NCBI GenBank assembly: GCA_965248195.1
Contig: CBDFIQ010000002.1
Location: 832,001 to 896,000, forward strand
Source of the DNA: Longimicrobiales bacterium
Lineage (GTDB): Bacteria > Gemmatimonadota > Gemmatimonadetes > Longimicrobiales > Gaopeijiaceae
DNA: 64,000 nucleotides
Direction of reading: 5' to 3'
The position numbers and the translations under genes are program-made. The notes beneath the pieces were generated by a model, which saw only the letters and a program-made list of their open reading frames with translations, made no database searches and was not told where the DNA came from. Shown here piece by piece: positions 1 through 64,000 of the stretch (position 1 is its first letter; each line of letters starts with the position of its first letter).

Positions 1-68
1 ACGGCCCAACTGCGTGTCGGTAGGCCGCCCCTCGTAGGCCCGAGCGTCCTCGTGGCTTAGAGGGCCAT

Positions 69-257
69 CTAGCCTTGTCCGACCCGCAGCGCGATCCACA
101 ACAGGCCGTCCCCGATTAGAGCCGTTACGATCCCGGCATAAGCCCATCTAATCTGACCGGTCATGAACGAGCCGGGCAGGATGTTGATCCCCTGCAGAAT
201 CCAGACAGCCCCGGTGACGAGGAGAAGAACTGAGACGACTATCAGTGTGATTCTCAT
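69..257 (-). CDS. small hypothetical membrane protein (62 aa)
   Basis: ORF with two hydrophobic segments (MRITLIVVSVLLLVTGAVWIL...; WAYAGIVTALIG..LLWIAL). Confidence 0.6.
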   Translation of the reverse strand: MRITLIVVSVLLLVTGAVWILQGINILPGSFMTGQIRWAYAGIVTALIGDGLLWIALRVGQG

Positions 258-310
258 GTCTTCCAGCGCGCAGACTTGCTCACTTTGTTTCTTGGAGTCC
301 TAGCTTACTA

Positions 311-1123
311 GGGCCTGTTAACACTATCTGAGGGCTTCGACGATGAGCGCGAAGTGGATGAAGGCGGTAAACATCACGTCGAGCTTGTCAAAGCGGGAGA
401 AGATTCTTCTGAAGCCTTTGAGTCGCCGAAATAACCGCTCTATTTCGTTACGACGGCGATACATGACTCGGTCATACTGCCACGGGTTAACACGGCCCTG
501 CTTGGGTGGCACGACCGGCGTAAACCCCAGCTCCAACACCAATTGCCGTGTTTCGCCCCCCTCGTACGCCCGGTCCATGATCATGGACACTGTGGAATGT
601 ACCGGCTTCAACGTGCGTAGCAGTTCCCGTCCTTCCGGCGCGTCGTGCTTGTGGCCTGGCGATAGCGAGAAGGTTATCGCGGTTCGAGCATCTGCGGCAA
701 CCATATGAATCTTGGTGGTCCAGCCTCCACGCGACTTGCCGATGGCCTGCGGGCCGTTTTTTTTAGAGCGCCGGTGCCATCAGGGTGCACCTTGACGATG
801 GTACTGTCGATCGACAGAGCTTGGATCTTGATCCGGATAATTTGCTCGTCTTGCAGGGCCGCAAAGACACGATCCAGCACACCTGCCCTGGCCCAGCGAT
901 TCATTCGGGTGTAGATCGTATGCCAGTTACCGAAACGCGGAGGCAACCCCCGCCATTTGCAGCCGTGTTCGGCCACATACAGGATCGCGTTAAGCACTTC
1001 GAGATTGGAGATGCTCACATTGCCGCGCTGATGCGGAAAGCAAGCCTCTATCCGACGATATTGGGACTCTGTGATTTTCATAGCCCCAATATACTACAAA
1101 TTGCCCTTAGTGTTAACAGACCC
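311..1123 (-). mobile_element. IS5-family insertion sequence (IS427-group-like), 813 bp, copy 1
   Basis: 16-bp terminal IRs GGGCCTGTTAACACTA (311-326) / TAGTGTTAACAGACCC (1108-1123) with one mismatch; TA duplication within a CTAG target; second copy at 35586-36398. Confidence 0.92.
324..1081 (-). CDS. IS5-family transposase, split orfA (674-1081) / orfB (324-704), joined by a probable -1 frameshift
   Basis: orfA has GCKWRGLPPRFGNWHTIYTRMNRW and IDST; A8 run on the minus strand (T757-T764) shifts into NGPQAIGKSRGGWTTKIHM; orfB has MDRAY and YRRRNEIERLF. Confidence 0.88.
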
Positions 1124-1160
1124 TAGTACCCAATCACGCAGAGACGTCTCCCAAGATCGG

Positions 1161-1275
1161 GCCTGCCATCCTCTGATTAGGGATGCGCCTAACGTCTCTG
1201 CGATTCTGATCTTATAAGGCGAAAGGCTGACCTCACTCGAGCGTGGCGTTACGCTGATCTTGCTCAAAGGCCTGC
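1161..1275 (+). ncRNA. putative IS110 bridge RNA (target-binding and donor-binding loops)
   Basis: 5' hairpin ~1167-1185; stem CGCCT/AGGCG (1186-1190/1217-1221) encloses ACGTCTC and GATCTT; second stem-loop 1224-1273 encloses CTCAC, an AGCGT/ACGCT hairpin and GATCTTG; these match the element junctions; ends approximate. Confidence 0.7.
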
Positions 1276-1300
1276 GGCACCCAACCCAAGGAGGCCAGCC

Positions 1301-2338
1301 ATGTTTGTCGCAGGAATCGATGCTCACGCAACGTATTCGGTGATCGCCATCGTGAGCAACACAGGTCAGCTCGTTGCCGGACCCATCCGGATCAAGAACA
1401 CGCAAGAGGATCGGCTCAATGATCTACTGGAGCAGTATCAGCCCCTGGAGGTGGTCGTCGAGACGAGTCCGGCCTGGCCGTGGCTCTTCGATCGACTCCA
1501 AGAGCGGGGGATCGACTTCGTGCTCGCTCACGCCAAGCGGCTCCGAGTCATCGCCGAGTCCAACTACAAGAGTGACGACATCGACGCCGAGTTGTTGGCG
1601 CGTATGCGACTCGCGGGCCTCATCCCCGAGGTCCATCCGAAGTGCGTCGAGCAGCGGGAGCAGGCGGTACTGCTACGCAACCGGGCACGACTCGTACGCG
1701 AACGCACACGCATGGTGAACCGCATCCATGCCCAGATCCACAACGTCGGGCTTCATCTGGAGCGTGGGCGTCTGCTCACCCAGGATGGACGCCAGTGGGT
1801 GCATGACGTGGCGTGGCCGCTGCTCGGAGCCGAGCGGCGTCTGTTCATCGACATGCAGTGGGAACTCATCGATCAACTCGTACCGATGATCAAAACCCTC
1901 GATCGCAGAGTGGAACACGTAGGCCGCAAGGTCCCCGCTGTAGCTCTGCTCGAGACCATCCCGGGCGTCGGTTCCTATCGGGCATTGCTCATCGCCACCG
2001 AGACGTTGCCCATCAAACGATTTCGTACACCGGGGCACCTGGTCAGCTACGCCGGTCTAGCCCCTCGCTCCTCACAGTCAGGGCTCCGGCCCATCCGCCA
2101 CGGATCGATCCCCGCCGGGGCCAACCGTTGGCTGAGGGGCACCTTCGTCCGGACCGTCGTGAGCCACGTCACTCACGCGCCCGACAGCTGGCTATCACAG
2201 TCGTACGAACTGATCAGGCAACGGCTCGGGTGGCAGGTCGCTCGGGTCGCTACCGCTCGGCGCCTCGCTCGTGCTGTGCACGCGATGCTCCGTACGGGTG
2301 AGGTCTGGCACGATGAACCCGTGGCTCGATCAAACTGA
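1301..2338 (+). CDS. IS110-family transposase/recombinase (345 aa)
   Basis: RuvC-like DEDD motifs GIDAH, VVETS, KSDDIDA; C-terminal TIPGVG and YAGLAPRSSQSG; RBS AAGGAGG at 1288-1294. Confidence 0.93.
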   Translation: MFVAGIDAHATYSVIAIVSNTGQLVAGPIRIKNTQEDRLNDLLEQYQPLEVVVETSPAWPWLFDRLQERGIDFVLAHAKRLRVIAESNYKSDDIDAELLARMRLAGLIPEVHPKCVEQREQAVLLRNRARLVRERTRMVNRIHAQIHNVGLHLERGRLLTQDGRQWVHDVAWPLLGAERRLFIDMQWELIDQLVPMIKTLDRRVEHVGRKVPAVALLETIPGVGSYRALLIATETLPIKRFRTPGHLVSYAGLAPRSSQSGLRPIRHGSIPAGANRWLRGTFVRTVVSHVTHAPDSWLSQSYELIRQRLGWQVARVATARRLARAVHAMLRTGEVWHDEPVARSN

Positions 2339-2805
2339 GATGACACACGATGATGGACCGTACCACGACAGGGGTGAGCTCCGCGCGCAGCATGTCGCAC
2401 GACGACCCTCAGATTCTGATTGAGCCCCCCGCTCGCATAGCAGATCTTCGGACATCCCCGCGCTGGGATGAAACCTGAATAGATGCCTGAGTTCCTCGTG
2501 AGAGGAGACTCACCCAAGATCGGACGCGACGTTGGTACTGAAGGATGAAAAACGGAAGATGATCACGCAGGCCTTGAGCTACAGACCAGTGGACCGAGCC
2601 ACCCCTCCGGGACCCCGGACGGGTAAGGGAGGGCTACGCCCTGTTGACTCCCTTCACCTTATAGATGTTGCGCGTCAATGTGCCGACCAGAAGCGAAGCG
2701 CGCGAACAGCTTTCGCTTTCAAGTCTTCTCGGTACCGCTTCTCCTGGGACCATCTGGTGCTTCCAGAGGGCCAATAGATCCGGCCCTCTTCGTCCATCTG
2801 ATCTA

Positions 2806-2925
2806 TCACGGATGGAAGGTAAGCCCAGTGCCTACCACCATGGCTACACCCAGAATTAGGTAGCCGACTACGACCATCGTGATGCCACCAAGAACCATTC
2901 CAGTCACCAGCTTCTTCGTGTCCAT
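2806..2925 (-). pseudogene. short hydrophobic ORF (MDTKKLVTGMVLGGITMVVVGYLILGV..., 39 aa), possibly a truncated membrane-protein gene
   Basis: GGAGG RBS upstream of the ATG on the minus strand; hydrophobic; lies between two IS elements. Confidence 0.3.
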
Positions 2926-3102
2926 TCTGGCCTCCGTTCAGGAGTTGATCAGACTACGACTGCATGCCCCCCTGTCGAACGCTGCACCAAGTCTTCGACC
3001 CAGTTTGAAAGGAGGGTTCGGAACCCCCGCCCTCTCTGCCAACGTACGTGAGACACGGAGCACGCAAAGAATTAGAGTAGGGCGAAGGCAGAGAAAACGA
3101 AC

Positions 3103-3552
3103 ATGTTGGGACTGCGAGAGAGAATGGAAGAGAATGGTAGTGCCCCTGGAATCGGGGAGGCCAAGCGAAGCGCGGCAGCTCCTGCGGACCCGGAGGTAGT
3201 AGATAGGCCGCTACGCCGGCGGTTCAGTCCATCGTACAAGCTGCGGATCGTCGAAGAAGCGGACCGGTGCACCGAGCCCGGCGAGGTGGGTCAGCTCCTG
3301 CGGCGCGAGGGCCTGTACTCGTCGCACCTGACGACGTGGCGCAAGGCGGCGCATAGCGGGTCGCTGAAGGCCCTGTCGAAGAAACGCGGCCGCAAGCCGG
3401 AGCGGAATCCGCTGGATGAGAAGGTACGCAAGCTGGAGCGGCAAAACGCACGGCTCGAGAATGAGCTCAGGAAGGCACACCTGATCATCGACGTGCAGGG
3501 AAAAGTTGCGGGGCTGCTGGGGATAAGCCTCGACGACGGGACGAACTCTTGA
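3103..3552 (+). CDS. IS3-family transposase OrfA (HTH)
   Basis: RRRFSPSYKLRIV...LLRREGLYSSHLTTWR plus coiled-coil C-terminus. Confidence 0.88.
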   Translation: MLGLRERMEENGSAPGIGEAKRSAAAPADPEVVDRPLRRRFSPSYKLRIVEEADRCTEPGEVGQLLRREGLYSSHLTTWRKAAHSGSLKALSKKRGRKPERNPLDEKVRKLERQNARLENELRKAHLIIDVQGKVAGLLGISLDDGTNS

Positions 3553-4556
3553 AGGCGGCCGATGAGCTGGCTAAGCACGTCGGTGTAAAACCGGCGTGCG
3601 CGGCTCTCGAGGTCTCCCGATCGACGTTCTACCGTCGTCGAGGCCCATCGACCGGGCAACGGCAGCCCCGCCCGACGCCCGCCCGGGCATTGAGCGAGAC
3701 GGAACGAGGCGAGGTCTTCGACACGCTGTGTTCGGAGCGGTTCGTGGACCGCTCACCCGCCGAGGTGGTGGCCACGCTGCTCGACGAAGAGGTCTACCTG
3801 TGCAGCGAACGCACGATGTATCGTGTTCTGGCCTCCGAGGTGCCGGTTCAGGAACGCCGGGCGCAGCGCACCCATCCCGAGTACAAGAAGCCCGAGTTGA
3901 TGGCCACGGCGCCGAACCAGGTGTGGTCCTGGGATATCACGCGGCTACTCGGGCCGAAGAAGTGGAGCTATTACTACCTCTACGTCATCATGGACATCTA
4001 CAGCCGCTACGTCGTGGGCTGGATGGTGGCGGACCGGGAGAACTCGGCCCTGGCCGGCCGGTTGATCCAGCAGAGCTGCCTGAAGCATGGCGTCCAGCCC
4101 CGGGTCCTGACCCTGCACTCGGATCGGGGAGCTCCAATGACGAGCCAATGCACCGCTCAACTTCTCGCTGACCTCGGCGTGACTCGCTCGTTGAGCCGGC
4201 CTCAGGTGTCGGATGACAACCCGTTTTCCGAGGCTCAGTTCAAAACCTTGAAGTACCATCCCTCGTTTCCCGGGCGGTTCGGGGATCAGGGCCAGGCCAA
4301 GACGTTGTGTCGATCGTTCTTCCGCTGGTACAATGCCGAGCACCGCCATGGCGGTATCTCGATGCTAACCCCCGAGCAGGTCCACTTCGGGAACGCCGAT
4401 CAGGTCATTGCCGGCAGGAAATCCGTGCTCCGCGAAGCATGGGCCGCTCATCCCGAACGCTTCGTCACAGGTGTGCCGAAGCCCAAACCGCTCCCGGAGG
4501 CCGTCTACATCAATCCTCCCATCCCTTCCCTCACCACACAGGATATTGCTCTCTAA
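3549..4556 (+). CDS. IS3-family transposase OrfB (DDE integrase core)
   Basis: PNQVWSWDIT, LHSDRG, DNPFSEAQFKTLK motifs; TTGA overlap with the orfA stop. Confidence 0.92.
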   Translation: MKAADELAKHVGVKPACAALEVSRSTFYRRRGPSTGQRQPRPTPARALSETERGEVFDTLCSERFVDRSPAEVVATLLDEEVYLCSERTMYRVLASEVPVQERRAQRTHPEYKKPELMATAPNQVWSWDITRLLGPKKWSYYYLYVIMDIYSRYVVGWMVADRENSALAGRLIQQSCLKHGVQPRVLTLHSDRGAPMTSQCTAQLLADLGVTRSLSRPQVSDDNPFSEAQFKTLKYHPSFPGRFGDQGQAKTLCRSFFRWYNAEHRHGGISMLTPEQVHFGNADQVIAGRKSVLREAWAAHPERFVTGVPKPKPLPEAVYINPPIPSLTTQDIAL

Positions 4557-4803
4557 TTAATCCCGTAGAGTGTCCCATTGTCGTTGACAGGTTCCGCCGG
4601 ACGCAACCATTTGTTGGACGCCCCTCACACTAAACGATGAGGGCTCTCTGTCTCACCCCGAACGTTGGGGTGGCCGTTACTGTGGGTCCGTACTCTTGGG
4701 TTGCCCACTTCGGTCCTGCCCTTCACATTATCCTGACCCGTCAGAGGGCTGTTTGAAAAGAGTGCCGGTCAGAGTCGTGAATCCCGCTGGATTGGAGGGT
4801 GAA

Positions 4804-5895
4804 ATGAGCAAGGGTATGGCGATGGTGGATCAAGGTCATGAAGTGGTGTCGCGTCGCTCCGTCCTGATTTTCGCTTTTCTCTGCGTAACCGCCGCGCCGG
4901 GCGTCGTCTCGACCGCTGCGGCCCAGAACAGAGCTTCCAACGCCGGCCAGTGGGAAGTCCCCAGAACACCCGACGGCCATCCGGATCTTCAGGGGAACTG
5001 GACGAACCAGTCCATCACTCCCATCCAACGTCGAGAGGACCAGGAGGGTCCGGTCTACACGCCGGAAGAGGTCGCTGAGATAGAACAGGGTTATGTGGAC
5101 CGCACCGTCACTGGTGCCCAGCCGAGCGACCCGGATCGTCCGCCACCGCCACCCAAGGAGACCATTTCGGCCGCGGACTCGTACAACAACGTCTATTTCG
5201 AGAGGGGTAACCGGGTGGCGATCGTCTACGGAGAACCCAGAACCTCGCACATCACGTTTCCGTCCAACGGCCGGCTTCCCGCGCTTTCGCCAGAGGGCGA
5301 GAGGCGGCGCCAGGAGCGCCGGGATGGCAGGAGCAACTTCGGCCAATACGACCACCCGGAACTGAGACCATTGGCCGAACGCTGCCTCACTTCATACGGT
5401 TCTCCGGCCGGCCCCCCCATGCTCCCCAACGGCGGTTACAACAGCAACTACACGATCGTTCAAACCCCCGATCACATCATGATCATGACGGAGATGGTCC
5501 ACGACACTCGGATTATCCGCATGGGCGACGGCCCGCGGCTGCCTCCACACATACGTCCGTGGATGGGAGACTCGTGGGGCCACTGGGAGGGTGATGTGCT
5601 CGTGGTCGAGACCAGCAACATCCATCCCCTACAGCCGTATTCCTCGCCAGACATGAAGGTGATCGAGCGGTTCAGCCGCATGAACGAGGAGGCTCTCCTC
5701 TACGAGTTCACGGTCGAAGATCCGTCGACCTACACCGAGTCATGGGGAGGACAGATCCCGATGACGGCGATGCACGACAGGCTCTACGAGTACGCCTGTC
5801 ACGAGGGCAATTACGCGCTCTCGGCCGTTTTGAGCGGTGCGCGTTATCAGGAGAGGATGGAAGCGCAGGGGACGAGCAATTCTAGGGGTAATTGA
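4804..5895 (+). CDS. conserved hypothetical exported protein
   Basis: GGAGG RBS before ATG 4804; SRR plus hydrophobic signal ending AAAQ; motifs PRTPDGHPDLQGNW, GDSWGHWEGDVLVVET, YEYACHEGN. Confidence 0.75.
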   Translation: MSKGMAMVDQGHEVVSRRSVLIFAFLCVTAAPGVVSTAAAQNRASNAGQWEVPRTPDGHPDLQGNWTNQSITPIQRREDQEGPVYTPEEVAEIEQGYVDRTVTGAQPSDPDRPPPPPKETISAADSYNNVYFERGNRVAIVYGEPRTSHITFPSNGRLPALSPEGERRRQERRDGRSNFGQYDHPELRPLAERCLTSYGSPAGPPMLPNGGYNSNYTIVQTPDHIMIMTEMVHDTRIIRMGDGPRLPPHIRPWMGDSWGHWEGDVLVVETSNIHPLQPYSSPDMKVIERFSRMNEEALLYEFTVEDPSTYTESWGGQIPMTAMHDRLYEYACHEGNYALSAVLSGARYQERMEAQGTSNSRGN

Positions 5896-6093
5896 GGGCG
5901 GCTCTAGTCCCCTTCTTGGTCGTCTAGTTCGTGACCATCGCCGTAATTCGGGTAGGTGTTTGAATCCGCCTACCGCCCGAGGCGATTCAGCTTGTGCCTA
6001 GCCTGACGGCACCCTAGAGTAACCGTCGCCCCCAGGAACCGAGGCCTCCCCCCCAGCCTCGAGAAAGTTCATGCCAGAGGAAGGAGCTCCGTC

Positions 6094-6708
6094 ATGGCCG
6101 ACCAAGATCTTCCGGGCGAGGTGATCCTCGACACTCCCTCGGGCGCCTCCGTTCAAAAGGTGGGATTCGCTTCCGCAGCGTCACGGCGAATTGGCTCTGG
6201 CGTCAGAGGACTCGCGAACCTTGTGAAGCTCGAGGTGGTCGTGACGACCGTCTGCTTCTTTATCCCATTCATCGTGTGGTATGGCGATGACTGGAACCTG
6301 CGCGAGCACATCAGCGGCTACTACGCCATGGAGAAGGCCCAGTACTTCTATTTCCCGCTGACTGTGGCCGCGATGCTATTTGTCGTCAACGGTGTCGTGA
6401 GGGAGAAGCACTGGTACAACATCGGGCTAGGCTTGGCGTTGGCCGGTGTCGTCTTGTTCAATCACGTCGACCACTTCCTAATCCACAACTTCAGCGCAGG
6501 GGCGTTCTTTCTTGGAAACGCCCTTGTCTTCGTGATCTTCACGCCAAAGAAGGAGCTTTGGTTCAAGGTCTTTCTGTCGTCCATGATGATCGTGGGGCTG
6601 GCGGGCCATTTTCTGTTTGGCTGGTACTCGTTGTTCGTTGCGGAGACCCTGTCTCTGTGGGTCATCGCGATTCACTTCATTCTCGAAGCGAAGGGCCTCA
6701 TCAAGTGA
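6094..6708 (+). CDS. hypothetical multi-pass membrane protein
   Basis: AAGGAG RBS; about 6 hydrophobic helices. Confidence 0.7.
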   Translation: MADQDLPGEVILDTPSGASVQKVGFASAASRRIGSGVRGLANLVKLEVVVTTVCFFIPFIVWYGDDWNLREHISGYYAMEKAQYFYFPLTVAAMLFVVNGVVREKHWYNIGLGLALAGVVLFNHVDHFLIHNFSAGAFFLGNALVFVIFTPKKELWFKVFLSSMMIVGLAGHFLFGWYSLFVAETLSLWVIAIHFILEAKGLIK

Positions 6709-6852
6709 ACCCATGCTCGCCGACGTCCCTCGTTTTCCTTGCACCCTGCCCAACCGGCGAGCATCTTGTGCGCTGGCTTCGAATCGGGTGCGGTTCACGC
6801 CATCCTCTAGGCGGCGGGCCTACGAGCAGTACGGAACAGCGAGTGGCGAGGT

Positions 6853-7851
6853 GTGTCTGTTTCACCACCCAGGGAGGGCAGCATGCACTCTTCATGGTCC
6901 AGGGGACCGCATTGTTTTAGTCGTGAAGTGACTCCTCGTCGGCGCCGGTTGGGCGCGGTGGCTCTGGCCACGGCGGTTATGGTGGGCGGCCTCACGGGCG
7001 AGGTCATGGGTCAAGAGCGAGCGCCGATCCAGGTGCTCCGGGCGGAGTACGGTGACCCGGTTCTGCGCAGCATCATCGATCTGCACGCCCACTCGGGGCC
7101 GGACGTTCGCGAGCGGGCGATCACCGACTTTGACGCGGCACGCGTCGCGAAGCGAGCGGGGATGCGTGCCATCGTGCTGAAGCACCACGTTTCGGAGTCG
7201 GCTCACCGGGCGCAGATGGTGATGCACGAAGTACCGGGTATCGACGTCTTTGGCGGTATCATCCTGAACCTCGCCGTCGGCGGGATCAATCCCCATGCCG
7301 TTCGGACGATGCTGGGGATGGAAGGCAACCGTGGAAGGGTCGTGTGGCTGCCCACCTGGGATGCGGAAGCCGACGCGAGCCGCCAGAGAGAAAACCGGCC
7401 GGCTGTGCCGATCATGAGGGACGGCGAGCTCGTCCCGGAGCTCGCGGAGATCTTCAGGCTTGTCGCAGACAACGATTTGGTGCTGGCCACCGGACACATC
7501 TCGCCGGATGAGATCCTCGAGGTCCTTCCGGCCGCCCGCCAGGCAGGGGTGCGCCGCATGCTGGTGACGCACGCGCGCTCGAGCATCGAGGATATGAAGC
7601 AGATGGTCGAGGAAGGGGCGATTCTGGAGTGCATCTACAGTGATATCACCGTGTGCGCCTCGAGGATCAAGGCCGTCGGGGCAGAGCACTGGGTGTTGGC
7701 TACCGATCTCGGCCAGCCTGGACGCCCGGGCCACGCCGACGGCTTCAAGACGCTCATCATGCGCATGCGGGACGAGGGCATCACCCAGGACCAGCTGGAC
7801 ATGATGGTGCGGACGACGCCGGCCCGGCTCCTAGGGTTGGAGCCCTGGTAG
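6853..7851 (+). CDS. amidohydrolase-fold metalloprotein (DUF6282-like), likely exported; true start probably downstream
   Basis: DLHAHSGPD, LKHH, ATGHIS, VTHA, ATDLGQ metal-site motifs; RRRR plus hydrophobic N-terminal signal. Confidence 0.7.
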   Translation: MSVSPPREGSMHSSWSRGPHCFSREVTPRRRRLGAVALATAVMVGGLTGEVMGQERAPIQVLRAEYGDPVLRSIIDLHAHSGPDVRERAITDFDAARVAKRAGMRAIVLKHHVSESAHRAQMVMHEVPGIDVFGGIILNLAVGGINPHAVRTMLGMEGNRGRVVWLPTWDAEADASRQRENRPAVPIMRDGELVPELAEIFRLVADNDLVLATGHISPDEILEVLPAARQAGVRRMLVTHARSSIEDMKQMVEEGAILECIYSDITVCASRIKAVGAEHWVLATDLGQPGRPGHADGFKTLIMRMRDEGITQDQLDMMVRTTPARLLGLEPW

Positions 7852-7879
7852 ACGTCCGAGCTCGGTCAGGCGCTGCCGC

Positions 7880-9469
7880 TCATGGTTTCTCGAGACGGGG
7901 CGTGTTCGGGGGTGGACGTCGGTGGCGCGTCGCCTGCTCGAACGCGTAGCCAAGGCCGAACAGCATCTCCTCGGTGAAGGGCCTGCCCAAGAACTCGAGC
8001 CCCACCGGCAGCTCGTCCGTCGTGAACCCCGCCGGGACTGTAAGCGCTGGGAATCCGACGGCAGGACTCAGACTCCGATTGCTGCCCCGGCCGTAGTCGT
8101 CCGCGGGGTCCGGATTCGTCTCGACGTCGGGAGCGATCAGCGTCGGCTGGTGATCGAAGGTCGCGTAGGCGATCGCGTCGAGTGACTCGTCGGCCATGGC
8201 CTTGAGAACGGCCCGCCGTAACTTCTCCCGCTTGTGGATGACCTCCAAGTAACCCAGGTCATCCGTCGATCTCCCGACCAGCCCCATCATGCTGCGCGCC
8301 CGCCAGGGCGTCACGACACCGAGGAGCAAGATCTCACTGAGCGTGGTGACCGGGGCGTTCCCGAGCTCGGCTAGATAGTCGTTCATCGCGCGCTCGGTCT
8401 CGAAGTTGTTCCCGATACCCCGCACGGTTTCCAACTCCGGAATGACCAACGGATCGACGACTTCTGCGCCGAGGGATGCCATGTCCTGGATCGCTTGATC
8501 GATGACGGCCCTCACCTTCTCGTAGTCGTCGGACGAGGGGTCGGTCCCCGAGTCCATCGGCTCACGCAGGATGCCGATACGCGCACCGCGGAGTCGGTCG
8601 GCATCGAGAGAGGCGGTGTAGGTCTCCGGAACTCGTCCCACGGAGTACGCTGTGATCGGGTCCTCCGGGTCATAACCCACCATGACGTCCAAGAGGATGG
8701 CCGCGTCGGTCACCGTACGCGTCATCGGGCCCATGGTGTCCTGGCTCGGATTCGCCGGCATCATGCCGCGCCGGCTCACGAGCTGCAGCGTCGGCCGTAG
8801 TCCGGCGAGGCTGTGCACGGCCGCCGGGCCCCGCACCGATCCACCTGTGTCCTCACCGATCCCGATCATCCCGAAGTTCGCCGCGATCCCCACTGCCGTG
8901 CCGCCCGAAGAGCCACTCGGGTTCCGGTCGGGGTCGTACGCGTTCCGGATCACACCGAACGCCGAGCCCACGTATCGGGACGCGAACTCGCCCATATTCG
9001 TCTTGGCCAGGATGATGGCGCCCGCCTCCTTCAGCCTGGTCACGATGGTTGCGTCTCGGGACGGGATGAAGTCCCGGAAGAGCGCCGAGCCGTACGTGGT
9101 CGGCATGTCACTCGTCTCCACCTGGTCCTTCAGGAGAACGGGTATGCAGTGCAGCGGTCCCACCATCCCGTCGGAGCGCATGGCCCCATCCAGCGCGTCG
9201 GCCTCGTCCAGCGCACGCTCGTTGAGGTGCTGGATGGCGTTGAGCCGCGGGCCCGTCTTGTCGTATGCGTCGATCCGGTCGACGTATGCCTGCACCAAGG
9301 ACCGACAGGTGAGTCGTCCGCTCTCCATCGCGGCATGAGCGTCCTCGATCGTGGCCTCGAGCAGCTCGAAGTCCTGAGCCCTCAGCGAGCCCGCGATGGC
9401 CAGGAGGAGAGCGACGGCGAACAGCCGGAAGGACAGGATGGGTGGTACGCGCTCTAGACGCATGAGCAC
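7880..9469 (-). CDS. amidase signature family protein with signal peptide
   Basis: LLKDQ, PSGSSGGT, GEDTGGSVRGPA (Ser-cisSer-Lys triad). Confidence 0.9.
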   Translation of the reverse strand: MLMRLERVPPILSFRLFAVALLLAIAGSLRAQDFELLEATIEDAHAAMESGRLTCRSLVQAYVDRIDAYDKTGPRLNAIQHLNERALDEADALDGAMRSDGMVGPLHCIPVLLKDQVETSDMPTTYGSALFRDFIPSRDATIVTRLKEAGAIILAKTNMGEFASRYVGSAFGVIRNAYDPDRNPSGSSGGTAVGIAANFGMIGIGEDTGGSVRGPAAVHSLAGLRPTLQLVSRRGMMPANPSQDTMGPMTRTVTDAAILLDVMVGYDPEDPITAYSVGRVPETYTASLDADRLRGARIGILREPMDSGTDPSSDDYEKVRAVIDQAIQDMASLGAEVVDPLVIPELETVRGIGNNFETERAMNDYLAELGNAPVTTLSEILLLGVVTPWRARSMMGLVGRSTDDLGYLEVIHKREKLRRAVLKAMADESLDAIAYATFDHQPTLIAPDVETNPDPADDYGRGSNRSLSPAVGFPALTVPAGFTTDELPVGLEFLGRPFTEEMLFGLGYAFEQATRHRRPPPNTPRLEKP

Positions 9470-9706
9470 CTCATGTGCGACTCAGTCGCTTCTGATCGGA
9501 CCGTTCGTGTCCCGGAATACGCCGGGGGTGAACGTGGTCGTGGCGGACATGGTGGGCAAGATGCGTCCTGGGCGTGTGAGGCGGCAAGGGTCTCCCACGC
9601 TCTCAGGGGATCCGCGAAGTGGGAGGAGAGATATCCAGGCTACCTTGCAGAACCACGTCACACGCTCAGAATGGCGCTCGGCGGGGGCCGTTTCGGCCGC
9701 CATGGG

Positions 9707-10894
9707 TCAGCGAGGAGCGTCCTCGGGTGTGGTAGGCGCCACCACGAAGACACCATTCCTTCCTCTGTGTTTGGCATTGTACATGGCGCCGTCAGCCGTC
9801 GCTACCAGTGCCTCGAGGGATTCGCACTCCGCACGCATTTGAGCCACACCGAAGCTCGCCGTGAACTTGACGTCCCCCCCCTCGAGATGGATGACGGACT
9901 GCTCCATCTGCTCTCGCAAACGTTCCGCGAGCTCATAGGCGTTCTGGGCGTTCGTGTGTGGCAGGAGAATGGCGAACTCCTCACCGCCTACGCGCCCCGC
10001 GACATCCGAATCCCTACATGTTTTGGCCACGATCCGGGACAGGTTCTTGAGCACTTCGTCCCCGACTGCATGACCGTGGGCGTCGTTGATGTTCTTGAAC
10101 TGGTCGATATCGAACAGGATGGCGGCCAGATCCTGTCCGTACCTGCGCGCGAGCTTGAAGGGGGTCTCACATAAGTCATAGAAGGAGCGGCGGTTGTTCA
10201 TGCCGGTCAGAAAGTCGGTGCGGGCCAGCGTCTCAGCTTTATCCTTGGCCGTTTGCAGTTCGTATGACAACGAGTGGGCGCGCTGGACGAAATGGTTCGT
10301 GATCCTCAACGAATGGAAGGCAGAGATCAGGAAGAGTACGACCACGAGCGCCATCAATCGCTCTTGCAGGCTGTCTTGGAGCGCGAAGTCCAGCGTCGCT
10401 GGAAGCACCAGTGCGAGTATGGTGAACATGACCGCCCGCAGGTGGATCGAATAGACAGCCACCGCCGCGCTCGCCATCCCGATCAGAAAAAAGAAGATCA
10501 TCGCCCGGTAGGCGAAGGCTTCCGGCAGCAGCAGCCACCCGCCTACGCCCCAGCAAAAGCCTGCCGCCACGAAGCTGAAAGTGAAGAAACGCTCCCAGAC
10601 CCTCGTGGTGAGAGAGCTCCGTCGTTTTTTGAAAGCGACGACCAGGGCCATCCGAAAGAGCGCTATCGATGCGATGACCATGACCCAAGCGATTGCCAAG
10701 CCATGGTTTGCTACTTGCCATATCCCTATGGAAAGGGCCGTCGCGGCCATAGGACTTGCGATGATCGCCAGAGGCGCTTGCGCGAAGACGAGCTTGAGTT
10801 GCTCGTCTCGCATGGTGTCGTCTTCTTGCTTCGCCTCGTCTTCTTCAGCCATACCTGGCTTTTCCTCCGTAAATCCCGACTTTCTTCCCGCCAT
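9707..10894 (-). CDS. membrane-bound diguanylate cyclase (GGDEF domain)
   Basis: N-terminal TM helices; DFLTGMNNRR, DIDQFKNIND, RDSD I-site, GGEEF. Confidence 0.92.
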   Translation of the reverse strand: MAGRKSGFTEEKPGMAEEDEAKQEDDTMRDEQLKLVFAQAPLAIIASPMAATALSIGIWQVANHGLAIAWVMVIASIALFRMALVVAFKKRRSSLTTRVWERFFTFSFVAAGFCWGVGGWLLLPEAFAYRAMIFFFLIGMASAAVAVYSIHLRAVMFTILALVLPATLDFALQDSLQERLMALVVVLFLISAFHSLRITNHFVQRAHSLSYELQTAKDKAETLARTDFLTGMNNRRSFYDLCETPFKLARRYGQDLAAILFDIDQFKNINDAHGHAVGDEVLKNLSRIVAKTCRDSDVAGRVGGEEFAILLPHTNAQNAYELAERLREQMEQSVIHLEGGDVKFTASFGVAQMRAECESLEALVATADGAMYNAKHRGRNGVFVVAPTTPEDAPR

Positions 10895-11099
10895 GGGGTG
10901 CCATCCTACTACTTAAAAGCATAGCCCCCGGCCTTCGAATCATGCAAAGGATTCTTCTTTCGCTTGCTCCGAGGTCGATCACACCAGCGAGAACAAGTGC
11001 TCGTAGCGGCGTTCCGCCCCCTGGCCGCCCCCTTGCATACGTGGACCGATATGGCCTGATTTGGAGACGTTCCAACGACATCAGAAGGGAGGGAAAATC

Positions 11100-12233
11100 C
11101 TGAGAATCGTGGTATTGGGCGGTGGCCGCGTCGGCAGCGCGATCGTGCGTGACCTCGCCGCTGACGACGGTTTTTCCGTGCTTGGGGTCGACCTCGATCC
11201 CGTGCGGGTCGAGCGGATGACCGAGTTCGGTGCGGAGGGCATGGTCGCGGATCTCTCCGAGCTCGGCAACGTGTCCAAGGCGATCGCCGACGCCGACCTC
11301 GTCGTCGGCGCGGTGCCTGGATTCATGGGATATCGGACCGTGGAGCGCGTGCTTCAAGAAGGAAAGCCGATGGTCGACATCTCATTTTTCCCCGAGGATG
11401 CGTTCGGACTCGACCGGCCCGCGAGGGAGGCCGGGGTATGCTGCCTCGTCGACTGCGGGATCGCGCCCGGGTTGAGCAACCTCATCCTCGGGCGCATGGA
11501 GGAGCACCTCGACGAGACGACCTCGTTCCATTGCCTCGTCGGCGGCCTTCCGGTCGAGCGTACGTGGCCGTGGGAGTACAAGGCGCCCTTTTCGCCGGGT
11601 GACGTGATCGAGGAGTACGTCCGCCCCGCCCGCCTGCGCCGGGACGGTGTGGAGATCACCCTGCCGGCTCTCTCCGAAGTCGAGTTGGTGGACTTCCCCG
11701 GACTCGGCTCGTTGGAGGCCTTCAACACGGACGGCCTACGCTCCCTGCTGCGTACCTGCAAGGCTCCGGACATGGTCGAGAAGACCATGCGTTATCCCGG
11801 TCACGCGGTACGGATGCGAATCCTGCGGGAGGCGGGTTTTTTCTCCACGGAGGAGGTCCAAGCTGCCTCCGGCGTCGTGCGCCCCCGAGACGTGACCGAG
11901 GCGCTCCTGTTCAGCGCGTGGCGATTCGAGGAGGGTGAGCCGGACCTGACGGTCATGCGAATCGTGGTAGAGGGCACGCAGAACGGGGGGGCCGTCCGCC
12001 ACACCTACAACCTGCTCGACTACTACAACCCGGACACCGAAACCTCATCGATGGCCCGCACAACCGGCTTTACGTGCACGGCGATGGTGAACCTGGTCGC
12101 CGGGGGGCTCTGGGACGAGCCGGGCCTGGCGCCGCCCGAGGTCGTGGGGCGAAACGCCGACTGCTTCGACGCGGTGCTCAAACATCTCGAGGACCGGAAC
12201 GTCCACATTTTTCAGCGGGTCGAGGGCATATAG
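11100..12233 (+). CDS. saccharopine dehydrogenase / lysine 6-dehydrogenase family oxidoreductase
   Basis: Rossmann motif IVVLGGGRVG; DCGIAPGLSN; FNTDGLRSL; SSMARTTG; start uncertain (CTG 11100 or TTG 11061). Confidence 0.85.
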   Translation: MRIVVLGGGRVGSAIVRDLAADDGFSVLGVDLDPVRVERMTEFGAEGMVADLSELGNVSKAIADADLVVGAVPGFMGYRTVERVLQEGKPMVDISFFPEDAFGLDRPAREAGVCCLVDCGIAPGLSNLILGRMEEHLDETTSFHCLVGGLPVERTWPWEYKAPFSPGDVIEEYVRPARLRRDGVEITLPALSEVELVDFPGLGSLEAFNTDGLRSLLRTCKAPDMVEKTMRYPGHAVRMRILREAGFFSTEEVQAASGVVRPRDVTEALLFSAWRFEEGEPDLTVMRIVVEGTQNGGAVRHTYNLLDYYNPDTETSSMARTTGFTCTAMVNLVAGGLWDEPGLAPPEVVGRNADCFDAVLKHLEDRNVHIFQRVEGI

Positions 12234-12971
12234 TTACTGATCCGGACACGCCCACGTCACGTAACGCACGGCCCCCTCAGGTTCTGTGCAGGTCCCGATA
12301 TCCCGGCGTCCATGACGGGATCCGATACCGATCTCCATAAAGTCCTCCCGGCACAACTCCGGCCCGGGCCTGGCGCACTGCGCAATCTCCCAGGGTCCGG
12401 CGCTGAACCACCCTTTTCTGGCCTCCATGGGTATACACTCGAAGGCGACTTGGACGGTTTCGCGCCGGCCGTGCAGAAGCCTGAAGTCTCCCTCCGTGGG
12501 ATCCATGTTCGAGTCCCATTCACCGATCGGGGTCTCCACGAACTCCCGGAGTGCGTCGCCAGCGTCGACCGGGATCCCCAGGTCATCACCCGGAAGGGGA
12601 ATCCTCCAGTGCCCGGAGCTGACCGATATGTGGGCAGCCAGCATCACCTGAATCTGAACACGAAATTCCAACTCGATGAAGACCCGCTGCGATCCCCTGG
12701 AGACATACGCGGCTGGCAGCTCTGATACGGGCGAGCTGATCCGCACGGCATCATCCGTCCAGGGGAGCAAAACGGGACGTGTGAGGGACAGGCCGGAGGG
12801 GCGGGACTCCTCGTCTTCGCGCTGGATCTCCTCGAAGTTACACCCGAGTGTGGAGATGGTCGGCGCCGCGAGACCGACTGCGGTCAGGCGGCGCAGGAAA
12901 ACACGACGGTTGTACCGCTCGGTCAAAGCCTGCCTCCATGGGTGGATTCGATGGATCGCGGTCTCGCCCAA
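12234..12971 (-). CDS. hypothetical protein, possible Tat-exported lipoprotein
   Basis: NRRVFL twin-Arg motif, hydrophobic stretch, TLGC lipobox-like; Cys-rich C-terminus. Confidence 0.55.
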   Translation of the reverse strand: MGETAIHRIHPWRQALTERYNRRVFLRRLTAVGLAAPTISTLGCNFEEIQREDEESRPSGLSLTRPVLLPWTDDAVRISSPVSELPAAYVSRGSQRVFIELEFRVQIQVMLAAHISVSSGHWRIPLPGDDLGIPVDAGDALREFVETPIGEWDSNMDPTEGDFRLLHGRRETVQVAFECIPMEARKGWFSAGPWEIAQCARPGPELCREDFMEIGIGSRHGRRDIGTCTEPEGAVRYVTWACPDQ

Positions 12972-13216
12972 CGCACAGAAAGCTGAAGGAGTACAGTGGG
13001 CCGGGCCACAGCAGCCTTCTCGGACTCAGGCAAGTTCTCGCACTATGCCCATAGCGGCCGTCGGGGGCAAGCCGTGGGCGGCGCTCCCGATTCGCTTGGC
13101 CGTCGGCCGTGTAATCGCCAGCGGTGAGGGAACGCACTATACTTCCGCTCGCATGCAAAAAGCGGTTCCAGCTCATACTCATATGCCCCTGCCTCCTCAT
13201 ACTGCCCCTGCCTGGC

Positions 13217-15298
13217 ATGCCTACGAACCCTAATCCGCTGCTTCGCGATTACGACCGTATTCCCTTTGGCGAAATCGAGGCCGCCCACGTCGTCCCTGGG
13301 GTGCGGAAAATTCTGAAGGACGCCCGGGCGGAGATCGAGGACCTGGTGGCCGTTGAGTCCACACCGACCTATGCCGACACGATCGGTCGGCTCGACTCCG
13401 CGCTCGAGCTGGTGAAGGAACGGAGCGTTCCGGTCACCCACCTGTTGTCTGTGGCGGAGACACCGGAGTTGCGCAAGGCGTTCAATGAGGTTCTGCCTGA
13501 GATCACGGAGTTCTGGACCCGGGTCACACTGAACGAGGGGTTGTGGAATCGAATCAAGGCCCTTTCCGAGACCGATGAGGCGGGGGCCCTGCCCCCGATC
13601 GAAAAACGGCATCTGGACACGACCTTGAGGGATTTCCGGCGGGCGGGAGCCGACCTCTCGACCGCCGACAAGGAGAAGCTGAGTGCCATCCGGCTCGAGA
13701 TCTCCAGCCTGGAGCACAAATTTTCCGAGAACGTGATCGACGCGACCAACAACTTTTCTCTCCTGATCGAGGACGGGGGACGTCTGGAGGGCGTTCCGGA
13801 GCCAGATCGGGAGGAGGCCCGGCGCAAGGCGGCGAACCAGGGACGAGAGGGCTGGCTTCTCACCCTCGACTACCCCTCCGTCGAGCCGATCATCAAACAC
13901 GCCCAGGATCGTGAACTTCGCCGGGAATTGTATACGGCCTTCGTCGGACGCTGCCGGGACGGTGAATTTACCAACACCGACATCATGGCCCGGCTGCTCC
14001 ATCTCCGGGGAGAGTTGGCGGAGGTGCTCGGATACTCCGACTTCGCCGATTACCGTCTCGAAGACCATATGGCCAAGACCGGCGAGCGGGCCTACGCCTT
14101 CGTCGAGGATATGACACAGAGGACGCGGCCGTACTGGGAACGCGATTTGTCCGAGTTACGGGAGCATGCCGCTGGGCTGGGCCTTCGCGAGGTAGAGCCA
14201 TGGGACGCGGCCTTCGTGAGTGAGAGTCTTAGACGGGCGAGGTTCGACATCGACGATGAAGTCATCCGTCCGTACTACCCGCTCGATCGCGTTCTAGATG
14301 GAGTGTTCGAGGTGGCGCGGAGGGTATTCGGCCTGGTCGTGCGGGAGCAGAGGATCCCCGAAGTCTGGCACCCGGACGTTCACTACTATGAGTTGTGTCG
14401 TGAAGACGACGGCAGGCTCCTGGGATTCTTCTACGCCGACTGGCATCCGCGTTCCGACAAGAGGCAAGGGGCCTGGATGAACGACCTGAGGACAGGTGGA
14501 CCGCGCGACGGGGGGTTCGAGCCACACGTCGGGATCATCGCAGGAAACTTGTCGCCGCCCAAAGGGGATGTCCCGTCCCTCCTGACGCACACCGAGGTGG
14601 AGACCATTTTCCACGAGTTCGGACATCTCCTTCATCACTTGACCTCCACCGTCCCGATCGCTCCAATGGCTGGCATCAACGTCGCGTGGGATTTTGTCGA
14701 GCTCCCCTCGCAGATCATGCAAAATTGGACTTGGGAACCGGAGGCCCTTTCGCTCTTTTCCGGGCACTATGAAACCGGTGAGCCGCTGCCCAAGGACCTC
14801 TATGAGAGGCTCCGGAGCGCACGCGCGTTCATGGGTGGTTGGAAGCAGATGCGGCAGCTCTCCCTAGCGCACGTCGATCTCCGGCTCCACCGTGATCCGC
14901 CCGATGAAGTGACGGGGAATCTGATGCCTTATGAGGATCTCATGCCTTATATAGAGGGGCTGTTCAAGGAGTATGTGCCGTCGGCCGAGTTCGCCCGGAT
15001 GCACTCCACGACCTCGTTTACGCACCTGTCTTCCGGGGAATATGCCGCGGCCTACTACTCGTATTCGTGGTCTGAAGTACTCGATGCCGATGCTTTCGGA
15101 CGGTTTCGCCGCGAAGGGATCTTCAATCGGGAGATCGGAGACGCGTATCTCGATGCCATCCTCACGAGGGGCGACAGCGATGAACCCGAGAACCTTTTTC
15201 GTGAATTCATGGGACGAGATCCGGATCTCCAGCCCTTGCTGGATCGTAATTTTGGGCCGCCTCTGGGGGGCCCGTCATCGGCCTCGAACACGCCTTGA
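13217..15298 (+). CDS. prlC: M3 family metallopeptidase (oligopeptidase A-like)
   Basis: NPLL N-terminus, KRQGAWM, FHEFGHLLH zinc motif, DFVELPSQ, YYSYSWSEVL. Confidence 0.88.
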   Translation: MPTNPNPLLRDYDRIPFGEIEAAHVVPGVRKILKDARAEIEDLVAVESTPTYADTIGRLDSALELVKERSVPVTHLLSVAETPELRKAFNEVLPEITEFWTRVTLNEGLWNRIKALSETDEAGALPPIEKRHLDTTLRDFRRAGADLSTADKEKLSAIRLEISSLEHKFSENVIDATNNFSLLIEDGGRLEGVPEPDREEARRKAANQGREGWLLTLDYPSVEPIIKHAQDRELRRELYTAFVGRCRDGEFTNTDIMARLLHLRGELAEVLGYSDFADYRLEDHMAKTGERAYAFVEDMTQRTRPYWERDLSELREHAAGLGLREVEPWDAAFVSESLRRARFDIDDEVIRPYYPLDRVLDGVFEVARRVFGLVVREQRIPEVWHPDVHYYELCREDDGRLLGFFYADWHPRSDKRQGAWMNDLRTGGPRDGGFEPHVGIIAGNLSPPKGDVPSLLTHTEVETIFHEFGHLLHHLTSTVPIAPMAGINVAWDFVELPSQIMQNWTWEPEALSLFSGHYETGEPLPKDLYERLRSARAFMGGWKQMRQLSLAHVDLRLHRDPPDEVTGNLMPYEDLMPYIEGLFKEYVPSAEFARMHSTTSFTHLSSGEYAAAYYSYSWSEVLDADAFGRFRREGIFNREIGDAYLDAILTRGDSDEPENLFREFMGRDPDLQPLLDRNFGPPLGGPSSASNTP

Positions 15299-15316
15299 AA
15301 GGCTCCAACTCGGGAC

Positions 15317-15345
15317 TTGATGCGGCTTTGGGCAGCCGTTAGCTT
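15317..15345 (+). promoter_or_regulatory. possible sigma70 promoter of the tRNA-tuf operon
   Basis: TTGATG-17 bp-TAGCTT. Confidence 0.4.
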
Positions 15346-15449
15346 ATCATGCTTACTTGGAAACACTTGGAAAACGGCCGTCTGCTGGGCGGCTTGCTGT
15401 GTTCCGGGGAGGGTAGGTCACGGGGTGGTATTGCCCCGGATCGATGGCC

Positions 15450-15531
15450 GGTGGGGTACCGAAGCGGTCAAACGGGGCAGACTGTAAATCTGCTGGCTTA
15501 GCCTTCGTAGGTTCGAATCCTACCCCCACCA
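15450..15531 (+). tRNA. tRNA-Tyr(GTA)
   Basis: cloverleaf GGTGGGG/CCCCACC, anticodon loop CTGTAAA, long variable arm, GTTCGAATC; CCA not encoded. Confidence 0.96.
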
Positions 15532-15551
15532 TTGGATGGCACAAAGGCTTT

Positions 15552-15625
15552 GCGGGAGTAGCTCAGTTGGCTAGAGCATCAGCCTTCCAAGCTGAGGGTC
15601 GCGGGTTCGAGTCCCGTCTCCCGCT
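15552..15625 (+). tRNA. tRNA-Gly(TCC)
   Basis: GCGGGAG/CTCCCGC acceptor stem, CTTCCAA loop, GTTCGAGTC. Confidence 0.96.
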
Positions 15626-15638
15626 CTAGAAAGGCGGC

Positions 15639-15710
15639 GCTCCGATAGCTCAGTGGTAGAGCGCCTCCTTGGTAAGGAGGAGGTCCCGGGTTCAAGTCCC
15701 GGTCGGAGCT
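15639..15710 (+). tRNA. tRNA-Thr(GGT)
   Basis: GCTCCGA/TCGGAGC acceptor stem, TTGGTAA loop, GTTCAAGTC. Confidence 0.96.
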
Positions 15711-15774
15711 CTGAGAGGAAGTAGAGGGGATCGGCAGCTAAGGAAGCGATTTCCAACACGGTGAGGAAGGAGCG

Positions 15775-16965
15775 ATGGGCAAAGCGAAATTTGATCGAAC
15801 GAAGCCACACGTAAACGTGGGAACGATCGGACACGTGGACCACGGGAAGACGACGCTGACGTCGGCGATCACAGCGACGCAAGCGAAGAAGTACGGAGGG
15901 GACGCGATTTCGTTCGACAACATCGATAAGGCGCCTGAGGAGCGGGAACGCGGGATCACGATTGCGACGGCTCACGTGGAGTACGAGACGGAGAACCGTC
16001 ACTACGCGCACGTGGACTGCCCGGGCCACGCGGACTACGTGAAGAACATGATCACGGGCGCGGCACAGATGGACGGAGCGATCCTGGTGGTGAGCGCAGC
16101 GGACGGCCCGATGCCTCAGACGCGGGAGCACATTTTGCTGGCACGGCAGGTGAACGTGCCGCACGTGGTCGTGTTCCTGAACAAGGTGGACATGGTGGAC
16201 GACGAGGAGTTGTTGGAGCTGGTGGAGTTGGAGGTACGGGAGTTGTTGAGCGAGTACGACTTCCCGGGCGACGACACGCCGGTGATCAAGGGGAGCGCGC
16301 TGAAAGCGATGGAAGCGGAGGGCGAGGGTGAGGACGTGGATTGCATCCAGGAGCTGATGGAAGCGATCGACAGCTTCATCCCGGAGCCGGAGCGGGACGT
16401 GGACAAGCCGTTCCTGATGCCCGTGGAGGACGTGTTTTCGATCACGGGTCGGGGGACGGTGGCGACGGGACGGATCGAGCGCGGGATCGTGAAGCAGGGA
16501 GAGGAAGTAGAGCTGGTGGGGATGGGAGCGGACCGCAAGACGGTGGTGACGGGAGTGGAGATGTTCCGGAAGCTGTTGGACGAGGGGCGGGCGGGGGACA
16601 ACGCGGGACTGTTGCTGAGAGGAGTGGGGAAGGACGAGATCGAGCGGGGCCAGGTACTGGCGAAGCCGGGCTCGATCGAGCCACACACGAAGTTCAAGGG
16701 CGAGGTGTACGTGTTGACGAAAGAAGAGGGAGGGCGCCACACGCCGTTTTTCGACGGGTACCGCCCACAGTTCTACTTTCGGACGACGGACGTGACGGGA
16801 GCGGCGAAGCTTCCGGAGGGAGTGGAGATGGTGATGCCGGGCGACAACGTGCAGATGGAAGTGGAGCTGATCACGCCGATTGCGATGGACAACCAGCTAC
16901 GCTTCGCTATCCGTGAGGGCGGACGTACGGTGGGCTCGGGCGTGGTGACGGCGATTGTTGAATGA
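15775..16965 (+). CDS. tuf: elongation factor Tu (copy 1)
   Basis: [20 protein letters not shown]. Confidence 0.99.
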
Positions 16966-17028
16966 GGCGGCTTCGATTTCACTCTCTTCCTCCGCTACAC
17001 CGTGTCCGGGCGTAAGTGAGAGGAAGAG

Positions 17029-17181
17029 ATGGCGAGAGAAAAGATCACCCTGGGCTGCTCCGAGTGCGAGGAGCGGAACTACAACCAGACGAAGAATAAA
17101 CGGCTGCACCCGGAGCGGGTCGAGTACAGGAAGTACTGCCGACGCTGTAGGCGGCACACGATGCATAAAGAGACCAAGTAG
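17029..17181 (+). CDS. rpmG: 50S ribosomal protein L33 (Zn-binding type); not in ORF track
   Basis: hand translation [50 protein letters not shown]. Confidence 0.96.
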
Positions 17182-17192
17182 CGGATGGGTGG

Positions 17193-17405
17193 ATGGCGAT
17201 AGGATCGAAAATCGCGGCGACACGCGACTTCATCGAGGAGTGTTGGGAAGAGCTCTCCAAGGTGACGTGGCCGGATCAAGAGCAGCTCAGGAGCGCGACA
17301 CTGGTCGTGATCCTGTTCGTGTTCCTGATTTCCGCGGTCATCTGGATCATGGACGTTGCGTCCCGAACGATCATCGGCTTCATCATGGGAATCTTTGGGG
17401 CGTGA
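17193..17405 (+). CDS. secE: preprotein translocase subunit SecE
   Basis: ELSKVTWP motif plus one TM helix; position. Confidence 0.94.
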   Translation: MAIGSKIAATRDFIEECWEELSKVTWPDQEQLRSATLVVILFVFLISAVIWIMDVASRTIIGFIMGIFGA

Positions 17406-17427
17406 GCGACCAGGTAGGGTGACGATC

Positions 17428-17973
17428 ATGGCCGAATCCACATGGTATGCGGTTCAGACCTATTCCGGGCATGAGAACAAAGTCCAGAAGCTGATTCAGC
17501 GGCGTATAGAGGAACAGCAAGGCTCTGAGGACGAGAAGGAAATCCGTGATGTCGTGGTCCCCACACAGGACGTGGTCGAGATTCGAAACGGCAAGCGCGT
17601 TACCGTAACCCGACGGCTTTATCCGGGATACGTGCTCGTGGACATTGACCTGAATGAAAGGACCATGCACACCGTCAACAACATTCAGGGTGTGATCAAG
17701 TTCGTGGGCAGCGGGAAAGCTCCGCAGCCCCTGCATGAGGAAGAGATCAACAAGATTCTCGGAATCGAGATTGAGAGAGACGACGACGAGACTCACGAAG
17801 AGATCCCGTTCCACGTCGGGCAGGTGGTGGAGGTGACTCAGGGTCCCTTCAGCGATTTCTCGGGGACTATCAAGGAAGTCTATCCGGAAAAGGGCAAGGT
17901 AAAGGTCGAGGTGTCGCTCTTCGGCCGGCCGACCTCGGTCGAATTGGACTACACACAGCTCAAGGGATTTTAG
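17428..17973 (+). CDS. nusG: transcription termination/antitermination factor NusG
   Basis: WYAVQTYSGHENKV, YPGYVLV, KOW motif. Confidence 0.97.
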   Translation: MAESTWYAVQTYSGHENKVQKLIQRRIEEQQGSEDEKEIRDVVVPTQDVVEIRNGKRVTVTRRLYPGYVLVDIDLNERTMHTVNNIQGVIKFVGSGKAPQPLHEEEINKILGIEIERDDDETHEEIPFHVGQVVEVTQGPFSDFSGTIKEVYPEKGKVKVEVSLFGRPTSVELDYTQLKGF

Positions 17974-18021
17974 GATTCCCTAGGCTGTTAGGTTTCTATG
18001 GGCAAGGTCCCAGGTTAGAGA

Positions 18022-18444
18022 ATGGCGAAGAAAATCATCGGTTTCATCAAGCTTCATGTGACCGGCGGGCAGGCCAACCCGGCTCCGCCGGTCGGTCCCG
18101 CGCTGGGTCAGCAGGGCGTGAACATCATGGAGTTCTGCACGCAGTTCAACGCCAAGACCCAGCAACAGACCGGGGTCACGATTCCGGTCGAGATCACGGT
18201 CTATGCCGATCGCTCCTTTTCCTTCATCACGAAGACGCCGCCGGCGTCGTTCCTGATCAAGAAGGCCGCGGGTGTGCAGAAGGCCTCCGGGGAGCCGAAT
18301 CGTGAGAAAGTTGGAACGGTGACGCGTGTACAACTCGAGGAGATCGCCAGCATCAAGATGGAGGATCTCAATACGAGCGACATGGATGCCGCAGTCCGCA
18401 TGCTGTCTGGCAGCGCGCGGTCGATGGGCATCGAGGTGGTTTAG
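18022..18444 (+). CDS. rplK: 50S ribosomal protein L11
   Basis: [12 protein letters not shown]. Confidence 0.98.
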
Positions 18445-18516
18445 GGGCAACAGTCCGCCGAACCACCCGCTGAGAGCCGCCAGGGGTGGGAGGACGAAAC
18501 AAGTCGGTTCTAAATT

Positions 18517-19218
18517 ATGCCCAAACACGGCAAGAAATTCCGCGAGGCCCAGGCCAAGGTGCCGCCAGGCGTCCATTTCAAGCCCGATGAGGCGGTTCAG
18601 ATGGTCAAGGACCTCGCTTCGGCGAAGTTCGACGAGACGGTCGAAATGGCCACCTGCCTGAACGTCGATCCGCGCAAAGCCGATCAGATCGTAAGGGGCA
18701 CCGTCGTGCTGCCGCACGGCACCGGCAAAACGACACTTGTTTTGGTCATCGCCCAAGGCGAAAAGGAGACCGAGGCTTCGGAGGCCGGGGCGGACTTTGT
18801 GGGCACCGAATACCTGGAAAAAATCCAGGAGGGATGGCTGGACTTCGACGTGTGCGTGGCCACTCCCGACCTCATGGGAAAGGTTGGACCGCTGGGAAGA
18901 ATCCTCGGCCCTCGGGGCTTGATGCCGACGCCGAAGGGCGGGACCGTCACCTTCGATGTCGGTCGTGCCGTAAGAGAGATCAAGGCAGGAAAGATCGAAT
19001 ACCGAGTGGACAAGACCGGGAACGTACACGTGCCGCTGGGCCGCGTTTCTTTTTCTCCGGAACAGCTAGGCGAAAATCTGGGGGCGATCATGGATTCGAT
19101 CGTCCGGGCCAAGCCCTCTGCATCCAAAGGCACGTATGTGAAAAGTGTCACTCTTTCCAGCACGATGGGCCCCGGTGTTGCCATCGATCCGAACTTGTTT
19201 CGCCGGATCTCCGCATGA
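18517..19218 (+). CDS. rplA: 50S ribosomal protein L1
   Basis: [15 protein letters not shown]. Confidence 0.98.
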
Positions 19219-20015
19219 ACCGCGCTGAAAAGCAGACCTTCGTCGACGACTTTCGCGAAAAGGTTCGAGCAGCTCCGGTGCTTTACTTGACTGATTTTTC
19301 CGGGCTCGACGTGAAGTCCATGACTCTTCTCCGCCAGCGGCTCAAGGACTCCGGGACCGAGTATCTGGTGGTGAAGAATCGGCTGGTCAAGCTCGCTGTC
19401 GCTGACCTGGATCTACCGGACATCTCTGAGGCGTTGCTTGGCCCGACCGGTGTCGTGCTGGGTTACGAGGGGATTGTCGAGCCCGCGAAGGCGGTTAGCG
19501 ATTTTGCCAAGGAACACGACGATAAGCCGGTTTTCAAACTTGGCATTCTCGACAACCAGATCGTCGCCGCCGTCGAGATCCAGCGGCTTGCCAAGCTTCC
19601 GCCCCGCGAACAACTCCTCGCGGAGTTGGCTGGAGCGCTGGAAGCGCCGATGGCCGCTTTGGTGAGTGCCCTCGAGGGTAAGGTCCAGGAGATGTCGGGG
19701 CTCCTGGAGGCCTTGAGGGAACAGAAGGAAAGTGAAGGGCCGGAGCCGCCTAAGGCTGAGGCAGAGGCAGAGGCGCCCCAGGGTGAAGTTGAGGTGGAGG
19801 CCGAGGCTGAGGCCTCGCCTACCGACGCTGACGCCGAACCACCTGACGCTGAGAATGGTGAAGTTGAGGTGGAGGCCGAGGCTGAGGCCTCGCCTACCGA
19901 CGCTGACGCCGAACCACCTGACGCTGAGAATGGTGAAGTTGAGGTGGAGGCCGAGGCTGAGGCCTCGCCTACCGACGCTGACGCCGAACCACCTGACGCT
20001 GAGAATGAGAACTAG
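19215..20015 (+). CDS. rplJ: 50S ribosomal protein L10 with acidic repeat C-terminal extension (266 aa)
   Basis: ATGA overlap with rpl[17 protein letters not shown]; 3 x 25-aa repeat tail. Confidence 0.95.
19782..20006 (+). repeat. perfect 75-bp tandem repeat x3 in rplJ
   Basis: units 19782-19856, 19857-19931, 19932-20006 each encode [25 protein letters not shown]. Confidence 0.95.
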
Positions 20016-20072
20016 GAATCCATAGTCCCACCCCGGCCCCAGGCTGGGTGAACCCAGGAGGAAGCCACCATT

Positions 20073-20450
20073 ATGGCTACCAACCAAGAAAAGCTTCTCG
20101 AAACCATCGGCGACATGACCGTTCTCGAACTCTCTGAGTTCGTAGACGCGTTCAAGGACAAGTTCAACGTGACGGCTGCGGCGCCGGTGGCGGTGGCCGG
20201 TGGCGCCGTCGCGCCTGGCGGCGAGACCGACGTAGAAAAGGACGAGTTCGACGTCGTTCTCGAGGGAATTGGCGACAAGAAGATCCAGGTGATCAAGGTG
20301 GTCCGAGAGGTCACGAGCCTGGGTCTCAAAGAGGCGAAGGATTTGGTCGATGGTGCTCCGAGCACGGTCAGGGAGGCCATCAGCAAGGACGAGGCCGAGC
20401 AGGTCAAGGCCAAGCTGGAGGAGCAGGGCGCGACGGTAGCCCTGAAATAA
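20073..20450 (+). CDS. rplL: 50S ribosomal protein L7/L12
   Basis: [20 protein letters not shown]. Confidence 0.98.
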
Positions 20451-20656
20451 CCGGCCCGTCCCTGTGACTCTCACTCTCGGTTTGTCCGAGAGATCTCGTA
20501 TCGGACTCGCTGGATCGCGACGCCGCCGACAGGGGCTCACCCCGTGTGGGCCTGTGTTGGCGCCTTCGTATTTGACGGTGGTCCGTTCCCGTTGTCGTCC
20601 ACCACACGCTTGTTCGGCCTCCCCCTCGGGGCGTGGGCCGGAAAAGGGGAGCACCC

Positions 20657-23600
20657 TTGGATATTAGGAAAGATGCCCGTCCGGTAGTGAGCTTTGCCAA
20701 GCTCGAGTCGGTGATGCCGATGCCCAACCTTCTAGACGTCCAGCTCAGGTCTTTCGAGAAGCTCGTCGAGCAGGACGTCGACCCGAAGGAACAGTGGGAC
20801 TTTGGCCTGGATCGCGTTTTCGCGGAAATTTTTCCGATCTCCGACGTCAACGAGAACTTCACCCTGGAATACGTAGCGGCCGCCCTAGGGGAGCCGAAGT
20901 ACTCGGTCGAGGAGTGCATCGAACGTGACATGACCTATGCGGCGCCCCTGAAGGCGACTTTACGGTTGGTCGTGTGGGAGCGCCCCGAAGAGGAGGGCGA
21001 GGGGGAGAAGCGTCCGGGAGATATCATCGAGAAAGAGGTCTACCTCGGTGATCTGCCGCTTCTCACCGAGTTGGGCACGTTCATCATCAACGGTGCCGAG
21101 CGCGTCGTGGTGAGTCAATTGCATCGTTCTCCAGGCGTGGTTTTCGAGGAGAACATCCACCCGAACGGCTCCAAGCTTCACAGTGCCCGGATCATTCCCT
21201 TCAGGGGGTCGTGGGTCGAGTTCAGCATCGACATCAACAACATCTGCTACGTCCATATCGACAAGAAGAAGAAGTTCCCGGCAACGGCCCTCCTGAGGGC
21301 CTTCGGTTCCGGAACGGATGCGGACATCTATCAGCTCTTCTTCACGACGAAGACGGTCGATCCGATGGTCGCCGATAAGCAGGGCAACAAGGAGATCCTC
21401 GGAAACGTTCTGGCGGAAGAGATCGTGGACCGCGCGACGGGCGAGGTGTTGGTCGAGGAATCCACGGAGGTCGATGAGGACGTAGCCGAGCTCCTGGAAC
21501 GGGCTGGCCGGAAGAAGGTCAAGGTCTACACCAGCGGGCAGGAGACGGGACGAGACAGTCCGATCATCAAGAACACCTTGCGGAAGGATCCCACCGAAAG
21601 TGAAGAAGACGCGCTCTCCGCCATCTACTCGCTGCTGAGGCCAGGTGACGCGCCCAACATGGAGACCGCGAGGGCCGCGATCGAGCACGTGTTCTTCAAT
21701 CCGAAACGGTACGATCTCGGCCGCGTAGGCCGCTACAAGATCAACAAACGGCTGGGTTTGAAGGTTCCGGCGCATCAGGCGGTTCTTACCAAGGAAGACT
21801 TCATCGAGATCCTCCGCTACCTCATCGAGTTGAGCGAGGGGCGTGGCTCTACGGACGACATCGATCACCTCGGAAACCGCCGTGTCCGCACAGTGGGCGA
21901 ACTCATCGCCAACCAGTTCTCGGTCGGGTTGTCCCGGATGGCCCGTTTGGTCAAGGAGCGCATGTCCATCAACACGGACCCCGAGAGGATCAATATCGAC
22001 GACCTTGTGAACGCCCGCACGGTGTCCGCCGTCATCCAGGCTTTCTTTGGCTCGTCCCAGCTCAGCCAGTTCATGGACCAGACGAACCCGCTGGCCGAGA
22101 TGACGCACAAGCGACGTCTTTCCGCCCTGGGTCCCGGTGGGCTGACACGGGAACGTGCCGGGTTCGAGGTGAGGGACGTACACTACTCCCACTACGGGCG
22201 GATGTGTCCGATCGAGACGCCGGAGGGCCCGAACATCGGCCTCATCACGTCCCTCACGACGTACAGCCGAATCAACGAGCTCGGTTTCGTCGAGACGCCT
22301 TACCGGCGGGTGGTCAACAAGAAAGTCACGAGCAAGATCGATTGGCTTTCGGCTAACGAAGAGGAGGAGGTCCGGATCGCTCAGGCCAATGCTCCTTTGG
22401 ATGCCAAGGGGAACTTCGTCAACGAGCTCGTTTTGTGTCGGGAGCGGGGTGATTTCCCGCAGCTCAAGCCGGACGTCATCGACTACATGGACGTGGCGCC
22501 GGACCAGCTCGTATCGGTGGCTGCGGCGTTGATCCCATTTCTCGAACATGATGACGCCAACCGCGCGCTCATGGGCTCGAACATGCAGCGGCAGGCGGTA
22601 CCACTCCTGTTCCCCGATGCCCCGCTGGTGGGGACCGGCCTCGAGTTCAAGGTCGCCCGGGACTCGGGTGCCATCATCACGGCGCGCCGGGGTGGAAAGA
22701 TCGTCCGAGTGACGGCCGATGAGGTCGTCGTCGATACCGGACTGGTTACGGCCGGCGGGACCGAGCAACCCCTCGCGAAATTGGCTCAGTACGATCGTTA
22801 TCGGCTGAAGAAGTTCTGGCGGACCAATCAGGACACGGCGATCAACCAGAGGCCTTTGGTGTCCGACGGCCAGGAGATCAATCCGGGCGACATCATCGCG
22901 GATGGGCCTTCCACGGACAACGGTGAGCTCGCCCTTGGCCGAAACGTGCTTGTCGCGTTCATGCCGTGGTACGGCTACAACTACGAAGACGCGATCGTCA
23001 TCAGCGAAAAACTCGTGAAAGAGGACGTGTTCGCCTCCATCCATATTCAGGAGCTCGAGCTTCACGTGCGGGACACCAAGCGTGGTATGGAAGAGATCAC
23101 GCGTGAGATCCCGAACGTGGCGGAGGAGAGCCTGGTCGACCTGGACGAGCGTGGGATTGTGCGGGAGGGTGCTCGCCTTACGAGCGGTGACATCCTGGTC
23201 GGTAAGATCACGCCAAAAGGCGAGACCGAACTCTCCCCCGAGGAGAAGCTGCTCACGGCCATCTTCGGCGAGAAAGCCAAGGACGTGAAGGATTCCTCGT
23301 TGCGGGTCCCCCCCGGAATGAGCGGCACCGTCATCGACGTGAAGATCTTCTCGCGCCGCATCGACGATCCCCTTCTCGAGAAGGAGCACGGCGCACGCAT
23401 CGGAGAGCTCCGGAAACTGGAGCGCGACGAGATCCACCGTGTCACGGCGGCCAGGGACGAGGAGCTACGGGGAACTTTGCATCTCAATACGGTGGCGTTG
23501 GCCCTCAAGAAAGGGACGGTGGATCCCTTCCTCGATGAAGGCACGAAGCTCACTCAGGATTCGCTCGCCGATCTGGATTTCTCACAGCTCGATCTCGACA

Positions 23601-24862
23601 CGCTGAAGGTGAAGAGCAAGGACGCGAGCGTGAAAATCCGCAGGTTGGTGGATGAGGCCCAGCGGCGCATCGAACGCGTAAAGCGGAAGACCGAAGACCA
23701 GATCGACAAGGTGTTCCAGCCCGACGAGCTTCCCCCCGGTGTGGTCCAGCTTGCGAAAGTCTACATCGCCGAGAAACGGAAGATCTCCGTGGGCGACAAG
23801 ATGGCCGGCCGGCACGGGAACAAGGGAATCATCGCTCGGATCGCGCCCGAGGAGGACATGCCGTTCCTCCCGGATGGAACCCCCGTCGAAATCGTACTGA
23901 ATCCGCTGGGCGTGCCCTCTCGAATGAATGTGGGACAGGTTCTCGAGACCCATCTCGGGTGGGCGGGACGAGTACTGGGCTTCGAAGCGAAGACCCCGGT
24001 GTTCCACGGCGGCTCCGAAAACGAGGTCGGTCTTCTTCTCAAGCTGGCTGGCCTTCGTTGGGCGCATCAGTGCCTCGACATCAAAGCCGAGATGCCCCCA
24101 CTCGATGCGGATTCGACGACCCTGCTGATCGACCTGGCGCACGATCTGCCGCAGCGAGAGGTAAGGCCTGCTGGGAACGGAAGAGGGAACGGCAGTGACC
24201 CGCGGAGGGTGGGGATCGGACGTACGGTCGACGCCTACCTGGGGCTCGAGCTCTCGAAAGCCCAGGCGGCCTTTTTCGACAGCTTGAAGAATTATCTGGT
24301 CGAGGCGGGGAAGGAACTGGCCAAACGGCGGGAGATCCCCTTCGCCGAGGCTTTCCCTGCCATCGCTCATCTCTCGCGGAAGAGGAAGCTGCACGAGGGC
24401 TTGGACGCTGCTTCGCTGGAGATCATGGACGCAGCGAGAATCCTACCCAACGGCAAGGTCATGCTCCGTGACGGACGCAGTGGCCGTCAGTTCGACTTCC
24501 CCGTCACGGTGGGCGTCATCTATATGCTGAAGCTCAGTCATCTGGTGGACGACAAGATCCACGCTCGGAGCATCGGCCCCTACTCCCTGGTGACGCAGCA
24601 GCCCCTTGCCGGGAAGGCACAGTTCGGCGGTCAGCGCTTCGGGGAGATGGAGGTGTGGGCGCTGGAGGCGTACGGGGCCGCGCACACGCTACAGGAGATT
24701 CTCACGGTGAAGTCGGACGACGTCGTAGGCCGCTCGAAGGTATACGAGGCCATCGTGAAGGGAGACAACCTACCGCAACCCGGAATACCGGAGTCATTCA
24801 ACGTGCTTGTTAAAGAGCTTCAGGCGCTCGGCTTGAGCGTCACGCTCGGGCGGGAGGAATAG
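20657..24862 (+). CDS. rpoB: RNA polymerase beta subunit
   Basis: [29 protein letters not shown]; start TTG 20657 (RBS GGGGAG) or GTG 20633. Confidence 0.99.
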
Positions 24863-24866
24863 ATCC

Positions 24867-27800
24867 ATGATTGATTTCCCGAGAACGAGAGAGCAAAGCC
24901 CCGCGGACTTCGATTTCATTCAGATCAAGATCGCCTCCCCGGAAGAGATCCGCTCGTGGTCCTTCGGCGAGGTGACGAAGCCCGAAACGATCAACTACCG
25001 CTCCTTCAAACCCGAGCGGGACGGGCTGTTCTGCGAGCGTATCTTCGGTCCGGTCAAGGATTGGGAGTGCCACTGCGGAAAGTTCAAGCGGATTCGGTTC
25101 CGCGGGCATGTCTGTGACCGCTGCGGCGTCGAGGTCACCCTGTCCAAGGTTCGCCGGGAGCGAATGGGCCACATCGAGCTGGCCGTGCCCGTCTGCCATA
25201 TCTGGTTCTTCAAGACGCTCCCCAGCCAGTTGGGATACCTGGTGGGTATGACGCTCCGGGATCTGGAGAAGGTCATCTATTATGCGTCCTACGTGGTGAC
25301 GCATCCGGGTAAGCAGGACCTGGAGTTCCTCGATCTGCTCGATGAGGATGAGTACTACGATCTCCGCGTGAAATCGCGCGAGGAGGGCGACGAGAGGTTC
25401 AAGGCCGAAATCGGCGCGGAAGCGGTTCGCACGCTCCTCAAAATGCTCGACAGCCCGGAGAGGCGGATCAACGACCGCAACTCGGATGGCAAAGGACTCG
25501 GCCGGCTGGCCAAGTGGTTGAGGATCGAGATCGCGACGGAGACCTCGCAGCACCGCAAGAAGAAGAAGCTCAAGAGACTGAAAGTCGTCGACGCGCTCCG
25601 GAACTCAGGCGGCACAAAGGATGAACGGAATAGTCCCGAGTGGATGATCATGGACGTGGTTCCCGTGATTCCGCCGGACCTCCGGCCTCTCGTGCCCCTC
25701 GATGGAGGTCGGTTCGCTACTTCCGACTTGAATGATCTCTACCGAAGGGTGATCAACCGGAACAACCGCCTCAAGAAGCTCATCGACATGCGCGCGCCGG
25801 AGGTCATCCTTCGGAACGAGAAGCGGATGCTCCAGGAGGCCGTAGACGCGTTGTTCGATAATGGGCGGCGGTCGAAGGCCATCCGCGGTCGTGGTAAGCG
25901 CCCACTCAAGTCGTTGTCCGACATGCTCAAAGGGAAGCAGGGGCGCTTTCGCCAGAATCTGCTCGGGAAGCGCGTCGACTACTCCGGCCGCTCAGTCATC
26001 GTGGTGGGTCCCGAGCTCAAGCTACACCAGTGTGGCCTTCCCAAGGCGATGGCCGTGGAGCTCTTCAAGCCCTTCATCATCCATGAGCTGGAGAAGCGGG
26101 GAGAGGCTGAGACCGTCAAGCGGGCGAAGAAGATCGTCGAACGGGACGATCCGAAGGTCTATGAGGTCCTCGAGGACATCATCAAGGATCACCCGGTTCT
26201 ACTGAACCGGGCACCCACGCTCCATCGTTTGGGAATTCAGGCCTTTGAGCCTGTCCTGGTGGAAGGGAAGGCGATCCGCATTCACCCGCTCGTTTGTGCG
26301 GCCTTCAACGCCGACTTCGACGGAGACCAGATGGCGGTCCACGTGCCGCTTTCGTTCGAGGCGCAGTTGGAGGCGCGGGTGCTGATGCTCTCGAGCAACA
26401 ATATTCTTCTCCCCTCCAACGGGCGGCCCGTCGCGGCTCCGTCGCAGGACATGGTGGTCGGTGGGTACTACCTGACCAAGCCTTCCCTGGAGATCTCCGA
26501 TCTCGAGGACGTGGCGTACAACAGCAAGGCGCCCAAGAACGAACGAGCCAGCGCTGAGGAGGCCTTGAACAAGGTTTACGACGGAGCGCCCCGCTTCTCG
26601 GCTTTCGGAGAGGTGGAGATGGGCATGGAAGACGGGCGCCTGGCTTTCGGAAGCCCGTGTTGGTACTGGGTTTCCGAGCACTCCGACGAGGACGGGGAGG
26701 TCGCTGGCAAGTGGCTGCGCAGTACCGCGGGTCGCGTGCTCTTCAACTCCATCATTCCCGAGGAGTTGGGGTTCCTCAATCGAACCTTCGGAAAGAAGGA
26801 GTTGGGCGACCTCATCTTCGATTGCTTCACGACGGTCGGGCTGTCCAGAACGACCGAATTCCTCGACCACCTCAAGGACTTCGGTTTCCGCTACGCGACG
26901 ATCGGCGGGGTCAGCGTGGGCATCGCGGACCTGGAGGTGCCGGGAGAGAAGTTGGAGATCATCCACGAAGCCAGCGAGCAGGTCACGCGGTTCCAAAAGG
27001 CCTACGCCAGCGGGTACATCTCCAACGGGGAGCGCTACAACAAGGTCATCGACACGTGGACCCACGCGAATAACGATGTGGCGGATGCGATGGTCAACCG
27101 TCTGGCCCGTTCTCAAGAAGGGTTCAACCCCGTCTACATGATGATGACGTCGGGTGCCCGAGGAAATCGCGACCAGATGCGGCAGCTCGCGGGAATGCGC
27201 GGATTGATGGCGAAGCCGCAAAAGAAGCTGACCGGGGGCATTGGAGAGATCATCGAGAGCCCGATCAAGTCGAATTTCCGTGAGGGCCTCAGTGTGGTCG
27301 AGTACTTCATCTCGACGCATGGGGCAAGAAAGGGTCTCGCCGACACGGCTCTCAAGACCGCCGACGCGGGCTACCTCACGCGGCGGTTGGTTGACGTGGC
27401 TCAGGACGTCACGATTATGGAGGACGACTGCGGGACCATCCTCGGTCTCGAGATGGTGGCGCTCAAAGAGGGCGAGGACATCATCGAGCCGCTTCCCGAC
27501 AGAATCGTGGGTAACGTTGCGCTCGAAGACGTCTACGATCCGATCGATGGGGAGCTACTGGTCGCGGCGGGGCAGCTCATCGAGGAAGACGCGGCCGAGG
27601 CGATCGAGGCCGCGGGCCTCCAAGTCGTCAAGATGCGGTCCGTCCTCACATGTGAGTCGAAGCGAGGACTTTGCCGGATGTGCTACGGTCGTAATCTGGC
27701 GACGATGCAGGTGGTCGATATCGGGGAGGCCGTGGGCATTCTGGCCGCTCAATCCATCGGTGAACCGGGTACGCAGCTGACGCTTCGGACCTTCCACATC

Positions 27801-29165
27801 GGAGGCACCGCAGCACGAATCGCGGCCCAGACGCAGCGCCGGTCGAAGATCGACGGCGTGGTGAGTCTGGACAGGGTGACCACGGTCAAGACGCCCGCCG
27901 ATGATCAGGTCGTTACGTCTCGCGAGGGCCAGATCGTTCTCAAGACGGCGGAAGGCTTGGTGCGTAGTCGCCTCAGTGTGCCGTATGGCGCCACTCTGGT
28001 GGTCGCAGAAGGGCAAACCATCGACCCCGGTGATGAGTTGTTCCATTGGGACCCCTACTCGGAGCCGATCGTGGCGGACGCAGGCGGCGTCCTGAAATTC
28101 GTCGATATCCTCGACGATCAGACGATGCGTGAGGAGTTGGACGAGTCTACGGGCCGTCGCCAGATGACGATCATTGAAGATTGGGACAAGAAGCTCCATC
28201 CGACGATTCAGATTCGGAAGAAGACCAAGAAGGCAGAGAAGCTTCGCGAGTTCATCATACCTGTGGGAGCCCAGCTCACCATTCACGACGGTGACGAGGT
28301 CGCCCCTGGTGACACGATCGCCAAGATCAGCCGGGAGGTTTACAAGACCCGGGACATCACGGGTGGGTTGCCTCGCGTGGCCGAGCTGTTCGAGGCTCGC
28401 CGGCCGAAGGATCCCGCGGTCATCACGGAGATCGACGGTGAAGTCAGCTTCGGCGACATCAAGCGGGGCAAGCGCGAGGTTCTGGTTACGCCTGACACGG
28501 GCGAGGAGGACGAGCGCGCCTACCCGGTGCCGGTCGTCAAACACATGCGGGTGCACGAAGGTGACCGCGTGCGTGCGGGTGATCGACTCTCGGAGGGACC
28601 GATCAATCCGCACGACATTCTGAAGATTCGGGGCCCGAGAGCCGTCCAGGAATATCTCCTCAACGAGATTCAGGAGGTTTATCGACTCCAAGGTGTGAAG
28701 ATCAACGACAAGCACATCGGCGTGATCGTGCGCCAGATGCTTCAGAAGGTGCGGATCACGGATCCTGGAGAGACGGTCCTTCTGGAGGGGGAAAACGTCG
28801 ACCGCGTGGAATTCCGAGAACTCAACCATAGAGCGATCCAGGGTACGCTGAAACCAGCCCGCTCCGAGCCGCTCCTCCTTGGAATCACGAAGGCCAGCCT
28901 GACGACCGAGTCGTTCATCTCGGCTGCGTCCTTCCAGGAGACCACGAGGGTGCTTACGGACGCGGCGGTGCGCGGGGCCAGGGACGACCTGAAGGGGCTC
29001 AAGGAGAACATCATCATCGGGCACCTGATTCCGGCTGGAACCGGAGTACACCGGTATCAGGGTGTGGAGTTCATGGTGGAGAAGTCGTTCTACGAAGAGG
29101 AGATCCTTCCGCTGGCCGACCCCGAAGAGCTGGTTGCGGGGCTGGAGGAAGCTGCTGCGGACTGA
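24867..29165 (+). CDS. rpoC: RNA polymerase beta' subunit
   Basis: NADFDGD catalytic motif, zinc finger. Confidence 0.99.
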
Positions 29166-29179
29166 GTGGTGGTGAGCGG

Positions 29180-29425
29180 CGTCACGGTCCCTCCGCGCCG
29201 GCGCTCCGCTTTGCGTTCGCTCCACGGCTGCGCCGCGTACCGCGGCTTGCCGCGGATCGTCGCTGCGGGACCGTGACGACGCTCGCCTCAATCATGTTGG
29301 GGGGGAGGGCCTTGGCGCGAGGCTACCGCGAGGCTACTTGGGGGGGCGCGTAGCGGATCGGCGCTGCGCTCCTTGGCTTCGCCGTGGAGCGTCGCTGCGG
29401 GTGGGTGACGGGGCGCACCTCAATC
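29180..29425. repeat. cluster of REP-like hairpin repeats
   Basis: ~50-nt degenerate direct copies at 29244-29293 and 29375-29425; inverted partial copy at 29180-29191; third copy at 32403-32438. Confidence 0.6.
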
Positions 29426-30175
29426 GTTGCGGTAAGGATAGGCATTTCGGCCCGCTCACTGCACCACGCGTGTAGGGGTCAACCTGTCGGTTGTGGTGCC
29501 GTCGCCGAGCCAGCCGAAAGAGTTGAGTCCCCAGCAGTAGGCGTCGCCCGCGGCCGTGACACCGCACGTGTGGTCGTTCCCCGCGCTCACCGAGGCGAAA
29601 CTCAGTCCGCCGGAGACGAGCGTGGGGGTCGATCTCTTGATCGTGGTGCCATCGCCGAGCTGGCCGTCAGAGTTGTCTCCCCAGCAGTAGGCGTCGCCCG
29701 CGGCCGTGACCCCGCACGTGTATTGGTCCCCCGCGCTGAGCGAGGCGAAGCTGAGTCCGCCGGAGACCAGCGTTGGGGTCGGTCGGTTGGTCTCGGTGCC
29801 GTCGCCGAGCTGGCCGTCACCGTTCCATCCCCAGCAGTAGGCGTCGCCCGCGGCCGTGACCCCGCATATGTGGTCGCCCCCCCCGCCGAGCGAGGCGAAG
29901 CTGAGGCCGCTGGAGACGAGCGCGGGGATCAGTCTCTGGGTCGTGGTGCCGTCGCCGAGCTGGCCGAAACTGTTGTCTCCCCAGCAGTAGGTGTCGCCCG
30001 CGGCCGTGACCCCGCACGTGTGAAACTTCCCCAGGCCGAGCGACGCGAAGCTGAGGCCGCCGGAGACGAGCGTGGGGGTCAGTCTCTGGGTCGTAGTGCC
30101 GTCGCCGAGCTGGCCGGCAAGATTGTCTCCCCAGCAGTAGGTGTCGCCCGTGGTCGTGACCCCGCAGGCGCGCAC

Positions 30176-31551
30176 GGTCAAGTCCCGATTTGTGTGTAAA
30201 AGCGGAGGAAGCTCCTCGCCTTCGGCTAGGCTGCTTGGGCGACCTCCTGTTTCTGGAGGAGTGAGAGGTCGAGGTAACGCCGGTCGCCCCAGACGTGTGT
30301 GGTCCTGAGTGCGACGGCCGTGATGAGCCTGAGGGCGCTGGCCCGGTCCGGGAAGGCGCCGGCGGCCTTGATCCTGCGTTTGATCTCGCCGTGCAGCCGC
30401 TCGAGGCTGTTGGTGGTACGCAGCCGGGGCCAGTGCGCCTCGGGGAACGCGTAGAACTGCGTCGCTGCCCCGAAGCCCCGCTCCAGGACCTCCACGGCCT
30501 CGGGCAGCTCCTTCTTCCAGCGTGCGCCGAACTCGCCCAGGAGCTTCTTCGCCTCGGCGAGTCCGGATGTCTGGAAGATCACCGAGACCTCACGCGCCAC
30601 GCGCTTGCGTAGGCGGTGGGGGACCCTCGCCCCCACATTACGCTGCAGATGGACCGTACACCTCTGACGGCGTGCCTCGGGCAGGAAGCGGCGGACCGCA
30701 GCTGCCAGGCCTGCGTGCTCATCGGCGATCACGAGCTCGACACCGCCGAGGCCGCGGTCCTGGAGTTGCTCGAGGAGCTCCGACCAGCTCCGCTGCGACT
30801 CCTCAGCGCCCAGCGTGACGGCCAGGAGCCGTCGGTGACCCTCAGGGCCCACTGCATACGCCACGAGCGCACTCACGTTCTCGACTTTGCGGGCCCAGCG
30901 GGCGTCCAAGAACGTGGCGTCCAGGTACAGATAGGGGTGAGGCCCCTCGATCGGCGCACGGCGCAGCCCTTCCACGGCCTCGTCGAGCCGTTTTGCCACA
31001 CGACTCACCGTCGAGCGCCCAACACGCTCGCCCATCAGCGCCTCGGTGACGTCGCCCATCTTGCGCTGTGACACGCCGCTCACATACGCCTCGACCATCA
31101 TCTCGTCGAGCTCGGGGCTCCTGCGCTGGTAGCGGCCGATCACGTCGGCCGGCGAACCGTTGTCCCGGCTCCGGGGCATGGCGACCTCGATCTGCCCCAG
31201 GCTCGTCAGCAGCCGCCTCAGGTATGTGCCGTTCCTATGGTCCTTCCGGCTTCCCACCCGCTCGAAGCGGCGTGCACCTACCATGGCCTTCAGCTCCTCT
31301 TCCAGCACCATCTCGAGCGTCAGCCGGATCGCGCCTTGAAACAGCTCGCGCAAATCATCGCGTAGCTCGTCTTGCGTGGCCCGACCGATCTCCACAATCT
31401 CTTGCATCGGAAGCTCCTCTCCGGTTCCGAGCCTGCTCTGCAGACCCGGACTCCCGGGTTCATGTGACAGTGAACAACAACAGAGGAGCTTCCGTTTTTC
31501 TTTCCCTCCTGTCCAGCTTATCCGCTTTTACACAAATCTAGGGACACTACC
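30176..31551 (-). mobile_element. IS256-family insertion sequence, 1376 bp, copy 1
   Basis: imperfect IRs GGTCAAGTCCCGATTTGTGTGTAAAAGCGGA / TCCGCTTTTACACAAATCTAGGGACACTACC; 9-bp TSD GGCGCGCAC (30167-30175, 31552-31560). Confidence 0.95.
30226..31407 (-). CDS. IS256-family (Mutator-type) transposase
   Basis: RNGTYLR, YLYLDAT, VIADEHAGL, QRCTVH, RTTNSLERL. Confidence 0.95.
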   Translation of the reverse strand: MQEIVEIGRATQDELRDDLRELFQGAIRLTLEMVLEEELKAMVGARRFERVGSRKDHRNGTYLRRLLTSLGQIEVAMPRSRDNGSPADVIGRYQRRSPELDEMMVEAYVSGVSQRKMGDVTEALMGERVGRSTVSRVAKRLDEAVEGLRRAPIEGPHPYLYLDATFLDARWARKVENVSALVAYAVGPEGHRRLLAVTLGAEESQRSWSELLEQLQDRGLGGVELVIADEHAGLAAAVRRFLPEARRQRCTVHLQRNVGARVPHRLRKRVAREVSVIFQTSGLAEAKKLLGEFGARWKKELPEAVEVLERGFGAATQFYAFPEAHWPRLRTTNSLERLHGEIKRRIKAAGAFPDRASALRLITAVALRTTHVWGDRRYLDLSLLQKQEVAQAA

Positions 31552-32402
31552 GGCGCGCACCTGCCACACATTCACCGAGGCGAAGCCGAGCCCGCCGGAG
31601 ACGAGCGTGGGGATCAGTCTCTGGGTCGTGGTACCGTCGCCGAGCTGGCCGTCAAAGTTGGTTCCCCAGCAATAGGCGTCGCCCGCGGCCGTGAGCCCGC
31701 ACGCGTTGGAGTGACCCGCGCTCACCGAGGCGAAGCTGAGTCCACCGGACACGAGCCTTGGGGTGTGTCTCTGGATCGTGGTGCCGTCGCCGAGTCGGCC
31801 GCTATTGTTGTCCCCCCAGCAGTAGGCGTCGCCCGCCGCCGTGATACTGCACGTGTGGGTTATCCCCGCGCTCACCGAGGCGAACGTCAAGACGATGTCA
31901 AATCCGGAACTGGTGGCGGCGGTGAGGGCGCCCGACGTGGCTTGGAGCGTATAGCTGCTGCCGGGCGCATCGATGCTCAGGTCGGAAAACGTGGCGATCC
32001 CGGCCACTGCGGCCACGGTCGTGGTTCCCGAAAGTGCGCCCCCGCCCGGGTTCGTTTCGATCGCCATCGTCACGGCATCGGTCGCCGTCGTCACCGTGTT
32101 GCCTGAGGCGTCTTGGATCGCCACTTCGACCGCCGGTGTGATGGGCTGGTTGCCCTCCGTCTCGGTGGGCTGAACCGTAAGGGCGAGCCTCGCAGGGTCG
32201 AGGGTCGGCCCCGTGCCACCAGTCGGCCCCGTGCCGCCGGTCGGTCCCGTGCCGCCGTCATCGCCACCACAAGCCATGAGGGCAGCAACAGAGACGATCC
32301 ACGGCGTCCGCCATAGGATCCGCATACCACCTGACCTCCTCGGGTAGGGTATGCGCAAGAGAGTAGTCCAGTGTTGGCCCCTCGGGCAAGCTACTTGCGC
32401 TC

Positions 32403-32438
32403 GGCTTCGCCGTGGATCGTCGCCGCGGGACGGTGACG
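32403..32438. repeat. REP-like hairpin repeat, third copy
   Basis: GGCTTCGCCGTGGATCGTCGCCGCGGGACGGTGACG; stem ATCGTCGCCG/CGGTGACGAT. Confidence 0.55.
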
Positions 32439-32709
32439 ATAGCTGCCGGGCTGCCCCGGACGTAAATCTCCCTGTTTTTGCCTCGTGGTCGTACATTTGT
32501 GCATGCACCGTAACGAGCACGATTCCTCCTCAGGCAGCCCTATGAGCGACAAATTTCCGATGAAACAGCACAGAGGATCTCGACCGCAGATGTGCGACGT
32601 CGACGAGATGGTGTTGGTGCCGGGGTCCACCTGACAGGAGAAAATCGACCGCCTCGGGTGGGCGGCAGGGATCGCGTTCGTCTCTTACGGCTTACGCATT
32701 GGGATCCGG

Positions 32710-33468
32710 GTGAGTAGCCCGGAGATCATGGATCGGATTGAAGGAGTGCTTCCACCGTATGTCAGGCCCGCTCGCGGCCCCCGCGTCGGTGGTTTGTATT
32801 CGCTGATAGCCAGCGGAACCAAGGTCGGCTCCAGCCGTCGCCGTTTCAACATTCTTTATGCGGGCGCGCGACGGCTGACACGAACGAAGGACACGGACGA
32901 GGCACTGGATAAACTCGAGGGGCACCTGCAGCTATACGTCGCGGAACATGCCCGCCGCAGGGTGTTCGTCCACGCCGGCGTCGTGGGCTGGCGTGGCAGG
33001 GCCATCGTCATCCCGGGGCGCACGATGAGCGGCAAGTCGACTCTGGTCAAGGCATTGGTCGAGGCGGGAGCGACGTACTACTCAGATGAATACGCCGTTC
33101 TTGATAAGCATGGTCGGGTGCATCCCTATGCGAAGGCTCTGTCGATGCGGCAGAACGGGGGTGGACGCCCGAAGAAGGTCCTTCCGGAAGCTTTGGGCGG
33201 AAAAACCGGTGTCAGACCGCTCTCGGTAGGTTTGGTCGTCGCGACCCACTACCAGCCCGATGCTCGCTGGCGACCGCGTCAGCTTTCGCCTGGGCGGGCG
33301 GTGATGGAGCTCTTGGCCCACACCGTCCCCGCCAGACGCGATCCGGAGCGGGTCTTCGCAACGCTGCCTTCGGCCACGGCCGACGCGATGGTGCTAAAGG
33401 GGGCGCGTGGTGAGGCCACCGAAATCGCCGAAGTCCTCTTGGCCCGGTTAACGGAACGGGCGGGCTGA
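32710..33468 (+). CDS. HPr kinase-related P-loop kinase; reading frame open from 32635
   Basis: VHAGVV...IPGRTMSGKSTLV (Walker A)...YYSDEYA, the HprK-type arrangement. Confidence 0.8.
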   Translation: MSSPEIMDRIEGVLPPYVRPARGPRVGGLYSLIASGTKVGSSRRRFNILYAGARRLTRTKDTDEALDKLEGHLQLYVAEHARRRVFVHAGVVGWRGRAIVIPGRTMSGKSTLVKALVEAGATYYSDEYAVLDKHGRVHPYAKALSMRQNGGGRPKKVLPEALGGKTGVRPLSVGLVVATHYQPDARWRPRQLSPGRAVMELLAHTVPARRDPERVFATLPSATADAMVLKGARGEATEIAEVLLARLTERAG

Positions 33469-33504
33469 GGTTCCTGAAAGGGTAGCTCGGACGAGTAAAG
33501 TGGT

Positions 33505-34880
33505 GGTCAAGTCCCGATTTGTGTGTAAAAGCGGAGGAAGCTCCTCGCCTTCGGCTAGGCTGCTTGGGCGACCTCCTGTTTCTGGAGGAGTGAGAGGTCG
33601 AGGTAACGCCGGTCGCCCCAGACGTGTGTGGTCCTGAGTGCGACGGCCGTGATGAGCCTGAGGGCGCTGGCCCGGTCCGGGAAGGCGCCGGCGGCCTTGA
33701 TCCTGCGTTTGATCTCGCCGTGCAGCCGCTCGAGGCTGTTGGTGGTACGCAGCCGGGGCCAGTGCGCCTCGGGGAACGCGTAGAACTGCGTCGCTGCCCC
33801 GAAGCCCCGCTCCAGGACCTCCACGGCCTCGGGCAGCTCCTTCTTCCAGCGTGCGCCGAACTCGCCCAGGAGCTTCTTCGCCTCGGCGAGTCCGGATGTC
33901 TGGAAGATCACCGAGACCTCACGCGCCACGCGCTTGCGTAGGCGGTGGGGGACCCTCGCCCCCACATTACGCTGCAGATGGACCGTACACCTCTGACGGC
34001 GTGCCTCGGGCAGGAAGCGGCGGACCGCAGCTGCCAGGCCTGCGTGCTCATCGGCGATCACGAGCTCGACACCGCCGAGGCCGCGGTCCTGGAGTTGCTC
34101 GAGGAGCTCCGACCAGCTCTGCTGCGACTCCTCAGCGCCCAGCGTGACGGCCAGGAGCCGTCGGTGACCCTCAGGGCCCACTGCATACGCCACGAGCGCA
34201 CTCACGTTCTCGACTTTGCGGGCCCAGCGGGCGTCCAAGAACGTGGCGTCCAGGTACAGATAGGGGTGAGGCCCCTCGATCGGCGCACGGCGCAGCCCTT
34301 CCACGGCCTCGTCGAGCCGTTTTGCCACACGACTCACCGTCGAGCGCCCAACACGCTCGCCCATCAGCGCCTCGGTGACGTCGCCCATCTTGCGCTGTGA
34401 CACGCCGCTCACATACGCCTCGACCATCATCTCGTCGAGCTCGGGGCTCCTGCGCTGGTAGCGGCCGATCACGTCGGCCGGCGAACCGTTGTCCCGGCTC
34501 CGGGGCATGGCGACCTCGATCTGCCCCAGGCTCGTCAGCAGCCGCCTCAGGTATGTGCCGTTCCTATGGTCCTTCCGGCTTCCCACCCGCTCGAAGCGGC
34601 GTGCACCTACCATGGCCTTCAGCTCCTCTTCCAGCACCATCTCGAGCGTCAGCCGGATCGCGCCTTGAAACAGCTCGCGCAAATCATCGCGTAGCTCGTC
34701 TTGCGTGGCCCGACCGATCTCCACAATCTCTTGCATCGGAAGCTCCTCTCCGGTTCCGAGCCTGCTCTGCAGACCCGGACTCCCGGGTTCATGTGACAGT
34801 GAACAACAACAGAGGAGCTTCCGTTTTTCTTTCCCTCCTGTCCAGCTTATCCGCTTTTACACAAATCTAGGGACACTACC
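33505..34880 (-). mobile_element. IS256-family insertion sequence, 1376 bp, copy 2
   Basis: same ends as copy 1; 9-bp TSD TAAAGTGGT (33496-33504, 34881-34889). Confidence 0.95.
33555..34736 (-). CDS. IS256-family transposase
   Basis: identical to 30226-31407 except one R/Q change (ESQRSW vs ESQQSW). Confidence 0.95.
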   Translation of the reverse strand: MQEIVEIGRATQDELRDDLRELFQGAIRLTLEMVLEEELKAMVGARRFERVGSRKDHRNGTYLRRLLTSLGQIEVAMPRSRDNGSPADVIGRYQRRSPELDEMMVEAYVSGVSQRKMGDVTEALMGERVGRSTVSRVAKRLDEAVEGLRRAPIEGPHPYLYLDATFLDARWARKVENVSALVAYAVGPEGHRRLLAVTLGAEESQQSWSELLEQLQDRGLGGVELVIADEHAGLAAAVRRFLPEARRQRCTVHLQRNVGARVPHRLRKRVAREVSVIFQTSGLAEAKKLLGEFGARWKKELPEAVEVLERGFGAATQFYAFPEAHWPRLRTTNSLERLHGEIKRRIKAAGAFPDRASALRLITAVALRTTHVWGDRRYLDLSLLQKQEVAQAA

Positions 34881-34955
34881 TAAAGTGGTTGTGCGCATCG
34901 TATGACTGGTGAATGTTTGTAGTGTCAGCATGCGCCGATTTCGAGTGAGGTACCG

Positions 34956-35501
34956 ATGGAAACGACGAACGCCCTGATGCCTCGTGCGAGGCAAGACGAG
35001 CTGGTTGTCGAACAACTTCCCGACGAAACGTTGGTCTACGACTTGAAGCGCCATAAAGCACATTGCCTAAACCGCACGTCAGCACTCGCCTGGTCACGCT
35101 GCGATGGGCGAACGACTGTGGCCGAGGTAGCCGCGCTGCTGGAGGGGGAATTGAAAATTCCGGCAGACGAGGCAGTGGTGTGGATGGCGCTGGACCGCCT
35201 AGGAAGGGCGCACCTGCTGAAGGACCGGGTGACCTTGCCGGCAGATAGGACCCGGTACTCGCGGCGCGAGGTGCTCCGAACCTTGCGACGGGTTGCTGGG
35301 ATCTCGCTCCTCCTGCCCGTGATCGAATCAATCGTGTCGCCACTCGCGGCGGCACAACAATCTAATTGTGTCGATGTGGACACGTGCGAAAAAGTTATGG
35401 TACCTCCTCAGTGTTACAACCAGATGATCTGTGGGTCTTCGGACGAATGTTGTGGGCCCGAAGGGAACCCGCCCGAGTGTAAGAAACACTCTTGTATCTA
35501 A
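34956..35501 (+). CDS. PqqD-family (RRE) protein fused to a twin-Arg leader-like segment and a Cys-rich C-terminal peptide
   Basis: DETLVYD..HCLNRTSALAWSRCDGRTTVAEV PqqD pattern; SRREVL..LLLPVIESIVSPLAAAQ; 8 Cys in the last 45 aa; GAGG RBS. Confidence 0.85.
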   Translation: METTNALMPRARQDELVVEQLPDETLVYDLKRHKAHCLNRTSALAWSRCDGRTTVAEVAALLEGELKIPADEAVVWMALDRLGRAHLLKDRVTLPADRTRYSRREVLRTLRRVAGISLLLPVIESIVSPLAAAQQSNCVDVDTCEKVMVPPQCYNQMICGSSDECCGPEGNPPECKKHSCI

Positions 35502-35585
35502 CGAATCTGCACCGGTGACATACGTGTAGCGGGATGCCGGCGTTCGCGTTACCGTGACCAGGACCCGGGGGCACGCGGCGAACTA

Positions 35586-36398
35586 GGGCCTGTTAACACT
35601 ATCTGAGGGCTTCGACGATGAGCGCGAAGTGGATGAAGGCGGTAAACATCACGTCGAGCTTGTCAAAGCGGGAGAAGATTCTTCTGAAGCCTTTGAGTCG
35701 CCGAAATAACCGCTCTATTTCGTTACGACGGCGATACATGACTCGGTCATACTGCCACGGGTTAACACGGCCCTGCTTGGGTGGCACGACCGGCGTAAAC
35801 CCCAGCTCCAACACCAATTGCCGTGTTTCGCCCCCCTCGTACGCCCGGTCCATGATCATGGACACTGTGGAATGTACCGGCTTCAACGTGCGTAGCAGTT
35901 CCCGTCCTTCCGGCGCGTCGTGCTTGTGGCCTGGCGATAGCGAGAAGGTTATCGCGGTTCGAGCATCTGCGGCAACCATATGAATCTTGGTGGTCCAGCC
36001 TCCACGCGACTTGCCGATGGCCTGCGGGCCGTTTTTTTTAGAGCGCCGGTGCCATCAGGGTGCACCTTGACGATGGTACTGTCGATCGACAGAGCTTGGA
36101 TCTTGATCCGGATAATTTGCTCGTCTTGCAGGGCCGCAAAGACACGATCCAGCACACCTGCCCTGGCCCAGCGATTCATTCGGGTGTAGATCGTATGCCA
36201 GTTACCGAAACGCGGAGGCAACCCCCGCCATTTGCAGCCGTGTTCGGCCACATACAGGATCGCGTTAAGCACTTCGAGATTGGAGATGCTCACATTGCCG
36301 CGCTGATGCGGAAAGCAAGCCTCTATCCGACGATATTGGGACTCTGTGATTTTCATAGCCCCAATATACTACAAATTGCCCTTAGTGTTAACAGACCC
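35586..36398 (-). mobile_element. IS5-family insertion sequence, 813 bp, copy 2
   Basis: same ORFs and IRs as 311-1123; TA duplication within CTAG. Confidence 0.93.
35599..36356 (-). CDS. IS5-family transposase (frameshifted orfA/orfB)
   Basis: translations identical to 324-1081. Confidence 0.88.
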
Positions 36399-36409
36399 TA
36401 GTAGCAGCA

Positions 36410-37498
36410 GTGCTCGCCGGTGCGTGGCGCCCCACCCCGCCGCCGCTTTCTCTTTCACCCACTGGCCTGGCCGAGATCACGCCGCTGCTTCTCAGGACGG
36501 GATCAGCGGGTCTGGGCTGGTGGCGTGTGCGGTCGTCCGACCTACGGACCAGCTCGGCTGCCCTCCAGCTTCAGCAGGCGTACCGCATTTACATCCTCAA
36601 GGCTGGCGCCCAGGAGCGCCGAATCGTACAGGCGATCACGCTCCTTCGGTCGGCGGGTGTGGAGCCGCTGCTGGTCAAGGGCTGGGCCATCGCTCGACTG
36701 TACCCCGAACGCGGACTGCGACCATACGGAGACATCGACCTGTGTGTTCGGCCGGAACAGTATGCAGTCGCGCTGGCTGTGCTCGCCCCGGAGCCAGAGA
36801 GGGCCAACGTCGATTTGCACGAGGGTTTGAGCCAGCTCCACCGCCCTTCGCTGGATGATGTCTACGAGCGTTCCCAACTGGTACCGCTGTCTGATGTCGA
36901 CGTGCGGATATTGGGACCCGAAGATCATCTCCGCTACATGTGCATACACATGTTGCAGCATGGCGCGCACCGCGCCTTGTGGCTGTGCGACATCGCCGTC
37001 GTGCTGGAATCTCTGCCCGAGGATTTCGACTGGGAGTATTTGCTGCGGGGAGACCGGCGGCACGCGGATTGGGTGGCATCCACCGTGGGTCTGGCACACC
37101 AGCTCCTCGGGGCCCGCCTGGACGGTATTCCCCTGGCTGAGAGGACTAGACACCTGCCCAAATGGCTCCTTCCCTCGGTGCTCAACCAGTGGTCGATGGA
37201 GGAGCATTACATGGACGCAGGGTCGATCGCGTACTCCTTCCGGCGCCCGGCCCAGCTGCTAAAAGCGCTCCGCCTCCGTTGGCCCAATCCGATCCAGGCC
37301 ACGATACGAGTCGGAGGGCCGTTCAATGAACTGCCCAGATGGCCGTTTCAACTGTGGGAGTGTGTATTGAGGACGGTGCATTTCCTTACCCAGGTGCCGA
37401 CGCTGGTCCGAGAGAGATCCTTCCGCCCCGTGAGGGGGTCGGGAACAGGTCCGATAGCTACAGGGGGGAAAAAAAGGGAGGAGGGGATCAAGGAGTAG
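36410..37498 (+). CDS. nucleotidyltransferase family protein (NTP_transf_5-like)
   Basis: LLVKGWAIA..Y....LRPYGDIDLCV, VDLH, WLCDIA. Confidence 0.82.
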   Translation: MLAGAWRPTPPPLSLSPTGLAEITPLLLRTGSAGLGWWRVRSSDLRTSSAALQLQQAYRIYILKAGAQERRIVQAITLLRSAGVEPLLVKGWAIARLYPERGLRPYGDIDLCVRPEQYAVALAVLAPEPERANVDLHEGLSQLHRPSLDDVYERSQLVPLSDVDVRILGPEDHLRYMCIHMLQHGAHRALWLCDIAVVLESLPEDFDWEYLLRGDRRHADWVASTVGLAHQLLGARLDGIPLAERTRHLPKWLLPSVLNQWSMEEHYMDAGSIAYSFRRPAQLLKALRLRWPNPIQATIRVGGPFNELPRWPFQLWECVLRTVHFLTQVPTLVRERSFRPVRGSGTGPIATGGKKREEGIKE

Positions 37499-37597
37499 GA
37501 AGGCCGAATGTTTGACGTCCAATCCGCGCTCCCCTGATAGTCAACCGACCCTTCGGAATCCCCCGTCCGGCGCCGATTTTCAGGGTGTCGAGGCCCG

Positions 37598-37626
37598 TTG
37601 ACACCCCATTAGGCCTCGTTTAACTT
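37598..37626 (+). promoter_or_regulatory. sigma70 promoter of the str operon
   Basis: TTGACA (37598-37603)-17 bp-TAACTT (37621-37626). Confidence 0.7.
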
Positions 37627-37723
37627 TCCTAGTCTGTCCAACGGAGGTGCCGAAGCGTCGGTGGCTCCGGTCGAATTCGCGCTGAGTGGCGCGTTTTTTT
37701 GGTTCATTGACCCCCGGGCTGGT

Positions 37724-38095
37724 ATGCCGACCATCAACCAACTCGTTCGCAAGGGACGTCGCGAGGTTCAGAAGAAGAACAAGTCCCCTGCATTGCAGAA
37801 GAGCCCCCAAAAAAGGGGTGTCTGCACACGGGTGTACACGACCACTCCGAAGAAGCCGAACTCGGCGTTGAGGAAGGTGGCCCGGGTACGTCTGACGAAC
37901 GGGTACGAGGTGACATCGTACATCCCGGGGGAGGGACACAACCTTCAGGAGCACTCGATCGTGCTCATCCGGGGTGGACGGGTGAAGGACCTGCCCGGCG
38001 TACGTTACCACGTGGTGAGGGGTACGCTGGACGCGTCGGGCGTGAGTGATCGTCGGCAGGGACGGTCCAAGTACGGCGCGAAACGGCGTAAATAG
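37724..38095 (+). CDS. rpsL: 30S ribosomal protein S12
   Basis: [31 protein letters not shown]. Confidence 0.99.
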
Positions 38096-38105
38096 GGATT
38101 TCAGG

Positions 38106-38576
38106 ATGAGCCGTCGTTCGCGAGCAGTAAAAAGGGAGGTGACTCCCGATCCGAGATACGGATCGACCGAGGTCACGAAGTTCATCAACAATCTCATGGT
38201 CGACGGGAAGAAGTCTCTGGCGGAGAAGATATTTTATGGGGCCCTGACCCTCTGCGAGGAGCGCTCGGGCCAGCCCGGCTTGAACGTATTCACGCAGGCG
38301 CTGACGAATGCCAAGCCTGCGCTCGAGGTCAAGAGTCGCAGGGTTGGTGGTGCCACGTATCAGGTTCCCATCGAGGTTCGACCCGAACGGCGGGGCGCGT
38401 TGGCAAGCCGTTGGCTGATTGGTTTTGCGCGCAGTCGAAGCGAGAAGACGATGGCCGAAAGGCTCGCGTTTGAATTCCTGGCTGCGGCCAAGGGAGAGGG
38501 AGCGACCATCAAGAAAAAGGACGACACGCACCGGATGGCGGAGGCGAACAAGGCGTTCGCCCACTATCGCTGGTAG
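38106..38576 (+). CDS. rpsG: 30S ribosomal protein S7
   Basis: [23 protein letters not shown]. Confidence 0.99.
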
Positions 38577-38822
38577 TCAAAATCCGCTCGGGTCCTGACC
38601 GCCTGTAGTTGCGGTAAGAGGGGACTCCACTTGCTGTCTCGCGCATGAGCGTCGAGGCACGAAGCGCGGAGGCTGCCGGCGGTAGTGAATGCGGCGGCCA
38701 GAGGAAATCGCGCTTCGTGCTTCGAACCGTTCGTGCGTTTTTTACGGCAGGCCACAGGAAATTACGAGACCGACAGGAAACACAAGAAACAAGAGTAGAC
38801 ACGGACCCAATCGAGACAATAG

Positions 38823-40922
<2,100 letters not shown>

Positions 40923-40987
40923 TCTTCCTTTGATGGGGCACTAGGGCCCCGTTTTCCGGAAAAAAATGGAGCCACGAGGAAAGAGCG

Positions 40988-42178
40988 ATGGGCAAAGCGA
41001 AATTTGATCGAACGAAGCCACACGTAAACGTGGGAACGATCGGACACGTGGACCACGGGAAGACGACGCTGACGTCGGCGATCACAGCGACGCAAGCGAA
41101 GAAGTACGGAGGGGACGCGATTTCGTTCGACAACATCGATAAGGCGCCTGAGGAGCGGGAACGCGGGATCACGATTGCGACGGCTCACGTGGAGTACGAG
41201 ACGGAGAACCGTCACTACGCGCACGTGGACTGCCCGGGCCACGCGGACTACGTGAAGAACATGATCACGGGCGCGGCACAGATGGACGGAGCGATCCTGG
41301 TGGTGAGCGCAGCGGACGGCCCGATGCCTCAGACGCGGGAGCACATTTTGCTGGCACGGCAGGTGAACGTGCCGCACGTGGTCGTGTTCCTGAACAAGGT
41401 GGACATGGTGGACGACGAGGAGTTGTTGGAGCTGGTGGAGTTGGAGGTACGGGAGTTGTTGAGCGAGTACGACTTCCCGGGCGACGACACGCCGGTGATC
41501 AAGGGGAGCGCGCTGAAAGCGATGGAAGCGGAGGGCGAGGGTGAGGACGTGGATTGCATCCAGGAGCTGATGGAAGCGATCGACAGCTTCATCCCGGAGC
41601 CGGAGCGGGACGTGGACAAGCCGTTCCTGATGCCCGTGGAGGACGTGTTTTCGATCACGGGTCGGGGGACGGTGGCGACGGGACGGATCGAGCGCGGGAT
41701 CGTGAAGCAGGGAGAGGAAGTAGAGCTGGTGGGGATGGGAGCGGACCGCAAGACGGTGGTGACGGGAGTGGAGATGTTCCGGAAGCTGTTGGACGAGGGG
41801 CGGGCGGGGGACAACGCGGGACTGTTGCTGAGAGGAGTGGGGAAGGACGAGATCGAGCGGGGCCAGGTACTGGCGAAGCCGGGCTCGATCGAGCCACACA
41901 CGAAGTTCAAGGGCGAGGTGTACGTGTTGACGAAGGAAGAGGGAGGGCGCCACACGCCGTTTTTCGACGGGTACCGCCCACAGTTCTACTTTCGGACGAC
42001 GGACGTGACGGGAGCGGCGAAGCTTCCGGAGGGAGTGGAGATGGTGATGCCGGGCGACAACGTGCAGATGGAAGTGGAGCTGATCACGCCGATTGCGATG
42101 GACAACCAGCTACGCTTCGCCATCCGTGAGGGCGGGCGCACGGTGGGCTCGGGCGTGGTGACGGCGATTGTTGAATGA
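40988..42178 (+). CDS. tuf: elongation factor Tu (copy 2)
   Basis: protein identical to copy 1. Confidence 0.99.
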
Positions 42179-42190
42179 GGCGAGTGATAA

Positions 42191-42275
42191 CAAGACGAAA
42201 TCGGTAGCAAGACGAAATCAGTAACAAAACGAAAGCAGGAGCGACACGAAAGCAGCAGCAACCTGCAAGAAGCAG
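42191..42275 (+). repeat. degenerate 17-nt tandem repeat x4-5 in the tuf-rpsJ intergenic region
   Basis: CAAGACGAAATCGGTAG, CAAGACGAAATCAGTAA, CAAAACGAAAGCAGGAG, CGACACGAAAGCAGCAG, (CAACCTGCAAGAAGCAG). Confidence 0.8.
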
Positions 42276-42396
42276 ATGATGCGAAGACCGGGACCGGTTC
42301 CGGTCACGCGAGGTCCACCGGAATGCTAGCTCAACCGCCGCGGGCCTCAGCAAAAGAGCTCGCGGGGCCCACCGGCCCCGTAAAAGAGAGGAAGAC

Positions 42397-42732
42397 GTGG
42401 ACAGAATTCGGATTAGACTCAAGGCCTTCGACCATTGGCTCGTGGACCAGACTGCGGGCGACATTGTGCGGACGGCACAGAAGACCGGCGCCACGGTGCG
42501 TGGTCCGATTCCTCTGCCGACGCGGCGGGAGAGATGGACGGTCCTCAAGTCGCCCCACATCGACAAGAAAAGCCGGGAGCAGTTCGAACTCAGAACGCAC
42601 AAGCGCCTGATCGACATCGTAGATAGCCGCCCGCAGACCGTTGATGCGCTTACCAAGCTCGATCTGCCGGCCGGTGTGGATGTCGAAATCAAGGTCGATT
42701 ATCGAACAGTGTTGGATAGTGAACAGGGCTGA
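42397..42732 (+). CDS. rpsJ: 30S ribosomal protein S10
   Basis: [23 protein letters not shown]. Confidence 0.98.
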
Positions 42733-42735
42733 GTG

Positions 42736-43353
42736 ATGGCTGGAATAATCGGAAAAAAAGTCGGCATGACCCGGATCTTCGATGACGGAGGCGCCGCGGT
42801 TCCCGTGACCGTCGTGGAGGCAGGGCCATGCCCCGTGCTTCAGGTCAAGAACGAGGAGACCGACGGTTACACCGCCGTCCAGTTGGGTTTTGGGGTCCAG
42901 AAGGACAAGCAAGCGAGCAAGGCCGAAAAGGGGCATGCCGCCAAGGCGGGCGTCGAAGGAGCTCCTCGTCTCGTTCGGGAGTTCGAACTCTCAGACGGTG
43001 ATGAGTATGAGATCGGGCAAGCGATCACCGTCGATGTGTTCGAGGCCGGTGACCAGGTGAGAGTGACGGGAACCACGAAGGGAAAGGGCTTTCAGGGTGT
43101 GGTGAAGCGCTGGGGCTTCGCGGGCCGTCCCGCGTCGCATGGGCATCCGATGTCCCGAACCCCCGGGTCGATGGGACCCGGTACCGATCCGTCCAGGGTG
43201 ATCAAGGGCAAGAAACTTCCGGGCCGTATGGGTGGTGTTCGTGCCACCATAGGTAATTTGAAGGTCGTGAGAGTGGACCTAGAGCGGAATCTCCTTTTCA
43301 TCAAGGGTGGGGTGCCGGGGTCCAGAAACAGCTATCTGTTGATCCAGAAGTGA
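42736..43353 (+). CDS. rplC: 50S ribosomal protein L3
   Basis: GKKVGMT, KGKGFQGVVKR. Confidence 0.98.
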   Translation: MAGIIGKKVGMTRIFDDGGAAVPVTVVEAGPCPVLQVKNEETDGYTAVQLGFGVQKDKQASKAEKGHAAKAGVEGAPRLVREFELSDGDEYEIGQAITVDVFEAGDQVRVTGTTKGKGFQGVVKRWGFAGRPASHGHPMSRTPGSMGPGTDPSRVIKGKKLPGRMGGVRATIGNLKVVRVDLERNLLFIKGGVPGSRNSYLLIQK

Positions 43354-43356
43354 CGC

Positions 43357-44583
43357 ATGCTTAAAGCACGCTACTACCAGAACGACGGCTCGGAGGGGAA
43401 GGCTCAGGCTCTCCCCGAATGGCTTTTCGACGGCGTCGTCCACGAGGACGTCCTGCACCAGGTGATCAAGGTCTACCTGTTGAATCAACGGCAGGGTACT
43501 GCTTCGGCCAAGTCCCGGGGCCAGGTCAAGGGCGGGGGCCGCAAGCCGTGGAGGCAGAAGGGGACCGGGCGGGCCCGCGCAGGAACGATCCGCGCCTCGC
43601 AATTTGCGGGGGGCGGGGTCGCGTTTCCGCCCATTCCGCATTCGTGGAGGCAGCGCGTCCCTCGAAAGGTCCGGGCCCTGGCTCGGCGATCCGCGTTTAA
43701 TTCCCGGGCTCAGGGAGACCGGGTAGTCCTGGTGGACCCGCTCGAGTTCGACACTCCCAAGACCAAGAAACTCGTGGAGTTGGTTGGAAAGCTCGGAGCC
43801 GAGGGAAAGGTGCTCCTCCTCACGGATGGCGGGAAGGAAAACGTCTATCTCTCGTCACGAAACCTCCCGGGCGTGGTGGTGCGGCCCTTTGGCGAGGAGT
43901 CCGCCTACGACATCCTCTGGGCCAACCTTCTCGTCATCGAGAAGACGGCGCTCGAGAGTGCCGAACCGTCCGAAACACACAGGGCCGCTATGGAATCGCG
44001 GTCCCGAGGTGAACCCGCGGTGAGGGCGAGGGAAAGGGCTGTCGAGGAGGCGCAGGCGGAGGGAAGGAAGGCAAGGGTGGGGCATGGGACGAAGTCCAGG
44101 AGCGTTACGGCGGTGAAGGCCAAGGCTGAAGTTCAGCCGGAAAGGAAAGCCGCAGCCAAGGCTAAACCGAAGTCCAAGGCCAAGGTCGAATCCGAAGCCT
44201 CGCCGGGGACGGCCAAGACGAAGGTGGCGCCCAAGGCCCAGGCCAAACCCAAGGCTGAGATCAAAGCCAAAGCCACGACCAAGCCCGAAGCCAAGGGGGT
44301 GGCCAAGGCAGAGGCGGCACCCAAGAAGAAGGCTGCACCCAAGAAGAAGGCTGCACCCAAGAAGAAGGCTGCACCGAAATCCTCGGGGGCTTCCAGGAGC
44401 GAGCTGGATCTTTCGGCCATCAAGCTGCCCAAGGTAGGTGACATGCCCGGGTTCCTCGCTCAGTTCGACACCGTATCCGATATCAAGGCCCTTATGGTGC
44501 GTGATTCACGCAAGACGGCCCAGGCCCACTACGAAGCGCGCTTGACGGAGCTTTCAGGTGCGACCAAGGGCAAGAAGGACTGA
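43357..44583 (+). CDS. rplD: 50S ribosomal protein L4 with ~200-aa Lys/Ala-rich C-terminal extension
   Basis: RQGTASAK, KPWRQKGTGRARAG; tail with PKKKAA repeats. Confidence 0.96.
   Translation: MLKARYYQNDGSEGKAQALPEWLFDGVVHEDVLHQVIKVYLLNQRQGTASAKSRGQVKGGGRKPWRQKGTGRARAGTIRASQFAGGGVAFPPIPHSWRQRVPRKVRALARRSAFNSRAQGDRVVLVDPLEFDTPKTKKLVELVGKLGAEGKVLLLTDGGKENVYLSSRNLPGVVVRPFGEESAYDILWANLLVIEKTALESAEPSETHRAAMESRSRGEPAVRARERAVEEAQAEGRKARVGHGTKSRSVTAVKAKAEVQPERKAAAKAKPKSKAKVESEASPGTAKTKVAPKAQAKPKAEIKAKATTKPEAKGVAKAEAAPKKKAAPKKKAAPKKKAAPKSSGASRSELDLSAIKLPKVGDMPGFLAQFDTVSDIKALMVRDSRKTAQAHYEARLTELSGATKGKKD
44317..44370 (+). repeat. 18-bp tandem repeat x3 (APKKKA) in rplD
   Basis: GCACCCAAGAAGAAGGCT x3. 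Confidence 0.92.
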
Positions 44584-44593
44584 GGGGGCGATA

Positions 44594-44905
44594 ATGAGCG
44601 ACGTCTATGATGTGATTTACGCGCCGGTTGTAACGGAGAAATCGGCAGCCGCGATCGAAAATGACAACGTCTACACGTTCATCGTGGACCGGAAAGCCAA
44701 CAAGATCGATATCTCGAGGGCGGTCGAGGGCATCTGGGATGTGAAGGTGAGCGACGTGCGCACGATGCGGTATCGCGGCAAGGCGAAGCGGGCGCTGATG
44801 GGACGGCTGTCCCGGAACCCGAAAGTCGGGCGCCGCACGGCGTTCAAGAAGGCCGTCGTCCAGTTGGCCGAGGGTGACCACATTGAGTTCTACGAGGTCG
44901 GATAA
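44594..44905 (+). CDS. rplW: 50S ribosomal protein L23
   Basis: [18 protein letters not shown]. Confidence 0.96.
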
Positions 44906-44910
44906 GACTG

Positions 44911-45753
44911 ATGGCTATCAAGAAATTCAAACCGATGACGCCCGGGACGCGCTTCCGCTCTGTCGTCGACAACTCCGATATTCTCACGAAGAAAGCCCCG
45001 GAGAGGTCGCTTCTCGAGGGCTTATCGAAGTCCGGCGGCCGCAACCATCACGGTCGCATCACCTCTCGCAGACGGGGGGGTGGGCACAAACGCCGTTACC
45101 GCCGCATCGACTTTCGCCGAGACAAGTTCGGCGTCCCGGGGAAGATCGCAGCCATCGAGTACGATCCGAATCGCAGTTCGAACATCGCCCTGGTTCATTA
45201 TGCGGACGGCGAGAAGCGTTACATTCTTCACCCCCGGGGCCTCCAGGTCGGTACTTCCATAATGTCGGGCCCCGATGCCGACATCCGAGTGGGTAACACA
45301 CTTCCGCTGGCCAGGGTTCCTCTCGGTACGGTGGTGCACAACATCGAGCTCAAGCCGGGCAAGGGCGGGCAGATGGCGCGCTCCGCAGGGGCGAGTGTGC
45401 AGGTGGTCGCCAAGGAGGGGAAGTACGTTGCCCTCCGCCTGCCTTCGACCGAGGTGCGGCAGGTGCTCAAGACCTGTTTGGCCACGATCGGGCAGGTCGG
45501 CAACATCGAGCACAACCTCCAGACCCTCGGCAAGGCGGGAGCCAACCGCTGGCGGGGTCGGCGGCCGAAGGTAAGGGGAGTGGCGATGAACCCGGTGGAC
45601 CATCCGCTCGGTGGCGGAGAGGGGCGGGCTTCAGGTGGTCGGCCTCCGGTAACGCCATGGGGTAAACGTGAGGGCAAGAAGACGAGGAATAGGAAGAAAA
45701 AATCCAACAAGTACATCATCCGCGGACGCAAGCGGGGCAAGGCGACGCAATGA
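44911..45753 (+). CDS. rplB: 50S ribosomal protein L2
   Basis: [19 protein letters not shown]. Confidence 0.99.
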
Positions 45754-45853
45754 AGTCCCGAATCTCGACGGACCATGGCATACCGGGTACCCGTGCGATG
45801 GCACGGGTGGCGGCTCACTCTACTTCTTCCGCAGCCTTCTAGAGGGCGAATTT

Positions 45854-46141
45854 ATGCCGCGTAGCATCAAAAAGGGCCCGTACATCAACGAAAAGCTACT
45901 CGCGAAGGTCGACATCATGAACGCCCGCAATGAGAAAAACGTCATCAAGACCTGGGCGAGGGCGTCCACGATTTCACCGGACTTCGTCGGGCATACTATC
46001 GCGGTGCACAACGGCAACAAGTTTATACCCGTGTACATCACGGAAAACATGGTGGGCCACAAGCTCGGAGAGTTCTCCCCCACGCGCCTGTTCAGGGGTC
46101 ACGGTGGAAAACTTTCCGACAAACGGTCCACGATAGGATAG
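45854..46141 (+). CDS. rpsS: 30S ribosomal protein S19
   Basis: [20 protein letters not shown]. Confidence 0.98.
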
Positions 46142-46149
46142 CGGGAAGA

Positions 46150-46506
46150 ATGGACATACAGGCCAAGGCGATTGCCCGACAGGTGCGGATGAGTCCACGG
46201 AAGGTCCGCTTGGTGGTGGACCAGATCCGCGGGAAGTCGGTAAACGAGGCCTACGCGATTCTTCAGTTTTCGAAGAAGGCAGCCGCGGATGCGGTCGGGA
46301 AAACACTCCGATCGGCGGTGGCGAACGCCCAGAATAAGGCGCAGGATTCGGGGGATGTCCTCGATGTCGACGAATTGAGGATAACGACCGCCTTCGTCGA
46401 TGGGGGACCGACGCAGAGGCGTTGGCGCGCGGCGGCCATGGGCCGGGCGGCTCCCCTTCGGAAGCGGACGAGCCATATCACCGTTGTCGTGGACACCAGG
46501 AAATAG
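46150..46506 (+). CDS. rplV: 50S ribosomal protein L22
   Basis: [17 protein letters not shown]. Confidence 0.98.
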
Positions 46507-46507
46507 T

Positions 46508-47167
46508 ATGGGACAGAAAACTCACCCGTTGGGATTTCGACTCGGGATCGTCAAAGATTGGCGGTCTCGCTGGTACGCCGATCGTGATTTTCCGCGCATG
46601 CTTCAGGAGGACGAAAAGATCCGTACCTACCTCGAGCGGCGGCTGGCGCACGCGGCGTTGTCCAGGGTGGAGATCGAGCAGAAGCCGTCGAAGATCGTCG
46701 TGACTCTTTTCACCGCCCGACCCGGTGTCGTCATCGGCAAGCGTGGTGCCGAGGTCGACAAATTGAGGGACGAGCTGGCGCTGGTCACCAACGCCGACAT
46801 CTCGGTAAACGTGGAAGAAATTCGGCGTCCCGAGGTCGATGCTCGGCTGGTGGCGGAGAACGTGGCCCACCAGCTGCGGCAGCGGATCTCCTTTCGGCGA
46901 GCGATGAAACGAGCGGTCCAGTCGGCGATTCGGGGTGGAGCAGAGGGCATCAAGATTCAGTGTGCGGGCCGGTTGGGTGGTGCGGAGATCGCACGAACCG
47001 AGGGTTACAACGAGGGACGTGTGCCCCTGCATACGCTCCGCGCCGACATCGACTACGCACAGATACACGCGAATACGACGTACGGAATCGTCGGGGTGAA
47101 GTGCTGGATCTTCACCGGCGAAGTGGTCGAGGAGCGCCGCGGGCGCACGTACTCCACCGGCTCATGA
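46508..47167 (+). CDS. rpsC: 30S ribosomal protein S3
   Basis: [26 protein letters not shown]. Confidence 0.98.
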
Positions 47168-47190
47168 CGAAGAGGAATGAGGAATAGAGA

Positions 47191-47610
47191 ATGCTAGCGC
47201 CCAAACGAGTAAAACACCGCAAGACCCATAAGGGCCGGATGCGTGGCAAGGCCTATCGCGGCAATAAGGTCTCCTTCGGTGAATACGGTCTGCAGACGAC
47301 CGAGTGCGGCTGGATCTCGAACCGACAGATCGAAGCCGCCCGTGTTGCGATGACCCGTCACATGAAGCGGGGTGGGAAGGTTTGGATCCGGATTTTTCCG
47401 GACAAGCCGATCACCTCCAAGCCCGCCGAAACCCGCATGGGGAAGGGAAAGGGTAATCCCGAGGGTTGGGTGGCCGTGGTCAAACCCGGCCGAATGATGT
47501 TCGAACTCGAGGGTGTGCCTGAGGAGACCGCACGGCGGGCTATGGAGTTGGCGGCAGCCAAGCTGCCGGTGGCCACACAGTTCGTCGCTCGTGAGCGGCA
47601 ACTAGGTTAG
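47191..47610 (+). CDS. rplP: 50S ribosomal protein L16
   Basis: MLAPKR, RMGKGKG. Confidence 0.98.
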
Positions 47611-47617
47611 TGAGGAG

Positions 47618-47893
47618 ATGATGAAGGCCGCAGATATTCGCGATTGGGATGATGTCGAGATCCGGGCACGGCTCGGAGAGTTGAGAGAGGAGAAATTTCG
47701 CCTTCGCTTTCGGATGGGGACCATGGAACTCGAGAATCCCAAGATGCTTCAGCACATTCGGCGGGACGTTGCGCGCCTGAACACAATTCTTCGGGAGCGA
47801 GAGCTTTCTGAGACTGCGGATGAGACGCCCGAGACGACGGACGAGACGACGGACGAGACGACGGACGAGACGACGGACGAGACGACGGAATAG
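47618..47893 (+). CDS. rpmC: 50S ribosomal protein L29 with acidic (ETTD)n tail
   Basis: ELENP, RRDVARLNT; 12-bp repeat tail 47831-47890. Confidence 0.95.
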   Translation: MMKAADIRDWDDVEIRARLGELREEKFRLRFRMGTMELENPKMLQHIRRDVARLNTILRERELSETADETPETTDETTDETTDETTDETTE

Positions 47894-47905
47894 AGCGGAA
47901 TTGTT

Positions 47906-48250
47906 ATGACAGAAAAAACATCCGAGACGGTCGAGCAGGCTGAGGTGGCTGAGGCGGCTGAGGTGGCTGAGGTGGCTGAGGTGGCGGAGGTGGGCGGAGC
48001 CCGGCTGCGGCGTAAAATTCGGACCGGGGTGGTGGTGTCCGACCAGAATGACAAGACGGTGACTGTACTCGTAGAACGGCAGTTCGCCCATCCGCTCTAT
48101 ACGAAGCAGGTTAAGAAAACCAAGAAATACCGGGCGCATGACGAAAACAACGAATATAAAACGGGTGATGTGGTTCGGATTACCGAAACACGGCCGCTCT
48201 CGAAAACGAAACGGTGGCGTGTCATAGGGCTGCACGAACGCTCTGAGTAA
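47906..48250 (+). CDS. rpsQ: 30S ribosomal protein S17 with (AEV)n N-terminal extension
   Basis: [27 protein letters not shown]; 9-bp repeats 47939-47992. Confidence 0.96.
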
Positions 48251-48265
48251 TGGGACTAGGACGAA

Positions 48266-48634
48266 ATGATTCAGCAGGAATCGATGCTCAAAATTGCCGA
48301 TAACTCGGGAGCCAAGAGCGCATTGTGTATTCGCGTTCTGGGCGGCTCGAAGCGCCGATACGCGAGTATCGGCGATGTGGTCGTCGTGACCGTCAAGGAT
48401 GCCATTCCAAACTCGCCCGTAAAAAAGGGTGAGGTCGTAAGGGCCGTGATCGTGCGGACCGCCAAGGAGGTACGGCGCCGCGACGGAACCTATATCCGTT
48501 TCGACGACAACGCGGCGGTGCTGCTCACGCCACAGGGAGAGCCTCAGGGGACACGCATCTTCGGCCCGGTCGGCCGTGAGCTGCGTGAGAAGCGATATAT
48601 GAAAATCGTTTCATTGGCTCCGGAGGTGCTTTGA
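48266..48634 (+). CDS. rplN: 50S ribosomal protein L14
   Basis: ADNSGAK, IRFDDNA. Confidence 0.99.
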
Positions 48635-48972
48635 TGGCCAGGAAGAAGTTGCCGTCGAGCATCGTCAAAGGGGATCGCGTCCGGGTCATCCGCGGTAACT
48701 TCCGTGATATGGAAGGGCCCGTTCTCAGGGTAATCCCTGCCAAGGAGCGCGTGGTTATAGAGGGCGTCAACATGCGGAAGCGCCATGAGAGACCCAGCGA
48801 AGCAAATCCCGAGGGTGGGATTGTGACGTTTGAAGCGCCGATCCATGTCTCCAACGTCATGCTGGTGGATCCGGCTGGGGGTCAGGCGAGTCGGATTCGC
48901 GTTCGGACGGAGGCTGATGGTGCCAAGGAGAGGATCGCCGTGAAGACCGGCAATCCGATCCCCAAACCGTAA
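48634..48972 (+). CDS. rplX: 50S ribosomal protein L24
   Basis: KGDRVRVI, EAPIHVSNV. Confidence 0.97.
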   Translation: MARKKLPSSIVKGDRVRVIRGNFRDMEGPVLRVIPAKERVVIEGVNMRKRHERPSEANPEGGIVTFEAPIHVSNVMLVDPAGGQASRIRVRTEADGAKERIAVKTGNPIPKP

Positions 48973-48988
48973 GTGGGGGCGTAGGAGA

Positions 48989-49564
48989 ATGGAGCCCAGA
49001 CTACTGAGACATTACAAGGAATATGCGCGGCCCAAATTGGCCGAGCAGTTCCAGTGGAATAACCCGAACCGGATCCCCAAAATCGAGAAAATCGTCCTGA
49101 ACGTTGGTGTGGGCGAGGCGTCGAAGAACGCCAAGCTCCTGACTGCCGTGGTCGATGAATTGGGTGTGATCACCGGACAGAAGGCCGTGGTGACCCGGGC
49201 GCGGAGATCCGTTTCGAATTTCCAGTTGCGTCAGGGAATGCCTATCGGAGCAACGGTGACGCTGCGGAAGAGCCGGATGTACGAGTTTCTGGATCGTCTC
49301 GTGAGCGTGGCCATCCCGCGTGTCCGAGACTTCCGCGGGTTACGTACGCGCTCCTTCGACGGCCGTGGTAACTTCACGATGGGCGTTCGGGAGCAGATCA
49401 TTTTTCCGGAGATCGACTTCGACAAGGTCGGTCAGATTCACGGAATGGACATCACCGTGGTCACGACCACGGATAAAGACGATGAAGCACTGGCACTGCT
49501 CAGGGCGATGGGCTTTCCGTTCCGGGGGGAAATTCCGGTAATCATCGAGCAGAACGCCAACTAA
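48989..49564 (+). CDS. rplE: 50S ribosomal protein L5
   Basis: PKIEKIVLN, PRVRDFRG. Confidence 0.98.
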   Translation: MEPRLLRHYKEYARPKLAEQFQWNNPNRIPKIEKIVLNVGVGEASKNAKLLTAVVDELGVITGQKAVVTRARRSVSNFQLRQGMPIGATVTLRKSRMYEFLDRLVSVAIPRVRDFRGLRTRSFDGRGNFTMGVREQIIFPEIDFDKVGQIHGMDITVVTTTDKDDEALALLRAMGFPFRGEIPVIIEQNAN

Positions 49565-49582
49565 CACGGATAGGGGAAGTCG

Positions 49583-49768
49583 ATGGCCAGGAAGGCTCTG
49601 ATCGAAAGGAACAATCGCAAGCCCAAGTTCCCGGGCCGGCACCGCAATCGCTGTAATCGGTGCGGACGCCCTCGTGGGTTCATCCGGAAGTTTGGACTCT
49701 GCCGTATCTGTTTCCGCCAGAAGGCGCTCCAAGGTGAAATTCCGGGCGTCCGAAAAGCAAGCTGGTAA
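49583..49768 (+). CDS. rpsN: 30S ribosomal protein S14 (short Zn-binding type)
   Basis: [15 protein letters not shown]. Confidence 0.97.
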
Positions 49769-49783
49769 GGATCGAATCGAACA

Positions 49784-50176
49784 ATGATGACTGACCCCAT
49801 CGCGGATATGCTCACTCGGATCCGGAACGCCGGAGCCGCAGGGCACAAGTGGGTGGACATGCCGGTCTCGAAGCTGAAGACCAAGGTGGCCGACCTACTG
49901 AAGGACAACCACTTTATTTATGATTTCAAGGTCTTGGACGACGGTCGATTCGGGGTGCTTCGTGTGTATCTGAAATATCACGAAGAGGGCCCCGTCATCC
50001 GGCATTTGGAGCGGGTCTCCCGTCCGGGCCGGAGACGCTACGTGGCCCTCGACGAGATTCCACGGGTTCGGAATGGGCTGGGGATGGCCATCCTTTCCAC
50101 GTCGCAAGGCCTGATGTCGGACCGAGTGGCTCGTAAACGGGGCGTTGGCGGAGAACTCATGGCCCTCGTCTGGTAA
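49784..50176 (+). CDS. rpsH: 30S ribosomal protein S8
   Basis: DPIADMLTRIRN. Confidence 0.98.
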   Translation: MMTDPIADMLTRIRNAGAAGHKWVDMPVSKLKTKVADLLKDNHFIYDFKVLDDGRFGVLRVYLKYHEEGPVIRHLERVSRPGRRRYVALDEIPRVRNGLGMAILSTSQGLMSDRVARKRGVGGELMALVW

Positions 50177-50205
50177 ATCGGAATCGAGATTGAACGAGAT
50201 AGCAG

Positions 50206-50751
50206 ATGTCACGGATTGGTAAACAGCCGATTGAAGTTCCCCAGGGGGCCGACGTGACCCTCAACGGGCAAGCAGTGCACGTAAGGGGTCCGAAGGGGGA
50301 GCTCACCTTCGATGTCCATCCGGACATCAGTGTGACCATGGACGACCGAGTGGTTAAGGTGACGAGGTCTTCTGACGAGCCCAAGCACCGTGCTCTACAC
50401 GGTCTGACCCGAATGTTGGTCGCCAACATGGTCGAGGGTGTCACGAACGGGTACAGCAAGACACTGGAGATTCAGGGCGTCGGGTATCGTGCCATAAAAA
50501 AGGGCTCCGGCATCCAGTTGCACCTTGGCTTCTCGCACACGATCGATTATCCGGCTCCAGACGATGTAAGCCTGGACCTGCCGGACCAGACGACGATTGT
50601 CATCACAGGAGTGGACAAGCAGAAGGTGGGCCAGGCGGCTGCCGAGATTCGCGCCTTCCGGCCACCCGAGCCGTATAAGGGCAAGGGGATTCGGTACAAG
50701 GGCGAATATGTACGGCGTAAGGCCGGCAAGACCGCGGGAGCCGAGCGGTAG
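50206..50751 (+). CDS. rplF: 50S ribosomal protein L6
   Basis: MSRIGK, PEPYKGKGIRY. Confidence 0.98.
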   Translation: MSRIGKQPIEVPQGADVTLNGQAVHVRGPKGELTFDVHPDISVTMDDRVVKVTRSSDEPKHRALHGLTRMLVANMVEGVTNGYSKTLEIQGVGYRAIKKGSGIQLHLGFSHTIDYPAPDDVSLDLPDQTTIVITGVDKQKVGQAAAEIRAFRPPEPYKGKGIRYKGEYVRRKAGKTAGAER

Positions 50752-51135
50752 ATGAGCAACAAGAAATCCGTTACCACCCGCGAGGGCCAGCGCAAACGAC
50801 GGCACGCCCGCGTTCGTAAGAAGATCTGGGGCACGGCGGGGCGCCCGCGGCTCGTCGTGTTCCGATCATTGAAGAATTTCGAGGGTCAGGTCGTCGATGA
50901 CGATGCGGGGCGGACGCTTGTGGGTCTTTCCACGCTTTGCGCTGATCTCTCCAACTTCAAGGCCGAGGGTCGAAACGTGGGGGTCGAGCGGGCCAGAGCC
51001 GCCGGCAAGCTCCTCGCTGATCGGGCCAAAGCCATTGGGGTGGAGGCGGTCGTGTTCGATCGCGCAGGATACCAGTATCATGGCCGGGTGAAAGCCTTCG
51101 CAGAGGGCGCCCGGGAGGGAGGACTGAAGTTCTGA
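50752..51135 (+). CDS. rplR: 50S ribosomal protein L18
   Basis: [16 protein letters not shown]. Confidence 0.98.
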
Positions 51136-51668
51136 TGGCCAGAGACCAGAAACGTAAACAGGGTCGAGCGCGCGAATCCGAGTTCGCCGAAAACGTGATC
51201 CATATCAACCGGGTGGCCAAGGTGGTAAAGGGTGGTCGCAGGTTCTCCTTTACGGCGTTGGTGTCCGTCGGAGATCAGAAGGGTCGGGTCGGTATCGGGC
51301 TCGCCAAGGCGAATGAGGTCGCCGAAGCCATCCGTAAGGCGTTCGAGCGGGGCAAGCGGGAGCTCATAGAGATTCCCGTCCAGAACGGGACCATTCCGCA
51401 CGAAATCGTTGGCGAGTGGGGTGCCGGCCGTGTGATGCTTCGTCCGGCGGCGCCCGGTACGGGCGTGATCGCAGGTGGCCCGGTCCGGTCGGTACTCGAG
51501 GCGGTGGGGATCAAGGACATCCTGACCAAAAGCCTGGGCAGCAACAACCCGATTAATGTCGTCCGCGCCACGATGGACGGTCTCACGCACCTGGTCACCG
51601 CCGAGCAAGTTGCTCGCGAACGGGGCGTGTCCGTGGAGGTAATTCTGGGGATCGGCGACGATGCCTAA
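51135..51668 (+). CDS. rpsE: 30S ribosomal protein S5
   Basis: [13 protein letters not shown]. Confidence 0.98.
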
Positions 51669-51846
51669 GAAACTGGCCATAACGCAGGTCCGCAGTGGTG
51701 TGGGGCGGAAGTTCAAGCATCGCCGTACGTTGTCGGCGCTCGGCTTCAAGAAGCACCAGCAGACGGTGGTCCACGACGACAGCCCGGCTCTTCGCGGTAT
51801 GTTGCGGCAAGTCCACTACCTCGTTCAAGTCAATGAGATTGAGTAA
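51661..51846 (+). CDS. rpmD: 50S ribosomal protein L30
   Basis: ITQVRS, TLSALG, RGML; position. Confidence 0.95.
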
Positions 51847-52490
51847 TGGCTGAGTTACACGAGCTACGTCCCGCGGCTGGGTCGCACCGGAGCGGCAAGC
51901 GAAAGGGTCGGGGTCCAGGGTCCGGGAAGGGCAAAACCGCCGGACGTGGCGAGAATGGGCAAAAATCCCGAAGTGGTGGCTCGGTCCGCCCGGGTTTCGA
52001 AGGCGGTCAGATGCCGCTGCAGCGCCGCATTCCGAAGCGCGGGTTCACGCCCCGTAGACGCCACGTCTACCAGATCGTGAACGTGGGGCAGCTGGCTCGC
52101 GTGGAGGGCATGACCGTCAACGCTCAAACGCTGAGGGACGCGGGCTTGATCCGCTCTACCAAGGGCCTAATCAAAGTCCTTGCCATGGGCGAGCTGAGTC
52201 AGGCGTACTCGGTCGAGGCGCATAAGTTCAGTGGAGGCGCCGCGGCCAAGATCGAGGCGGCCGGCGGAAGCGTCACCACGTTGGGTCCGGTGGTCAGAGC
52301 GGCGGATCCGGCGGTCAAGGCCGAACCGGCACTGAAAGCCCAACCGGCAGTGGCGCCGGAACCCGAGGCTGCTGCGGAGCCCGATCCGGAACCCGCGGCA
52401 GATCCAGAAACGGCGTCGGATTCGGAATCGGACGTAGACTCGGAGCCGGTCGGCGATTCGGACTTGGCGGAAGCGGAGAACGATGGCTAA
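51846..52490 (+). CDS. rplO: 50S ribosomal protein L15 with ~68-aa acidic Pro/Ala-rich tail
   Basis: GRGPGSGKGKT, GFEGGQMPL. Confidence 0.96.
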   Translation: MAELHELRPAAGSHRSGKRKGRGPGSGKGKTAGRGENGQKSRSGGSVRPGFEGGQMPLQRRIPKRGFTPRRRHVYQIVNVGQLARVEGMTVNAQTLRDAGLIRSTKGLIKVLAMGELSQAYSVEAHKFSGGAAAKIEAAGGSVTTLGPVVRAADPAVKAEPALKAQPAVAPEPEAAAEPDPEPAADPETASDSESDVDSEPVGDSDLAEAENDG

Positions 52491-53796
52491 CCCGATCCCG
52501 AATCTTTTCCGGGTTCCGGAGCTCAAAGAGAAGATTCTCTTTACGCTGTTCATTCTCCTCATTTATCGGTTCGGCGCGCACATCACCGTGCCGGGTGTGG
52601 ATGTGGGGGTCCTGCGCGTGCAGTTCGGAGCGCTCTCGGGCGGAATCTTGGGCATCTACGACATGTTCGTGGGCGGAGGCCTGAGCCGGGCTACCATCTT
52701 GGCCCTCGGGATCATGCCGTATATCTCGGCCAGCATCATGTTTCAATTGCTGGCTGCTGTCTTCCCCACGGTGGAGAAGCTGCAGAAGGAGGGTGAGGAC
52801 GGTCGCCAGAAGCTGACCCAGTGGACCCGCTACACCACGGTAGTCCTGAGTGTCGTCCAGGGCTTCAGCTACGCCGCCTTCCTCAACACCACTGGAGCCG
52901 TTCGGGATCCCGGGTTCATCTTCAATCTAACGACGACGGTGACGCTCACGGTCGGCGCCATATTCGTGATGTGGCTCGGTGAGCAGATCACCGAGCGGGG
53001 GATCGGAAACGGAATGTCGCTTCTGATCTTCTTCTCCATCATCGAGGGCTTCCCGGCAGCCGTGGCTCGGACGTGGGAATCGTTCATCGCTGGCCAGATT
53101 CAAATCTTCGCCCTAGTCGGATTGGTGGTCGTTCTGGTGGGAATTACCGCCGCCGTGGTGGCGATGACGATGGGCTCCCGGAAGATTCCCGTTCAGATTC
53201 CCCGGAAGGTGGTAGGACGCGGGCGGATCCGCGAAGGACAGAAGAGCTTCGTTCCTCTTCGAGTCAACTCCGCGGGCGTCATGCCGATCATCTTCGCTCA
53301 GTCCTTCATCGTGGTGCCGGGGACGATGGCGCAACTCATGGGGCAGACTGGGGGCTTCCTCGATGTTGTTGCAGACATCTTCCAACCCGGCCCCGTTTAT
53401 TACGTCACTTACGGTTTTCTGATCGTCTTTTTCACCTACTTCTACACGGCCATCATTTTCAACCCCGTCGATCTGGCCGAGAACCTGAAGAAGCAAGGAG
53501 CCTTCATCCCGGGTGTGAAGCCCGGGGCGCGGACGGCCGAATACATCGATCGGGTGTTGACCCGTGTCACGCTTCCGGGATCGGTCTATTTGGCGCTCAT
53601 CGCTTTGGTCCCTTTCTGGATCTTCAGCCTCTTCAACATCCAAACGTTTTTTTTCGGAGGCACGGGTCTGCTGATTGTGGTGGGTGTAGGACTCGATACG
53701 GTGCAACAGGCGCAGCAACACCTCTTGCTGCGCCACTATGACGGTTTCATGAAGAAGGGCCGCGTGAAAATGCGTGGCCGGTCTCGATACGTATAG
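52483..53796 (+). CDS. secY: preprotein translocase subunit SecY
   Basis: LGIMPYISASI, GIGNGMSL, FIPGVKPG. Confidence 0.99.
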   Translation: MANPIPNLFRVPELKEKILFTLFILLIYRFGAHITVPGVDVGVLRVQFGALSGGILGIYDMFVGGGLSRATILALGIMPYISASIMFQLLAAVFPTVEKLQKEGEDGRQKLTQWTRYTTVVLSVVQGFSYAAFLNTTGAVRDPGFIFNLTTTVTLTVGAIFVMWLGEQITERGIGNGMSLLIFFSIIEGFPAAVARTWESFIAGQIQIFALVGLVVVLVGITAAVVAMTMGSRKIPVQIPRKVVGRGRIREGQKSFVPLRVNSAGVMPIIFAQSFIVVPGTMAQLMGQTGGFLDVVADIFQPGPVYYVTYGFLIVFFTYFYTAIIFNPVDLAENLKKQGAFIPGVKPGARTAEYIDRVLTRVTLPGSVYLALIALVPFWIFSLFNIQTFFFGGTGLLIVVGVGLDTVQQAQQHLLLRHYDGFMKKGRVKMRGRSRYV

Positions 53797-53820
53797 TCGG
53801 GTCGAGGAGAGGCTTCCACC

Positions 53821-54474
53821 GTGTATGTCATCCTATTGGGCCCTCCCGGCGTCGGCAAAGGCACTCAGGGAATACTGCTCGCGGATGCGATGGGATGGCA
53901 GAGGGTGGTAACGGGTGACCTTCTGCGGGCGGCAGTGGACGCCGGCACCGACTTGGGGCACCAGGCGCAGCGGTTCATGTCTGCTGGTGAGCTTGTCCCC
54001 GATCACCTCATCACCGAGATGGTGAAGGAGAAGCTGACTGCTCTGCCGGCCGGAACCGGTGTTCTCTTCGACGGCTTTCCTAGGACCGAGGCACAGGCCT
54101 CGGCGTTCAGCATGATGCTGGGTGCTCTCGGCCTCGCCATCGACCAGGTCGTCGTTCTGGAGGCGAGCGACGAAGTGCTCACCGCCAGAATCGCCGGTCG
54201 CCGATCCTGCCCCTCGTGTGGCTCCGTCTACAATACGGTCCTCGCTCCGCCTCAGCGGGAGGGCGTGTGTGACAACGATGGCTCTCGCCTGGTTCACCGT
54301 GCCGATGATACAGCCGACACGGCTCGAAACCGGCTGACGGTCTACCGCAGAGAGACGCGGCCACTGATCGCTTATTACGAGGGCAGCAAGGCCATCGTGC
54401 ACTACGTCCAGAGCCACAAGGGGGTGGCGGAGGTCCAGGGCGAGGTTCGCAAGGCCTTGGGATTGGTGGCGTAG
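53821..54474 (+). CDS. adk: adenylate kinase
   Basis: GPPGVGKGTQ, DGFPRT, Cys-containing LID. Confidence 0.97.
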   Translation: MYVILLGPPGVGKGTQGILLADAMGWQRVVTGDLLRAAVDAGTDLGHQAQRFMSAGELVPDHLITEMVKEKLTALPAGTGVLFDGFPRTEAQASAFSMMLGALGLAIDQVVVLEASDEVLTARIAGRRSCPSCGSVYNTVLAPPQREGVCDNDGSRLVHRADDTADTARNRLTVYRRETRPLIAYYEGSKAIVHYVQSHKGVAEVQGEVRKALGLVA

Positions 54475-55245
54475 ATGATTCACCTGAAGACTCCGAAAGA
54501 AATCGACACCATCGCTCGGGGCGGCGCGATCATCGCCGATTTTCTGGTTGAAGTCCGTCCTCGGATTCGACCCGGCGTCTCCACACTGGAACTCGATGAG
54601 TTCGCAGATGCGTTCATCCGTGCCCATGCCGGTGCGGTACCCGCGTTCAAGGGCCTGTACGGTTTTCCCGGGAGCGTCTGTACGTCGGTGAATGAGGAGG
54701 TCGTCCACGGCATTCCGAAGGCCGACCGGAAACTGGAAGACGGGGACATAATTTCGATCGACGTGGGGGTCAAGGTGGACGGTTGGTGCTCCGACTCTGC
54801 CTGGACGTTTCCGGTCGGCGAGATCGACGAGAGCACGCGCCACCTCATGGAGGTGACTGAGGACGCGCTCGACCGAGCGGTGTCCGCTGCCGTTGTCGAG
54901 GGTTCCGTTGGTGACATCGGGGCGGCCGTTGTGACGAGGGTGAAGGGGACGAGCCTCGGCATCATCAGGGATCTGGTGGGGCACGGTGTGGGGCGCGAAG
55001 TGCATGAAGAACCTCAGGTTCCGAACTTTGGCGTTTCTGGTACCGGACCGGCCCTTCGGGAGGGTATGGTGTTGGCGATCGAGCCGATGCTGTCCTGTGG
55101 AACGTCGGAAATTCAGACGCTCGACGATCGCTGGACGGTGGTTACACGGGATAGGACTCGGTCGGCCCACTTCGAGCACACGGTGGCCGTGACCTCGGTT
55201 GGACCCCGAGTTCTTACGGCAGCGCCGGCGGAAGCTCCGGCGTGA
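54475..55245 (+). CDS. map: methionine aminopeptidase type I
   Basis: SVNEEVVHGIP, GHGVG, AIEPM, SAHFEHT. Confidence 0.97.
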   Translation: MIHLKTPKEIDTIARGGAIIADFLVEVRPRIRPGVSTLELDEFADAFIRAHAGAVPAFKGLYGFPGSVCTSVNEEVVHGIPKADRKLEDGDIISIDVGVKVDGWCSDSAWTFPVGEIDESTRHLMEVTEDALDRAVSAAVVEGSVGDIGAAVVTRVKGTSLGIIRDLVGHGVGREVHEEPQVPNFGVSGTGPALREGMVLAIEPMLSCGTSEIQTLDDRWTVVTRDRTRSAHFEHTVAVTSVGPRVLTAAPAEAPA

Positions 55246-55271
55246 AAACCTCGAACTGGTCGGCCCCCACC

Positions 55272-55300
55272 TTGAGCGTGATCAAGCGTTCCACTATCAT
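55272..55300 (+). promoter_or_regulatory. probable sigma70 promoter upstream of rpmJ and the alpha operon
   Basis: TTGAGC-17 bp-TATCAT. Confidence 0.55.
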
Positions 55301-55338
55301 TAGATGCTCTGCCACAAACGTACGTCAGGGTGCTGAAA

Positions 55339-55455
55339 ATGAAGGTCCGTAGCAGCGTCAAACCGATCTGCGAAAACTGCAAGATCGTCCGGCGGCGGGG
55401 AGTCGTACGGGTTATTTGTAGTCGTAATCCCAGGCATAAACAACGCCAGGGATAG
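55339..55455 (+). CDS. rpmJ: 50S ribosomal protein L36; not in ORF track
   Basis: hand translation [38 protein letters not shown]. Confidence 0.97.
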
Positions 55456-55495
55456 GCGGCAGCGGGCTTACCCAGGGAACTGACAAGAAGGCCGG

Positions 55496-55876
55496 ATGGC
55501 ACGAATCGCGGGTGTGGATCTTCCGAAGGAAAAGCGGATCGAGGTCGCTTTGACCTACCTATACGGCATCGGTCCGTCGCGTTCGCGAGCGATCCTCGAG
55601 AACACGGGAGTGGATCCGGATCGCCGTGCGGTCGATCTCACCGATGACGACGTAAACAAGCTGCGTCAGCAGATCGAGGGTAACTACAAGGTCGAGGGTG
55701 CCCTGCGCACCGAAGTTTCCATGAATATCAAGCGTCTCATGGACATCGGCTGCTACCGGGGTCTCCGGCATCGACGCGGCCTTCCCGTGCGGGGGCAGCG
55801 CACTCACACGAATGCTCGGACCCACAAGGGCCAGAGACGGGCGATCGCCGGGAAGAAGGCGGCGCCGAAGAAATAG
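55496..55876 (+). CDS. rpsM: 30S ribosomal protein S13
   Basis: [19 protein letters not shown]. Confidence 0.98.
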
Positions 55877-55935
55877 GCCGGCGAGTGTTAAGGGTCAGAG
55901 AGGAAGTTTCGAATAGGAAGTGAGGACCAAACGAA

Positions 55936-56325
55936 GTGGCTGATGAGAAAACGCCGCGCAAGCGGAGCAAAAAAATCGTCGAGGCGGAAGGGCTCGCGCA
56001 TATCAAGGCGACCTTCAACAATACGCTGATCACCATCACCGATAAAGCTGGAAATACGGTGGTGTGGGGCAGCGCTGGAAAGGCCGGTTTCAAAGGCTCC
56101 AAGAAATCGACGCCCTTTGCCGCTACAGTAGCGGCGGAGCAATGTGGCCGCGAAGCCCTCGCACTGGGTGTCCGGCGGGTCGACGTGCGCGTTCAGGGGC
56201 CTGGCTCCGGGCGAGAGTCGGCCATTTCAGCGCTGGCGGCCGCAGGAATCCAGATCAAATCCATCCAGGACGTCACGCCGCTTCCTCACAATGGATGCCG
56301 CCCTCCTAAGAAGCGCCGGGTCTAA
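55936..56325 (+). CDS. rpsK: 30S ribosomal protein S11
   Basis: [17 protein letters not shown]. Confidence 0.98.
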
Positions 56326-56333
56326 CAGACAGC

Positions 56334-56969
56334 ATGGCACGATACACGGGACCCGTTTGCCGACTCTGCCGCCGCGAGGGGCAGAAGCTTTTTTTGAAGG
56401 GCCAGAAGTGCTACACGGAGAAGTGCGGCATCGAACGTCGCGCCTATCCTCCGGGTCAGCACGGCCCCGCGCACGCACGCAGGCGCAAACAGTCCGACTA
56501 CGCCGTCCGGCTTCGCGAGAAGCAGAAGGTGAAGAGGATCTACGGACTCCATGAAAAGCAGTTCCGGAATCTGTTCGAGCGGGCGTCCACACGGGATGGA
56601 ATCACGGGCGAGAATATGCTGATCTCTCTGGAGGTCCGGTTGGACAACGTGATTTTCCGGATGGGCTTCGCACCGAGCCGCAACGCCGCCCGGCAGCTCG
56701 TTCGGCACCGCCACGTCGAAGTCAACGGGCGTGTCGTAGACGTACCCTCCTACCAGGTGGATGCCGGGGACGAGGTGGCCATCAAAGCCAAGTCCAAGGA
56801 TTTGGCCACGGTGCAGGTGAGCCTGGAGGCTCGAACTCGCCCGTCCTTGGTGGAGTGGCTCGCCCTAGATGAAAAGAACCGCGTCGGCCGGATGACTCGT
56901 CAGCCTACGCGCCAGGATATCCCTCTGGCCGTCCAAGAACAGCTCATCGTGGAGCTCTACTCGAAGTGA
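56334..56969 (+). CDS. rpsD: 30S ribosomal protein S4
   Basis: MARYTGP, LEVRLDNV, IVELYSK. Confidence 0.98.
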   Translation: MARYTGPVCRLCRREGQKLFLKGQKCYTEKCGIERRAYPPGQHGPAHARRRKQSDYAVRLREKQKVKRIYGLHEKQFRNLFERASTRDGITGENMLISLEVRLDNVIFRMGFAPSRNAARQLVRHRHVEVNGRVVDVPSYQVDAGDEVAIKAKSKDLATVQVSLEARTRPSLVEWLALDEKNRVGRMTRQPTRQDIPLAVQEQLIVELYSK

Positions 56970-58027
56970 TGGAGACCCCCGTGCAGATCGATTTAACCGG
57001 TTTAGTACTGCCCGAGCGCATCGAGGTCACACAGGCCTCAGAAGATGGAAGCCGGACGGAGTTCGTGATCGAGCCTCTCGAGCGCGGTTTTGGCCACACG
57101 CTCGGAAACTCAGTGAGGCGGGTCCTGCTCTCGTCGCTTCGCGGAGCCGCGGTTTGGGCCTTCCGGGTCGACGGTGTCATGCATGAGCACCAGACTATTG
57201 AAGGGGTGGTCGAAGACGTTCATCAGATCATTCAGAATTTTAAGTCTCTCGTCGTCAGTTTGGACGAGGACGTGTCCGAGGCGACGCTTGCGTTCCGCGT
57301 GACTCAACCGGGCCCGGTAACGGCCGCCGCTATCGTGCCCGTGAGTGGCGTGACGATTCACGAGCCCGACCATCACCTGATGACGGTTCACGACAAGCGC
57401 AAGATCAACATCGAATTGCACGTCAAGAAGGGGCGGGGTTTCGTACTCGCCGATCAGCATGAGTTGCCGAAAGGAGCTCCGGTGGACATGGTGCGGATCG
57501 ACGCGATCTTCAATCCCGTCCGGCGTGCCAACTTCTCGGTTGAGGAAACACGGGTCGGACAGCGTACCGACTTCGATCGTCTTACGCTCGTGGTCGAGAC
57601 GGACGCGTCTGTGGATGCGGAGTCTGCGGTTCAGTATGCGGCCGCGTTGGTTCGTAAACATTTCGAGTTCATGCTGTACTTCGGGGAGGGCGGCGTGCCA
57701 ACGGTGACTGTTCCGGGGGCAGTGGAAGTGCCGGAGCGGCTGCGCGACCTGTTCGGCCGTCCTATCGAGGATCTCGCAGAGTTGAGCGTCCGATCCCGTA
57801 ACTCGCTTCAAAAGGAGAACATCCAGACACTGGGCGACCTCGTTCAGCGTACCGAGGACGAGATGCTCGGGATCGAGAACTTCGGTAAGAAATCCCTCAC
57901 AGAGATCACTGCTTTCCTTGATGAGCATGAGCTGCAGTTCGGAATGCACTTCAAGTCTGGCGACGACGGCCAGCTGTTCATGGTCGAGGAAGATGCGGTA
58001 GAAGCCGCAGAGACGAGCGAGGAGTAG
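56969..58027 (+). CDS. rpoA: RNA polymerase alpha subunit
   Basis: [27 protein letters not shown]. Confidence 0.98.
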
Positions 58028-58037
58028 CCCTGCGAGC

Positions 58038-58391
58038 ATGAGGCACCGCAACAAGGGCCGGGCCCTTTCCCGGACGGCGAGCCACAAGAAGGCGACGATG
58101 CGGAACATGGCGACGTCTCTCTTTCGCCACGAACGGATCGAGACGACGACTGCCAAAGCAAAGGAATTGCGTCCGTTCGCCGAGCGGTTGATCACGCTCG
58201 GCAAACGCGGGGATCTCCACGCACGTCGGCTCGCGGGCCGTCTGATTGCGGACCGCCAAGTCCTCGGCAAGCTATTCGACGATATTGGTCCCCGTTTTAT
58301 GGAACGGGCCGGAGGCTACACGCGCATTCTCAAGCTGGGAAATCGGCGGGGTGACGCCGCGGAGATGGCGCTGATCGAGTTGGTCGATTAG
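58038..58391 (+). CDS. rplQ: 50S ribosomal protein L17
   Basis: [21 protein letters not shown]. Confidence 0.98.
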
Positions 58392-58445
58392 ACTGGCGGC
58401 ATCTCGAATATCACGGACGGATCAAAACGGGGAGCACGGCTAGTC

Positions 58446-58985
58446 ATGCTATCGTTCGGATCGCGAAGAGGGAAGGCTGGTGCCAGAGCCATGCCGTTGA
58501 TGGTGGTGGCGTTTCTCTCGGCCGCAGGGTTGATGGCTTGGCTGCGGGTCAGGGCTGCTCCGGTGGAAGTCGAGGTGGTGGAAGGCGCCTCCGTCGTCGA
58601 GGAAAACCCGTCGACGCTCGTAGCCATCGATGTCTTTGGTGCGAATCCCATGGCGCAGGCGGACATGCTCATCGAACTGCGCGGTTTACTCGTGCAGAGC
58701 CTCGTAGGATCGGAGGCGTTTTTCCTCGAGGTTCCCATTCAGGGCTCGTACCTGGCAAGGATGCTTCCGGAGGTGGTGGCGGGTGGCGTGGTCGTCGAGG
58801 GCGGCGCGACCGTGTCGGTGACCGGAATGGTGTATGCCATGTCGAATCCGGATAGTGTGGCCGATTCCTGGATCGCCAGCGGTAGCATTGCGGAGGGGGA
58901 TAGGATTCTTGTCCAATTCGCTGAGTCGTTCTTCGAGGTCGAGAAAGTGACGGTTACAGCGGAGCCCGAGCCCGACGCCAACTGA
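58446..58985 (+). CDS. hypothetical membrane-anchored protein
   Basis: single N-terminal TM segment, acidic soluble domain; co-oriented in the operon. Confidence 0.7.
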
Positions 58986-59007
58986 CGAACTCCGCGGGAG
59001 AAAAGGT

Positions 59008-59223
59008 ATGGCCCGAATATGTTATATGTGTGGCAAACGACCGCGGACGGGAAACAATGTCAGTCACGCCCACAACAAGACCAAGCGCCGCTGGCTGCCG
59101 AATCTTCAGACGGTCAAGATCATTACATCCGAAGGGGACCGGCGTCGCGTGCGGGTATGCACGACATGCATCAAGGGCGGGAAAATCCTAAAGGCGCCGC
59201 CCATGAGGGTGGTCGAGGCGTAA
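59008..59223 (+). CDS. rpmB: 50S ribosomal protein L28
   Basis: [26 protein letters not shown]. Confidence 0.97.
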
Positions 59224-59278
59224 AACCGGCCTCCGGATCAGTCCGACCTCGTCTGGACCTGGCGGGTATGTTGGGCCG

Positions 59279-60088
59279 ATGAATGCCACGCAATCGTCGG
59301 ACCTGGCGACCGGGTTCCATCCCCTGATCGGTCGAACCCTCGTCGTTACAAGGGCGGCGTCTCAGGCCGATGGATTGGTCGCGGCCTTGGAGGCCTTGGG
59401 CGCGAGGGTGGTCCGTCTTCCGGCGATCAGAGTCGAGCCTGCAGTGGACCAGGCGCCGCTACGGCGCGCCGTGCAGGGAGCCTCAGGCTACCATTGGGTG
59501 ATCTTTACCTCGGCCAACGGTGTCGATTTCTTCCGAAGAGCGGCGGAGGATCTTGGGATCGATGTGAACGGCGCCCTTGCCTCGACACGCCTGTGCTGCA
59601 TCGGGCCGCCCACAGCGAACGCCATCGAGGCTCTCGGCCTCACGGTTGAGGTCGTCCCTGAGACCCATAGGGCCGAAGCCGTGGTCGAGGCGCTCTCGGG
59701 CCGGACGTCGGTTCGTGGCCAACACATTTTGATCCCGACGGTGGCCGGGGCCAGGCCCGTCTTACGAGCCGGCTTGCGGGAACTGGGTGCCGAGGTAGAT
59801 GAGGTGATCGCGTACAGAACCGTCTTCGTCGAAGAGGCAAGCACCGGGGTCCTGAAACAGCTCGAAAATGGGGTGGATCTCGTGACGTTCACCTCTCCGT
59901 CTACCGTACGGAGCTTCCATCGTTTGGCGGGTGGCCAAGTCGTCCCGGACGCGGCCGTGATCGGGCCGGTGACGGCCGATGCTGCCCGCGAGTTGGGGTA
60001 TCGGGTTGCGGTGGAAGCGGATCCGTTCACAATTTCAGGATTGGTTGAGGCGATCTCGCGTCACTTTGAAGAGGATGAACATGGGTGA
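59279..60088 (+). CDS. hemD: uroporphyrinogen-III synthase
   Basis: VVTRA, IFTSANGV, CIGP, AYRT, FTSPSTV, IGPVTA. Confidence 0.9.
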   Translation: MNATQSSDLATGFHPLIGRTLVVTRAASQADGLVAALEALGARVVRLPAIRVEPAVDQAPLRRAVQGASGYHWVIFTSANGVDFFRRAAEDLGIDVNGALASTRLCCIGPPTANAIEALGLTVEVVPETHRAEAVVEALSGRTSVRGQHILIPTVAGARPVLRAGLRELGAEVDEVIAYRTVFVEEASTGVLKQLENGVDLVTFTSPSTVRSFHRLAGGQVVPDAAVIGPVTADAARELGYRVAVEADPFTISGLVEAISRHFEEDEHG

Positions 60089-61469
60089 CCTGGGCGGGTC
60101 CCCGGTTCCGGGGGCGGACCGTACGGCCCCCGTTCAGGGAGAAGACCATACAGCCGTGGGGGGGAATGCGATTCTGGACCCAGTGATCCTTCGGCTCGCC
60201 GTCCTCACCTATTTGGTCGTTTTGCCGGTGGGCCACCTCCTGACCCTACCCGTAAACGGCACGACGGCGGTGGGGAGCGATGTTTTCCTCAGCTTGATCT
60301 TGCTCGCAGGCCTCATCGAACTCGGTCGTATGAGTGGCCCTTACTTTACCCGGGGGGTCGAGAGATTACCGTTGCTTCCGGGACGCCGCGCCTTCCACAT
60401 GGCGGCCCTCTTTTTTATGTCCTTCAGCGTTTGGGTGGCACTCGGTTCGATTTGGGCTTCCCAACCGAGCTACGCTATAAGCAAGGGCTTTGCTTTCGCG
60501 GCGTTGGGCATGGGCGCCCTGGCCATCCTGTGGTGCGGCGCTGGATGGGGAAGGGCCGCCGATGCGTGGCTCTTGGGCACCGCAATTTGCCTGGTCGTGA
60601 CCTGGATCGGCGTCCTCTTGGGCCCCGATGCCCTTCAGACGCGCCTGCTTTATGACGGAGGGTCCATTCGCGGCCTTCCGGTGCCGCGCGTGTCGGGACC
60701 CTTCCCTCACCCGAACATGTTCGGGGATTATCTGGTGGTGTCCGGTGCCATCCTCTGGGAGAGAAGGAGCGCTTTACGGGAGAGGTGGGGACGGGGCGCG
60801 GTTGCCGCGGCGTGGCTCCTGGCCGCTACACTGCTCACCACGGTTTCCTCCGCCTGGCTCGGCGCCGGTGTACTGCTGACCGCTATCGGCCTCCTCACGA
60901 TGCGCCAGCGGGATAGGCCCTTGGCCATCCAGTGGAAAAGGCCAGCTCCGGTCATTTTGGTGGTCACGGGCATCATCCTCTTCACGATGACGCTGGCGGC
61001 GCTCCTCATTCCGATGGGAGTTGAGGTCGCGGGGCTTTCGATCACGGGGAGTGGAATCAGGCCCGCCATCTGGGCCTCGGCTCTGGAAACATTCAAGGAG
61101 GCACCCATCGGGGGCGTGGGCGCGCGTCCATTTTTGGCCGTCGCGGCCGACCCACTCAGCGCGACGAGCGCCGCGGCCGTCTGGGACGCGCATAATGTCT
61201 ACCTGAGCATCCTCGGCCAGTTCGGGCTGGTCGGGGCCGCCCTGTTCGCCGGGGGCGGGCTGGTGCTCACGTGGACGCTGTTTCGGGAAGGAGCGACGAG
61301 CAGACATGCCGTGCTGCTCGTCGCCCTGTTGGCCGCGGCAATCCATGGGGTCGCGAGCGCCAGCGAGGAATTTCGACACCTATGGGCCTTGCTAGGCCTC
61401 GTCGGCTTGGCGAGTGTCCCGCGGTGGGCCCACGGCCAGTGGTGGAAGGAAGAGGGTTCTCAGGAGTGA
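60081..61469 (+). CDS. O-antigen ligase/polymerase family membrane protein
   Basis: RVSGPFPHPN, R..IW, DAHNVYL..LGQFGLVG; many TM helices. Confidence 0.8.
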   Translation: MGDLGGSPVPGADRTAPVQGEDHTAVGGNAILDPVILRLAVLTYLVVLPVGHLLTLPVNGTTAVGSDVFLSLILLAGLIELGRMSGPYFTRGVERLPLLPGRRAFHMAALFFMSFSVWVALGSIWASQPSYAISKGFAFAALGMGALAILWCGAGWGRAADAWLLGTAICLVVTWIGVLLGPDALQTRLLYDGGSIRGLPVPRVSGPFPHPNMFGDYLVVSGAILWERRSALRERWGRGAVAAAWLLAATLLTTVSSAWLGAGVLLTAIGLLTMRQRDRPLAIQWKRPAPVILVVTGIILFTMTLAALLIPMGVEVAGLSITGSGIRPAIWASALETFKEAPIGGVGARPFLAVAADPLSATSAAAVWDAHNVYLSILGQFGLVGAALFAGGGLVLTWTLFREGATSRHAVLLVALLAAAIHGVASASEEFRHLWALLGLVGLASVPRWAHGQWWKEEGSQE

Positions 61470-62803
61470 TCCGCGCAGCAAGCGGCTCAGCGCTGGTGCT
61501 CCTGGCGGTCGTCGCTTCGGCACTGCTCGGCCTCTCGGTCATCGAGAGGCCCGGTGTTGCGCTCCCGTTCTCCGTCGAGTTGATCCTGCTTCTTGCGCTC
61601 ACGTTGTGGGGACTCTCCCGGGAGCCCGACCTCGATATTCGCAAGTGGCTGGTTCGACTGGCGCTGGCGGCCCTGGCACTCCGGTTGCTTGTGGTCCTGG
61701 TCGTCCAGTTCAGGCTTTCGCCGTACTTTTTCGCTCCCGATGCCGAGGGCTATGAAATAATCGGTCGGGCGATCGGCGATCATTGGGCCGGTGAGGGTCT
61801 TGCTCCGAGGGCAATCCGAGAGGGGTGGCGTCCTGGTTATTACCACCTCAACGCCGTGTTCTACTCGGCGTTCGGCGACTCCCGGCTCGCGCTGGTCGTT
61901 CTCAATATTTTCGCGGGCGTGTGGACGGCGCTCATCACGTTTTATCTCACCCGGGAGTTCCTGCCGGTCGCCTCCGCCAAGGTGGCTGCAATACTCACCG
62001 GCGTTTTTCCGTCCTTGGTGCTCTGGTCGGTGCTCAACATTCGAGATGCGTTGGCCGCCCTCTGTACGGTGGTGCTCGTGCTGTACGGTATGCGTCTTTC
62101 CAAGAGATTCCGGGTGTCTCACGTCTGGATTTTCGCCATGGCCTTACTCGGCCTGGGTCTGCTCAGGGACTACATGGCCTTCCTCGTCGTCCTGGGGCTC
62201 GCGATCGGAAGTGTGACCGCGGTCCGTCCGGAACGCATGTTCGGGACGATGTTGTTCGGTACCACGGCCGCGCTGACGTTGACCTACTTTGCGGATCAGG
62301 TTGGCCTTTTTACGGCCATACGCCCCGAGGGACTTCTCGAGACAGCGCAGGTTCTGCGGGTCGGACTACAGCAGGGTGCTACCTCTGCGTTCGGCGTGGG
62401 AGCGGAGACCCGTACCATCGGAGCGGCTCTCGGATACATACCGATCGGGGGCTCTTACCTACTTTTTGCGCCCTTCCCGTGGGCTGTCGAAACCCCGCTT
62501 CAGGCGACGGCGAGGTGGGAGATGCTCCTCTGGTATCCTCTTTTCCTGGCGTCGATTCTCGGGTTCCGAATCACCCTCCGAGATCGCTTGACCACGGGGT
62601 TCTTTCCCATATCCGTGCTTCTGATCGTCGTGTCGAGCTATGCCCTGGTGGAGGGAAACTTCGGTACGGCGTATCGGCATCGGGCCCAGATCATGCCGCT
62701 CTTCTTCGTTTTTTCGGGCGTCGGCCTCTTCTGGATCAAGGTCCGGATCATCAGCCAGACGCAGTGGTGGCGGACTAGGACCCAGTTACGGTACCGAAGT
62801 TAG
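61466..62803 (+). CDS. polytopic membrane protein, GT-C / Wzy-like
   Basis: DAEGY, FPSLVLWSVLNIRD, NFGTAYRHR; GTGA overlap with the previous gene. Confidence 0.65.
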   Translation: MIRAASGSALVLLAVVASALLGLSVIERPGVALPFSVELILLLALTLWGLSREPDLDIRKWLVRLALAALALRLLVVLVVQFRLSPYFFAPDAEGYEIIGRAIGDHWAGEGLAPRAIREGWRPGYYHLNAVFYSAFGDSRLALVVLNIFAGVWTALITFYLTREFLPVASAKVAAILTGVFPSLVLWSVLNIRDALAALCTVVLVLYGMRLSKRFRVSHVWIFAMALLGLGLLRDYMAFLVVLGLAIGSVTAVRPERMFGTMLFGTTAALTLTYFADQVGLFTAIRPEGLLETAQVLRVGLQQGATSAFGVGAETRTIGAALGYIPIGGSYLLFAPFPWAVETPLQATARWEMLLWYPLFLASILGFRITLRDRLTTGFFPISVLLIVVSSYALVEGNFGTAYRHRAQIMPLFFVFSGVGLFWIKVRIISQTQWWRTRTQLRYRS

Positions 62804-62944
62804 CGAGCACGTCGTCCGATATACGGGAACTCCCGCCATCGGTCTGGCCCCTCGTGGCGGGGCGTTGCTCACTCTTGAAACACGGCTGCAGACGGCCGGA
62901 CGCTGACCCGGGATCTTGCCACGTCCGTACCGTGCGGTGAGCTT

Positions 62945-63828
62945 TTGTCGAAATCACGGCTGCCAAGGATTACGCCTGACGTGAACCCGCCCGGCACCAT
63001 TCTCTTGCTCCTGGTCGGGAGCCTGGCTCTGCTCACCTCGGTGATGCTTACGCCCGTCATTCGGCGAGCCGCCCTGAGGTCGACCCGCCTATCCGCGGCG
63101 TCGCCGGAGCGTTGGCACCAGAGGCCAACGCCCAATTTCGGCGGAATAGCGATCTTCGTGGGATTCGCGGTAGCCGTCGTGCTGGAGACGCTTCTAACCT
63201 CCGGGGACCTGTCAATTCGGGAGGTCTCGGCGCGCGCGGTTGTCCCGCTCACCCATCGGGACGGGCTGCTCCTCGCCGCGGTTATGATCTTCGCGCTCGG
63301 CCTCGTCGACGATCTCGTCCAACTGAGGCCCAGCACCAAGCTGGTCGGCCAACTCGCGGCGGCTTCGGTGTTGCTCATGAGTGGCGTCGGCGTTTGGCTG
63401 ACCGGGTATTACGTCGTCGACGTGATGATCTCCCTGTTCTGGTTCATCGGAATCACGAACGCTCTCAACCTGCTGGACAATATGGACGGGTTGGCGGGTG
63501 GCGTTGGCGCCATCGCCGCCTCGTTCATGGGCGTCAATTTTCTGCTGGCGGGCGACGTCGAATTGGCGGGGGTGGCGTTCGCCTTCGCAGGGGCACTGGT
63601 GGGATTCCTCGTCCACAACTACCCGCCGGCCCGTATCTTCATGGGCGACAGCGGCTCGCTATTCACGGGCCTGGTGCTCGCCGGCCTCGCGCTCTCGCCC
63701 GCGCCCGGGCTGTCCCGGAGCCTTTTTGCGGTCGTCATCGTTCCTGCCATCGTACTCGCCGTCCCGATCCTCGACACGACTTTCGTAACCGTCACGCGCC
63801 TCCTGGAGGGCCGACCGGTTTCGAAGGG
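62945..63828 (+). pseudogene. MraY/WecA-family undecaprenyl-phosphate sugar-phosphotransferase interrupted by IS256
   Basis: PTPNFGGIA, GLVDD, NALNLLDNMDGL, FMGDSGS, PILDT; IS terminus starts at 63829. Confidence 0.85.
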
Positions 63829-64000
63829 GGTCAAGTCCCGATTTGTGTGTAAAAGCGGAGGAAGCTCCTCGCCTTCGGCTAGGCTGCTTGGGCGACCTCC
63901 TGTTTCTGGAGGAGTGAGAGGTCGAGGTAACGCCGGTCGCCCCAGACGTGTGTGGTCCTGAGTGCGACGGCCGTGATGAGCCTGAGGGCGCTGGCCCGGT
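63829..64000 (-). mobile_element. IS256-family insertion sequence, copy 3 (partial, cut by window end)
   Basis: matches the sequence from 30176 onward (GGTCAAGTCCCGATTTGTGTG...). Confidence 0.95.

Follow-up and report, generated by a model that had tools for sequence, protein, structure and literature searches.

Our results show that the window analysed here, a stretch of 64,000 nt from the Longimicrobiales bacterium assembly GCA_965248195.1 (contig CBDFIQ010000002.1, positions 832,001-896,000 of the forward strand), holds a 1457-bp IS110-family element of IS1111-like architecture, which very probably homes by RNA guidance into an integron attC-like repeat. Its ends, core and target, the covarying matches between guides and flanks, and the stems of the RNA are those read from sequence comparison (Table 1). 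A previous sequence-only reading had recognized an IS110-family recombinase and a junction-matching guide RNA readable from the letters themselves, and both of these stand. The motifs that it quoted are also all present where it placed them, but its specifics, namely the site of the RNA, the core, the junctions, the guides and the layout, had to be replaced.

Results

Comparison of copies in the source genome gave 13 left ends and 11 right ends of the element. Every left end reads GATTC, then TG, then ATCTTATAAGG, and every right end reads TATAGA followed by TG, with CTGCGC after the core in 10 of the 11 and TTGCGC in the window copy. The right-end pattern had 13 matches, 11 of them element ends; the two excluded carry another dinucleotide after the motif, and the exact pattern misses both. 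Contigs of runs X15 and X3 contain the empty site, joining 1207/1208 to 2675-2677. Since TG is exactly what the junctions on both sides share with the natural empty sites, the element spans 1209-2665 around a TG core. Among the 13 left ends, seven belong to uninterrupted 1457-bp copies with all ORFs intact (the six others differ from the window copy by 9-12 mismatches), three to copies that keep both ends but are interrupted by an insertion, and for the last three no right end lies within 3.3 kb. No circle junction was found in contigs of runs X1, X3, X15 and X17, four of the 24 listed, which proves little because only contigs were available.

The boundaries proposed earlier, 1153-2512, are contradicted by all other copies, whose common sequence runs from about 1186-1196 to about 2705, and the proposed CC core gives way to the TG seen at junctions and empty sites. 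What had been taken as the right junction (2509-2523) continues into one and the same internal sequence at all 11 of its occurrences and is therefore not a junction, and the supposed left junction motif (1144-1158) occurs in one of 13 left flanks, that of the window copy. The 12 other left ends all lie at sites unrelated to the proposed target, the outcome that had been named as refuting. Across 44 loci, no flank matches the right end over a longer stretch than the 11-nt repeat shared by 1150-1160 and 2513-2523; the next matches are of 10 nt (once) and 9 nt (five times), and the repeat is most likely the upper tail of chance. It was rejected as a long core or target duplication, because one of its copies is internal and the other unique.

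The four sequences proposed as guides in two upstream loops are not guides; the RNA predicted to carry the guides lies downstream, at about 2372-2529. ACGTCTC (1192-1198), read as a left target guide, is outside the element and within the target repeat; it occurs in 7 of 13 left flanks, with ACGGAT in 4 and 2 truncated. GATCTT (1208-1213) is DNA in which the core G precedes the opening five bases of the element; it is the -10-like box. Loop 1 as a whole straddles the true boundary and varies with the target. In loop 2, CTCAC is mostly accounted for by a covarying helix over the Shine-Dalgarno sequence, and GATCTTG is present in 4 of 64 left ends of relatives. The upstream end folds no better than its shuffles (z 0.29). 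The supposed IS621-type layout likewise turns into an IS1111-like one, with guides downstream, 92 nt of non-coding sequence on the left and 327 nt on the right.

Table 1. Features of the element and its flanks (positions in the window)
Feature	Position	Strand	Basis or remark
Unique flank outside the element (formerly proposed left junction)	1144..1160	+	1/13 left flanks
Left part of attC-like target: inverse-core box GCCTAAC 1187-1193, spacer, inner box ending GATTC 1202-1206	1187..1206	+	Copies and empty sites
TG core, left copy	1207..1208	+	Junctions and empty sites
Short left end	1209..1300	+	-10-like box, sub-terminal inverted repeat, helix over Shine-Dalgarno; not a bridge RNA
Sub-terminal inverted repeats	1213-1226 and 2650-2663	+	12/14 matching, first 7 perfect
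Left-end helix over Shine-Dalgarno GGAGG 1290-1294	1225-1234 / 1291-1300	+	Covariation
IS110-family DEDD recombinase, 345 aa, intact	1301..2338	+	PF01548 and PF02371 above cut-off
Predicted bridge/seek RNA in long right end, ends approximate	2372..2529	+	65-sequence alignment
Target-binding loop: outer stem 2372-2381 / 2422-2430, inner hairpin 2394-2406	2372..2430	+	Helices 1 and 2
5' target guide CGCGCAGCA, complementary to core and right target flank	2384..2392	+	Covariation
3' target guide GATTC plus core 2412-2418, handshake-like bases 2419-2420	2412..2420	+	Covariation
Candidate 5' donor guide	2437..2447	+	8/9 complementary to core and left end if two bases bulge
3' donor guide ATAGA plus core 2479-2485, handshake-like bases 2486-2487	2479..2487	+	Matches to element end
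Internal RNA sequence (formerly proposed right junction): 3' arm of hairpin 2488-2512, linker, 3' strand of GAUC helix	2509..2523	+
Right terminus: TTGACT -35-like box 2644-2649, sub-terminal inverted repeat 2650-2663, last base 2665	2644..2665	+
TG core, right copy	2666..2667	+	11/11 true right ends
Right part of attC-like site, decayed: first base T for C, no GTTAG core box after	2668..2709	+	Profile match

Relatives were sought in 301 genomes of the order (11 matching), in genome contigs (44 loci) and among metagenomes (the best 80 of 196); among the matches listed, the closest named records are Gemmatimonadota. With the metagenomes represented by those best 80 of 196, 147 loci had a protein match, 125 of which reach the right end and 110 of which have a parsable RNA. 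The 5' guide matches the right flank at 5.91 of 7 positions against 2.23 after shuffling (77 loci, 44 distinct guides), and the 3' guide matches the left flank at 4.29 of 5 against 1.98 (62 loci, 28 distinct guides, two misparsed loci being left out by the core filter), with 93-100% agreement at the four core-adjacent positions. Both scores were reached in 0 of 10000 shuffles, a count that overstates significance because related elements are not independent. In the window copy, GATTC at 1202-1206 is matched by the 3' guide, the variant right flank costs the 5' guide one G-T wobble, and handshake-like bases 2419-2420 equal the first two bases of the element. Across relatives, the second of these is identical to the base in the donor in 33 of 39 cases, a count reached in 5 of 10000 shuffles (mean 24.7).

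The donor module gave a more divided result. The last three pre-core bases of the 3' donor guide equal the last three bases of the element in 59 of 59 cases (41 AGG, 16 AGA, 1 GGC and 1 AGC), and the first donor handshake base agrees with the base that opens the right target in 44 of 52 cases, a count reached in 0 of 10000 shuffles (mean 30.2). In the candidate 5' donor guide, ATA and GAT are invariant in 65 of 65 sequences; no covariation with the donor was found among the 34 relatives compared, the guide being unchanged in 5 of 5 with left end ACCT, and 2443-2447 can also pair inside the RNA with 2517-2521. Of two other candidates, AAGATC at 2516-2521 is not supported as a donor guide, its positions varying irrespective of the donor, and a second donor loop at 2557-2564 was discarded, being not conserved in the alignment and deleted in one genomic copy.

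The RNA alignment holds 65 of 78 distinct regions, the 13 left out being near-duplicates or regions with long insertions. The hand-drawn structure pairs 89.7% of its cells against 27-46% in slid controls, and 26 of its 39 pairs are changed on both sides; helix 4, the GAUC helix, is 84% paired and shows little covariation. RNAalifold recovered only part of the hand-drawn structure and placed its other pairs elsewhere. The structure rests on covariation and not on energy, because single-sequence folds are no better than shuffles (z -0.59 for the downstream piece folded alone). An Rfam search of the whole 64-kb window at the gathering threshold returned three tRNAs only, from three adjacent genes at 15450-15710.

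A scan of the linear form for sigma-70 promoters and terminators found none. In all 70 distinct right ends a spacer of 17 nt separates the TTGA box from the core G. The -10-like box at 1208-1213 agrees with the consensus at 3 of 6 positions, and its A2 and T6 are conserved in each of 64 left ends. These features fit a promoter made at the circle junction, as described for ISEc11 in the accessible text of PMC11187229. The outer four pairs of the left-end helix scored 3.56 against 3.24 when shuffled, a value reached in 0 of 5000 (39 of 64 left ends with both motifs), and this helix may damp translation.

The insertion position in the attC-like repeat is fixed in 13 of 13 left ends and 11 of 11 right ends, and TAAC stands at the same spacing before the left end in 11 of 13. 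A target profile built from six natural empty sites had 68 matches in the genome, 43 of them at E <= 0.05, and right junctions of the element account for 10 of these; the matches delimit a repeat family of about 101 nt with a RYCTAAC-type box at the start, GTTAG at the end and complementary end boxes, clustered at C1 34-48, 468-506 and 1081-1104 kb. The bottom strand of the repeat is predicted to form a hairpin with two unpaired bases directly beside the TG core. A perfect copy of the 14-nt target is present at two places in the genome, each inside the repeat. No full-length integron integrase above cut-off was found in the genome; a C-terminal integrase fragment lies at C1 1112.7-1113.3 kb (238.7 bits, below the cut-off of 265). 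This fragment (G000:C1:1112697-1113260, L001) is without its N-terminal third and stands beside a transposase-like ORF. Complementary end boxes, a hairpin with unpaired bases, clustering and a nearby integrase are features of attC sites, and by these sequence features the target is one box of a host attC-like repeat family, a putative attC. The site in the window is itself isolated and decayed on its right side, where the flank matches the profile at model positions 21-63 only (E 0.003).

Two other insertion sequences are found close by. An IS5-family element with two ORFs on the minus strand (312-1127) lies about 60 bp upstream of the attC box and has about 11 more copies in the genome; a two-ORF rve-type insertion sequence (3030-4580) has more than 50 near-identical copies and matches sequence inside some IS110 copies.

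Relatives show the same machinery at other addresses. L075, L076, L077 and L081 are inserted 3 nt further into the same attC-like repeat and L095 about 7 nt earlier, and L008, L010 and L018 lie in other attC-like families. A subclade of about 50% identity (L133, L143, L145, L149 and L154) sits at the GTTAG core box, in L133, L143 and L145 after a complete attC; its core G is the first base of the box, so that the right junction recreates a cassette-like start. Other targets are CTCTGCG repeats (L113, L117 and L123) and palindromes inside repeated coding motifs (L009, L011, L013, L019 and L092), some of the latter with a right core of CG or AG and a left core of TG, which bears on the cut position. 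The guides of L040, L063, L086, L094 and L148 match right flanks that are presumably TG-starting ends of other insertion sequences. At L007:2609-3113, a locus also listed as L044, TG forms the joint between a right end and the 3' guide region of that element's own RNA gene, and 248 nt of the right end are duplicated, which fits a half-match insertion into its own guide sequence.

The recombinase has both the DEDD RuvC-like domain and the Tnp domain with its SG serine. Residues D7, E54, D92, D95 and S260 are invariant in 26 homologues and would be catalytic by analogy with the IS621 motif D11/E60/D102/D105/S241 (accessible text of PMC11208158). Identity is 31% to ISHvo10 (E 1e-46), the haloarchaeal IS110 elements being the best named plasmid relatives (31-34%), and 25% over 252 aa to the ISPa21 transposase (E 8e-5). 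ISEc11, IS4321 and ISPa21 are 24-26% identical to the window protein over partial lengths and 30-38% to each other; profile similarity reaches E 1e-8 to ISCro4 and 4e-7 to IS621. ISPa21 groups with ISEc11 and IS4321, and the window transposase falls outside their clade, also in a quick tree of 88 proteins. Grouping with ISPa21 was rejected (AU p 0.0004, with four outside references and long branches), and so was, among 20 proteins, a single clade for eight attC-targeting members (AU p 1e-84), a group picked after the protein tree was known.

A literature search, with ISfinder, subscription papers and bioRxiv supplements outside its scope, returned no paper on this transposase lineage, and the recombinase clade may already be named in literature outside that scope. 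Two 2026 preprints contain no mention of 'attC' or 'IS1111', and comparison with plasmid proteins together with PMC5034289 yielded no named attC-targeting element.

Discussion

The mechanism proposed here is a known one, the enzyme lineage is distinct, and no new principle is involved. Earlier papers on the IS1111-attC group reportedly include Tetu and Holmes 2008 and Post and Hall 2009. This group comprises ISKpn4, ISPst6, ISPa25 and ISPa21, the last being the name of the element on pME-1a (PMC6739498), and seekRNAs have been described for the attC-targeting ISKpn4 and ISPst6 (Siddiquee 2024, PMC11187229; both sources in their accessible parts). The window element resembles the group in its attC target, in the long downstream non-coding region holding the guide RNA, in its sub-terminal inverted repeats, in its predicted junction promoter, and in having the top-strand match before the bottom-strand one, the guide order of IS1111 in the consulted text of PMC11187229. 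However, in a comparison of clade, position and orientation that covers one member of the group, ISPa21, the latter lies opposite to the cassettes, whereas the window element has the same direction and sits about 13 nt inside the first box. Terminal extensions come to 4 bp on the left, 2 bp on the right and a 2-bp core, 8 in all, against 7+3 or 6+3 in IS1111, totals that depend on how the core and the repeat edges are counted.

The IS1111 clade is also separate by protein, the window transposase not being related over its full length to ISEc11, IS4321 or ISPa21. In the consulted part of Durrant Supplementary Table 1 (PMC11208160), the IS1111-attC names are common to row 8, whereas row 603, which by eye corresponds to the homologue P0103, has no ISfinder name and forms a separate cluster. 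An IS1111-like layout outside the IS1111 clade is not unprecedented, because Siddiquee (PMC11187229, accessible text) places a few elements with inverted repeats among IS110-type transposases. ISHvo10 stands apart on a long branch and has long non-coding regions on both sides; in the portions of the literature examined, no attC targeting is described for it or for other haloarchaeal IS110 elements. With IS621 and ISCro4 (IS622) the element shares the DEDD plus serine residues, a two-module RNA, a 2-nt core, a long 5' guide, a short 3' guide and two handshake bases. In IS621 a 9-nt guide is likewise combined with a short guide and two handshake bases (PMC11208158, consulted text); here this geometry is read on the other strand. 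In IS621 and ISCro4, however, the RNA lies in the left end and the core is CT, whereas here it lies in the right end with a TG core, the donor guides sit in a multi-way junction, and the protein similarity is remote.

By analogy with IS621 and with the ISEc11/ISKpn4 work, circle formation, junction transcription, RNA binding and strand exchange would proceed as follows. The element would circularise, and the joined ends would put the -35 box 17 nt from the -10 box formed by the core G and five left-end bases, switching on a transcript with the transposase ORF, its ribosome-binding site held in the helix, and the guide RNA in the 3' region. The recombinase would bind this RNA, whose target loop could pair with 9 nt of the top strand (core and right flank) and 6-7 nt of the bottom strand (left flank and core) while the donor module pairs with the circle junction. 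Strands would then be cut and exchanged at the TG core by the DEDD-plus-serine site, the handshake bases assisting. Insertion would break the attC beside the two bases left unpaired in its hairpin, with the element oriented like the cassette, and the site should therefore no longer fold for the integrase. The consulted text of the papers on copy-out, half-match and excision does not settle how excision takes place.

Alternative explanations were weighed against this one. A left-end bridge RNA of the IS621 type, with a CC core and an element at 1153-2512, has practically no probability left: its motifs exist and so does the 11-nt repeat, but the comparison of copies refutes it, as do the loop lying across the boundary, the scarcity of GATCTTG and the unremarkable fold. 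We consider it improbable that the target loop (about 2372-2430) is the sole guide, with the protein reading the sub-terminal inverted repeats and the 3' module serving as scaffold or precursor. Seek RNAs of 70-100 nt are indeed the main species and sufficient for ISEc11 in the accessible text of PMC11187229, and the candidate 5' donor guide, which can pair inside the RNA, follows donor changes in none of five cases; but the 3' donor guide tracks the last three bases of the element throughout, across four sequence types, and the base after the donor-module core follows the target, so that pairing of the donor module with DNA is needed.

It is about equally unlikely that the folded attC hairpin is needed in addition to the guide match. 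The core does lie directly beside two bases left unpaired when the bottom strand folds, the sites used by many relatives are palindromic or repeated, and the title of a preprint on ISPpu10 reports a dual match of sequence and structure. However, L076 and L081 lie further into the repeat and L095 earlier, each with matching guide changes, and the perfect 14-mer occurs in the repeat only, so that sequence alone explains the choice of target.

In this lineage, attC targeting appears to have been reached independently of the ISPa21/ISKpn4 group, by guide reprogramming. A more far-reaching proposal is one that we offer tentatively, as possible rather than probable: that this is a bridge-recombinase branch outside the IS1111 clade, with the full IS1111-like layout, which repeatedly attacks attC by rewriting its guides (three or more positions in one arm, and the integrase crossover point in a separate subclade), and whose 5' donor guide may stay hidden within an internal GAUC helix of the unbound RNA that opens on the circle junction alone, a kind of built-in switch that has not been described for IS621.

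The literature already describes guidance by RNA, the downstream RNAs of IS1111 and multi-loop donor modules (Durrant 2024, PMC11208160, accessible text), and attC targeting as well. What the relatives examined here add is a series of bridge recombinases that nature has reprogrammed, with TG as core, a downstream RNA and 44 distinct 5' guides, useful for working out guide rules and handshake pairing outside IS621. The finding also suggests that more than one lineage of RNA-guided elements has come to use attC sites as targets. About a dozen of this genome's cassette sites are interrupted in this way, which should freeze parts of the cassette arrays.
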